NCBI GenBank assembly: GCA_038087875.1
Contig: CM075988.1
Span: 13,580,001 to 13,644,000 of the forward strand
Length of the DNA: 64,000 nt
Direction: 5' to 3'
Origin: Malacoraja senta
Taxonomy: Eukaryota
Part shown: positions 1 to 64,000 of the stretch, piece after piece
How the letters are laid out: each line of letters opens with the position of its first letter
Numbering within the stretch: the stretch's first letter is position 1
Translations under genes and position numbers: made by a program
The notes under the pieces: generated by a model
Seen by the model: the letters and a program-made list of their open reading frames with translations, nothing else
Databases searched by the model: none
What the model was told of the DNA's origin: nothing

Positions 1-28
1 AAAAAATCGTCTAAGTGGGACCGGTCCT
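1..28. mobile_element. Right terminus of a PIF/Harbinger-type MITE, cut by the window edge
   Basis: Reverse complement reads AGGACCGGTCCCACTT, resembling the AGGCCCTGTCCCACTT TIR at 44643; followed by TTA. Confidence 0.45.
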
Positions 29-1364
29 TTAAGGACTAGATAATGCAGAAGGTTTATTTCGCAAGAAAGAGTACAATACAAAAGAGACCTAACGTCAAAA
101 TTAGAACAAGACTATTGATGAGATGTCTGATCCAAGAAAGCACTGTTGACGGAATTTTTTTAGAAATAGGGAATCCTCTCCTAAGCAGATTTTGAGGGTG
201 GGTCAATGGTAAATTTCTGAATTGTGTTAGTCTGAATTGTGTAGTCAGATGTCTTGCTCTTCTTCTTGTATTCATCACAAATCATCAGCCACAACCTGGA
301 AATCCAAAACATGTTCTATCCACGTTCTAGGAATCTAGCAATAGTCACAATATTAGCGGCTTGTATGTTAGATATTTTGGAATCATATGGATTCTGATCA
401 AAGAATTTGGGAGGAACTTTTGAAGCTGTGTACAAGAGCTCTATTATAGTAACTATTCCTAGCTCTATTATAGTAACTATTCCTAGTAGAAACAGGAATA
501 GAGCATGTTTTGAGATTTTCAGGTCACGATCATATTTCATCTGCATCTAGAGGAAGTGTTTAGTTCTTGTAGGTGGGGTGGCGTGTGTAGGTTGGGGTGG
601 ATTGGGGGGGGAGAGGGGGGGGGTGGCTGTACTTCTTTCATTTGATGAGTGGATTGTAATGTGGCAGTGATGCAAGTAGTCCATTACAGTAAAGTCTGGT
701 CTTGGTAATAGATTTGATTCTGTTAGTGGTTTGAATGATGTTCTTAAAATTGTGGTAATTTATATCCTGGCTCTTTAACACCATAAGCTAAACTGAGCGA
801 TATTGAAGCCTGTGCAGATTTGTTTATGCTCGGTATGCATTAAGTTGAGGAAAGCTTTTTTTTTTCACTTTGCAGGGAATAAATTCTGCCAGTGCCTAAA
901 TGAGTTTGCAAATCTCCTGAATGGAGGTTACAGCTAAAGTGCACACTCAGTCTCCAGCTTCTGCATGATTGGCACTGGCACAACAAAGGTAATTGCAAAT
1001 GAAAAAAAATCGGCTCCTGGGGTGAGGCTTTTAACTATCTTTCTGGAAAAAAAAATGAAAGTCATGTTCATAAGTTCATAAGATCATAAGATGTTAAGTG
1101 ATAGGAGTTAGAATTAGGCCATTCGGCCATCATGTCAACTCTGCCATTCAATCATGGCTGATCTATCTCTCCTAACCCTATTCTCCTGCCTTCTTTTCAT
1201 AAACTTTAGAACCATATTGAAAAGAAACACACAGAATATTACCTCGAGTCTGTGGCTGAGAATGGTGTGTTCTTGTAACTCCTAATATTTAAAACATGAG
1301 AGAAGAATAATCCAAGGAATTCCTGTCATGAGATGAGAGCAGTATCACTGGCTATCTCAATTAG

Positions 1365-1393
1365 TTATATATATATATATATATATATATATA
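1365..1393. repeat. (TA)n microsatellite
   Basis: Direct. Confidence 0.95.
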
Positions 1394-3072
1394 ATGAGGC
1401 AGAGGGAAATATTGTTGGAGACACAGGAAACTGCAGATGCTGGTTTACAAAGAAAGTGTTGGAGTATTCAATGGATCAGGCAGCATTTCTGGAGAATATG
1501 AATGGGTAATGTTTCAGGTCAGGACCCTTCAGTGTGAAGAAGTGTCATGACCCGTAATGTCAAATAATGGTGGTTTTATTTTGACCAGATCAAATTTGCA
1601 TCAGAATTGTAATTAAACACACTGGCCTGTTTTCTCAGACCTTAAATGGTGTCTTGCACCTCCAATAAAGCAGGCAGGATGGGCAGTAATTGCTAACTGA
1701 AAGTTCTTTGTATTGATAAATGCCAAAAATAATTGGTGGAGTATTCATTCCCAAAATGCTCATCTAATTTGAGTTTTCTTTCCATCTTTGCTACACGAAG
1801 CATAAATTTGCAGCCATTTTGTGTATATTCGTGGTTCATCTTAGCTGAAAATGACATTGCAAAGAGATGATCAGAAGTTTCCCACACTTAATATTGACTG
1901 ACAATATAAATATAAAAACTAAAACTAAAATGCAGATGCTGAAAATCTGAAATGAAAAGTGAAAATGCTGGAAATAGTCAGTAAGTCAGGGAGCAGGTGA
2001 GGAAAAAGAAAACGAGTTAATGTATCGAATTGGAGACCCTGTCAGAAATAGAAGAGATAAAAAAGGAGGATTTCAAATTGCAAAGAAGACGGTGGTAGGA
2101 TAGACAAACTGAAAGTGATCGGATGAGGAGAGATTAATCTGAATTTATCTTTTGTGTCTTTAGTAGTGTTGGCTTGTTGGTGCCATCAAGATCCTATATG
2201 GTGAGGTTCTGCATGCCAGCTTTACCTTCGCCTAGTAAATAATATAAAGAGGACAGAACCAGAACAGACCTACCAAAAACATGGAATATTTCTCTGTAGA
2301 AATTAACTATAATTGATTCAAAATTAAATTCTAATATTAATCTTGCTCAGGAAACAGTTCTATCCAATGAAATGGATGAGCTTACTGTTAGCATGCCAGA
2401 TGTGGCTAACAACCCAGTGTGACTGATGAAGGATTGTTGCAAATTTGCACTCTACAGCAACAATACGTGAGCAATGCAATATCATTGTACACTTTGGAAA
2501 TTCTTAGTGAGGAGTTCAGGATGCCCATATTTATGCAGATATTTATGTGAAATGCCAGCAATTCCTCACAGAAATGTCAACATTTCCAAACACGTTCTAG
2601 CCATCATTCTGAAGGGCGGAAGAAAGGCATGATGTTTGGCACTGACACTGTGGGTTGAATGACCTGATAGGTTTTAATTGGAGAACACCTGTCCATCAGC
2701 TTCAGTCCTTGAGTCATTCAATTAAAGAATGAAAATGCCTGGTCTAAACATGGCCTGCAATCATCAGCTTCCTCGTTTCTAGACTGGGGTCCAGCTGTGT
2801 GTTTTGCATCCGTATTGCTTATCTAAGCCCATGGGGCTGGCAATGCAGAAGATAAAGTGAATGTTATAATCCTCCAACCTTCAAGGACTACAGATGGTTT
2901 CTGGCTGATGGACATGCTATCACAATCCATGCTAAAACAATCCATGTTTCAAAAGGCTGACAGCATAACTCCCCTTCAAACAATGCTTGTGTGTGACATG
3001 GTGTAAGCCTACCACACTAGCAGATGCCATTGCCCACTGGTGAAATTAATTTCAATCTGTAACATTCCATAA

Positions 3073-3208
3073 GATAGACACAAAATGCTGGAGTAACTCA
3101 GCTAGACAGGCAGCATCTATGGAGAGAAAATGCTGCCGGTCCCGATGAGTTATTCCAGCATTTTGTGTCTATCTTCAGTGTAAACCAGCATCTGCAGTTC
3201 CTTCCTAC
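3073..3208. mobile_element. Short fold-back Penelope-derived element
   Basis: Inverted arms GATAGACACAAAATGCTGGAG / CCAGCATTTTGTGTCTATC matching the PLE 3' end at 53950-53997; 11-bp TSD ACATTCCATAA (3062-3072, 3209-3219). Confidence 0.8.
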
Positions 3209-3704
3209 ACATTCCATAACATTCCAGATTTGTTATCATTTTTAGTCATTTTGTTTCCTGTTTCTGTCCCCGGCCAAGAGATGGAAAGAATTATCCTCAG
3301 GTCTGTACTGATTGCTTGATCAATCAAGAGAATACAGATGGTAACTGGATGGAAAAGGAAGATTTGTATTAATGTGGTAACCTGTACTTTGAGAGAATGC
3401 ACTCCACAGCCAAAGAGATACTTAATACTCTGTGAAGACAGAAATTACAAAATCATGGCACTGTGAAATATTGACGTAAAACTATGACTGACCTCCCCGC
3501 CACTAGTATTTTGAAGTATTGATGAATCATCTTTGACCATGCCTTACATCTGATTTATTCCACGACCGAATCTGTGATTGATATTTTAGTACACTGCAAG
3601 GAATGTTGCATTTTGGCCGATGCTGTACCTTAGTAAAGTGTCAATTATGCTGTTTCATCATTTGCAAAGAGCAGGAATTTCTCCTGATATCTTAATCCAT
3701 TGGA

Positions 3705-4130
3705 GGCTGCAGGGAAGACCTAATGGAAGTATATGAAAATAGATAGATTAGCATAGATAGGGTAGAACGTCAAAATCATTTCCCAGGATGGGAAAATCAA
3801 ATATTAATGGGCATAGGTTTGAGGCTTTAAAATGAGAGGAGCAAAGTTTAAAGGAGATGTGCATGGCAAGTTTATACACAGAGAATGGTGAGTGAGTGAG
3901 TGAGTGAGTGAGTGAGTGAGTGAGTGAGTGAGTGAGCTGCCAGGAGTGGTGGTTGAGGCAGATATGATAGTGACATTTAAAGGACTTTTGGATAGGCATA
4001 CATATATGCAAGGAATGGAGGAATGTCGATTATTAAAAGGCAGACAACATTTGGTCTTGGCATATCATTCAGGACAAACAATGTGGGCCGAAGGGGACTG
4101 TTCTTGTATTGTCCTGTTCAATGTTCTATA
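3705..4130 (+). mobile_element. Degenerate CR1/HER1 LINE 3' end containing a (GTGA)n expansion at about 3887-3936
   Basis: Similar to the 3' region of the CR1 at 21360-21776; ends in GGGCCGAAGGG...TGTTCTAT tail. Confidence 0.7.
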
Positions 4131-4347
4131 TCAAATTATTAACTGACAGAAACAGATTAAGTGGTCAGTTAGCTGGTTAGTTGTGTTTCTCAAGAGTAAA
4201 TATGTTGGAGAAAAGTGTAAAGTGAGAGTTTCAAGCTCCTTGGCATTAATATTACCAATCATCTGTCGTGGATCAACCACATTGATGTGAGAGCCACAAA
4301 GGCACACCAACTTGAATTTGATCTGATTGTGTTTATTATGTAGGTTA

Positions 4348-5265
4348 TCTATATTACTAAAAGTCTGATCTTGACCACTTCATGCTGTTCTGTATATTGA
4401 TTTTAGAACAAACGCTGCCACTTACGGCTGTTATTTTTGGCCATCTTGCTCAGAGTCCCCCTCCGCTGTGCAGGACAAGAGGATTTTTCCCATCGATGAA
4501 AAATAATAGAGTTATTAGTGTTTAAAAAATGTTGAGATTCTCTCTCCTGAAGGCCACGCCCCTTCCGGAGGGACTATAAAACCCGGAAGTGTTGAGTGCC
4601 TCAGTCGGTCTCTGCAAGATGGGGGAGCGAGAGGGTCACGTCTCTCAGTCTGAGCTGTGAATAACACTGAACACATGTCTACTAAACTGAGTGTGGTTTT
4701 ACTGACCTTGAGTTCCCTCAATGTGGTTTGAAAATGAAAATGTGGTTGGTTTGAAATAAAGCACAGCAAATGGTTGCACCTGAATTCAGGGCACTGCACC
4801 TGAGTTTGGTGGCCTTGCACCCTGCTTGAAGTGGTATGAAACTGCACTTGAATTTGGTGGCCTTGCACACTGCTTGAAGTGGTAAGAAACTGCACTTGAA
4901 TTTAGTGGCCTTGCACCCTGCTTGAAATGGTAGGAAACTGCATTTGAATTTGGTGGCCTTGCACCCTGCTTGAAATGGAATTTCAAGGAATGACCATGAG
5001 TCAACTGCCAGCCCACCAGCCGTGAGTGAGCTGCCAGCACATCAGGCTTGAGTGACTGAGCTGCCACCGCAAGAATCCATTTGGCTCACAATGTCCATAC
5101 TAGCCCTCTGGAAACCAGTCCCTTTAGCCCACAACACCCATACTAGCACTCCAGAAAGCCCCCCCCCCCAACTGGCTACCAATATTGGAATTGGTGGAGA
5201 GGTGGAATATTGGGGGACCAGCCCTCCCGTGTGAACATGGGACCCAACGGGGTCCGACAGTCTAG
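4348..5265 (+). mobile_element. Non-autonomous Helitron (about 918 bp)
   Basis: 5' TC (TCTATATTACTAAAAG), 3' CTAG preceded by hairpin GGACCC-AACG-GGGTCC (5240-5255), inserted between host A (4347) and T (5266), no TSD. Confidence 0.85.
4793..4978. repeat. 48-bp minisatellite, about 3.9 copies, inside the Helitron
   Basis: Units start at 4793, 4841, 4889, 4937 (ACTGCACTTGAATTTGGTGGCCTTGCACCCTGCTTGAAGTGGTANGAA). Confidence 0.95.
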
Positions 5266-5480
5266 TATCTGATATATTTTGGAAATCATGCGAAACAATG
5301 CTTTTCACTGCACCTCAGCACATGTGACAATAGTAAACCTAAACATAAACTAAAAATACCCAAACAAACATAAAACCATTAGTTAAAATGTGTATATTAA
5401 TTCTGAAGACAGGTAGTGACAGCCCCTTGAAGGCTTAATTACGCAAGGCCCATATTGCCAGATTATCTAAGGCATTAATA

Positions 5481-5796
5481 GGGTGGGATGGTGGCGCAGC
5501 GGTAGAGTTGCTGCCTTACAGCACCAGAGACCCGGGTTCGATCCTGACTACGGGTGCTTGTTTGTACGAAGTTAGTATGTTCTCACCGTGACCTGCGTCG
5601 GTTTTCTGTGGGATATCCGGTTTCCTCCCACACTCCATAGAGGTACAGGTTTGTAGGCTAAGTGGCTTGGTATAATTGTTTAAATAAAGTCCCTAGTGTG
5701 TGTAGGATAATGTTAGTGTGCAGGGATCGCCGGTCAGTGTGGACTTGGTGGGTCAAAGGGCTTGTTTTCGCCCTGTATCTCCAAAACGAAACAAAA
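5481..5796 (+). mobile_element. HE1-type tRNA-derived V-SINE
   Basis: A box TGGCGCAGCGG, B box GGTTCGATCC, V-domain GGTTTCCTCCCACA, CR1-like 3' end. Confidence 0.85.
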
Positions 5797-6430
5797 TTTG
5801 ACTTATTCTCAGAGATGAAATGTTTTGCTTCCTTTAGATGACCGTCCTAGTGCAACTTATACAAAGTAATTAAGTATAGAATTGGCAGATTTCATTGTCA
5901 GCCACTTCTGGGGACCAAGCCAATATTCACAGCAGTATAAATGAACAAAATAGCTTAATCCTCCTGTATTATTAAGTCAATTGTTTAATCGCTATTCCAT
6001 TTAATTTCAACCCACTTTGCATCCCCTTATTTCCGAAAAATGTGGTTGTCAAGCTAATTGTAGGCAACTCTACTAAGTTCAAGACTTGAAACGTTCAATA
6101 GCTGGAAGGTATTACAGTTATGTAATGGGCTCATGATGGCTTCCCTCTGCACTCTCTCTGGGGCATATCTTGCTCCTATTTTCATAATTGTGTTCACAGC
6201 CCTGTACAAAATTTTGGAAGAAATCCGAACAATATATACAACTAAACCTATTTCAGTGGGATTTGCTCTGCCTTCATGTGCAGTACATTCTACTTAATAC
6301 AGATGAACAGTGATTGATAGTATCCAATCTAAAACATCATGGAGGCATTAAACCATCATATTCCCTAAATACAGAAATGTAGCTGCAGATATTTGTAGCT
6401 GCAAATGTAGCTGCAGAAATTGTCCATAGT

Positions 6431-6749
6431 GGGTCACGGTGGCACACTGGTAGAGTTGCTGCCTTACAGCGAATGCAGCGCCGGAGACTCGGGTTCGATC
6501 CCGACTACGGGTGCTGTCTGTACGGAGTTTGTACGTTCTCCCCGTGACCTACGTGGGTTTTCTCCGAGATCTTCGGTTTCCTCCCACACTCTAAAGACGT
6601 ACAGGTTTGTAGGTTGATTGGCTTGTTAAATATAAAAATTGTCCCTAGTGGGTGTAGGATAGTGTTGCTGTGCGGGTATCGCTGGTCGACGCGGACCAGG
6701 TGGGCCGAAGGGCCTATTTCCTCGCTGTATCTCTAAACTAAACTAAACT
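6431..6749 (+). mobile_element. HE1-type SINE, full length
   Basis: B box GGTTCGATCC, V-domain, tail (TAAAC)n. Confidence 0.9.
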
Positions 6750-7169
6750 GGAGACAATAAGAAGGGAATTACACATTTCTGCAGTGTGAAAAGTATTCAT
6801 GAAAAATCTAATTTTACCTTAATAAATTGCAGATCCAATTCCCCCACATGAGAGTCTCTAAAATGGTTGTATTCTGCATAGCTACATTTCAAAAAGTCCG
6901 CTGGACTGATGATAAATAAAATAATCCAGACCTTGAATAATAGAATGTAAATTTGCATCTCATCTAGTTGATTGGAATGTTTCATAGTACTTTCTGAATT
7001 ACTTTCAGGCGCTGAGGCTTATATATGTTAAAATGCAAATACATCCTCCCACAGAGCAACCTGAAATGAATGAAGAGTTATATTGTTCTTTGTGGCTGCT
7101 TTGTCTGGGAGCAAAATATTAAGAAATTAATTTTGATGTAGGTCAGCACAATAATACATTTTCGTGAGA

Positions 7170-7438
7170 AGGGGCGGCACAGTTGTGCAGCAGTAGAGCT
7201 GCAGCCTCACCGTGCCCCAGGCCTGGGTTCAATCCTGACTCGTATGGCATTTGTACGTTCTCCCTGTGACCACATGGGTTTTCTCTGGGTGCTCCAATTT
7301 TGTCCCACATTCTAAAGATGTGCAGGTTTGTAGGATAATTGGCTTCGATAAATTGTCCCTTGTGTATAAGATGTGAAACTTGGATAACATAGAACTAGTG
7401 TATATGTGATCGTTGGTTGGTGCGGACTTGGTGGGCCT
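7170..7438 (+). mobile_element. HE1-type SINE, degenerate
   Basis: Collinear with the 6431 copy. Confidence 0.75.
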
Positions 7439-8246
7439 TATTATCATACTTGACAACATTTATATATAGAAATTGCTGCTTTGTGTTGATATCCTTAATA
7501 ATATGGATTGGCAATTGGGTTTCCAATCTTCATTCTCCAGCTTTGCCCTGATCTTCTCCCAATTACAGCGGGAGAATGGAGGTTTCCCATGGAAATTCCA
7601 TTTTGGGTGTTTCGACAGAGGAATATTAATCAAATGAAAGCACATTGGGTTGAACGATCATGAACATTTGTTTGAAACAAGACAGTTTGATGACCAAAAG
7701 GACATAAAGTTGTGGAGTAACGCAGCAGGTCAAAAAGCATCTCTGGAGAACAGGAACAGAAAATAATCTTTGTGTCTTTTGTGTTCCTTGTTTCTACAGT
7801 GTGATAACCAATGCCATTGTGTTTGGCATGTTAAGTTATTACTTAAATAATTTTGAAAGGAAAAAATAAAATTGAAAATTCATGTGAGAAAATTCTAAAA
7901 ATCAACATTTCTCCCATATAGTAAATACTATGCTGCTTTGTCTTGTTTTTCCTGAGAGTTTGGCATTGAACACAAGATATAAAAACAAATACCTAAAGCA
8001 TTGATATTTCTTCCTCATAAATGTTGGATTGTTTCCTTATGTGCCCTATTGAAATTAAATTATTTATTGAGAAATACGCTTTACTTCCACAAAACACAGT
8101 TGGAGGGATGGCAGCTGAAATGTTATCATTGCTAGGGATCCTGAACCAAGCTTCACAGTCAGAGATCAACAAACAGGTAGCCTCAGATAATGGATTTGGA
8201 CATGAATAGAGTTGGTGCTCATCTGTAATATTCAAAATGTCTGCCA

Positions 8247-8553
8247 TTTTAGTTTAGATTAGTTTAGAGGTACAGCGTGGAAACAGGCCCACCGAGTCCA
8301 CACCGACCAGCGATCCCCGCACATTAACACCACACCACACACACTATGGACAATTTTGCATTTTACACCAAGCCAATTAACCTACAACCCTGTACGTCTT
8401 TGGAGTGTGGGAGGACACCGATCCAGAGAAAACCCACGCAGTTGACGGAGAGAATGTACAAACACTGTACAAACAAGCACCCATAGTCAGGATGGAACCC
8501 GGGTCTCTGTCATTGTGAGGCAGTAGCTCTACCGCTATGCCGCCGTGCCTCCC
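8247..8553 (-). mobile_element. HE1-type SINE
   Basis: Reverse complement of the 6431 copy with (TAAAC)n tail. Confidence 0.85.
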
Positions 8554-9937
8554 TTTCTTCCATTCTTCCATAAGATTTTCTTCCAGAAGAAGCATTCCAA
8601 ACTAAAGTACACTGATTGGATTCTCATTGAATTCATCATTCTCCTATCATTTAAATTCAGTAACTTGTACAGTATTTCATTAAAATAATGAAGAGAGAGA
8701 AGAAATCTATTGCACAGAGAAGAAAGCTATTGCATGTTGACCTAAAGTGTTTTAAAAGTAAATTACCTGATATTTGCATATTATTCATTTGCAGGAAAAA
8801 CAATCCTGTGATTCAGACATGGAAATAATTTAAAATCAAGGGCACACCTTAGGCCAGTTAGCCTATTAATTTATGCAGACAATGCAGCAATTTAACTAAT
8901 TTGACTTGTGTAACATCTAACTTTTTCTAACAATATTGTGTTGCTGCTCAATTTTAACTTAAACTGATTTTTAAGTTAAAATTGGGGGGGATGTGGGGGA
9001 GAAAGGGGAGGGGAAGGGCGGGTTTATTAAAGATTATTTAAAATTGGAGATTTCACTCTTCACTGTTGTAAGATACCAAGCTAAACCAAGATTATCAGTT
9101 GTCCCCTGGAAAATAATGGAGGCTTGGCTCTCATACATTAATTCAGTGTGTAACAGGAGCTCTCCGGTATATCGATGCCATCTAAATATTATTTGTTAAA
9201 CTATCTGAAGCAATTGTTAGTAGATCGTGAATGTATTTTTATATTGTAACAATTCCAGATAAAATATCAGCTACAAATTCAGAACAATGGCACTGTACCC
9301 AGCAAAGATTAAAATGTGTTCCTTTTCTTCAACTTGTCTCTTCATTCTTGGGGATATATACACTAAGTGATAAACATACACTAATTTAGAATAAAAAAGA
9401 GAAAATGCTGGAAATAATCAGAAGGTCATGCAGCATTTGTGGAGAGATCATCAGTTTTAAGATGTATCTTCAACCTGAAATGCTAATCTCCACAGATACA
9501 CCCTGACCCTTTGAGCTGTTTCTGCATTTCCTATTTTTTATTACAGATTGTTTTTTTGTATTTCATTCATTAAAGCACAGTGACTCAAACAGTAGCTTGT
9601 TTAAGGACTCCATTCCCTTGCACTGCTTTTATCTGTGTCCATTGCTGCTGGCCTGATAATCCCACCTTCCACCTCAGTACTTCTGATCTGCATTCTCTTT
9701 TACTTAGCTATTTCCTCCCTTACCACGCCCCCCATCTACCATTTCCAGGGTTTTCAGTGAAGTCCATTTCATTTGTTGCACCTCTGCTCTCAACACCTTC
9801 ACCCCCATTTCTGGCACATCCAGTGTGATATTGCTAATAATTACATCCTCCCCTCATTCAAAATGATTAATTTATCTGTCATTCTGTGGCTCATTTCTAA
9901 GATGCAATCCATACCAGCTCTGCTTCCAATGGAAAGT

Positions 9938-9972
9938 CTGAAGAAGGGTCTCGACCCGAAACGTCACCCATT
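9938..9972 (+). ncRNA. Minimal hammerhead ribozyme motif in a PLE-derived short element (about 9935-10037)
   Basis: CUGAAGA, extra A, stem II GGGU/ACCC with loop CUCG, GAAA, CGUC cleavage triplet with palindromic ACGU. Confidence 0.7.
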
Positions 9973-10074
9973 CCTCTCCAGAGATGCTGCCTGTCCCACT
10001 GAGTTACTCCAGCTTTTTGTGTCTATCTTCTGCTTCCTATGGGACTGGACGATAGAATAGTTACTTTTATTTCC

Positions 10075-10600
10075 TCCCTTCCGTTGATCCAAAGATCCAG
10101 ACATTCTTTCCAGGTAAAATACTGATTTTCATGTGCCTCCTTCAATCTACTTTACTGTATTTGATCCTAATGTGGTCACCTTTACAATGGGGAGATCAAG
10201 AGCAGATTCAGTCGCTACTTTTTTCGAGGATCACAATTCAGTCTCCAAGCATAAACTTGACCATTGTTGTCTCGGAAATTGTCTCACTCTACTCCTGCAC
10301 TTGACTTAGTTGCAACTTCTCCACGTTCAAAATGTATTCCTGGCTGCACTACCATTCATTTACCCTTTCATTATCATCCTTTTCATTAATTAATCTCCCT
10401 GCCCTTCTCTTTATCCTTGTCCTTCCCTATTGTTCATACCTTCACTTCTCGTAATTTTTTGCATTTAGTTTAACTAACATTTTACAACTTTGATGAAAGG
10501 TCACAGACCTGATATATGAATCCTATTTCTCTTTACTGCTACAACCCAGCCTGCAGCGTTTGTGCATTATTTTCGCTTGTATTTCAGATGTCCGGCATCC
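10075..10600 (+). mobile_element. Old degenerate Penelope-like element 3' part (GIY-YIG remnant)
   Basis: Remnant FQV...SFNLLYCI...LY.GE.K.R collinear with the 53485-53610 endonuclease. Confidence 0.55.
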
Positions 10601-10754
10601 TCAGCACAGTGCCTTTGAACCCAGGCTTTAGTGACTTACAACGGGAACTATGTGTGTGAAATTTAAGAATCTAATAGCTGAGACTCTGCTATCCTGTTGA
10701 GAATTCTGATTTGTGCCAAGAAATAGTTTGTTGCTTTCTGTTACAAAAGCAACA

Positions 10755-10837
10755 GGGGGGCTGTGGATGGCTATGGATCAGCGTTCTCGTTGCGCCCCCC
10801 GTCAGTACCCAGGCTCGCCTGGGGAAGCCAATGATCC
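10755..10837 (+). ncRNA. HDV-like (CPEB3-type) self-cleaving ribozyme
   Basis: P1 GGGGGGC/GCCCCCC; P2 GGAUCA/UGAUCC; P3 GCG/UGC; L3 UUCUCGU; J1/4 GUCAG; P4 CCCAGG/CCUGGG; J4/2 GCCAA with putative catalytic C10828. Confidence 0.88.
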
Positions 10838-11274
10838 TTCCAGCAGACTAAATTCTACAAGACGACGCCTGAGAGCCAAGTCAAAGAATCCTAGTCATTA
10901 TCCCAAAGCCGAAAGCAGCGACAACGACCAGCCTCAAGAGCACCTAGCAGTTGGACCTGCTCTCCGAAAACTACAGCTGAATGTTGAAGGCCTCTCTGCA
11001 GCCAAGCGACGCCTCATCGAAGTCCTCGCCCACCAACACTTCATTGACGTCATCTGTCTATTCAGGACTGGACATGGCCCCTGCTTGGCCAGCCTTCACA
11101 AATGGGGCAGCAGCCCAACCCGACGGTGTGCTTGTGGAGAGCAGCAAACAATGTGACACATCATCATCATTGAAGCATGCCCTCAAAAAAGTCTTAAAGG
11201 AGGACTTGTCACCCTTCATACAGCAGATCAAGAGGCAACTGCTTGGCTAAAGGACTTTGCATTCGCTAAATAAA
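10755..11274 (+). mobile_element. Internally deleted non-autonomous Vingi (Ingi-clade) non-LTR element
   Basis: APE start LQLNVEGLS..K..I..L..H..DVICL fused directly to C-terminal FRTGHG..LHKWG....CACGEQQTM*HII..CP; TAAA tail; TSD TGTTACAAAA (10739-10748, 11275-11284). Confidence 0.8.
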
Positions 11275-13403
11275 TGTTACAAAACTACAAGGTAAACTTA
11301 TCCATCCAATTTTGTGTAGCAAAACAAAAATACACAAGGAATAGACTGAATGCCATAACAATCATAGTTCTGTAACTGCACAGCACTCATTCCCCTTCTT
11401 ACTTTTTAACAGTGAAATTTTGTCTTGAACTTCAGCCACAGCAATCATAAAGTGTTGACCTGAAAGGGATTATTATAACCTGAGGACCCATTCTTCAGAG
11501 CAAGTGAAGAGGAGAGAGATTGCTAGTAAGGTTCATGAGGCAGGGCTGGGTGGAGTGAAAGACAATTGAAGCACAAGTGTCTTGGTCACATTTTTAAGTC
11601 TAAACTCTGTTAAAGTTAATAGATCCCAGAGACTTCAAATGGATGCACAAACATAATTGAAGTCAGTGCTTGAAGGACCAGCGTCATTAATTTCTTTGCC
11701 AAATGGAATTCATTTCAAGTATGGCTGGTAATTTTGAGTAGACGAGTTTTTTTTTTAATTTGTCAACATTGCCAACATACATTGTGTGTGAACTTGCTAT
11801 TTTGCTCAAGCATCAAATAATCTTTTGTGCCTTGTTACTGTGCATTATTTACTCAGTGAAAGCATGAGCAGTAGGGTTTCCAAGAAGTTGGAAGAGAGAC
11901 AATGAATTCATAAGGTTTGAGAAATGTGAAAGTTTGAGTTCCCAGCAAAACATTATGCGAAGAAGTTCGAATGTAGAACCAGTCAATCCTTTGATTGTGG
12001 TCTTTCAGTTGACTAGGAACAAAAACATAATCTGTCAAGTAGATGTGGGGATCATAATGTATGAATAAGTCATGCCTGATTTCAATGAAAGCTGTAGACT
12101 TGCTTTGTGCTTTTTATTCATTGTAAAAGACTGTGCATGCAGCCAGTGGTAACAGTGTAGCTGGTTGCACACACCATCAGGGTCTGAATAATGCAATGCA
12201 CCAATTAAAGCAAGTGAGCACCCTTCTGGGGATTCTTCTCAGCTAGCCCTTGGAGTTGAGGATGACTTGCCACTGTTCCAGTTCTGAGCAATCTTAATCC
12301 CGTAGAAAGTCTGCAGATTATGTTACAGGTGGAGCAAATGGCGTTTCATGGGCCAAACGGATGGAATTTTTGTTTTGTTGCACAAGCTTGTGCTTGGCCT
12401 TCAGGTGATCGTCTCACAAAGACGCAAACTCTTGACTTTCCCAGATACTTCTCCACTGGTTTGATCACTGTTGGTCTGAGGATTTCTGTGCATTCCTGAG
12501 GGAAAGAGAAACCATGAGTTTCCCGTCTGTCAGCGATTGGCAGTGGCGATTCACAGTTTAACTGTGGTGAGTTGGAGAGATGTTCCTTAATCAAACAGAA
12601 CTAGGAGACTCCAAATACACTCAGCAGCATGAGAGCAGATAATTCTGGAAGTCAACAACAGACCTTCAGTGTATAGCTGGTTCAAGTCGGAATAAAATTG
12701 CTCTACAATCTTGCACCATTCTGCTGTTTTGCACTCATTGTCATATTTATTGTTGCATTCATCATTACTGTATGCATTGCTCTGTGAACTTTATGTGAAC
12801 AAATAATTTCACTGCACCTAACTGGTGTATAGGCCAATAAACTGAATTCACCACAATCCTTTCACTCACCTTCAACAATTGTTTAAGACTGTATGTGACA
12901 GTTCATGCTCAAACAATGAGAACTGCAGCATACAGATCTCACTGCTTGAACGTACTGCCAACTAATGAAATGTGACAGATACATCATCCAAGTAGATTAA
13001 TCAACTTATTCTTGTAACAGTGCCCTGTAACTTGCCCAAGGCAGTATTTGAAACCAAACCATCTTCGGCAGCTTCATCAGTGGCTTTCTCTGCATTATAA
13101 AGTCAGAAATGGGGTGATTATTGCTTATTGTTACGTCTTATCAATCAGTGTTTAAACACTGTAACCTGATCATCGATGCACATTAAGCTTTAGGGTTAGG
13201 TTTTGAAAAGCTTTGTTTTGCATGATATCCAAACATAGACATACCATGCATGCATACATACACACAATCAAGTCAAACCTATGTACAATAGATAGAGCAA
13301 AGGGGAAGGTACAGAGTGCAGAATATAGTTCTCAGTATTTAATGCATTGTAACACATCAGTTCCATAGACAGATTCCAATGTCCACAATGGGGTAGTGGT
13401 GAA

Positions 13404-14873
13404 TTGGACAGTATCCCCGTTTATGCACGCTTTGATAATGTCACCCCGCCATCCATGCCTCCCCCCCCACCTAACTCAGCACCATTCACCATCTCTGAGG
13501 AGGTAGTGAGGGCGGCCTTCAAAAATCTTAATAAAAGAAAAGCGGCAGGGCCAGACGACCTCAGCCCCGCTGCTCTTAACCACTGTGCAGCTCAGCTGGC
13601 TCCTGTGTTCACCTCCATCTTTAACACTTCCCTCAGCCAAGGTAGAGTCCCGCAGTGTTTTAAGGCATCCATTATCATCCCTGTGCCCAAGTCCTCCAAG
13701 GTGAGCTGTCTGAACGATTTTAGACCTGTTGCACTAACATCAGTTGCCATGAAGGCCTTTGAGCACATAGTCCTCACCCATCTGAAAACATACACTGTCC
13801 CCATCATGGACCCTTTTCAATTTGCATACAGCGCCAACTGGTCTGTGGAGGATGCTATCAACCTAGCTCTTCACTACTCCCTACATAATTTGGAATCACC
13901 GAACACTTATGCACGCATCCTGTTTATAGATTTTAGCTCGGCCTTTAATACTATACACCCAATTAAACTCTACAATAAACTGTTGGACATGGGCATTCAC
14001 CTAGCCATGTGCCATTGGATTTTACATTTTCTTACAAACAGACAACAAAGAGTCAAGGTGGGTGAAAAACTCTCCAGCCCTCTGACTATCAATACAGGAG
14101 CCCCTCAAGGGTGCGTTCTGTCACCTCAGCTCTTCTCACTTTACACCAACAACCTCACATCCCAATACAGCTCAGTTAAAATTTTCAAATATGCAGACGA
14201 CACGACAATAATTGGCCTCATCTCAGACAACAATGAATCACAATACCATCAAACAGTGGACAGCGCAGTCAAATGGTGCGCAGAAAACAACCTCCAGCTT
14301 AACACCTCAAAAACCTTAGAAACCATCATAGATTTCAGACGCAAACAAAACCTCAAACCCGCGGTCCATGTCAACTCCCATCCCATAACCTCCACGAACT
14401 TATTTAAGTTTCTGGGCACCTATATCTGCAATAATCTAAAATGGCACATCAATGCTGACCACATCATTAAGAAAGGACAACAACGCCTATACTTCCTCAG
14501 ACAGCTCAAGAAGTTCAGAGTCCACAAACACCTCCTGGTACGCTTCTATCAATCCATCATTGAAAGCATCATCACCTCCTCAATCACAGTCTGGTACGGA
14601 AACACTGACAGTCACTCACTACACAGAATACAGCGCATTGTCTCCAAGGCCTCTAGGATCATCAACTCTCCCCTCCCCTCAATCCATTCCATTTACCTCC
14701 AACGTACCTCAAAACGGGCAACAAAGATCATCTCGGACCCCTCCCATCCAGCAAACCACCTTTTCCAGTCTCTCCCTTCAGGGAGGCGCCTTAGGTCACT
14801 TGCTACAAAATCCACCCGTTTTAAAAACAGTTTCTTCCCCTCAGCAATAAGAGCACTTAATTCCCTCCAATAA
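13404..14873 (+). CDS. Rex1-type reverse transcriptase ORF, 5'-truncated (first codons come from the flank)
   Basis: [40 protein letters not shown] motifs; C-terminal LPSGRR...KNSFFP. Confidence 0.9.
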   Translation: MDSIPVYARFDNVTPPSMPPPPPNSAPFTISEEVVRAAFKNLNKRKAAGPDDLSPAALNHCAAQLAPVFTSIFNTSLSQGRVPQCFKASIIIPVPKSSKVSCLNDFRPVALTSVAMKAFEHIVLTHLKTYTVPIMDPFQFAYSANWSVEDAINLALHYSLHNLESPNTYARILFIDFSSAFNTIHPIKLYNKLLDMGIHLAMCHWILHFLTNRQQRVKVGEKLSSPLTINTGAPQGCVLSPQLFSLYTNNLTSQYSSVKIFKYADDTTIIGLISDNNESQYHQTVDSAVKWCAENNLQLNTSKTLETIIDFRRKQNLKPAVHVNSHPITSTNLFKFLGTYICNNLKWHINADHIIKKGQQRLYFLRQLKKFRVHKHLLVRFYQSIIESIITSSITVWYGNTDSHSLHRIQRIVSKASRIINSPLPSIHSIYLQRTSKRATKIISDPSHPANHLFQSLPSGRRLRSLATKSTRFKNSFFPSAIRALNSLQ

Positions 14874-15087
14874 CTTTTTGACTTTGATGTATACAGTGTC
14901 TTGTCTATGGTTTTTGTCTGTTCTTTTGCACTATGTATTGTTGGTGAGATTTGTGATTTGTGATGTGCTTTATTATTATTGTTGTTAGTGTTAATGTGCT
15001 AAAGCAGTGTACCATCATGTACCGAACCCAATTACCAACAACACTGGTTGTGTGGCAAATAAAGTTTCTATTCTATTCTATTCTATT
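13421..15087 (+). mobile_element. 5'-truncated Rex1/Babar-type LINE
   Basis: Uninterrupted RT ORF, 3' UTR, AATAAA followed by (CTATT)4 tail; possible TTAT TSD. Confidence 0.9.
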
Positions 15088-15089
15088 AT

Positions 15090-15400
15090 AGAAAGAAGCC
15101 TGATAACAGAGGGGAAGATGCTGTTCTTCAGTCTAGTGATGCGTTCTTTCAAGCTTCTGCACCTTCTGCTGGATGGGAACAGGGAGAAGAAGGAATGACC
15201 GGGCTGGGACAGGTCTGATTATGTTGGCTGCTTTTCTGAGGCAGCAAGAAGTGTGAATGAAGTTAACAGTGAGAAAAGTCTGTTCTGTGTGATGGACTGG
15301 GCCACATCAACAACTCTCATCAATTTCTTGCGGTCTTTGGCAGAGCTCTTCCCAAACCAAGCTATGATGCCCCCCGACGGTGTGCTTTCCATGGTGCACT
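15090..15400 (-). mobile_element. Older degenerate Rex1-like LINE interrupted by the 13421 element (other part about 13195-13420)
   Basis: Minus strand encodes PSSRRCRSLKERITRLKNSIFP, homologous to the Rex1 C-terminus. Confidence 0.6.
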
Positions 15401-15534
15401 ACACCTCTAAACATGGACCAAGGATGAAGAAGGGTCTCGACCTGAAACATCACTCATTCCTTCTCTCCAGAGATGCTGCCTGTCCCACTAAGTTACTCCA
15501 GCTTTTTGTGTCTTTCAAAGGACCAAGAAGCTGA

Positions 15535-16550
15535 ATGGTGAGGGAAGATGTGACCTTGACATCAAAGCAGCAATTCATTGAGTGTGGCATCAGGAGCTCT
15601 GGTAAAACTGAAGTCAATAGAGAAATGCTCCTCTGGTTTGTGTCACACCCCATCAGAGGAAGATGGTCATGATGGGAGCCAATAACCACAGCCCCAGAAC
15701 ATCCCCATAGAGTGCATCTGACCTCTCACTCTGCCTGTGGACTACTGGAGAAGCATGGGCACCGTTTGCACAATGTCATGAGCTGAGGAGCAGAAGGCAC
15801 ACTCTATCCAGCCTCTTAGCTTTATGCCAGCCTAATCCCATTCATATGCATTGAGTAGCTTCATTATAAATATAAGTGAAAATAGGGCTGCTTTAAAAAA
15901 ATGCTGTTCCATAATTTTAACTTAAATAGGGTTAATGTTTTAAGAGATGTACAGTATTTTATTTCTGATTTTACAAATATTTCATTTATGATTTTGAATC
16001 AATATTTAACATATGTTTTAATTTATAATTTTCTGAGACATGGAAGGACAGTGGAAAATGCCTTTGACAGTAGCTGCAGTCAGATTACCATCAGGATGGT
16101 CGCTGGGCAGGGTCTCAGGATCTCCACCAGTGAGCCATTTGTTACTGAAGACTGGGAGGATGTTAAGAGGGGCCAACACGAAGTACAAGTTCAGTCCCTC
16201 ATGATCCTATCCATGACATTACTATGTGCTTTTGACACTGATGTCTTTGGTGGGGGGGGGGGTTAGGCAGGAGGGGTCAACTGTGAGCAAAACGTCAACA
16301 GAGTGTGTTGCATGAAACTGTGTCCACAAGAGTAAATTGGACATCAATGAGCAACTTATCTCCTGCATTGCCAAAGCCCTTCTGTCAACAAGGCACAAGT
16401 CAGGAACTTGATGGAACAGCCTCCACTTGCTCGGATGAGTGCAGCTCTAACAAGACATAAGTCACGCAACACCATTGAAGATACATCTGCATCATTACTT
16501 GATACCCCATTCACTAACCTAACAAGTTACTCTCCAATTTCTGGTGCACC
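15535..16550 (+). mobile_element. Patchy remnants of an old L2/Crack-like LINE RT (about 15535-15720 and 16370-16550)
   Basis: Remnants LDIKAA..WHQ and KAQVR..ME..PLA.MSAA. Confidence 0.45.
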
Positions 16551-17113
16551 ATGACTATTCTGAAGAAGGGCCCGACCCAAAATGTCACCCATCTGTGTTC
16601 TCCAGAGATGCTGCCTGACTCGTTGAGTTACTCTATCACTTTGTGTTCTTTTGTGTTAACTAGCATCTGCAATTCCTTGTTTCTGCACTATGGCTATTGT
16701 CTACCATCAACAATATTCACTGCAGTTTCTCCCTTGGCAAAACTGACGGCATCTCCCAAATCCATGATACCCTTACCCAAAAAGGATAATAGAGCAAAGA
16801 CATTTTGCACCAAAACCACTACTTCTAGTGCAGCATATGGGCAGAAATATATTGCCTTTTCTTCTTCGTTGTATCAAAATATTGGAATTCTATCCTGGTT
16901 TTATTATGATTTAAATTTCATAACATGGTATCTTGCGTGTAAGTTTAAGAACACTTTGTAACCAATAAAATACTTTTAGGGTGGATTTTATTATTGTAAT
17001 ATTAGCCAAATAGTGGACATCAAACTCCAGCTAACTTATAATTGCCAGATAATCTGGTTTAGTAATGGTGATTTAATGGTGATTTAGGAATAAATGAGAT
17101 GTCAGGATAATAT

Positions 17114-17305
17114 AGAGACAAGGAACTGCAGATGCTGTTTACAAAAAAAAGACACATAGTGCTGGAGTAACTCAGCAGGACAGGCAGCATCTCTGGAGAC
17201 TATGGACAGGTGACGTTTTGCGTCGGGAGGAAGAGTCCCAATCTGAAACATCATGTTCTCCAGGGATGCTGCCTGACCTGCTGACTTATTCCGGTACTTT
17301 GTATT
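17114..17305. mobile_element. Fold-back PLE-derived short element
   Basis: GGAACTGCAGATGCT...GCTGGAGTAACTCAGC arm and its inverted copy. Confidence 0.7.
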
Positions 17306-17440
17306 GATTTTTCATCTCAGGAAAAGATTAGGAGGAGCAAATAGGAAATTTACTCTGTCGGCTGATTTCCCTGAGTTTTTACTTTTAAAAATGAGGGAAA
17401 TCAACTGGGAGATTTAAGAAATAATCACTCACTTCTACCT

Positions 17441-17539
17441 GTGTTGGAAGGAACTGCAGATGTTGATTTTAAACTGAAGATAGACACAAAAAGTCAGAGT
17501 AACTCAGCGGGTCAGGCAGCACCTCTGGATAGAAGGAAT
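17441..17539 (-). mobile_element. PLE-derived short element
   Basis: Same family; 12-bp TSD TCACTTCTACCT (17429-17440, 17540-17551). Confidence 0.8.
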
Positions 17540-18813
17540 TCACTTCTACCTACTTGAGTGCCTGGCAATTAGCAGATGGAGGGGATTATTGGATCTTCTA
17601 TTTTACTGGAAGTTCTCGTGGTGAGTATTTGTGTTAACCCTAAGATGCAAAATGCTGGCTTTAACTATCGACAAAATTAATGAAGAAGTGGATTTTTTTA
17701 CAGACATTGCTTAATTTACTTAAAATCAATGCCATTATCTGAAGCAATTTTTACAGGTTTTGCAAAATTTAAATCATCTCGCTACAGAAGTCCTTCTGAT
17801 ATGATTAAGTTCCGGCAGTAAATTGTTGCGTGTTCTTTTGCCAATTAGAATTTAGCCTGGGTGATTGACATGTTTGACCTTCAAACATGCTTTTCAGTCT
17901 CCGAGCTTGTGGATTCTGGAGGATTGTACACAAGCATCTATTATTGTTTGATTAATTATACATAGAGGAAGGCAACAATGGTAATTTGTGATGAAGCAAA
18001 GGTTAAACTCAGCATCAAACTATCAGATGTTCTGTGCAACACCAGAGAGTGGTTTCATTTCCTAAACCAAGCTTCCGATGAATACAACACCTCCAGTATA
18101 CAGATGCTCCAATCAGCATTCAGTCATGGTGCTTGAATTTCAAAGGACGGTAAATTGGTATTTAAAATTCTTTGTCATGTGGAATTAGTTGAATTCATTT
18201 CGAAGAACATTCTTAAATAAAATTGGGCACGCAACATTCATCTTTCTTTCTCCAGGGAGAAAAAATGATTATCCTTTCCTATTTAGCTGAAACTCAAGAC
18301 AACCTGTTAGAGTTGGACTGATTGTAGCTATTGTGGAGAACAGCTCTGAAATCATGCTCTGATATTTGTGTGAAGATGGCAGGTTAGAAAAGCAGATCAA
18401 AAAAATGCAAGTTGCATTGTGTCGGTCGTGCCTTGGAATATAGAGTTGTCTTTCAGTTGTCTTTCAGGCAGAGTCACCAATTGCTAAAAGGTAGCTGGTG
18501 GTCTCTGCGACTTGTAATGTCCCCTATACGTCCGACGCATCAGAAATACGTTGCTGATTCAGAATCCTGGACCTCCATATCCAACAACATTCCCTAGGAC
18601 ATTGAGGGAAGTTAGTGTAGAAATAGCAGGGGCTATGACAGAAATATTTCAAATGTCATTAGAAACGGGAATAGTGCCGGAGGATTGGCGTACTGCGCAT
18701 GTTGTTCCGTTGTTTAAAAAGGGTTCTAAGAGTAAACCTAGCAATTATAGACCTGTTAGTTTGACGTCAGTGGTGGGCAAATTAATGGAAAGGATACTTA
18801 GAGATAATATATA

Positions 18814-20429
18814 CAGTGGCTTGCAAAAGTATTCATACCCCTTGAACTTTTCCACATTTTGTCACGTTACAACCACAAACGTAAATGTATTTTATTGGGA
18901 TTTTATGTGATAGACGAACACAAAGTGGCGCATAATTGTGAAGTGGAAGGAAAATGATACATGGTTTTCAAATTTTTTTACAAATAAAAAACTGAAAAGT
19001 GTCGCGTGCAAAAGTATTCAGCCCCCCTGAGTCAATACTTTGTAGAACCACCTTTCGCTGCAATTACAGCTGCAAGTCTTTTGGGGTATGTCTCTACCAG
19101 CTTTGCACATCTAGAGACTGAAATGTTTGCCCATTCTTCTTTGCAAAATAGCTCAAGCTCAGGCAGATTGGATGGAGAGCGTCTGTGAACAGCAATTTTC
19201 AAGTCTTGCCAGAGATTCACAATTGGATTTAGGTCTGGACTTTGACTGGGCCATTCTAACACATGAATATGCTTTGATCTAAACCATTCCATTGTAGCTC
19301 TGGCTATATGTTTAGGGTCGTTGTCCTGCTGGAAGGTGAACCTCCGCCCCAGTCTCAAGTCTTTTGCAGACTCTAACAGGTTTTCGTCAATGATTGCCCT
19401 GTATTTGGCTCCATCCATCTTCCCATCAACTCTGACCAGCTTCCCTGTCCCTGCTGAAGAAAAGCATCCCCACAGCATAATGCTGCCACCACCATGTTTC
19501 ACAGTGAGGATGGTGTGTTCAGGGTGATGTGCAGTGTTAGGTTTCTGCCACACATAGCATTTTGCATTTAGGCCAAAAACTTCAATTTGGTCTCATCTGA
19601 CCAGAGCACCTTCCTCCACATGTTTGCTGTGTCCCCCACATGGCTTGTGGCAAACTGCAAACGGGACTTCTTATGGCTTATTTTCAACAATGGCTTTCTT
19701 CTTGCCACTCTTCCATAAAGGCCCGATTTGTGGAGTGCACGACTAATAGTTGTCCTGTGGACAGATTCTCCCACCTGAGCTGTGGATCTCTGCAGCTCCT
19801 CCAGAGTTACCATGGGCCTCTTGGCTGTTTCTCAGATCAATGCTCTCCTTGCCCGGCCTGTCAGTTTAGGTGGACGGCCATATCTTGGTAGGTTTGCAGT
19901 TGTGCCATACTCTTTCCATTTTCGGATGATGGATTGAACAGTGCTCCGTGAGATGTTCAAAGCTTGGGATATTTTTTTATAACCTAACCCTGCATTAAAC
20001 TTCTCCACAACTTTATCCCTGACCTGTCTGGTGTGTTCCTCGGGCTTCATGATGCTGTTTGTTCACTAATGTTCTCTAACAAACCTCTGAGGCCTTCACA
20101 GAACAGCTGTATTTATACTGAGATTAGATTACACACAAGTGGATTCTATTTACTAATTAGGTGACTTCTGAAGGTAATTGGTTGCACTGGATTTTATTTA
20201 GGGGTATCAGAGTAAAGTGGGCTGAATACTTTTGCACGCGACACTTTTCAGTTTTATATTTGTAAAAAAATTTGAAAACCATGTATCATTTTCCTTCCAC
20301 TTCACAATTATGCGCCACTTTGTGTTGGTCTATCACATAAAATCCCAATAAAATACATTTACGTTTGTGGTTGTAACGTGACAAAATGTGGAAAAGTTCA
20401 AGGGGTATGAATACTTTTGCAAGCCACTG
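18814..20429 (-). mobile_element. Full-length Tc1/mariner transposon, Passport-like, IR/DR type
   Basis: About 210-bp TIRs starting CAGTGGCTTGCAAAAGTATTCA, inner direct repeat TGCAAAAGTATTCAGCCC, TA duplication (18812-18813, 20430-20431). Confidence 0.97.
19032..20050 (-). pseudogene. Tc1 DD34E transposase, inactivated
   Basis: [46 protein letters not shown] (catalytic E to V); stop at 19832 and frameshift near 19585. Confidence 0.95.
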
Positions 20430-22380
20430 TATAAGCATCTGGATAAGCAGGGTCTGATTAGGAACAGTCAACATGGATTTGTGCCTGGAAGGTCATGTTT
20501 GACTAATCTTCTAGAATTTTTCGAAGAGGTTACTAGGGAAATTGATGAGGGTAAAGCAGTGGATGTTGTCTATATGGACTTCAGTAAGGCCTTTGACAAG
20601 GTTCCTCATGGAAGGTTGGTTAAGAAGATTAAATTGTTGGGTATTAATGGTGGAGTAGCAAGATGGATTCAACAGTGGCTGAATGGGAGATGCCAGAGAG
20701 TAATGGTGGATGGCTGTTTGTCAGGTTGGAGGCCGGTGACTAGTGGGGTGCCTCAGGGGTCTGTGTTGGGTCCACTGTTGTTTGTCATATACATCAATGA
20801 TCTGGATGATGGTGTGGTAAATTGGATTAGTAAGTATGCAAATGATACTAAGATAGGTGGTGTTGTGGATAATGAAGTAGATTTTCAAAGTCTACAGAGA
20901 GATTTAGGCCATTTGGAAGAGTGGGCTGAAAGATGGCAGATGGAGTTTAATGCTGATAAATGTGAGGTGCTACATCTTGGCAGGACAAATCAAAATAGGA
21001 TGTACATGGTAAATGGTAGCAAATTGAGGAATGCAGTTGAACAGAGGGATCTAGGAATAACTGTGCATAGTTCCCTGAAGGTGGAATCTCATGTAGATAG
21101 GGTGGTAAAGAAAGCTTTTGGTGTGCTGGCCTTTATAAATCAGAGCATTGAATATAGAAGTTGGGATGTAATGTTAAAATTGTACAAGGCATTGGTGAGG
21201 CCAATTCTGGAGTATGGAGTACAATTTTGGTCGCCTAATTATAGGAAGGATGTCAACAAAATAGAGAGTACAGAGGAGATTTACTAGAATGTTGCCTGGG
21301 TTTCAGCAACTAAGTTACAGAGAAAGGTTGAACATGTTAGGTCTTTATTCTTTGGAGCGCAAAAGGTTAAGGGGGGACTTGATAGAGGTCTTTAAAATGA
21401 TGAGCGGGTTAGACAGAGTTGACGTGGATAAGCTTTTCCCATTGAGAGTAGGGAAGATTCAAACAAGGGGACATGACTTGAGAATTAAGGGACAGAAGTT
21501 TAGGGGTAACATTAGGGGGAACTTCTTTACTCAGAGAGTGGTAGCTGTGTGGAATGAGTTTCCAGTGGAAGTGGTGGAGGTAGGTTCGGTTTTATCCTTT
21601 AAAAATAGATTGGATGGGTATATGGACGGGAAAGGAATGGAGGGTTATGGTCTGAGTGCAGGTAGATGGGACTAGGGGGAAGAAAGAAGGGGGAGAAAAA
21701 AAAAGTGTTCGGCACGGACTAGAAGGGCCGAGATGGCCTGTTTCCGTGCTGTAATGGTTATATGGTTATATGGTTAACATTGTGGGAGTGCTTTTATAGA
21801 ATGAACTGTAGTGCTTCTGCAATAAGTGACCATTACTTTCTGAAGACTGATTAGAGTTGGGAAATACAGTCATAAAGTCATGAACATGCTCCATGGCTCA
21901 TCGAACCTATGCCGACCATCAGCCGACCCATTTACACCAATCCTACATTAATCCCATGTTTTTTATTCTCTCTTTTTTCTCAACTACACCCACCTCCTTG
22001 CCACTCAGCATCCAGAATCCACCACTTACCTACCCAATTAGAGTAGCCAATTCACCTACCAACTCGCAGGTCTTTGTATATGGGAGGAAATCTGTCTGGT
22101 CACAGAGACAACAGGCAAACATCACATGGATAAAATGTTGCTCATATCCTCTGAATGAAAATAAACTAATGTCCCATCTGCCATCTCATGCGGATATAAT
22201 TGGCTTTACTTTGAGGAGGCATCATATTTATTTCATCACAAGCAGCAGATTACCTGCAGATTATCACATTGCTGTTTGTGAGATCTTGTTGTATGTAAAT
22301 TGGCTGCCGTGTTTTCTCTCTTGCATTTATGGACTGACTTTCAATGCACTATCTATTGTTAAATGTTTTGTGATGTGTTG

Positions 22381-22688
22381 AGGATGGCACAGTGGAACAG
22401 CTTATAGAGCTCCAGCCACATAGCAATAGACAGCTGCTTTCAATCCTGACGGGTGGTGTCTGTGTGGAATTTGGATGTTCCCTCTGTGACGATGTGCGTT
22501 TCCTCCGAGTGGTCTGGTTTTGTATGGGTTGGAAGGTTAAATGGCTTCTGTAACATTGCCCCAAATGTGCAAATAGTGGATGAGAAAGTGGGATAACATA
22601 GAACTAGTGTGAACGGGTGATCAATGGTCAGCATGGACTCTATGGGTCAAAGGGCCCTCCTGTATCTCAAACTTAACAAAACTAAACA
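22381..22688 (+). mobile_element. HE1-type SINE, degenerate
   Basis: Collinear with other copies, TAAAC-like tail. Confidence 0.7.
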
Positions 22689-22755
22689 TAGACAATGCCA
22701 CATGATTGCATGTTTCCCTCTTTCTTTTTAAGTGACCAAACACTGTAATCTTACT

Positions 22756-23359
22756 AGGTAGACAAAAATGCTGGAGAAACTCAGCGGGGAGGTAAAGCGA
22801 CAAGTGTAGCATTTCCTGCGGTTGCAAGGGAAAGTACCAGGGGAGGGGGTGGTTTGGGTGGGAAGAGACAAATTGACCAAGGAGTTATGGAGAGAGATGG
22901 GAAGATGTGGCCAGTGGTGGGATCCCGTTGGAGGTGGCAAAAATGTCGGAGGATAATCTGTTGTATGTGACGGCTGGTAGGGTGGAAGTGGAGGACAAGG
23001 GGGGCTCTGTCCTTGTTATGAGTGGGGGGTTGGGGAGTGAGAGCAGAGCTACAGGATATAGAGGAGACCCTGGTGAGAGCCTCATCTATAGTCGAAGAGG
23101 GGTACCCCCATTCCCTAAAGAATGAGGACATCTCCAATGCCCTGGTTTGGAACACCTCATCCTGGGTGCAGATGCGGCGTAGACGGAGGAATTGGGAATA
23201 GGGGATGGGGTCCTTACAGGAAGCAGTGTGGGAAGAAGTGTAGTCCAGATAGCCATGGGAGTCAGTGGGTTTGCAGTAGATGTCGGTCAGCAGTCTGTTA
23301 CCTGCGATGGAGGTAACTACAGACAGATGTTTCCAGCATCTGCAGTTCTTTCTTAAACA
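22756..23359 (-). mobile_element. Internally deleted Penelope-like element
   Basis: Homologous to the 51880-52418 RT C-terminus and linker (FPCNRRKCYTC), joined to the PLE 3' end; inverted terminal piece at about 23330-23359; TSD ACTGTAAT[C/A]TTACT. Confidence 0.85.
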
Positions 23360-25033
23360 ACTGTAATATTACTTGTTTGTTATCATCCAAAGAGTCACTG
23401 CTCTATCTCTTATACGTGTAAAGCATTTATTTTCTATCCTTGCAGTTTGTTTTACTCTGCCCAAACCTTTTGCCTAATTTATTTTATATACTTCTGAACT
23501 GAATAAAACCCTGCTAACTGATGTTTTCCTCCAGCTGTTATCTGCAGCTGGATGCAATTAATAATACAATTTCTAGTCGTAGAGGGTGTTACATTTTTCA
23601 TTAACGGTGCAATCTATCAGTGCAAACTTGTAAATCAGTAGTTTTGCATATATCGCAAATTAGACGTATGAATGAATATGGTCCCAAATAGCACAATATG
23701 TGCTGGGCTTCTTTTTGATGTGAATCGATGGGAAAAAGGTAAAGCTGGATGTTTTTTGAAGACTTCATCTTTAATCTGTCTGGCATTCAAGCAGCAGGAA
23801 CTGTTGAAATATCAGACAAACAGAATCAGAGTTTGCATGCTATTGCCGGAAACAAATGATGTAACCCTTAGAAGCAAGCATTTCACCGATGAAGCTAGCA
23901 TTTTGCTATCTGCCACCATGTTGGTCTCACATGTGGATATTTTCTGGAAACCTCCATTTTGAACTGCGGCATTCAAATTTGACATTCATCCTCAGGCACG
24001 AAATGTTTGCAGCAAGTCAAGGCAGTTGTGGTCAAGTAATCAATTAAGTTTAAAAAATGTTAAAACGCACAATATTATCTGCAGCTGATCACGTCTTGCT
24101 AACTTAATTGTGTTTTTTGATAGATTGATGAAGGTGCGGGTAGTGGATTTGGCTACATGAATTTTAGTAAGATTTGATAAAAAATCACTCTTGGTAGGCT
24201 GATCGAGGGAACAATACGTTTGTGATCCATAGTGACTTGGTTGTTTGGACTAAGAACTAGCTTACTCATAGAAGATAAAGGATTGTGCTGGAAGTATATT
24301 GTTCTGGCTGGAGTTCTGTGACCAGTGGTTCTGGTTGGCTGATTGGCGGAAGGAAATGATGGCTTTGCAGAAGATGCAGACAAGGTTTACCAGAATGCTG
24401 TAAGGATTAGAGAGGTTGGAAAAAGTTGGATTGGTTTCCCTGGTCAGAGGTTGATTTCCCTGGTGAGGTCGTAGCTTTACCGTTTGATATCAGGTGCCTC
24501 TGGTGTCACTTAAATGGCCATTCTTCATGCATTGGCTCCAGTAATGAGCAACAGATGGTCACTCGTTTGTGTTTGACATTATTGATGGCCTTTATCCTAT
24601 CTTCAGCTGACAATGTGCATGTAGTACGCTGTGGAACTACCTTCTAACTAATAAAATGGGAAAATTACTTATTTTTGAGTTCTCCTGAAATCCTAGTTCT
24701 TGGACCGAATTTTTGGCCATCGATTTTAATGTCAGATAGAATGATTTTTACTATGTCAAGGGTATTTGTGAAATGAGGTGGGGACCGTAGAAAACCATGG
24801 ATTAAAAACTCTGACACAGATTAGTTTGCTGATGTTGATCTGTGGCAAATACTTATTGCACTGTTATTTTTACAACATTGATCTTTCAATTTTACATTTT
24901 TCATATTATACAATCATATTGTCAGATGTTTACACAGTATTCTTGTATTTCTAAATGCCCTTTAGATTAAAGTAATGATGGTATTTTTAAAGAAAGGATT
25001 AACTGGATAACTTCGCTACTCATGTTTTGGTAA

Positions 25034-25230
25034 GGAGTAGTGTGTAGGAATGATCTGCAGATGCTGGTTTCCACCGAAGATAGACACAAAACGCTGGAGT
25101 AACTCAGCGGGTCAGGCAGCATCTTTGGCAAAAAGGAATAGGTGACATTTTGGGTTGAGACCCTTCTTCAGACACTTTTCTCCAGAGATGCTACCAGATC
25201 CGCTAAATTACATTTTGTGTCTATCTTCAA
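25034..25230. mobile_element. Fold-back PLE-derived short element with decayed hammerhead (minus strand)
   Basis: Inverted arms; TSD GTTTTGGTAA (25024-25033, 25231-25240). Confidence 0.8.
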
Positions 25231-26141
25231 GTTTTGGTAATTGGGTGCAATTTCAACTCGGAGATCCAGATTACTACAAATGGTGAGAACAAAATCACAT
25301 CAGACAGTAGGTCATCTCTCAATGCTTGTTCAATGGTCATATGACTGTCCATTAAAATTATAATGGGTGACCATATCATCATAACCAAAATACATTATAA
25401 CCACAGGGAATGGTTAGCATGCAACAAAATGCTTTTCACTGTACACATGACAATGAACTAAACTAAAAAAATAATAATATGGGGCAAAAATCTCTACAAA
25501 CAATAAGCTTTGTTTTTATACTTTAGAAATGTATTAATTTTATTTCAGACAAGAATGTGCAATATTTTGTCAATTTTCAATGGTTTAGATGAATCAGAAT
25601 TGTCGTAAATTATTAGTTTGCATTTGATAACATGCATGCAGAGGAGATTAGTTCAACCTGGCAGAATATTTGGCACAGACATTGTGGGCCAAAGGGCCTG
25701 TTCCTGCGCTGTACTGTGCTATGTTCTATATTCTTTTGAATGTTTCTTAGTCTTAATCATGGAACATGTGTGATAATTACTTTGTAAACAAAAATACAAA
25801 CACATAGAATTCAAAGTAACCTACTAATTTGGCAGGGATTAACTGGGAGGTAGAAAGCAAAGGGCAGGGATTATTAGTATGTATTCAGATAGGCAGGATA
25901 TGAAAATAACTGTGCCCTGGGGTTTTGTACAGTACCCTCAGGCATCTTGCTGTATTTTTGAATGAGTTACACAGAAGAATCAAGTTAAATGTCTTTGAGA
26001 CGTCACCTATTCCTTTTCTCCAGAGATGCTGCCTGACTCGCTGAGTTACTCCAACATTTTGTGTCTATCTTTGGTGTAACCCAGCATCTGCAGTTCCTTC
26101 CTACACAGTACAGGTTGAGAAATGGATGCCTCTGAGACTTT

Positions 26142-26477
26142 GGTTGACACGGTGGCGCAGCAGTAGAGTTGCTGCCTTACAGCGCTTGCAGCGCCAGAGA
26201 CTCGGTTTCGATCCCGACTACAGGTGTTGTCTGTACGATTTTTGTACGTTCTCAGCATGACCACATGGGATTTCTCCAAGATTTCGGTTTCCCCCCACAC
26301 TCCAAAGACATACAGGTTTGTAGATTAACTGGCTTGGGTTTGTATGTTTGGTATAAATGTAAATTGTCCCTAGTGTGTGTAGGCTTGTGCTAATGTGTGG
26401 GGATCGCTGGTCGGTGCGGACTTGGTGGGCTGAAGGGCCTGTTTCTGCATCGTATCTCTAAACTAAACTAAACTAAA
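26142..26477 (+). mobile_element. HE1-type SINE, full length
   Basis: A/B boxes, V-domain, (TAAAC)n tail. Confidence 0.88.
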
Positions 26478-27344
26478 TTACTATGGAAAAGAGCGGGGAC
26501 AAAGAAGTTGGAAAGGTACAACAAATAAGTGGGAAAAGCTGTATCAGGTAGGATTTAATGCAGGAAAGAATAGCTATAAAAAAAATCTAGAATAGTTTCT
26601 TCAAAGTGATGAAAAGCCAGGAGGAACGACAGAGATATGCCTGGGATAACACAAAGCAAGACTTGTGTCTGGGTTATTTTTAAGCAATAGGAATTTACTG
26701 TATCTCAAGCTTCCACAGGTCTTCATATCAGTTCTTATTTTAAGTTCAAATATGAAACACATTTCTCTTGCGGTTATAATACAATTGTATACTTACAATA
26801 GAAAGTCTATTATTTAAATCCATGAATGATAAATATCGATGGGTCTCAGAAGAATTCTTCTGCAGACATTTTCCTCAATCCTCGAACAGTTTTTCACCCA
26901 GGGAGCCTGCTAATTTACCTTATCTTCCTCCTGTAAAGATCCCAATAGCTTTGACTGAAATTTCAGCATAATGGATGCATTAAGTCTTTTAAATGACCAT
27001 TTATTGTTTTTTTGTGATTTGCTAGCATTTTTTGTTTGAATCAATATTTATTGATTGTCATGTATTTTTAGTTTGACATCACATTTTCAAAATTATGTAG
27101 CTTTCAAGGCTCTTTTTAAACAAAAATGCAGTTTGAATTTCACTCATAGCATTAATGATGCCTTTAAACGTGAGGAGTGCTGTTCATTTGCAGCCTGCAA
27201 ATAAATACCATCATCCATGAATTAAACAATGTCATCCACTTCTATGGACTAGTATGAGATGCTATATTTTCAAATCAATTCTGGTTTTGACCAGAAATCA
27301 ATTTTAGAACTCATATATTCCTGAACTGCTGGAGTGAGTACACA

Positions 27345-27892
27345 CCAGCAGAGAATCGCAGGTATCGCACCCGCCAAGCTTCACAAAGAGTACTTCACCC
27401 ACAGGCTGGTGTGCAAGGCCATCGGATGCCAAACATCCTATGCACCACCTAGCCCAGGACTCACAGCAACTGGGACCTCAACGCTTATCATCTCATCGCC
27501 CCTTCTCCCATCAAGCAGTGACCCCCTGTTGCTCCGATTTCAACACACTAGGAGCATGGAGAACCAGCTGGGAACAGACTTTGCGACCTCCTCAATTCAC
27601 TGTTGCACCGAACACCACAGCCCCACCCGGCTCGGACCTGACCCGAAAAGTATGGGTTGCCCTGAACCGGCTCCGTACAGGGGTCGGCCAGTTCAACGCC
27701 AACATGCATCACTGGGGGCTGCGTTCATCAGCAGCCTGCATGTGTGGAGCAGACCAGCAAACAGCATAGCATGTCATTTTTGACTGCACTGTCATCCGCC
27801 CCCTGGTGGAGGGGTAGACCTCACGGCCCTCGACAACAGCACATTGAACTGGCTACAGCGCCATAACCTCTGCTGCCTCAAACGCAAGAAGA
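27345..27892 (+). mobile_element. 5'-truncated Vingi-type LINE 3' end
   Basis: AGIAP..., PPGSDLTRKVWVALNRLRTGVG...WG....CMCG..QT.*HVIFDC; CGCAAGAAG tail; candidate TSD AGTACACA. Confidence 0.75.
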
Positions 27893-28329
27893 AGTACACA
27901 GAACAACTAGGAACATTCAGATAGATTTTTAACACAATCATCTTCAAAGAAAGTCACTGCTGAATGGATGAAAAGATTCAAGGATGTTGAAAACTAAACA
28001 TTACAACTCATTCCCGAGAGTTTCATGGCTCATGTGTACATAAAATGGAAATGGAGCATTTGTGGTAGTATTGAGCACCTCAGAGCCATGCATCAGGAAC
28101 CCACAAATGGCTGTGAAATGGGTGGAATGAGAAGACTAGCTCACAAACTTCTCTTTGCCTGCACCTCTTGATCCTTTCTGTGGAAGAGTCTATGGTTCCC
28201 ACACTGTCTTCATCAACTATTTCCACACCTACCAAACCAAAGTGTTGTTGATTCGGAAGAACTGCCTCAGAAAAAGACTAAAACATGATTTTTTTTTCTT
28301 TGTATAAACATTTGACCTATTAATCCATT

Positions 28330-28678
28330 ACACTATGAGAGGAATAGATAGGGTGGACAGTCAGAACCATTTTCCCAGGGTGGAAATGTCCAACACTAGC
28401 GGGCATAGCTATGAGAGGGGGCAAGTTTAATGCAGATGTATGAGGCAGGTATTTTACACAGAGAGTAGTGGGGAGCCTGGAACACATAGCCAGGGGTGGT
28501 GGTGGAGGCAGAAACGATTAGGAGGCTTTTAGTTGACACGTGAAAGAGCTGGGAATAGAGGGATATGGATCATGTACAGGCAGATGAGATCAGTTTAACT
28601 TGGCATCATGTTCAGCACAAACATTGTTGGCCGACAGGCATATTACTGTACTTTACCTTTTCTATGTTTTATGTTCTA
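28330..28678 (+). mobile_element. Degenerate CR1 3' end
   Basis: Similar to other CR1 3' regions in the window. Confidence 0.6.
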
Positions 28679-28744
28679 ATAAGCCAGGTGTGGTCACCAA
28701 CCTTTTGTTATCCATCCACGTCCTGTGAGGTTTTTCACTGCATC

Positions 28745-30100
28745 TTCAGATTCAGATTCAGATTCAGATTCAGATTCAGATCAGATTCAGATCAGATTCA
28801 GATTCAGATTCAGATTCAGATTCAACTTTATTGTCATTGTGCAGTGTACAGTACAGAGACAACGAAATGCAGTTAGCATCTCCCAAGAGCGACATAAATA
28901 TGAGCAGTAAATAAATAAATCTAATAAATCCTGGTGGGAGGAGTGTCCGGGGGGGGGGGGGGGGGGGTGTGATTGGCAGTCACCGAGGTACAGTGTTGAG
29001 TAGTGTAACCGCCGCAGGGAAGAAGCTGTTCCTGGACCTGCTGGTCCGGCAACGGAGAGACCTGTAGCGCCTCCCGGATGGTAGGAGGGTAAACAGTCTG
29101 TGGTTGGGGTGAGAGCAGTCCTTGGCGATGCTGAGCGCCCTTCGCAGACAACGCTTGCTTTGGACAGACTCAATGGTGGGGAGTGAGGAACCGGTGATGC
29201 GTTGGGCAATTTTCACCACCCTCTGCAGTGCTTTCCGGTCGGAGACAGAGCAGTTGCCATACCATACTGTGATGCAGTTGGTAAGGATGCTCTCGATGGT
29301 GCAGCGGTAGAAGTTCACCAGAATCCGAGGAGACAGATGGACCTTCTTTAGTCTCCTCAGGAAGAAGAGACGCTGGTGAGCCTTCTTGACCAGAGTTGAG
29401 GTATTGTTGGTCCAAGAGAGGTCATCGGAGATGTTGACCCCCAGGAACCTGAAGCTGGAAACACGTTCCACCTCCCTCCCGTTAATGTGGATGGGGGTGT
29501 GCATGCCGCCCCTAGACTTCCTGAAGTCTACAATGAGCTCCTTGGTCTTCTTGGAGTTAAGGGCCAGGTTGTTGTCAGCGCACCATGCTGCCAGGAGCTG
29601 GACCTCCTCCCTATAGGCCGACTCATCGTTGTTGCTGATGAGGCCAATCACCGTTGTATCATCTGCATACTTGATGATGGTGTTAGTACCATGTACAGGT
29701 GTGCAGTCGTAGGTGAAGAGGGAGTAGAGGAGGGGGCTCAGCACACAGCCCTGTGGAACGCCGGTGTTCAGGGTGAGGGTTGAAGAGGTGTGCTTGTCTA
29801 ACCTAACAGACTGGGGTCTGTTGGTTAGAAAGTCCAGTATCCAGTTGCAGAGGGAGGGGTCGATGCCCAGGTCACCGAGTTTGGTGATCAGTTTAGAGGG
29901 TATGATGGTGTTGAATGCTGAGCTGTAATCGATGAACAGCATTCTTACGTAAGTGTCTCTGTTGTCGAGGTGGGAGAGGGCGGAGTGAAGTGCCGTTGAG
30001 ATGGCATCCTCCGTACTCCTGTTCTTGCGGTAGGCAAACTGATAGGGATCCAACGTGGGGGGTAGGCAGCCTTTGAGGTGTGCCAGGACCAGCCTCTCGA
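28745..30100 (-). mobile_element. 5'-truncated Rex1 LINE with expanded (TCTGAA)n tail (28745-28824)
   Basis: RT ORF, 3' UTR, AATAAA and hexamer tail. Confidence 0.92.
28980..30053 (-). CDS. Rex1 reverse transcriptase ORF, truncated
   Basis: [42 protein letters not shown]...NSFFP; no internal stops. Confidence 0.9.
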
Positions 30101-33100
30101 GTCAACCATCAGAAGTGGGTAGTGTTCTTCATAGACAAGTGATTGGCTACTTTATCACCCTTCCAAGTTACAGCATCATTTTCTAACAGCACAGATCCCT
30201 CTCCAGAGATTTAGAACCCTTAAATTATTTGTCAAATGGGTAAATAAATCAAAGTAAAGTGGAGGGGGGGGGGGGGGGGATGTTTGAATTAGAGAAATAA
30301 TGAAAATTTTAAAAATCCATTAAAAAGCTCCATAGATGTTGAAGATTTAATCAATTAATTAAAATGTTGATTTTCAGCCTACTGTTTTGTTGCAATTAAT
30401 TAAAACGTTATCTTTAATAGGATGCTTATTGTACAATAGAGAATTTGCAGCTTTTTCAGATGAGATTGGCTCCTGTCTGATGTCAAACTGGTTGAAGAAG
30501 AGCCCCGACCCAAAATGTCACCTACCCATGATGTCCAGAAATGTTGCCTGACCCACTGAGTTATACCAGCACTTTGTGTCCTATTGATCTCAACCATTTG
30601 ATGTGTGTTCCTGTATGATATACCATGCTCTTAGTTTCTGATGAAGAAGGATATTAGATACCACCACCATGTAGTGACTGCTCCATTTTGGGGCTTTTTC
30701 TGCAGCAGAAATTAGACAGTAATTTGAATGGAAACCACAATAATTTGCCATAAGTAGAGACTTTACATTATGTATGCTAGAAATGGTAATAGATTATTCC
30801 AAGTAGAAACAAGCTTAATATAATGTTTTTCACATTGTTACTTGTGATTGATAATTTTGATTTACTTTTAATGATTTTTTTTCTATTATGGATATGGATA
30901 AGATTGGTTATGAGTGATTCTGCTTTCATTTTATATTAGCTGAAGCAAACCTTTTTATGCTTGACAATAGATTACAAGATAACCTCTTTGTGCACCAAAA
31001 TAAATGATTGATCCTTTATGAAAAAATAATACGAATGGTGCACTTGACATACAGGGAAGGTAGTCTGGATTAATGGGCTTCACTCCAGAGGGGATTAAGC
31101 TATGTTTATCCCCTTTCTAGGTTGCCACTGGAGACTTGTGTATGGCAACCAGCATAACATGCAGAAAATAGCTTTCAACCAGTAAGTGATGAATGTGCAA
31201 ACCACAGAAACTCAGTTAATGCAACCCTCCCTTTGTGGCCAGGCATAATTATATTTTTGTTAACTGTAATAAAACTGCATTGTATGAAATTGCCAAGGAC
31301 TAAATGAAATGATGTATTTGTTAGACTGCTGAAGATTAGGGTCTACAGTTTGCATCAACAGAAACACCGTGCAACCAACAAAATATATCTCTCAGTGTAA
31401 TTTACCGGGAACATCTGGCACTCCTTCTGTTAAACAGAATACATTACCATCATTAACCAGACTTGCATCAAGTTACAATCCTCATCTGTACTTTTGCTAC
31501 AAAACTTTCACACTTCTTCTCACCTATGCAGTGCTTCTCTTGGGTCAAAGTAAAGGTTCCAATGGCACAATTTCAACTAAGAGGGTGAGAACTACCTTCA
31601 ATGTTCTGTGAGATAATATTTGATCCTCAATCACTTAAATAACTTTTCCACAGTTTTCCTTGTTGAAATGGTTGTGCTACATTCGCAACAAAAACCCCTT
31701 GAAAAAGTATTTTATTGGTTGCATGCAATTTGGAATATCCTGAGCTCACAAAAAGTGCTATCAAAAATGCAGGTGTGTCTTTTTTCTTCAAATGATAGCA
31801 AAAATAAACGCATTAAGCACACAATGGACATCTTCCACTATCACTACCTGAATATCACAAAATACTGTGAATATATTTATATTTGAAGCAGGATTGCGAA
31901 GATTGGTAACCTTAACTAGGTTTTAACTGGAGGTAAATGTGATTGTAAATTGCAGGATGAAAAGTGTGATCATATTATGCATGTATGAATGCATGCATGC
32001 ATGTATCTATATTACATTACAAATGGGAACTTATGCTTGGAAATATTTTCAAGGCTGGAGAAAAACCCTTGGGGTTTGGTTCAAACTCATGATGTTCTTT
32101 GAGTTAACCTTGAATGTGCTCCACACTATCAATTATTCTCTATGTGGCACATCAGGAGGTTCAGAAACAAGCATAAATCACAAGAAGAAAACAGAAATAA
32201 ATGTATTAACACTTGCTGAACCCTTCCTACTCTGCCTCAGGATACCACACTGTTAAACATTTTCATTCACCTGAAAATAGCAGTTTGTTAAACGTCGTGT
32301 GTGTGAACCATTCTGGCGACCACTCAGTGAATTATGAATTCTGGTTTTGCCCATGTATTTTTTAAATTGCAGAAAAAAACAAGAGTTAAATCACAAATCA
32401 TTTTAAACTGTACAATGTGTGGAGAAGGTTATTGTTTGTAGATATGATATAATTGTTAGGCAATTATGTAAGGCAGACTGGATAGCACCAAAAGCTTTTC
32501 ACTGTACCTCGGTACACCTGACAATAAACTGAATTGAACTTATTCATTATGTAAAGGTTGTACCATGGATCTGTGCAAGTATTAGTCAGGTGCTGGATAG
32601 CAGTGTATCACCTTTCTCACCATCCCATTCTTGGTGAGACTGTTCACCGGGTGCAGTAAAGCAACAAATTTATCTGAATAATATGCAGGTCCTCACCAGG
32701 TTACGACAGAGTTCTGTTCCTGAGAACTATCGCAAACAGTTCGCAAGTCAGAAATGTGGCTTCCTGGCAATACATTTAAATAAAAATATAGGCTAACCAA
32801 GGGCAGCGGGTAGTTAAGCCAGGCCATTTAGTTCAACCATTTCAATATGGCCATAAGCCAAATTTCCACACAGCAGAAGATACCCACAGTCCCACAGCAG
32901 CTGGCAAACCCATCCTGTTGGGTCTCTCAAACGCTCATTCCCATGAATGGGAAGTCAGACATTGGTAACCTGGAGATGAACTGTACCAGAAAACTAAGTT
33001 TGGGAAAAGCATTGATATCACCATCTGGACTTGCAGACTGAGAGTTTTCTGGTCAGCTGCATTTAACACTTCTTGGATACCACTTTGGCCAGCATCAACT

Positions 33101-35828
33101 GCTTTGCACAGGATGTTATGAGCTGCCCTATTTCCCACTATGTGCTTGCATTTGACAGTCATCTACAGGTATTCCCTGTGTGAGTTAAGAGCCAGTTGAG
33201 TCATTAAAACCGCCTCTCTGTTGACACAAAATATAAGTCTGCTAACTGGATTAAAATGGGGTTAATGTGGATTTTAATTGCTGTTCTCAAGGTCCCAATC
33301 CACAGCCTATATGTTTACAATGCACATGGGTCTTTAGTGGAAACTACTGTGTAAATTTAAAGAGAAACAGCTCATGTTTCAGGTCTGGGATCTCCCATTA
33401 GAACTGAGAAAGAGAGAAACAAGTCAGTCCAAGTTGTAGAGAGGGCAGGGGAGTGTGTAATAATAGTCAGAGATCATCTCAGCATGGAAACTGGCCATTC
33501 AGCACCAATCATCCAAGCTGACCAAGATTCCTATCTAACCTAGTCCAATTCTCCTGCGTTAGGCCCATATCCATCTCAACCTTTTCTATCCATACCCTGC
33601 CCAAGTATCATTTAAATGTTGTATTTTGTACTTGCCTCAACCACTTTCTTTGACAAAAGGTGGAGTAAATATATCCCTCCATCAGAGAAATTCCCTTTAC
33701 TCCACGCATTGGCCTCACCCAACTGGTCTGCTCCCTAAACTAGTTTGTTGCTCTTTCTCCATTCTGGTGAAGGGTCCCAGATCCTTTCCACAGATCCAGC
33801 TGAGATTTTGCACCCTGTTCTGTTATCATTTAAAAATTTTATTGTATAAATTAAAATCTATGAAAATATGCTTCTGCAGTGAGTAAAGCTGGCATGGCCA
33901 AAGACACCTATATCCTATTAATGATTTTTTTTGAAAAAGATAACTAATAAGTATATACATCTGCGGTTAATTCAGGGTAACTTGCTTCCTGCCTTGCACT
34001 TAGTACAGTGTTGTGAATATAACCATGGAATTTCTTCCCGGGTACTCTTGCCAATATATTCAGGATCTTCCAGTCTCAAGTACAAGTGCAAAAAGCAAAG
34101 TTCACTGCGGTTGACAATTGTAAAGCTATCTCAGTAGTCGGGGTAGCCTGAATGAGCAGGCATTCAGATTGACCTCTCTGGATGGGTGTTGCAAACCATG
34201 ACCTATACAGAAAGCAAGAGCTTGAAGTACTGGGGGCATTCATCCATCAACAGCCAATTGGGATACAACCACAGAAAGAGGTTCATGCAGGTTGGTGCCA
34301 GATTCACTAAGCATTAAGCAGTTAATGAAGCATATGGGATCCTGAGATTCATAAACAGATGTGTTAGAGGACAAAAGCTACTGAATAGCTAAAATAAAAT
34401 GCAGGTTAGGCACAGAGCATTGCATTCAATTCTAGTCGTGTAATTTCAGTGCATGTGCTAGGTTTCTGGAGAGGGAATAGAAAGCATTTGTGACATGGAA
34501 TGAGGGATGAGATATTTCAAGCTGTGAAATTACATTAGAGAAACTATGGTTGTTCTTAGAACAAATAATTGTTTAGAGGAGATGCACGAGAGGTTTACAG
34601 CATTGTGACCACAACATAAACAAAATGAAGTTGTTCCCATACTATTCAATACTATGAGCACTGGATTAGCATTGGGGCAAAAGATGTAAGGAACATTTTT
34701 GGGAGAGAAACATTTTTATGCAGAGTAGAGCTGTTCTCTTGAATTCGGTGCTTTTAATGGTGGTGGCAATTCAATGGATCAAGGTTTTCAAGGGGGAATT
34801 AGAGAGGCAATTGAGTGAAAGTAACAGGTGCGTGAGACTGCGATTGCTTTACTTGGAACCAACATCAAATTGTTGGGCTGAATGATCTTCTGGGGTCTAA
34901 CTATTCCATGAGCTCTGCTTCAAAATGGTATTATGAAATTTGTGAAGATCCTCCTGAGTGTGAGAGAGGCTTGTTGAGTATCTGTTATTGTGCAGAATGG
35001 TACTATCTAAATGATAAAAGCAGCAGAAGTCTGAAGTGCAGAAGGACTTGACTGCCTTAGTGCACGATGCACACAAGGCTGGCATATACAACAGTAATGA
35101 AAATAGGAAAGATAGCAGATTGGAGCGTTCTATTTGTTCAGTGGAGTGAATGGCAGGTGTAGTCAATGAAGAATCTTCGCTCATTAACAGAGCTTTCCAG
35201 ACACTTGCATAGTTCTTCAAAGTTTGAGCTAATTCATATTTGTTACAAATTAGCAGGAGGAAGAGGGAGAAGAAGTAGGGAATGGGCATGCACCACTAGA
35301 CTAAACATCAAAAGAGAAGTGATATATTCTTCATTGCACTTGCAGGACCAGTGTCCTGTGTACAGGGCACCCATTCCCCTGCACTAAACAGTCCTGTAAT
35401 TACTCATTCACCCTTTGTTAATCCACCTATTAAGGCACATGATATAATTAACAGTCATCGTTAAATGCGTGAAACATGAGTAGATAATCAGAGAGTAATA
35501 ATGAGCAAGATGTGGAACTGATGCTCATCAGTCAGCTTTAAAAGCCAGTATTAAAAAACATAGCACCGGATTTTGCCAAGTGCTACCTGCATCTCTCTGG
35601 GGATTTCTTGACATTTTGTTTCCTAATGGTCTAACTGGAGATTTCATGAGGTTTTGACAGAGGTAAGAACAGTGCCTGAATATTAGGACTTTGTATGGTG
35701 ATTGTAATGATTGTGAGCCATTACTGAATAATATTCCTTGCATAAGGTTTCTGGGATTTCCACAAATACACCTGGAGTAAATTGCAGATGCTGGAAATGT
35801 TCAGTTTTGCAGATATTTGAAATGTTCT

Positions 35829-36135
35829 GTTTAGAGATACAGTGCGGAAACAGGTCCTTTGGCCCACCCGGTCTGAGGCAACCAGCGGTTCCTGTATATT
35901 AACACTATCCTACACACACTAGGGACAATTTTTACATTTATCAAGCCAATTTACCTTTTCTACCTGTACGTCTTTGGAGTGTGGTAGGAAACCGAAGAAC
36001 TTGGAGAAAACCCACACGGTCACGGGGAGGACTTACATTGTCCGTACTGACAGCTACCGTCGGGATCGAACCCGGGTCTCCGGCGCTGCAAGTGCTGTAA
36101 GGCAGCAACTCTGCCGCTGCGCCACCATGTTGCCC
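35829..36135 (-). mobile_element. HE1-type SINE
   Basis: Reverse complement of the 26142 copy. Confidence 0.85.
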
Positions 36136-36299
36136 TTAAAATTCAATTTATTATATGACTTTGGGAGCTCTTTTGTTTTTTGGATCTTGGTGGTCTGGAC
36201 CCTGTATACAAGCAAAGAGTCACCTGGAACAAAGGCAAGGCAGTGGGGGAGAAGTGATGGCATCGTGTGAAGAGAAGACAATTCCATGGCCACTTTCCA

Positions 36300-37200
36300 C
36301 ATTGTTATTTGGAGTATTGTGTGCAGTTTTGGTCACCTCATTTGCGGAAGGATGTGATGGATTTGAAGAAGGTGCAGAATAGGTTCGCCAGGATGTTATC
36401 TGAATCAGACAGTATTAGCTATAAGGAGAGGTTGGACAAACCTGCATTTATTTTTCGGGACTAGACTATTAACTGATTAGTTTGGTCGGTGCAGACATTG
36501 CGGGCCAAAGCAGTTGATCTTGTGCTTTACTGATCCATGTTCTATGTCCGCAGCTATTGATCTACTAGAGAGAGATCAGTGAAAAATTACAAAGCCAAGG
36601 ATAAGAAATTTGCAATGAGTTTAAGGTGACAAACAAGTTGGCATCTAAAGCATTTATACCGATGGCCTGCATAAGCATTAGGGAACGGAAGTAACAGCTC
36701 CCGTTCTGGATTGGAGCACTCCAGCTATAGGGATCGACTCGATAGGATGGGTTTGTTTTCCCTGAGGCTGAGGGCTGACCTCGTGGAGATGTACAGAGTT
36801 AAGAGGGAGATGAAAAGTACATAGTTTTTAAAAATTTGCTATGTTTTGAGTATCTAAAACAAGAGGGCACAAATTTAAGGTGAGAGGTAGGAGGTTTAGA
36901 AGGGATTTGTAGAGGAATTTTTCAGAGTGATTTGAGTTTGGAACAGTGCTAGAGGCATTTTTTAAATATGTGGACAAGCACTTAAAGGCAAATCTGTGCT
37001 CAAATGGGAGTAAAATAGATAAGTACAATTTGCACACAAGGAACTACAGGTGCTGAGAAGGGTCCCAATCAAAAACGTTGCCTGTCCATTTCCTCCGTAG
37101 ATGCTGTCGAACACTACTGAGATACTCCAATACTTTGTGTTTTAGTACAATGGTCAGCATGGACACAGTGGGCTGATGGGTCTGATTCTGTGCTGTCTGA
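36300..37200 (+). mobile_element. Cluster of degenerate CR1 fragments
   Basis: YLEYCVQFWSPHLRKD...SYKERLDK and 3' end remnants. Confidence 0.65.
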
Positions 37201-38316
37201 CTCCATCCATATCAATATCAAGGTTTCCGAATTATTCACATTTTCCATGAAGAGGATGAAAATGTGTTGTTATATTTATGAGCTGGTAGTTAGTGCTGAA
37301 AGTGTGCAGGCATTCAATGCTGCTGCATGGGCAGGTTAGAAAACAATATAAATATAGAAATTGACCTCAAAGTACATTGCACAATCACCAATTAATTTCC
37401 GCTGCAGTAAGTCGGAGATACAGTATTTCATCTACAAAACCTAGTTCCAACATAGGAAAAATATTTCAACCCATATCCATCTGGGATAGTGAGGTGCTAT
37501 AAATTTAGCACATAGGTTTGAAACTTGGAATAAAATGATCAGTGATTTCAGGGAAGATAATCACAAAAAGCTGGAATAACTCAGCGGGACAGGTCAAAGC
37601 TCTATTAAAGAACACAAACTTTGGAGAGTTTTTGCATTGTGGATTCAGATTCCTTCTTTTAAATAGTTAGTTTGCTTCAGTTACTGTGTGGTTACCATAA
37701 ACTCAATGTGCAGGAACTGATCCAGAATGTTGAAAAATGACCACCAATGCAACTCTTCCTTCAATGTTCAGGATGAGGAAGTGTCGTCTTAAATGCTGCA
37801 GTTGTACTAAGAGAATGACACTCATAAAAGTTGCAAAAACAGAGATTACACAATATTACAACCGACTGGAGATTTCACAGAGCTAACTTTTTGTAAAATC
37901 CCCAAAGCTTTCATTTGAGGCATTGGTGTCATCAACCATGTTATAGAAGATGGGCAGGAACAGTCTATAACTGCTTCAAGTAATCTAATCAAAAGTGAGG
38001 AGTTTGTCTTTAAATAGTACAAGATTACATTCTCTGCTCCAGAATTCTACCCCAGATGAGTTGTTAACGTAACACATTCTTTACAAATAATTGAGCCTGG
38101 CAGTGACATAGAGAGGGGAGAAAAGAGTCAGCAATTGAAGCAAAAGTAATGATTCAAGCAGGAAAAGAAGCAATTTCAAGTAAGTGGGAGGGTTTGTGTC
38201 ACCAGATGAGTCATCGAGGACCAGATTCCGAGATCGATCCTAGGTGAAGTGGTGTTAATCTGGAGTCCAGGACGATATTTAGTTTATATTGGAATAATGT
38301 CAGAAATGTTCAAGTA

Positions 38317-39512
38317 GGGGTGGCAGAGTGGTGCAGCTGTCAGAGCTGCTGTGTCACAGTGCAAGAGACCTTGGTTTGATCCTGACCTCAGGTGCTATCA
38401 GTGTGGAGTTGGCACGTTTTCCTTGAACACAGTTGTGCACTAGGGGTGCTGCATTGATGGCATCCTCTGCCTACAGTCTGTTTTTTTCTATATTTTTTAA
38501 ATTTTAGTTCGTCCTAATAGTATGTTTAGGAGGGTTCTTTAGTTTTTCTATGTGGGGGAGGGTATGGGGGAAACCATTTCCCAGTCACTTCCTGGCGAGG
38601 ATGCGACTGTTATGCGAATCGTGCCCTCGCCCCCCTCCTCGTGGCCTAACAACTGGATTGGCTCGGCCTTTCCATGACGGGGACCGGGGACTGGACCAGA
38701 GCTTCAGCAGCAGCGGCGCAGCACTGGATTCACCGCAGAGCGGTGCGATGCCTACCCGGATCGCCGTTTGAAGCTCCGGAGTGTTGGGCCTGCAGCATCA
38801 ACATCGCGGAGCTGTGGTTCGTAGAGCTAACAGCGTGGGCGGTGCTGACTTCAACATCGCGGAGTCCTAGGATCCCTTTGCCGAGGGCCGCCAGCGTGAA
38901 TCTCCGCCCAGCACGGCCTGTGGACTTCGGGAGCTGCAGACTCCGGTAGGAAGTGGCCAATTCAGAAGTCCAAGCCACTGAGGTTGTCCTCCTGTTCCGA
39001 CGTCGGAGTTCCATCCTGGCGAGCGGGTCTGAGCAGCGGGCCGCCCGTAGCGGCGACTGTGGAGGGCTCGGGAGGCCCCGACCACTGGTGAACATCAGAG
39101 GAAGAGGACTGACTTTGGTGCCTTCCCTCACAGTGGGAAACTTTGATTCTGCTGTGTGGGGATGTTTTATGTTTGACTCTATCGTGTGTTGTGTTCTTTA
39201 TTTATTTGTATGGTGACCACACATTTCACTGTATCAACTGGTACCTGGGACAAATAAATGTATCTTGCAGTTTCCTCCCACATCAGCCATGATCACATTG
39301 AATGGCGGTGCTGGCTCAAAGGGCCAAATGGCCTGCTCCTGCATCTATTGTCTATTGTCTATCCTAAAGACATGTGGGTTTACAGCATAATTGCCCCGAG
39401 CGTGCAGGGAATGGATGAGAAAGTGAAAATTAGTGCGGATGAGTGATCGATGGCTGGCATGGACTCAGTGGGCAGAGGGGCCTGTTTCCGTGCTGTATCT
39501 CTAAGCTAAACT
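38317..39512 (+). mobile_element. HE1-type SINE split by two later insertions
   Basis: SINE head 38317-38428, V-domain piece about 39268-39283, remainder 39363-39512. Confidence 0.7.
38443..39267 (+). mobile_element. GC-rich non-autonomous LINE-dependent element (unnamed family)
   Basis: G-rich start, CpG-rich body, hairpin 39125-39161, AATAAA tail; homologous to the 40188, 52420 and 60718 copies. Confidence 0.7.
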
Positions 39513-39604
39513 AGATCAGACAATGGCAACAAAGAAACACATGCACAATTCTGAATCTATCCCTGACATCGATTCAGAGTCAATAACTTCATAAGGTTAT
39601 GAAG

Positions 39605-39826
39605 TGGTGGCTGTGTGGAATGAGCTTCCAGTGAAGGTGGTGGAGGCAGGTTCGTTTTTTATAATTTAAAAATAAATTGGATAGTTATATGGACGGGAAA
39701 GGAATGGAGGGTTATGGTCTGAGCGCAGGTATATGGGACTAGGGGAGAATACGTGTTCGGCACGGACTAGAAGGGTCGAGATGGCCTGTTTTCGTGCTGT
39801 AATTGTTATATGGTTATATGGTTATA
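39605..39826 (+). mobile_element. CR1 3' fragment, same subfamily as 18592-21776
   Basis: Closely similar 3' UTR and (TATGGTTA)n tail. Confidence 0.85.
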
Positions 39827-40187
39827 AGGTGAGTGGACAGGTTGCAATACCAGGAATGAGAACAACATCAGAAACAAGCAGACATTGAGAAGGTTAGATT
39901 GACTCAGGAAGCCTATCAATAGGCTGAATTTGTAATGATGGTGTAGAACCGTTAATTAGTTAGTCCGTTAGTTCCCTTCTTAAAACGGAAAGTAGTGTGG
40001 TATATTTAATTTATGTATTATATGTAAATCAATCATGCCGTCAAAGGCGATTTAAGCAACAGTCATGGAGAAAACCATATTGAATTGACATCATTGAAAA
40101 TAGCATTGAGTGATTGATTGTAATGTTTGAATCTGTCAGTGTGTGACTGGGCACAATGAGATCAAGCCCACTGGATTAATCTCATTA

Positions 40188-40439
40188 TCAAGTTCAAGTT
40201 ACATTTATTGTTACATGCACCAATTGGTACAGTGAGATTTGTGTTACCATACAGCAAAACAAATTTTAAAAAACACAGTACACGATAGGGTTGAACATAA
40301 ACATCCCCACACAGCGGAATCAACGTTTCCCACTGTGAGGGAAGGCAATAAAGTTCAGTCATCTTCCTCATTGTTCACCCGTGGTCGGGGCCTTTGAGCC
40401 CTCCGCAGTCGCCGCTACGGTGGCCCGATGTTCGGGCCC
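40188..40439 (-). mobile_element. 5'-truncated copy of the GC-rich non-autonomous family
   Basis: Reverse complement matches 39037-39260; tail (AACTTG)n. Confidence 0.75.
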
Positions 40440-40669
40440 AGTGAGATTATGGGATCACACTGTAAAAGACAAATATTATTTTCAGCTAATAAGGATTTCT
40501 GCAATTATAAGAGCATGTTTCAGTAGTTTCTGCTAATCGTTTGGTGGAGAATGGGAAAATGCTGAACATTATTCAAAATTGGGGTAAAGTGTCTTGACAT
40601 TAATGAAAAAATGTTGCAAGCATGTGCAGATGCCTAAAGAGAGGATGGAAACCATTACTCTTTGTGTAA

Positions 40670-41110
40670 CAAGGCCCAGCGCAAATTGGTGGAACAACCC
40701 CTCATATTTTGCTTGGGCAGCTTACACCCCAGCGGTATGAAAATTGACTTCTCCAACTAGCAGCCCATGCTTTCCCTCTCTCTCCATCCCCTCACCCTTC
40801 CCAGTTCTCCGACCAGTCTTGCTGTCTCCGACTACATTTAATCTCTGTTTGCTTTGTTTGTTGCCTTGTCTCAACTAACAATGTTCTATTCTACATTTTC
40901 CTTGATCTCCATGCCCTTTGTCGTGTTTTCACACCATACATATCCTTATCTATGCACCTCTCACTCCCCTGACATCAGTCTGAAGAAGGGTCTCGACCCA
41001 AAACCTCACCCATTCCTTCTCTTCAGAGACGCTGCCTGTCCCGCTGAGTTACTCCAGTATTTTGTGTCTATCTTCGATTTAAACCAGCATCAGCAGTTCC
41101 TTCCTATACA
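40670..41110 (+). mobile_element. Penelope-like element 3' end with decayed hammerhead
   Basis: RKLVEQPLIFCLGSLHPSGMKIDFS matches the end of the GIY-YIG ORF; CTGAAGAAGGGTCTCGACCC at 40980. Confidence 0.8.
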
Positions 41111-42765
41111 TTACTGTTTGTGTGTCAGGAGCATCTGTGGTTTATCAGACGGTCCCTGACAGCGTGTTCAGTTTGAGTCTACTTTCAGCATCACACACCA
41201 TTTGCTATTTTATTTGCAGCTGCCTTGAACATTGTTGATGATAGACCAACTCCTCTCTGCTCTTCCTCTCTTCCTCATTATCTTCCTTCTAATCCTCCTG
41301 TCTTCTCTGCTTCTCTTCCTCTCGGAGGTCCTCAGGTCAGAGCTCCATTTGTCTGATGGCAGGTAGTCTGGTAAACAGGAGTAGGATACCGTACCTGGTT
41401 TATACTGCATGGTGCCTCATTTTCAAGAGGCCGATGGTGCTCTCTGCTAATCTCTCTGTGCTGCTGTAATATATAACATAATGCTCACCTGCAAGGGCTG
41501 GATGACAAAAAGTGAGAAAACTAAAAAAGAAAACAAATTAGTTTTAAGTTAAGGAGAGGGGAGTTGAAGGGTGGATAAAACAAAGGGAATATTTCTGATC
41601 AAATGAGAGTACAGTTGCCTTGGTGTTGAGCTGTGGATGAAACCATGTGGTAGATAGATTAATGAGAACTGTTGGAGAGAGAGGGGGAGAGAAACTGAAA
41701 ATGAAGAAACATGTAATAACTATGAGGGAGAGTTGTAGGGATTACCCTGAATGTCAGGGCAGGTTAGTGGAGAAAGAAGAACTTACTGAGCTACGGTAAT
41801 TGAATATTTCTTCCATTCCCCCTGTAGAGCTTTTATATGCAGCTTACCTTTACACGATGAGCTATGTCTGTTCATTGCATGATGTAAAAGTTGAATGTGA
41901 TACACACAATTTCCTACCGACAATATCAAATGTTTTATTTCCACACCATAACTTCATATCTCATTTATTCCCTTCTGCTATGAAGCTACCATTACAGAGC
42001 AGTCTCGCTGTTTATAGCTAATATCTGTACTTTCAAATCAAGAGCTTTGTGCAATTCACTTAAACATCTCCAAAATGAAAGGGTTGATTTTAAAGTAAAA
42101 TTACTAAATCCAGTTAATTTATTTCTATTAACGTATTCATAAGGAATCTATTCTACTTATCTGGCATGATTGAACATAAATCCAGATTGATAATTAACTG
42201 ACTTGACAAGAAGCATTAAGTAGAGTTAGAATTTATATAAACAGCATATAAGAATATCAATTTACAAATCTTTGCAATTAAACTAATTTAACCGTTGTTC
42301 AGGAGGTTAAACAAAAGAATGGCAAAGAAAGTAATTTAAAAGTAGTCGCATTCAAAGTATGCTGCCTACAAAATATGTCAATGTAATGACATTGGCCTAT
42401 CCAATCATCGCAAGAGAAAATCGGGCGCCATGTAAAATAATTTTGGAGAGTATGTTAATTTGGTGTTGTTCAATATGTTACTTTGGTATTGGAGGAAGCA
42501 CTGATGTGGAGTAGAACATCACACTGCTTTTGTGTTGGACAATGTACAGGTTTGGTGTTGGGGAAAAGATAGGTTAGCTATTGGAGCTCATAGTAGTCTG
42601 TTAGTGGAGAATGCACTGGTCTGATAATAGCGAATGCACAGATTAGATGTTGGTGATCACACTATTCTGGTGTTGGAGGATGTTTAGATATGGCATTGGT
42701 GATCACACTGGTCTGGACCATAAGATAATCCTACACTTGTATCACATTCCCATTCTCCACACATT

Positions 42766-43120
42766 AAGAACATAAGATATAGGAGCAGAATTAGGCCATT
42801 CAACCCTTCAAGTCTGCTACACCGTTCGATCGTGACTGATCGATTTTTCTCTCTCAACCCCATTCTCCTGCCTTCTCGCCATAGCATTCGCCTTTACTAA
42901 TCAAGAACTTATCAATCTCTGCTTTAAATATACCCAATGACATGGCCTCCACAGTCGTCTGTGGCAATGAATTCCACAGATTCACCACCATCTGGTTAAA
43001 GAAAATCTTTCTCACCTCAATTTTAAAAGTACGCCCTTTAATCTGAGGCTGTGCCCTTTAGCCTTTGACTCTCTGACAATTGGAATCAGCCTCACCTTAT
43101 CCACTCTATCTAGACCTTTC
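42766..43120 (-). mobile_element. CR1 3' fragment
   Basis: Reverse complement similar to 50720-51070. Confidence 0.7.
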
Positions 43121-43924
43121 ATGATATGGGTTGGCATTGGAGATTGTGTTATAGAATGTTCTTGGTTTCACAGAAACAACATGAAACATATCTGACATTT
43201 TCTAAGTGCATATTTTTCTACAGATTATTGATTGCCCTAGATATCATTACCATTTACTGGAATATATTATGTTTCAATGCTAACCAAAGATCAAATATTC
43301 TTCAGTGATTTACCCACCATATTTTGAATGCATAGTTCTGGAAATTAAATATTTCTCCCATGCAAACAGCATCAAAAATATAGTTGAAGAAACACTTTTT
43401 TTTTTTGGATAAGTTATAAAAATATGGTCACTAGGATATTTGGAGTTAAGAATCATTTGTTGGAAATTGTGATGATTTCTAACCAGAGATAACACATGAA
43501 CATCGCCTTGCTTAAGATTCAGTGCTGATAATAAAAATGGGTCTCGAATAGTCTCAAAGTTTTCCTGACAATTCAGACTCCACACAACAATCCTATTTTG
43601 ATGCAGATCACAAAAGCTACTGGGTATACATTACTTGGTGATTGGCAAGAACAGCTTTCAACATTGTCACTCATCAGCTGAATGTATCTGAAATACTCCC
43701 TCTATTTGCAGACGAATATGTAAAAGAAACAATGTGCTCTGCAGAATGATAAACCAAGGAGCAATTTATATTCTGCATGTTAGGAATACATATTCAAAAA
43801 TGTGAATGTTCAACAATCTAATGGATCTGATGAAAGTTTTCTGTTCATTATAGACATTTTATTGATAAGTTAGAGATAAAATATCAGATCTTAAGAAACG
43901 AGAAACGATAAAATATCAGATCCT

Positions 43925-44121
43925 AGAAACGAGGAACTACAGATACTGGTTTACAAAAAAAGACACAAAGTGCTGGAGTAACTCAGCAGGTCATGTAGCA
44001 TTCCTGGAGAACAGGAATAGACGATATTTGGATCAGGACCCTTCTGTCGGGACCTGGAACATCGCCCATCCATGTTCTCCAAGATGTTGCCTGACTCGCT
44101 GAGTTACTCCAGCACTTTGTG
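43925..44121. mobile_element. Fold-back PLE-derived short element
   Basis: ACACAAAGTGCTGGAGTAACTCAGC / GCTGAGTTACTCCAGCACTTTGTGT perfect inverted arms. Confidence 0.75.
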
Positions 44122-44229
44122 TTAGTTCATAATTCTGTTTGATTAGATGCTACAGAATGACTCCATACAAGGGATATTGTTACACTGTTGAGAGATGTTG
44201 AGGAATGAATCTAGAGCATCTGACAATTA

Positions 44230-45055
44230 AAGGGCTGTCCCACTGCGGCGACCTAATTGCCGACTTTAGAAGAGTTTAGGAGAGTTTGAAAAAGTGTCAT
44301 GTTGAAGACCTCGTTCGACTATGTGGAAGACCTCCTTCGACCTCCTTCGACTATGTTGAAGTCTAGCTTCGGGAAAATTGGACACCGAATAGTGGAGAGT
44401 GAAGACGACCTCCTTCGACCTCCCTTCGTCTAGCTACGACTACCTTCGACTACCCTCGATTACCTACGAATAACATGCCGACCTACCTCGACTAAACCTA
44501 TGAGTAAAAAAAATATCAATTTTTTTTTTCCATGGTGACCTTTTTTTACTCGCAGGCATTTTTCAGCATGTTGAAAATTATGCCGCAACCTAGCTGAGGC
44601 CTAGAGTACGCGGAGACTATTCTCGAGCATGAACGAGAGTAAAGGCCCTGTCCCACTTTCCCAAGTTACTCAAGAACTCTTCCGGGTTTTCCCCTTGATT
44701 CGAACTCGGGGAATGTCGGGTGATGTCGGTAGCAAGTCTGTAGATATTTCGTAGCGGCTCGTAATGCCAGCCTTAGGAACTCGGGGCATCAGGTAAGTCA
44801 GGATGTTTTTTCAACATGTTGAAAAATGTCCACGAGTTAAAAAAATAGCCCCGAGTACCTACGAACGGCTATTACCGTAATTCTCCGTGTTTGAATCAAG
44901 TGGAAAACTCGGGAGAGTTCGTGAGTAAATCGGGAAAGTGGGACAGGGCCTTAACAAAGACCTCCTACGACCTCGTGTCGACCATGCTGCGAGTATGAGT
45001 CGAGGCCAAACTCTTCTGAACTCGCGGATTAGGTCACCGCAGTGGGACAGCCCCT
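44230..45055. mobile_element. PIF/Harbinger-type MITE (outer)
   Basis: About 48-bp imperfect TIRs A[A/G]GGGCTGTCCCACTGCGG[C/T]GACCTAAT; TTA TSD (44227-44229, 45056-45058). Confidence 0.9.
44643..44951. mobile_element. PIF/Harbinger-type MITE (nested)
   Basis: About 70-bp TIRs AGGCCCTGTCCCACTTTCCC; TAA TSD (44640-44642, 44952-44954). Confidence 0.9.
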
Positions 45056-45619
45056 TTAGGACATTTAGACTTCAGGGTGACTTGATACTAAGAGCATTGA
45101 GTATTTTTAGTGGGTCATATTAAACAGAATATTCTCAGTTTGAAAGTAGAAACAAGGAACTGCATATAGTGGTTGGATCCCAGTCTGCACTGTATAAAGT
45201 CTACATTTCCAGGCCAGCATTAGGTGAACTGTAATCCATATTTGTTTTTGTTGCAATTTAGCACAAGACTCACACTGAGACAAACATCAATTGCTACTGG
45301 AAGAAAACCAATTTAGTAAATCAAGTGCAGGTTTAAACTGAAAGGTATTGACATTCCATGTGAAGGGGTACATGTTGCCTGCTGGCACAATGTGTGTCCT
45401 AGATGCACAGTGTTGCAGGATGAACTGAACTAAGAGAAAGTCCACACAATGGGTTTAACATAGTGTGCTGCAATGAACCTTGATTCTTTCTCCTTCTCCT
45501 TCCCTACCACTGTGTGTGTGTGTGTGTATATATATACAACAGATTCATGGAAGTAACCTAGATTTGTTCAGGCAAGGTATTGATTTGAAGTACTTTTCCT
45601 GGAATTCTGTCTGGTCTAG

Positions 45620-45925
45620 TTTATTTTAGTGATACAATGTGGATACAGGCCCTTCGGTCCATTCCGACCATTGATCATCGCACACTTGTTCCATGTTATC
45701 CCACTTTTGCATCCTGTACACTAGGGACAATTTACAGAGGTCAATTAGCCAACAAACCTGCACATCTTTGGAATGTGGGAGGAGACCCGAGCACCCAAAG
45801 AAAACCCATGCGGTCAAAGGGAGAATGCACAAACTCCCTACAGCCAGCACACCCTTAGTCAGGATCAAACCTGGGTCTCTGGCACTGTGAGCAGCAGGCC
45901 TCTCTGCTGCGCCACTTTGCCTCCC
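45620..45925 (-). mobile_element. HE1-type SINE
   Basis: Reverse complement of family members. Confidence 0.8.
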
Positions 45926-46626
45926 ATATGATATCACTTATATTGTATAAAAGGGAAATATAACCCAGGATTTCTGTCCACTTGCTATTCAATATTTACA
46001 ATTTCTCCTAATGATATAGAAGGGGACTACTTTGGCTCATCAAGTTCATACTATCTTACAGAGCAATACCATTCTCCACTAGTTTTTCCTGTAACATTCC
46101 TATCAAAGACCCCTTAGAACCTACCACTTAATAACACACTTGTGTCGATTTACCTGTCAGCATTTAAGTCATCAATCGGCAGACTTTGGGATGTAGGCCA
46201 AACATGGAGTATTTAGATGTAACCCAAATTGACACAGGGAGGACGTGCAAACTCCACACAGAGAGCATCCGAGGTCAGAATTGAACCTGGGTCGCTGGAG
46301 CTGAGGCAGAGGCTCTACTTCCTGTTTTACTCTGCTGCCAAAGAATCCAATTGGAAAAATAATTACTTTTGCATCCTTCACTGCACATGGGCTGATCTGA
46401 GATTATTTATGATGCATTCTACAGCTTATTGGCGCTCAGTATTTTCTGTCTCATTGAAGAAGACCGTCAGATGAGGTACTGAAATACGAATAGAACTTAA
46501 ACTGTGCCAGAGTTCAAGTCGATCCTTTTGGAGAAAAGAGAAAATCGAACGAAAAAAGAAGTATGCAGGCCTGTCAATTGCTGGTTGCAAAAATCTATTG
46601 TGGCACTGACAACTCACTTCTAGGCA

Positions 46627-46640
46627 GCTGCCATGGCAAC
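46627..46640. promoter_or_regulatory. RFX X-box candidate
   Basis: GCTGCCATGGCAAC, 13/14 match to the palindrome GTTGCCATGGCAAC, in unique sequence. Confidence 0.4.
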
Positions 46641-48008
46641 CGTATCCCAGAATATATTACTTCCTCTCTTCGTTCAGATAGGCATTAACTCTCTGTTGTA
46701 CATTTAGGTTACCTGAAAATAAAATCCAAGTGTGATAACAAATAGCTCATTTGCAGAAATAGTCTGTCTGAGAAATTAAAATATCATTATCATTCTAAAA
46801 TATCATCCCATTTGGCAAAAAAATATGAAAGAGGAAAATAAAACAGAAAAGATGAAAATGCCTGAGTTAAAGAAAAATGATTAATTATAGCGTAAGTTGA
46901 CGAATGGAAAAAGCGAGTGTGTTGCCTTCAAATTCGATCACGCCAAAAATGGTGCATTGGAATTACAATGCGCAAGGAGGTGATCACACCTGAGATTTGT
47001 CCACACAGCTGAACAACATAATTGCAGTATCCAACCAGACCAAAACAAGCTGCTTTGTGCACCAACGCGCATTCATAGGGTACAATTCAGCAGTTGCTGG
47101 GCCAAAATGATGCTGAATGAAGTTGTATATGTGAGCTGCCCAATGTTGTCAAACACTCCCGCTGGAAGTCGCTGCATGGTTTTGGCATAATGAACTGGCG
47201 AGGTCTCGGGAAATGTTTAATGATATTTTGTGAGGTTAAGGTCACCTTATTTGCAATCCCAGCAGGATCATATCCAAAGCTTCCATAGTATTTGAAAACA
47301 TTCTTCAACAGGATGACGGATGTATGGAATGGGTGCCAGAGGAGGTTGTTCAAGCAAAGTACTAATACAATATTAAAATACATTTGGACAGGTACATAGC
47401 TAGGAAAGGTTTAGGGGGAATTGGGCCAAACGCATGCAGGTGGGACTAGTGTAGATAAGGCATCTTGACGGCATGGGGAAGTTGGGTCAAAGGGCCTATT
47501 TCCATGCCATATGACCCAATGACAATGATCAAGGACCTTTTCAACCTTGGTAATTCCTGGTGGGATACTTTGTATAGTGCAAGGTAGAAATTGATGAGTT
47601 ATTGGAAGCATGCCAAATTTCCCTGAACTGAATATGGTCTTAACTCTCTCCACAGATGCAGTCTTACTTTTTGAGCATCTTGAGACTTCGTATTTTTATC
47701 CTACAAAGTAATAGAATATGTGGGGGGATTTTAAGATGACATGAAAATAATGCAAATTGGTTCATTATCTCTCACTCTTAGAAACTTGTGACTTCTGAGT
47801 TTTGGACATTCTAAACTTTTGGATGCCATGCATTGTGCTTTTGCTAACTCAAGAAGTGGACTTTTCCACAACTTTCAATGCTACCTTGCAGGAATCAGCA
47901 TAAATATTAAATGGAATTTGCTATCTTATCACTTGGAAATGAAGCAATTCGATATAGTAGTTTGGAAAAAGCTTATGTTTTGTTAGGAAGCACTGCCAAT
48001 TTTTGTTT

Positions 48009-48155
48009 AGGAAGGAATTGCAGATGCTGGTTTAAACCAAAGATAGGCACAAAATGCTGGAGTAACTCAGTGGGACAGCCAGCATCTCTGGATAGAAGGA
48101 ATGAATTATGTTTCGGGTCGAGTCCCTTCTTCAGACTGATTTTTTCAGACGGGCA
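48009..48155 (-). mobile_element. PLE-derived short element with hammerhead core
   Basis: Minus strand CTGAAGAAGGGACTCGACCCGAAACATA; TSD AATTTTTGTTT (47998-48008, 48156-48166). Confidence 0.75.
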
Positions 48156-48742
48156 AATTTTTGTTTTCTAGTTTTGCTGAGCCAAGTGAATATAACAATT
48201 ATAATAAATTTGGCTTATTGTTAACACATCACAACGATAGCAAACATAAGGGAGGAGAACATTTGCATTCCTGGGGCACTGTCACTTGAAACAGAATTAT
48301 TATGCAAGTGTTACAAATAGCTGGACTAGGAGAATAATGGCATGGTTTGGCAAAGTCCAAATTAACATGGTGTCACAGTGAATCTAAATGGCAATTCTGA
48401 AACCAGGTTTTCATATTTCATTATCTTAAAAGCCTGGCAGCTTTATGCTGGAGGCAAAATGTGCCAGAGGTAAAACAGGATATCAGAAACAAGGTCAGAA
48501 CCCAGAGTCAGTAGAAGTAATAGAACTGGAAATGGGGGTGAAGCGTTAAGCACGTATTCAAAGGAATGTCAGTGCAAGAATTGGACCTGACAAAGAAAGT
48601 TTCATGAGAGATAGATACAATTAGTTGGTGCAGTGCAAAATGGATCTAAAACCCTTGATGGAAAATTAAAGCAAATGTGTTGATCCTGCAGATTGTAAGG
48701 CATTATTTTTTCTCATGCACTGCTTAACCATTAATTTATCTT

Positions 48743-48901
48743 GAGCAGGAAAGAACTGCAGATGCTGGTTTAAATCAAAGGTAGACGCAAAATGCTGGAG
48801 TAACTCAGCGGGTCAGGCAGCATCTCTGGAGAGAAGGAATGGGTGACGTTTTGTGTCGAGACCCTTCTTTAGACTGATGTCAGGGGAGAGGGCGGGACAA
48901 A
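48743..48901 (-). mobile_element. PLE-derived short element
   Basis: TSD TAATTTATCTT (48732-48742, 48902-48912); decayed hammerhead. Confidence 0.78.
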
Positions 48902-49463
48902 TAATTTATCTTTGTTGTTAAACATTAATTTATCTTCTTGTGCTCAGTGTGGATGGTACTGTGATATCTCCAGAATGATATGGCACTACAAAGAATGTTT
49001 AAATGTTTAAGAAGCATTAGCAGTGTTCAGCTAAAGACTATCCACCTAGTATAGTACCTACAGTATGTTGCAATAAGTTCATTGCTCACTATTAGACATG
49101 ATTAGTACAGGTATGGGGGGTTATGGGGAGAAGGCAGGAGAATGGGGTTGAATAGGGAAAGTTAGATCAGCGAAGAATGAATGGCAGAGTTGGCTTGATG
49201 GGCTCAATGGTGTAATTCTGCTCCTATAACTTATGAACATAAGAAATGGGAGTAAGAGAATGCCATTTGACTATTTTTGTCTGCTTCACTATTCATCAAG
49301 ATCAGGTCATTGACAATTCAAATCAATGCATTAAAACACTTTGTTCCCAATCTTCAAGTGTTGTCCACTTTTGACAAGTAATTTTATTGTTCACTTTTTA
49401 GTTTAGTTTTTACATTGATGTGCATTTCGGAGGTACAACAAGGTGGAAAATGTAGTGTGCTCC

Positions 49464-49763
49464 TTTAGTTTAGTTTAGAGGTGCAGCACGGAAACAGGCC
49501 CTTCGGCCTACCGAGTCCGCACCGACCAGCGATCAACGCACATTAACACTATCCTACACACACAAGGGACAATTTACACTCATACCAAGCCAATTTATCT
49601 ACATAACTGTGCATCTTTGGAGTGTGGGAGGAAACCGAAGATCTCAGAGAAAACGGTCACGGGGAGAACGTATAAACTCCGTACAGGCAGCACCCGTAGT
49701 CGGGATTGCACCCAGGTCTCCGGCGCTAGAAGCACTGCAAGGCAGCAACTCTACCACTGAGCC
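49464..49763 (-). mobile_element. HE1-type SINE
   Basis: (TAAAC)n tail, V-domain, tRNA head. Confidence 0.85.
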
Positions 49764-50002
49764 CTCTCTGGCTGTATTTTTTTAAAGTAATTCATAGATT
49801 GTAAAAAAGATGGCAATGTCAGCAGTTATTATCCCTCCCTATTTGCCCTTGAAATGCATAGCCACTTAATAGTCAATCACGTCAGTACATCTGGAGTCAC
49901 TTGTAGGTCGGGTAAGTACGGTAGACTTCAAGCCTGAATGGAGATTAGTTTTTAATGGTTTTTTTAAGCAACAATTCAATTGTTTCATGATCAGCATTAC
50001 TG

Positions 50003-51072
50003 GGAGTAAACGGGTCCTTTTCACAATGGCAGGCAGTGACTAGTGGGGTACCACAAGGCTCAGTGCTGGGACCCCACCTATTTACAATTTATATTAATGA
50101 ACTGGATGAGGGAATTGAAGGCAACATCTCCAAGTTTGCGGATGACACTAAGCTGGGGGGCAGTGTTAGCTGTGAGGAGGATGCTAGGGGACTGCAAGGT
50201 GACTTGGATAGGCTGGGTGAGTGGGCAAATGTTTGGCAGATGCAGTATAATGTGGATAAATGTGAGGTTATCCACTTTGGTGGCAAAAACAGGAAAGCAG
50301 ACTATTATCTAAATGGTGGCCGATTAGGAAAAGGGGAGATGCAGCGAGACCTGGGTGTCATGGTACACCAGTCATTGAAAGTAGCCATGCAGGTGCAGCA
50401 GGCAGTGAAGAAGGCGAATGGTATGTTAGCTTTCATAGCAAAAGGATTTGAGTATTGGAGCAGGGAGGTTCTACTGCAGTTGTACAGGGTCTTGGTGAGA
50501 CCACACCTGGAGTATTGCGTACAGTTTTGGTCTCCAAATCTGAGGAAGGACATTATAGCCATAGAGGGAGTGCAGAGAAGGTTCACCAGACTGATTCCTG
50601 GGATGTCAGGACTTTCATATGAAGAAAGACTGGATAGACTCGGCTTATACTCACTAGAATTTAGGAGATTGAGAGGGGATCTTATAGAAACTTACAAAAT
50701 TCTTATGGGGTTGGACAGGCTAGATGCAGGAAGATTGTTCCCGATGTTGGGGGAAGTCCAGGACAAGGGGTCACAGCTTAAGGATAAGGGGGAAATCCTT
50801 TAAGACCGAGATGAGAAAAAACATTTTCACACAGAGAGCGGTGAATCTCTGGAACTCTCTGCCACAGAGGGTAGTTGAGGCCAGTTCATTGGCTATATTT
50901 AAGAGGGAGTTAGATGTGGCCCTTGTAGCTAAAGGGATCAGGGGGTATGGAGAGAAGGCAGGTACGGGATACTGAGTTGGGTGATCAGCCATGATCATAT
51001 TGAATGGCGGTGCAGGCTCGAAGGGCCGAATGGCCTACTCCTGCACCTATTTTCTATGTTTCTATGTTTCTA
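50003..51072 (+). mobile_element. 5'-truncated CR1 LINE (RT ORF 50036-50803, frameshift near 50750)
   Basis: GVPQGSVLGP, FADD, RPHLEYCVQFWSP; (TTCTATGT)n tail. Confidence 0.92.
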
Positions 51073-51480
51073 ATAGCAAGAATGTCCTTCCTCAAATTAG
51101 GGGACCAAAACTGCACACGGGTTTGGTCTCACTAGGGGCCTATACCACTACAGAAGGACTTCTTTGCTTCTATACTCAACTTCTCTTGTTATGAAGGCCA
51201 ACATGCCATTAGCTTTCTTCACTGCCTGCTGTACCTGCACGCTTACTTCCATTGACTGTTGAACAAGAACCCCCAGATCACGTTGTACTTCCCCTTTCCC
51301 CAACTTGACACCATTTAGATAATAATATGCCTTCCTGTTTTTGCCACCAAAGTGGATAACCTCACATTTGTTCACATTAAACTGCATCTGCCCACTCACC
51401 CAACCTGTCCAAGTCACCCTGCATTCTCATAGCATCCTCCTCACAGTTCACCCAGCTTTGTGTCATCTGCAAATTTGCTA
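51073..51480 (-). mobile_element. CR1 internal fragment, inverted relative to 50003-51072
   Basis: MQFNVNKCEVIHFGGKN...QAVKKANGMLAFI. Confidence 0.85.
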
Positions 51481-51556
51481 ATTCACTAGGGATAACTTAC
51501 AGAGACCAATTAACCTACAAACCCGAACATCTTTAATAGTCACTCTCCTCTACCTA

Positions 51557-52418
51557 GTGGAGTCGGTCCTCACCCTCAATAACTTCTCGTTTGACTCCTC
51601 CCATTTCCTCCAAATACAAGGCGTAGCTATGGGCACGCGCATGGGCCCCAGCTACGCCTGCCTCTTTGTCGGGTACGTCGAACAATCCTTGTTCGCTACG
51701 TACCAGGGGCCCATCCCCGACCTCTACCTCCGCTACATCGATGACTGCTTTGGTGCCACCTCCTGCACCCACACACAACTGACTGACTTCATCCACTTCA
51801 CCACCAACTTCCATCCGGCACTCAAATACACCTGGACCATTTCCGACACTTCCCTACCATTCCTTGACCTCACTATCTCCATCGCAGGTGATAGACTTCT
51901 GACCGACATTCACTATAAACCTACTGACTCCCATGGCTATCTGGACTACACTTCTTCCCACCCTGCTTCCTGTAAGGACTCCATCCCCAACTCCCAATTC
52001 CTCCGTCTACGCCGCATCTGCTCCCAGGATGAGGCGTTCCACACCAGGGCATCTGAAATGTCCTCATTCTTCAGGGAACGGGGGTTCCCCTCCTCCACCA
52101 TAGATGAGGCTCGCACCAGGGTCTCTTCCATACGCCGCAACACTGCTCTCTCTCCCCATCCTCCCCACTCGCATCAAGGGCAGAGTCCCCCTAGTCCTCA
52201 CCTTTCACCCCACCAGCCGTCACATACAACAAGTAATCCTCCGTCAGTTTCGCCACCTCCAACGTGACCCCACCACTCGCCACATCTTCCCATCTCCCCC
52301 CATGTCTGCCTTCCACAAAGACCACTCCCTCCGTAACTCACTTGTCAATTCTTCCCTTCCCTCCCGTACTACCCCCTCCCCGGGTACTTTCCCTTGCAAC
52401 CGCAAGAGATGCTACACT
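51557..52418 (+). pseudogene. PLE reverse transcriptase fragment, frameshifted near 52165
   Basis: ORFs 51557-52267 and 52104-52421. Confidence 0.88.
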
Positions 52419-52419
52419 T

Positions 52420-53438
52420 AATAATAATAATAATGAATTTTATTTACGGGCGCCTTATACCGAGGTCTCAAGGACACCTTACAGAGATTTATAGGAAACA
52501 TATAATCAGAATTTAAAAAATAAGTTATAAAGACCAATACACAAATCAGGGACAGAATTCCTTCCAAAAAGACAAAAAAAAAGAAAATCAGAAATTTGAG
52601 GAGAGAGTAGCGGCAACGAAACCGCGCCAGCGTCCACTCTCCCCTCCGACCGCCATCTTGAACACAGACTAACAAATACAATTACAAACAATTACATACA
52701 AAAATCATCCCCCCCACAGTGATTTCCACTGTGGGGGAAGGCACAATTCACCCAAAAAAAGTCAGGCCAAATGAAGCCCCCGCTATTGCCTCTACGGAGG
52801 CCCGATGATCCTGGCCATTCTCGCCAGGTGATGTAGCCCCGGCGTCGGGAGAGTCCTCTAGCGGTTGGGCCACCTGGAACGGCCGCATCCCTCACCGGAG
52901 GCCGTAACTACGGCTGGAACGGCCGATTTCCCGCAGGCGTCCGCAGCACCTGAAGCCGACGGGGCCGCGCCGATTTGGAGCTCAAGGCTCCCGGTGTTGG
53001 AGTCGGCGCCGCCGCCCGCGGATGGTCGCTCCAGTCCCGCAGCCCGGAGGTGTTGAGCTCGGCGGTCCAGCTCACCGGAGCTCCAGCGCGTCGGTCCAGC
53101 GCGGCGACCCAGGCAAGGCATCGCCCGCTCCGCTGCACAATAGCGCTCCAGCGCCGTGCCGCCACCGAAGCTGAGGGTGCTGTGCGGTCCCCGCCAGGAA
53201 ACGCCGCTCCACGCCGCTCCACACCCGCTGGTAGGCCGCGAGGACGGGTCGACTGGGCAGCTGGAGAGAAGGCTGCCTCACCGACCAGGTAGGGATCAGG
53301 AAGTGATTTCTCCTTGATCCCCCCACATCAGAAGGCAAAATAAAGAAAAACAAAGACTTAAAGAAAACTAAAAAACTTGGTAAAAAAGTACAATTAACGG
53401 ACGGCTGCTGTTTGGCAGCCGTTCCTCAAGATGGCTCC
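52420..53438 (-). mobile_element. GC-rich non-autonomous element with L2-like 3' end and (TTA)n tail, inserted in the PLE
   Basis: PLE reads GCTACACTT|TCCCTTTACC across it; hairpin 52709-52737; tail TGTAAGGTGTCCTTGAG...AAGGCGCC...AAATAAA..(ATT)n. Confidence 0.8.
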
Positions 53439-53817
53439 TCCCTTTACCTCCCCCCTCGACTCCATTCAAGGACCCAAGCAGTCGTTCCAGGTGCTACAAA
53501 GGTTCACCTGCATCTCCTCCAACCTCATCTATTGCATCCGCTGCTCTAGATGTCAGCTGATCTACATCGGTGAGACCAAGCGAAGGCTTGGCGATCGTTT
53601 CGCCGAACACCTCCGCTTGGTCCGCAAAAACCAACCTGACCTCCCGGTGGCTCAGCACTTCAACTCCCCCTCCCATTCCATATCCGACCTCTCTGTCCTG
53701 GGTCTCCTCCATGGCCAGAGCGAGCAACACCGGAAATTGGGGGAACAGCACCTCATATTCCGCTTGGGGAGTCTGCATCCTGGAGGCATGAACATTGAAT
53801 TCTCCCTATTTCGCTAG
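53439..53817 (+). pseudogene. PLE GIY-YIG endonuclease domain
   Basis: LIY...YIGET, R..EH, AQHF, LHPGGMN motifs. Confidence 0.88.
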
Positions 53818-53905
53818 CCCCTGCCGTCTCCTCCCCTTCCTATCTCTCCCTCAGCTCCTCCTCCTTTTTCCTTTCTTCTCCCCGCCCCCCCTACCCCCTA
53901 TCAGT

Positions 53906-53937
53906 CTGAAGAAGGGTTTCGGCCCGAAACGTTGCCT
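53906..53937 (+). ncRNA. Minimal hammerhead ribozyme motif in the PLE 3' UTR
   Basis: CUGAAGA, A, GGGU-UUCG-GCCC, GAAA, CGUU. Confidence 0.75.
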
Positions 53938-54430
53938 ATTTCCTTCGCTCCATAGATGCTGCTGCACCCATTGAGTTTCTCCAGCATTTTTGTGTACCAT
54001 CTTTAATAGCCACCTGACTGTTCTGAAATGTCTCCGATGGTCAAAAATATTTTAAGAAGCTGTTGAAAAATTATTTAACTATTACAAAAAATGCATTCAA
54101 CACATAAATTAATAAACAAATAACAATGTATTCCAATGCTACTATATGCTTTTATTTATATAAGGTGACCAAAACACCATTAGTGATCTCACAACACCCT
54201 GTTCAATTGCAAGAAAACTTCCCTATTTTTAAATTCCACCTCCTTTGTGTTAAAGGCCAATATGCCATTTGCTCTCTGTACTACTTGCCACAGCCTTGCA
54301 TACTTTTTGTGATTTATGCACAATACTATCAAATCCCCCTGTACTTTACTTAATAGCAGTCTCTTTCCATTTGGATAATAATCTGCTTTTGATTCTTCTA
54401 ATCAAAGTGCTTGACCTGATACTTTTTATA

Positions 54431-54665
54431 GGTGTGTAGAAAGGAACTGCAGATGCTAGTTTATACCGAATATAGACACAGAATACTAGAGTAACTCAGC
54501 AGAGTTAAGCAGCATCTCTGGAAAAAAAAGATGGGTGATGTTTCAGGTTGGAACCTGATCCAGGGTCAGAACCATGGTCTTAAGAAGTGTTCCGACCCGA
54601 AATGTCACCCAACCTTTTTCTCCAGAGATGCTGCCTGACCCGCTGAGCCACTCCAGCACTTTGTG
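54431..54665. mobile_element. Fold-back PLE-derived short element
   Basis: Inverted arms with a decayed hammerhead at about 54579-54610. Confidence 0.7.
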
Positions 54666-55116
54666 ATTACATCCACACATTTAAACTCCATTCACGCAAT
54701 ATATCAATATCTCGATCTATCAATAATTGATCTACGTTGATATCATGTTGCAGTCATCATATCCTCATCCCAACTTGCCCTTCCACCAAATGCATCATTA
54801 ATGAAGCAATGACTGCTGAGGGCTGGTGGGGTCAGATATAAAACATATCTCTCCCCTTTGGCTCAGTAAGTTACAAAATTCTATAGACCCAATGGTAATC
54901 CCAGGGATGGAGCAAGAGGTCAAACGTCCCCACATCGAACATTCTTCTCAGCCTGAGGAAGGGTTCCGAACCGAAATGTCATCTGTCCATGTCCCTCCAC
55001 AGATACTGCCTGCCCTGCTGAGTTCCTCCAGCAGTTTCTTTTTTTAACTTTTGATTGCTAGTGATGGATTTAAAAATGACACTGCTGCTGACCCTGTTGT
55101 TGCCAGTCAACTGGAC

Positions 55117-55420
55117 CCTGACAACTTTAAGGATCAGGGGTAGGCCATTTAGGACTGAGATGAGGAAAAACTTTATCACCCAGAGAGTTGTCAATCTGTG
55201 GAAATCTCTGCCACAGTGGGGAGTGGACGCCAATTCACTGGATGTTTTCAAGAGAGTTAGATTTAGCTCTTAAGGCTAAGGGAATCTAGGGATATGGAGA
55301 AAAAGCAGGAATGGGGTACTGATTTTGGATGATCAGCCATGATCATATTGAATGGCGGTGCTGGCTCGAAGGGCCGAATGGCCTACTCCTGCACCTATTT
55401 TCTACGTTCTATCGTTCTAT
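55117..55420 (+). mobile_element. CR1 3' fragment
   Basis: LRIRGRPFRTEMRKNFITQRVVNLW; same 3' UTR as 50940-51072. Confidence 0.85.
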
Positions 55421-56930
55421 GTAACGTGCACTCGTTTCCCGGACACTTTATTTACTTGTGCAAAGGAGAGCAGCACAGTCCCAGCTACCATACTATGGAA
55501 TTCTACTCGGAACTGTCACCTTTTATACAGATTTTGACCCTTGAAATTATACGCACTCTCTAATTTCTTATCACCAACCACAATACATTCTCAAGAACAC
55601 TAATATCTAATAAAACTACAAGCTATTCATTCCTTTGTTTGTATTTAATTTTAATAAGAATAATTATCAAGAAACTTGTGTTCTAGGTTATTGCTAGCTC
55701 TACGTCAAAGGAAGCCTACCAAGTACCTTGTGCTACACGTCAAAGGATATCCAAAAGTCCTTGTGCAGCTATCATAACCTTCATCGTACTGCCCTTTCCA
55801 CAGCCCACGTGTGTGTCTCTGGCTAGGTGTGCAAAGTAGACATCAATGTGTTAACTGGAATATATTCTTCCTGAGTTCAATGTGGCGAAATTCCAGCTGG
55901 TGTCAAGAACTACCGCCTGCAGCCCTGCAACAGTCAGTTAATGCATCCCGCTGGTCTCCCAAATGCTGGTCCATATGTAAGGACTGTACATTAGTCGGCC
56001 GTTTATAACCTGGGGGCGACCTGTATCTCACACAGTGACATTGTAGCAGAGCAACTGCTGCGTATCTGGACTTCAAGAAGCAAGGGCAACAGAATGTTCC
56101 TACTCCAAGATAGTTCAGCTCGGCTCAGTTTAGTTTATTGTCACGTGTGCCGAAAAGCTAAGCGAGAAGCTTTTGTTGCGTGCTTATCCCATCAGCAGAA
56201 AGACAATACATGATTACAGCTGAGCCATTCCAGTGTATAGAAACATGATAAGGGAATAAAGTTTAGTGTAAGGTTAAGCCAGCAAAGTCTGTTAGAATGA
56301 AGATGATTGTGAAATTCCAATTAAATCTGGTGACTACATTCTGGAGACTGAAGATCTCATATATCTATGGGATTGAATTAAAACATACGGTTTGCATGGA
56401 ACGATCCTCCATTTACTGCACTTTTCTTACTTTTACTGAGAGATGTTGCTGTTGTTCCTCTTAAAAGGTTAAAATTTGCTGTTTTGTGAGTAAATTCAAT
56501 TCAAATGTATTTACTTGAAGCTTCAGAAAGGAAAATAGTATTTATTCACAACATAGCATCAGCCAATGAGATGGAGCAGAGAAGGATGTGTGACTGGACT
56601 CTGAGGAAGGAGTTAATTACAGCAAATAAATTCAATTGATTCCAAAGATTGTCGGTTTTACGAAATTATAGCAACTTCCCATGACTTAAAAAAAATATTC
56701 TCTAGAAAAATCGTATTGAGTGAAGGATAGTTATGTATGAACAATGTGCATAACAAATCTCAGCCACTTACAGCAGATGAATAGGCTATCATCTCTACTC
56801 TGGCTAGCTATATAGTATTATCACTCCATGCAGCCATAAAAAGCACACTGCCTTGCAAATCTAACCAGCAGAGATAAGAGAAAAAAATTCAGGGCTGTTA
56901 CTGTTTAGAAAGTCATATTTGGCTTGTTTT

Positions 56931-57049
56931 TTTAATGTTTAATGTTAAATTCTATAATGTGTTTATTTTATTTGTGTACTGCAATGGCAACTCAAATTTC
57001 ACTACACCAATTGGTGTATATGACAATAAATGTCCTTTGTCCTTTGTCC
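56931..57049 (+). mobile_element. 3' tail fragment of the 60718-type family
   Basis: ATGGCAACTCAAATTTCAC...GACAATAAATGTCCTTTGTCCTTTGTCC. Confidence 0.7.
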
Positions 57050-58161
57050 TTTTGTTTTAATTTATTGCTTTAGACAATATCGTAACAACCTTCTAACAAT
57101 CAATTAAAGTCCACCACCGCAAGTGCGTCTAAAACAACTGAAAGAAAGGGACCAGTTAAAATAAAAGGCTTTAGTTCTCATAGGCGATTCCAAGATAGAA
57201 CATTGGTGTAAAAATAATGTAAGCATGTAAAAAGTATGGTCAATTCATTATTACATTGTAATGATCAGATACTGTAGATGGATTTTCAGGGATTGTGCAC
57301 GGGTTCGGGTTGAGCCAGAATTAAAAAATGCACATTGCAGTCTGCAGCAAGAGGAACTCCTGTTTGATTTCAGCTCTATGGTTAGAGCGGAGAATTTTGG
57401 GTTGCTCACCTTGGAGCAAAGGAGGCTGAGAGGAGATATGATAAACATGTACAAGATTATGATTAGTTGAGACACTTGGCAGATGGTTGAAAGACCCGCA
57501 GTGCACATTTAAAATTCTGTGCAAAAACTCCAAAGGAGGGTGTGGGAAGACATTCTTGTGGAAATTACTTACGATCTGAAATTCACTGACAGTAGAAATG
57601 ATAGATAGAGGAACAACCAGGCTTTTGAAAGAAGGGAGCATAATTTAAAAGGCCACGGGGAAGGAGATGGGGAATGGGACTGACAGGATTGATCTGACAA
57701 AGACTCAATTGGAAAAATGGTCTCCTTCAGTGCAGTAGCCCTTCTGTAATTCATTCAGGGCCAGGCTTAAGCACTGAATGTCATTACAACTGCCTCACCA
57801 ACAGGAATCCGTAATACAATTTACCGATACAAAGATAAGGAAATAATTAAATGTTCTAGGAAATTAGTGAAGATAACAATAAATTTGAACTTTCACAATA
57901 CAATCCAGTCGAATGTATCCCGGTGTGAAAAATTACTCTGGAAATAATGTATGCTTGTGGAGAAATTGAGGTGTTAATTTTGAATCGGAGGCAAAAAATG
58001 GTTTGCAATAATATCAGGCATTAAGGTTGAACTGAACACTGCAGTAAAGCAAAACTAAAGCCTGTGTGCTGAATAACATTACATGAGCCATGGTTATTGA
58101 AATACACTTGGAAAAAGTAATTACAAATAATTTACAGACCTTTGAAAGTAGAGAGATGTTA

Positions 58162-58258
58162 TCCATTTTCTCCCGAGATGCTGTCTGACCGGCTGAGTTA
58201 CTCCAGCACATTGTGTCTATCTACGGTATAGACCAGCATCTGTAGCTACTTTCTACAC
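58162..58258 (+). mobile_element. PLE-derived short element
   Basis: 12-bp TSD AGAGAGATGTTA (58150-58161, 58259-58270). Confidence 0.8.
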
Positions 58259-58299
58259 AGAGAGATGTTAATGGTTGTCAGGACATATTGGATAAAGGA

Positions 58300-58423
58300 G
58301 GGGTGGAAGATTGCAACCTTCAACCTGTTTCGACGAATGCAATCAACCCAGCGTGCACAATCAAATAAGATCAAATAGAACAAGTTTCCTACAACTTTAG
58401 GCTGTGCACACCATACGCAAGAA
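58300..58423 (+). mobile_element. 124-bp Vingi-dependent short element with a broken HDV-like ribozyme head
   Basis: TSD GGATAAAGG (58290-58298, 58424-58432); CGCAAGAA tail as at 27883; P2 GATTGCA/TGCAATC preceded by CGAA. Confidence 0.7.
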
Positions 58424-58899
58424 GGATAAAGGGCTTCAGTGTTTGTAGTCTAACAATCACTTGCAGTACACCTCACTTAGAGTCATACAGACATACAACA
58501 TGGAAACAGGCCCTTTGACCCAACTTGCCCACGCTGACCAAGACATCCCATTCATGTTGGTTCTGCCTGCCCTTGTTTGGCCCATATCCCTCTTAACATT
58601 TCTATTCCATTTACCTGTCTAAGTTTCTTTTAAATGCTGTGATTGTGCCTGCCTCCTCCGGCAGCTCATTCCATATACCCACCACCCTCTGAGTGAAAAA
58701 GATACCCCCTCGGGTTCCTATTAATTTATTCCCCTTTCTCTTTAAAGCTATGTCCTTTGCTTCTTGATTCCCCTGCTCCAGGTAAAAGACTGTGTGCAAT
58801 CATCATATCAATTCCCCTCATTATTTTATACACCTCTGGAAAATCACACCTTGCCCTCCTGCGCTGCCAAGGATAAAGTCCTAGATTGGCCTATCTCAC

Positions 58900-59957
58900 A
58901 TAGATACATACACAATAAGTGCAGGTGTAGGCCATTCAGCCCTTCAAGCCAGCACCGCAATTCAATGTGATCATGGCTGATCACCCACAATCAGTACCCC
59001 GTTCCTGTCTTCTCCCCATATCCCTTGATTCCGCTAACCCTCAGATCTAACTCTCTGTTGAATGCATCCAGTGAATCGGCCTCCACTGCCTTCTGAGGCA
59101 GAGAATTCCACAAATTCGCAACTCTCTGGATGAAAACGTTTTTCCTCATCTCAGTTCTAAATGGCCTACCCCTTATTCTTAAACTGGCCCCTGGTTCTGG
59201 ACTCCCCCAACATCGGGAACATGTTTCCAGCATCTAATGTGGGTCTAATCCTTTAATAATTTTATATGTTTCTATAAGATCCCCTCTCATCTTAAATTCC
59301 AGTGAATACAAGCCCAATCGTTCCATTCTTTCATCATATGACAGTCCCGCCCTCCCGGGAATTAACCCCGTGAACCTACGCAGCCACGCTTCCGTCAGTC
59401 TGCCCCAGGGCAGCTGTGGCTACAGAAGTAGCTCACCACCACCGAGTGTGACTGAGGAGTGAATGAATAATGCGATGTAAAGCGCCTTGAGTATTAGAAA
59501 GGCGCTATATAAATCCCATCCATTATTATTATTATTATTACGCTGCACTCCCTCAATAGCAAGAATGTCCTTCCTTAAATTAGGAGACCAAAACTGCACA
59601 CAATACTCCAGGTGTGGTCTCACCAGGGCCCTGTACAACTGCAGAAGGACCTCTTTGTTCCTATATACAAATCCTCTCCTTATGAAGGCCAACATGGCAT
59701 TAGCTTTCTTCACTGCCTGCTGTACCTGCATGCTTACTTTCAATGACTGATGTACAAGGACACCCAGGTCTCGTTGCACTTTCTCTTTTCCTAATATGAC
59801 ACCATTCAGATAACAATCTGCCTTCTTGTTCTTGCCACCAGTGGATAACCTCACATTTATCCATATTATACTGCATCTGCTATGCATCTGCCCACTCACC
59901 CAACCTATCCAAGTCGCCCTGCATCCTCATAGCATCCTCTTCACAGATCATACTGCC
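58900..59957 (-). mobile_element. CR1 LINE 3' part, interrupted by a SINE
   Basis: QAVKKANAMLAFI..RPHLEYCVQFWSP..TEMRKN; homologous to 50160-51050. Confidence 0.88.
59382..59538 (+). mobile_element. 5'-truncated L2-dependent SINE
   Basis: TGTAAAGCGCCTTGAG..AAGGCGCTATATAAAT..(ATT)n tail; TSD TACGC (59377-59381, 59539-59543). Confidence 0.8.
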
Positions 59958-60717
59958 TCACCAGCACATTGTCCAAATGTAACTGAACAAATGTAACAAA
60001 TGTAGCTCCTCTACTCAGTACCCTGACTGATGATGGCCATGAAGTAACAAAAGCCTTCTTTACCAACCTATCTACCTATGATGTCACCTCCAAGGAACTG
60101 TGTAGCTGTACTCCCAGATCCCTCTGCTCTACAACACTCCACGGGGGGCCCTACCATTCACTGTGACAGTCCTGCCCTGGTTTCACTTCCCAAAATGCAA
60201 ATACCGAAACATTGTGTATACATGTGTAGGAAAGAACTGCAGATGTTGGTTTAAATTGAAGGTACACACAAAATGCTGGAGTAACTCAGCGGGCCAGGCA
60301 GCATCTCGGGAGAGAAGGAATCTCTCCATGATCTCACCTCCACTTTAAATACTTCTAATGATCCCTCTTCCACCACTAGCCAAGACAGGGAATTCTAGAG
60401 ATTCGTCATCCTGTGGAAGAAGGCATTTCTACATGCCTTATTTTACCTTATTTTTAAATGAATATCTCATTACCTCATAGATATGTCCTCTTGTTTGAGA
60501 CACTAGTATCCTCTAACTAGTGAAAACATCCTAACATCTATCCTGTCAAGACTCCTTAAGATCTTCTATGTTAAGTAAAGGTCGCCACTCATTCTTCAAA
60601 ATTCCAAGGAAAATGGGCCCTAAAACTTATTGATTCATAACCTCGAAGACTTGCTTCTACTTCATACTTTTTTTGAATGGCTGTCCATTTGCTATCCTTA
60701 ACTTTCTCTGCCAATGG

Positions 60718-61520
60718 GACAAAGGACAAAGGACATTTATTGTCACATACACCATTTCTGGTGAAGTGAAATTTGAGTTGCCATTTGCAGCAACCAATAA
60801 AAAAATAAAACACAACATTAAAGAACTTGACATTAAACATAGAAACATCCCCCCACAATGGTTCCCACTGTGAGGGAAGGCAGCAAAGTCAGTGCTCTCC
60901 CTCTATGTTCACCCCGTGGTCGGGGTCTATGTGAGGCCTCCGCAGTTGGCCCGATATTACAGGCCCTCTCGCCGGATGATGGAGTTCCGACGTCGGGAGA
61001 ACACTCTTCAGCGGCTTGGAGTGTCTGGGACGGCCGCTTCCTCCCTGGAGACCGCGGTTCCCGAAGTCCACAGGCCGCGCTGGTCGGAGCTCGGCGAGTG
61101 ATCCCAGGCTCCGCGGTGTTCAAAGTCAGTGCCGCTGCAGCTGGTCGCTACGCAGACCCCGCAGCTCCGCGATGTTGGAGTCGGCGGTCTCAGCACTCCG
61201 GAGCTTACCACACGGGTAAGGTATTGCCCACTCCGCGATGGTGCTTCAGCGCTGTGCCGCCGCCGAAGCTGAAGTTCTGGCCGGTCCCGGCAGGAAACGC
61301 CGCTCCAGTCCTGTTGGTAGGCCGCGAAGAGGGGGGGAAGATGCATCTCCGACCAGGTAGGGGCTGAGAAAAACAGTTTCCCCCTTCCCCTCCCCCCCCA
61401 CCACCCCACACACAAACGATTAGACCTCCAAAATGAAACTTTTTAACATACTAAAAATAAAAATGGACGAAAGGACGGACAGCTGCAGGCTGGGCAGCCT
61501 TACTCGACGGCGCCCCCACT
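60718..61520 (-). mobile_element. GC-rich non-autonomous LINE-dependent element
   Basis: Homologous to the 38443 copy; (TGTCCTT)n tail; candidate TSD AATGG. Confidence 0.75.
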
Positions 61521-62611
61521 AATGGTGTAGCCACCTCTTGGAAATATTGATCCACAAATCTTTTATGTTTCCCCGAAGCTCCACAGTATCTCCATCTCTC
61601 CTTGATCTCACCAACCTTGAGTTCAATCTTAAACTGCCGGGGAGAGTCCCTACATGTGACCCACCTGCACACATGAAGTGTTTTGAAGTTCTCACGTGGC
61701 ACAAGAATTGCAACCTAAAGATCTTAGCTACCTATCCATGGGTTAAAACACCTTGATTTCTTCCATTAGAATCTGGTTTCTGTCTTTTTAAAACTATTTC
61801 TTTCAACTAATTTATGACCTCAGCTCTCAGAACAAGGTCTTTCCAGCTCTCTTTTGATCCAGTTCTGGTTTTATTAAGTACCGGAGCAGTACCATTTTCC
61901 TCTCTCCATCAAATTCCCTCACTCACCAAATCCCATATTCGGTATCCATCAAAAGAATACATTACAGAATCAGACTCTGCAACTTGCTCCAGTTTCTGTT
62001 CTCTCTTTTAATTTGTTTTGCAAGAAATAGAGAATGAAAAAAAACAAATCTTCCCTTTGTTTTATTTAGCTCACATCATTCACGTGTGCAACTATTTAAT
62101 GTGAAAACATTTGTATTTTCTACATTGTTGATCTCTTATCATTAAATCTGTGAATACTGAGTTATACACAGCAGCTTCAGGCACATTTTGGTTGATTTTT
62201 TTCCCCCCATCCTGGTGATCCATGAACTAAAATGCTTTTATCTCCCTTGCTGTTTAAAACAAATTGCATCATTTTGTTTCACTAAAATTGCACAGTGGAA
62301 TATCTAAGCTGCTCCAATTGCAACCAAACATATAATGGAATTGATTGTAAATGCTTGAAGTTTAGAATTTCGCTTATATTCCTAACTAGGTCAGATCTTT
62401 CTAGATTTCTATTGCTGCTGCAATTTGTTCACCAGAATATTGAACATCTATTCCATTTAATCTGTTTGTTTTTCACACACTTCACCCTTCAAGGAGCTTA
62501 TTTATTCATGCAAGCATATAGCTTATGGCAAGAATATCATGTTCTGTTATATTTGGATCAGATTCTGTTCATTAATGTATATGTTTCCAAGAGCATATGA
62601 TCATACAATCC

Positions 62612-62676
<65 letters not shown>

Positions 62677-62700
62677 TACATACATACATACATACATACA

Positions 62701-62735
<35 letters not shown>
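62612..62735. repeat. Compound (TA)n(CA)n(TACA)n microsatellite
   Basis: Direct. Confidence 0.95.
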
Positions 62736-62781
62736 CTAAATAGATGTATATATAATGTGTGAATTGTGTGTGTACATATAT

Positions 62782-63540
<759 letters not shown>

Positions 63541-64000
63541 CCCACTCTTTACTATATTAACAGGATGGTCAAGATTATAAATAATGTTCTCCTTTTTTTT
63601 CTCTTTTTACTCTCTTTTTCTACTCTTTAACTCTCTTCTTTCATTCTCTTTTCTTCTTCTTCACACACTATATATCTCACGTTTTTCTATACTTTATTAT
63701 CTAATTTCTTTTTAGATAATAAAGTATTATCTAATAAAAAAATAAGAAGCTGTACATAAAATGTATTATGAAAATATGATTGTATACAATTGTACTTCTA
63801 ATAAAATAAAAAACAAACAAAAAACCCCCAAACAGAACTGCTGGGCCTTGTATCATACCTATCATGTATTCAAAGAATCCCAGCAGTGCACCAAATTACT
63901 TTGGGAAGTTAGCCAACAGTCAATCTATGCACAGTCAAAGAGAAATGGGGTGCCTGACAACATAATCTGTTTCACATGGAACATAGAAATGAAAAGCGCA

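What the first reader, a model, noticed from the sequence alone, without database searches (positions are those of the whole stretch)
10755..10837. Complete CPEB3-like HDV ribozyme forming the exact 5' end of a non-autonomous Vingi retroelement
Seen: the full nested pseudoknot can be paired. P1 GGGGGGC(10755-61)/GCCCCCC(10794-800); P2 GGAUCA(10775-80)/UGAUCC(10832-37); P3 GCG/UGC around L3 UUCUCGU; GUCAG; P4 CCCAGG-CUCG-CCUGGG; J4/2 G-C10828-C-A-A. The target duplication (TGTTACAAAAGCAACA vs TGTTACAAAA-CTACA) ends right before G10755, the predicted cleavage position. Established: L3, GUCAG and J4/2 closely resemble the mammalian CPEB3 ribozyme, and HDV-like ribozymes head R2, RTE and Ingi/L1Tc elements. 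Inference: a self-processing 5' end lets this element be released from host transcripts, and an active intronic copy could cut a host pre-mRNA. The ribozyme class is known; whether this elasmobranch family is described I cannot tell.
Basis: partly seen in the sequence, partly recalled or inferred. Interest (0 to 1): 0.85.

Follow-up and report, generated by a model that had tools for sequence, protein, structure and literature searches.

The report
Self-cutting RNA heading a jumping gene
The flagged 83 bases are a hepatitis-delta-type self-cutting RNA motif at the very start of a short, internally deleted copy of a jumping gene (LINE); this use is known, but the motif is strikingly like the ribozyme in the mammalian CPEB3 gene.

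Summary
My own strict HDV descriptor hits only this site in the window; 1 of 100 shuffles gave any hit. The motif heads a 520-bp element (10755-11274) with flanking target duplications. The element is an internally deleted derivative of a ~2.95-kb endonuclease plus reverse-transcriptase LINE. Its deletion junction recurs at 28 other places.

In 24 of 32 distinct copies the shared sequence starts at the P1 G-run, and the upstream flanks are unrelated. Five sister families in the same genome match Rfam's "mammalian" CPEB3 ribozyme model at up to 64 bits (cut-off 35) and show compensatory changes in P1, P2 and P3.

Cleavage was not shown; RNA reads gave no verdict. This copy carries a 10-nt duplication in J1/2, so its own activity is doubtful. 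"Vingi" fits the architecture and the heads of named Vingi elements printed in a 2018 supplement, but no reverse-transcriptase tree was possible. "Elasmobranch" and "intronic" were not confirmed.

It is a new member of a known kind. A bolder lead is that the mammalian CPEB3 ribozyme descends from a Vingi head.

The parts
10739..10754 (+). Upstream copy of the target-site duplication (TGTTACAAAAGCAACA). Alternatively, a 10-nt duplication plus 6 extra bases at the 5' junction.
   Evidence: The matching copy lies at 11275-11289.
10755..10837 (+). HDV-like (CPEB3-type) ribozyme motif. It is 83 nt here and 73 nt in relatives without the duplication.
10755..10761 (+). P1 5' strand (GGGGGGC). G10755 is the predicted first base after the cut. 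It pairs with 10794-10800.
   Evidence: Copies start at the G-run.
10759..10778 (+). 10-nt tandem duplication (GGCTGTGGAT / GGCTATGGAT) that lengthens J1/2 from 3 to 13 nt. It is private to this locus and its assembly twin.
   Evidence: The native nested fold lies 6.1 kcal/mol above the MFE here, against 0.5 in a copy without the duplication.
10775..10780 (+). P2 5' strand (GGATCA). It pairs with 10832-10837 (TGATCC).
   Evidence: P2 covaries between families.
10781..10793 (+). P3 (GCG/TGC, with G10783-T10791 wobble) around L3 TTCTCGT. Most relatives have C at the place of T10791.
   Evidence: L3 columns are invariant or nearly so in 31 rows.
10794..10800 (+). P1 3' strand (GCCCCCC).
10801..10805 (+). 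GTCAG. G10801 can pair with C10786 of L3 (a single-pair P1.1).
   Evidence: The P1.1 assignment is by analogy with HDV and CPEB3 and is inferred.
10808..10823 (+). P4 hairpin: CCCAGG, loop CTCG, CCTGGG.
   Evidence: It is part of the MFE.
10824..10831 (+). J4/2 (GAAGCCAA). C10828 lies at the place of the catalytic cytosine.
   Evidence: The C, A, A columns are invariant in 31 of 31 aligned heads.
10832..10837 (+). P2 3' strand (TGATCC).
10755..11274 (+). The whole bipartite non-autonomous LINE copy. It joins 305 nt of the 5' end to 215 nt of the 3' end of the autonomous relative.
11059..11060 (+). Internal-deletion junction, in frame.
   Evidence: junction shared by 28 other places. (loose ends at 11059 and 11060 continue into full-length sequence). 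(frame).
10767..11156 (+). Remnant fused reading frame that starts at an ATG inside the ribozyme and ends at a TGA.
   Evidence: 8 of 8 and 7 of 8 RNA reads with the first mate on the minus strand, and 4 of 4 on the plus strand, read other letters at 11154-11155.
11265..11274 (+). 3' end TAAATAAA. Other copies extend it as TAAA-type repeats.
11275..11289 (+). Downstream copy of the target-site duplication (TGTTACAAAACTACA).

Best explanation
The 83 nt form the head of a LINE family whose RNA begins with an HDV-like, CPEB3-type self-cleaving ribozyme.

Inferred mechanism: the element is transcribed as part of a longer transcript. The nested double pseudoknot folds, and the cytosine in J4/2 (C10828 here) helps cut the chain just 5' of G1. 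This releases an element RNA whose first base is G10755. In autonomous relatives the first AUG lies at nt 9-11 of that RNA, so the ribozyme also encodes the first ~24 residues of the single endonuclease-RT protein. The protein then copies the RNA into new sites by target-primed reverse transcription, which leaves target duplications that abut the G-run.

Shown: the window copy is a bipartite derivative (5' 305 nt plus 3' 215 nt) that belongs to a propagated non-autonomous subfamily, presumably mobilised in trans.

The 10-nt duplication in its J1/2 most likely arose at its own insertion, so this copy is probably a weakened or dead ribozyme while its source RNA had the normal 73-nt form. The fold, covariation, 5'-end clustering and family structure are shown. 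Cleavage, the upstream transcript and trans-mobilisation are inferred.
For: - Pairings and motif. Strict descriptor: 1 hit in the window against 1 of 100 shuffles with any hit.
- Family: at least 40 head matches (40 scored of 95 candidates).
- 5' ends: among 32 distinct places, upstream flanks are 25% identical (random) and the ribozyme onward is 96% identical. 24 of 32 start with the P1 G-run.
- Target duplications abut the G-run in L062, L066, L069, L070, L071 and the window (6 of 7 complete subfamily copies).
- Covariation on 31 distinct heads of six families (A2): 88.9% of 495 cells are paired, against 38.8-54.0% with slid partners. 61 cells have two-sided changes (0 of 500 shuffles reach this; slid 9 or fewer). 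The covariation score is 0.359, against 0.127 or less when slid. P2 pair 12/77 occurs as UA, AU, GC and CG (own script agrees).
- Rfam CPEB3 model on the genome: 39 of 60 listed matches are at or above the 35-bit cut-off, best 64.2. Duplication-free relatives of the window copy score 19.8-27.9 bits in 7 of 10 loci.
- Autonomous relative L031: two adjoining open frames of 589 and 388 aa with Exo_endo_phos and RVT_1, and no RNase H.
Against: - No cleavage data exist.
- Raw polyA RNA reads (70 laid, run X24) show no pile of starts at G1. Three reads of a variant copy run about 50 nt upstream past the G-run, so uncut RNA, read-through of dead copies or DNA carry-over exists.
- Rfam gathering thresholds are not reached by this family.
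- The nested MFE is not better than shuffles.
- The cut-site pair is G-C rather than the G-U seen in the sister families (pair 1/37).
- 17 of 17 G-run copies outside this subfamily have A at P1 position 6 opposite C.
- In this copy the native nested fold is 6.1 kcal/mol above the MFE.
- The six families give few independent events, so shuffle counts overstate significance.
Confidence: 0.82

Rival explanations
1. The head is kept for another job (internal promoter, translation start, RT recognition or 5' protection). On this view the 5' end at G1 is set by transcription initiation, not by self-cleavage, and the HDV-like fold is a relic or has a second role. L1Tc is a precedent: its first 77 nt are both promoter and ribozyme.
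For: - The abstract of PMC3383444 (listing) describes the dual Pr77/ribozyme system.
- The ORF starts inside the ribozyme, so coding constraint also conserves it.
- There is an A-C mismatch in P1 of the autonomous-type copies.
- Three RNA reads cross the predicted cut site.
Against: - Compensatory changes keep P1, P2 and P3 paired across families with different coding sequences.
- The catalytic C and the two A's of J4/2 are invariant in 31 of 31 heads.
- In the non-autonomous subfamily the ATG is lost in 5 of 8 copies while the helices stay, which argues against coding as the main constraint.
Confidence: 0.1
2. The family ribozyme is real, but this particular copy is dead. The 10-nt duplication and the P3 G-U wobble favour misfolds, so it neither processes itself nor cuts any host transcript.
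For: - The duplication is private to this locus and its assembly twin.
- The native nested fold is 6.1 kcal/mol above the MFE here, against 0.5 in L003.
- The Rfam HDV model prefers the poorer second P1 strand GGATGGC.
- The copy has a private TGA stop.
Against: - All helices and core bases are intact.
- J1/2 length is variable in HDV-like ribozymes (recalled, not tested).
- Pseudoknot energies are not modelled.
Confidence: 0.5
3. The element is not a Vingi but belongs to another endonuclease-type LINE clade (for example RTE or an unnamed relative) that also has a compact single ORF and an HDV-like head.
For: - No RT tree with reference clades could be built.
- Database relatives carry no clade names.
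- RTE also makes bipartite derivatives and has predicted 5' ribozymes.
Against: - Heads of the sister families, and less closely of this family, match the heads of named Vingi-2_Gav, Vingi-4_Crp, Vingi-1_BF and Vingi-2_SPur printed in the supplement of PMC5786205.
- The ORF lacks RNase H and ends in a C-x2-C-x7-H-x4-C motif. That RTE lacks this motif is recalled, not tested.
- Family A protein is about 35% identical to this family's over about 500 aa.
Confidence: 0.2
4. The fold is a chance fit drawn on G+C-rich sequence.
For: The MFE z-score is -0.35. There is no Rfam match at gathering thresholds.
Against: as above.
Confidence: 0.01

Closest known systems
Mammalian CPEB3 ribozyme (Rfam RF00622)
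   Same: - Same nested double-pseudoknot layout.
- In duplication-free relatives J1/2 is 3 nt and P3 is GCG/CGC, both as in the model consensus.
- L3 differs at one of 7 bases (TTCTCGT against UUCACGU).
- GUCAG follows P1, and J4/2 reads C-N-A-A.
- Sister families in the same genome pass the family cut-off (47.7-64.2 bits).
   Different: - It sits at the 5' end of a repeated LINE, not in a conserved intron.
- The P2 and P4 sequences differ.
- The cut-site pair is G-C, not G-U.
- J4/2 is GCCAA, not GCGAA.
- The score is below the cut-off: 11.2 bits for this copy and 19.8-27.9 for relatives.
5' ends of Repbase Vingi elements (Vingi-2_Gav, Vingi-4_Crp, Vingi-1_BF, Vingi-2_SPur) and the alligator SINE2-1_AMi
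   Same: The alignments printed in the supplement of PMC5786205 (compared by eye) show the same order of motifs: G-run, 3-nt linker, 6-nt P2 strand, GCGTTC(A/T)CGTCGC, P1 return strand, GTCAG, hairpin, TGCGAA, P2 return strand. In three of the four elements this starts within 8 nt of the element's first base.
   Different: - That paper treats them as 5'-UTR similarity and does not call them ribozymes. Its list of clades with 5' ribozymes omits Vingi.
- This family's P1, P2 and P4 sequences differ from theirs.
- I could not put those sequences into tools.
L1TcRz of L1Tc/NARTc (Ingi clade, Trypanosoma cruzi)
   Same: An HDV-like ribozyme in the first 77 nt of a LINE and of its non-autonomous partner (abstracts of PMC3185411 and PMC3383444 seen in listing). 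Ingi is the sister clade of Vingi.
   Different: The L1Tc head is also an internal promoter, the host is a protist, and Ingi has an RNase H domain. Sequences were not compared.
R2 and RTE/LOA 5' HDV-like ribozymes
   Same: The role is the same: self-processing of the element RNA from a longer co-transcript, with non-autonomous internal-deletion derivatives (introduction of PMC3774820, passages).
   Different: R2 is site-specific in rDNA and uses a restriction-like endonuclease, and its cleavage often lies upstream of the junction. Ruminski 2011 could not be read.

Membership tests
HDV-like self-cleaving ribozymes | Nested double pseudoknot: P1 and P2 crossing, P3 inside P1, and P4 after P1 | tested here: met
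   All helices are present at 10755-10837. P1, P2 and P3 are kept by compensatory changes across six families. Each family has its own P4 hairpin except family E, which has none. P4 covariation was not counted.
HDV-like self-cleaving ribozymes | Catalytic cytosine in J4/2 followed by N-A-A | tested here: met
   C10828-C-A-A. The C, A, A columns are invariant in 31 of 31 heads.
HDV-like self-cleaving ribozymes | L3 with a C able to form P1.1 with the G after P1 | tested here: met
   C10786 and G10801. L3 columns T, T, C, C and T are invariant. The pairing itself is inferred.
HDV-like self-cleaving ribozymes | G-U wobble at the base of P1 (as in HDV and CPEB3; the feature is recalled) | tested here: not met
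   The window family has G1-C. Across the alignment the pair is GU in 10, GC in 6 and AU in 1 row, with 14 unpaired rows that are mostly 5'-altered genomic copies.
HDV-like self-cleaving ribozymes | Self-cleavage 5' of G1 | not testable with these tools
   Indirect only: 24 of 32 copies begin at the G-run. RNA reads gave no start pile.
Rfam CPEB3_ribozyme (RF00622) | Score at or above the 35-bit gathering cut-off | tested here: not met
   The window copy scores 11.2 bits. Relatives score 19.8-27.9 bits in 7 of 10 loci, none at 35 or above. Sister families A-E do pass: 39 of 60 listed matches.
Rfam CPEB3_ribozyme (RF00622) | Single-copy position in an intron of the CPEB3 gene, conserved in mammals | tested here: not met
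   The sequence is repeated and flanked by target duplications.
Vingi clade of non-LTR retrotransposons | RT-domain phylogeny: sister to Ingi | not testable with these tools
   No reference sequences were at hand. Homologue names give no clade. Kojima 2011 is not held.
Vingi clade of non-LTR retrotransposons | Compact single ORF with endonuclease and RT and no RNase H (as stated in PMC13708176) | tested here: met
   L031: about 2.95 kb, frames of 589 plus 388 aa separated by one stop, with Exo_endo_phos and RVT_1 only.
Vingi clade of non-LTR retrotransposons | Gives bipartite non-autonomous derivatives by internal deletion (PMC5786205) | tested here: met
   Junction 11059|11060 is shared by 28 other places. 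Other breakpoints also occur in the family.
Vingi clade of non-LTR retrotransposons | 5' end like that of named Vingi elements | tested here: inconclusive
   The comparison with the supplement alignments was by eye only. It is close for families A-D and partial for the window family.

The most novel reading that the evidence does not exclude
The CPEB3-type sequence may be the ancestral 5' head of the whole Vingi clade, and the ribozyme in the mammalian CPEB3 intron may be an exapted head of a Vingi element or of a Vingi-derived non-autonomous element or SINE.

- Heads in this non-mammalian genome reach 47.7-64.2 bits on the 'mammalian' model, including parts of P4 that the fold does not constrain.
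- Named Vingi heads from gharial, crocodile, amphioxus and sea urchin read the same way.
- The human genome keeps a Vingi fossil, X12_LINE.
- Two papers state that the CPEB3 ribozyme is unknown outside mammals, and one adds that outgroups are lacking.
- No paper found in searches links the two.
Probability: 0.55. Interest if true: 0.8.

Novelty: new member of a known kind. Interest (0 to 1): 0.5.

Why it matters
HDV-like ribozymes that trim the 5' ends of LINE RNAs are established for several clades. This adds a family that looks like Vingi, a clade missing from the 2018 list of clades with 5' ribozymes.

Two points go further:
- Vingi-1 of the green anole is being developed for gene insertion, and its native 5' UTR is kept in driver and donor RNAs. 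If that UTR is a self-cleaving ribozyme, it sets the true RNA 5' end and should be designed around.
- The sequence-level likeness of these heads to the CPEB3 ribozyme offers an origin, and outgroups, for a mammalian ribozyme implicated in memory whose ancestry is described as unknown.

Tried and rejected
- Rfam at gathering thresholds on the window: no match.
- Nested thermodynamic fold: not better than shuffles.
- Relaxed descriptor (P1 with up to 1 mismatch, P2 at least 5 of 6): three further sites in the window, against a mean of 0.71 in shuffles. None has the L3 motif. Two are the inverted ends of a Tc1-like transposon, so they were dismissed.
- First MAFFT alignment A1 misplaced the 3' strand of P2 for this family and the P1 of the duplicated window copy. 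It was replaced by A2, which leaves the window row out.
- Four of 50 heads failed my anchor parse and were dropped (L030, L045, L056, L055). Fifteen rows with identical helices were collapsed.
- RNA evidence: one raw polyA run, about 6% read, 70 reads laid. It shows no start pile and gives no verdict on cleavage.
- Clade naming through protein names failed. The best named relatives are 'hypothetical protein' entries of a teleost eel and of arthropods.
- Host gene context: 94 ORFs of at least 85 aa gave only transposon domains. Short exons would be missed.
- Earlier notes of this scan: none for this genome and none on Vingi.
- Two literature searches were badly framed and returned unrelated papers.
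- Not held, so not read: Webb 2009, Ruminski 2011, Webb and Luptak 2011, Kojima 2011. They may already state a retrotransposon link for CPEB3-like sequences.
- The host lineage ('elasmobranch') was not tested.

Full report
**Observation.**
- P1: 7 Watson-Crick pairs, 10755-10761 with 10794-10800.
- P2: 6 pairs, 10775-10780 with 10832-10837.
- P3: GCG/TGC around the 7-nt loop TTCTCGT.
- GTCAG follows P1.
- P4: a 6-bp hairpin at 10808-10823.
- J4/2: GAAGCCAA, with C10828 at the place of the catalytic cytosine.

A strict descriptor of my own finds this one site in the 64-kb window on both strands. Of 100 dinucleotide-preserving shuffles, 1 gave any hit.

Weaker signals must also be stated. Rfam at gathering thresholds finds nothing in the window. 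In E-value mode the HDV model gives 22.6 bits (cut-off 50) and the CPEB3 model 11.2 bits (cut-off 35) at this site. The nested minimum-energy fold is no better than shuffles.

**What the copy is.** The motif is the first 83 nt of a 520-bp element (10755-11274). The element ends in TAAATAAA and is flanked by a 16/15-nt target duplication (10739-10754 and 11275-11289; one indel, one mismatch).

A near-full-length relative (locus L031) is about 2.95 kb. It has two adjoining open frames of 589 and 388 aa separated by one stop. They carry an Exo_endo_phos endonuclease domain and RVT_1, and no RNase H. Its first ATG lies at nt 9-11 of the head, so the ribozyme also encodes the first ~24 residues.

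The window copy joins the first 305 nt to the last 215 nt of such an element, in frame, at 11059|11060. That junction is present at 94-100% identity in 30 of 40 scored matches (241 candidates). These are the window itself, an assembly twin on another contig, and 28 other places. It is therefore one member of a propagated bipartite non-autonomous subfamily, not a one-off deletion.

**Is G1 the 5' end?** Among 38 fetched copies with the core, 32 lie at distinct places; 6 duplicates with identical flanks were dropped.
- The 50 nt lying 10-60 nt upstream of the head are 25% identical on average, which is random. The 50 nt from P2 onward are 96% identical.
- 23 copies, plus the window copy, begin with a run of at least 3 G at the P1 position.
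- The other 8 are shortened by a few bases or carry short 5' duplications. None shares sequence further upstream.
- In the non-autonomous subfamily, target duplications abut the G-run in 6 of 7 complete copies. Four of 12 fetched loci lack the head, as expected for 5'-truncated insertions.

**Is the fold selected?** The Rfam CPEB3 model run over the whole assembly listed 60 matches (59 candidates scored out of roughly 100,000 from the first look). Of these, 39 are at or above the 35-bit cut-off, with a best of 64.2. The 30 fetched loci fall into five further families. Each has unrelated flanks up to a G-run and its own P1, P2 and P4 sequences; one family lacks P4 altogether.

An alignment of 31 distinct heads from six families was anchored on L3 and on the J4/2 motif, not on pairing. 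The window row was left out because of its duplication.

| Measure | Structure as given | Partners slid by 1-3 columns | Shuffles reaching it |
|---|---|---|---|
| Cells paired (of 495) | 88.9% | 38.8-54.0% | 0 of 500 |
| Cells with two-sided change | 61 | 9 or fewer | 0 of 500 |
| Covariation score | 0.359 | 0.127 or less | 0 of 500 |

Six of 16 pairs show two-sided changes, and one P2 pair occurs as UA, AU, GC and CG (my own count agrees). Six families give only a handful of independent events, so these numbers show consistency, not a p-value.

The catalytic C and the two A's of J4/2 are invariant. Family A encodes a protein about 35% identical to this family's over about 500 aa directly behind its ribozyme. 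Families C and D include deletion derivatives.

**This copy in particular.** Relatives read G-run, 3-nt linker, GGATCA. The window copy has a 10-nt tandem duplication (10759-10768 / 10769-10778), which makes J1/2 13 nt long, and a T at 10791 that turns one P3 pair into G-U.

Short 5' duplications recur at heads: 5 of 32 places in this family, and a five-fold one in family A. That fits template jumping at the end of reverse transcription, so the duplication probably arose at insertion.

The native nested fold lies 6.1 kcal/mol above the MFE in this copy, against 0.5 in a duplication-free copy. I rate its own activity at about even odds or less.

All 6 G-run copies of this subfamily, plus L003 from outside it, have a fully paired P1 (GGGGGGC). 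In contrast, 17 of 17 other G-run copies of the family have A at position 6, opposite C.

**Expression.** One raw polyA RNA run, of a species that holds the family but not these flanks, laid 70 reads on the element and none on the flanks. There was no pile of starts. Three reads of a variant copy extend about 50 nt upstream of the G-run. This neither shows nor excludes cleavage.

**Context.** Among 94 window ORFs of at least 85 aa, only reverse-transcriptase and Tc1-type transposase domains were found. I saw no evidence for a host gene or intron, though short exons would be missed. The host lineage was not tested.

**Comparison with what is known.**
[quoted passage not shown] Vingi is not in the ribozyme list.
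- The supplement of the same paper prints the 5' ends of Vingi-2_Gav, Vingi-4_Crp, Vingi-1_BF and Vingi-2_SPur aligned to an alligator SINE. By eye they have the same motif order as the heads found here.
- A 2026 review describes Vingi-1 as a compact single-ORF element without RNase H, sister to Ingi, and mentions ribozymes only for R2.
- Literature searches: 'HDV-like' with 'Vingi' gave 1 paper; 'Vingi' with 'ribozyme' gave 6; 'Vingi' with 'retrotransposon' gave 37; 'CPEB3-like' gave 1. None reports a Vingi ribozyme by title, abstract or the passages I read.
- Webb 2009, Ruminski 2011, Webb and Luptak 2011 and Kojima 2011 are not held. The sea-urchin and amphioxus ribozymes of 2009 may well be these same heads.

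The finding is thus a new member of a known kind.

**The bolder lead.** Heads of sister families align to the 'mammalian' CPEB3 consensus over nearly its whole length, including parts of P4. Two papers say the CPEB3 ribozyme is not found outside mammals, and one adds that outgroups are lacking (passages read). The human genome keeps a Vingi fossil, X12_LINE. A Vingi head exapted in the CPEB3 intron would explain all this. I could not test it on mammalian DNA.

Noticed in passing
Own genome, loci L032-L061 (e.g. L032:1501-1584 -, L036:1501-1589 -, L047:1501-1570 +): Five further LINE families carry heads that pass Rfam's 'mammalian' CPEB3 ribozyme cut-off (up to 64.2 bits). 39 of 60 listed matches are at or above 35 bits, out of roughly 100,000 first-look candidates.
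   Followed up: partly
L052, L054, L058-L061 (family E): A minimal form of the head has no P4 at all. After P1 come about 6 nt, then ACCAA and the P2 return strand.
   Followed up: no
L005-L030, base before the G-run: A T precedes the G-run in 15 of 23 copies. In subfamily copies with clear target duplications no extra T is seen. This could be an untemplated A added to the cDNA end, or a target preference.
   Followed up: no
window 10759-10778; L007, L015, L017, L021; L042:1483-1682 (-): Short tandem duplications of the first 10-27 nt of the head recur at 5' junctions: 5 of 32 places in this family, and a five-fold array in family A.
   Followed up: partly
L008, L018, L025-L028, L066, L070: Eight of 32 copies are internal-deletion derivatives with several different lengths whose frame still runs from the ATG position in the ribozyme to the native stop (...DFAFAK or ...DFAFTK). 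In the window's subfamily the ATG itself is lost in 5 of 8 copies.
   Followed up: no
L031:5560-6726 (-) protein: The RT part is 73-86% identical to 'hypothetical proteins' annotated in a teleost deep-sea eel and about 47-50% identical to arthropod proteins. This means a wide or patchy distribution, and horizontal transfer cannot be judged without knowing the host.
   Followed up: no
window 18889-18983 (+) and 20260-20354 (-), around 19035-19831 (-): Two near-identical inverted ~95-nt ends flank Tc1-type transposase ORFs (DDE_3, HTH_Tnp_Tc3_2). Reverse-transcriptase frames lie on either side (18518-18907 and 20382-21284).
   Followed up: partly
window 13353-14870 (+), 28983-30101 (-), 49991-50800 (+): Other LINE reverse-transcriptase fragments. 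Two of them also match Pfam ALKBH8_N just after RVT_1. The window is transposon-rich.
   Followed up: no
window 11060-11275: The 3' 215 nt of the element also occur, with 13 differences and other sequence in front, in an RNA contig of a different organism's run (X5). The tail may be shared with other non-autonomous elements or species.
   Followed up: no
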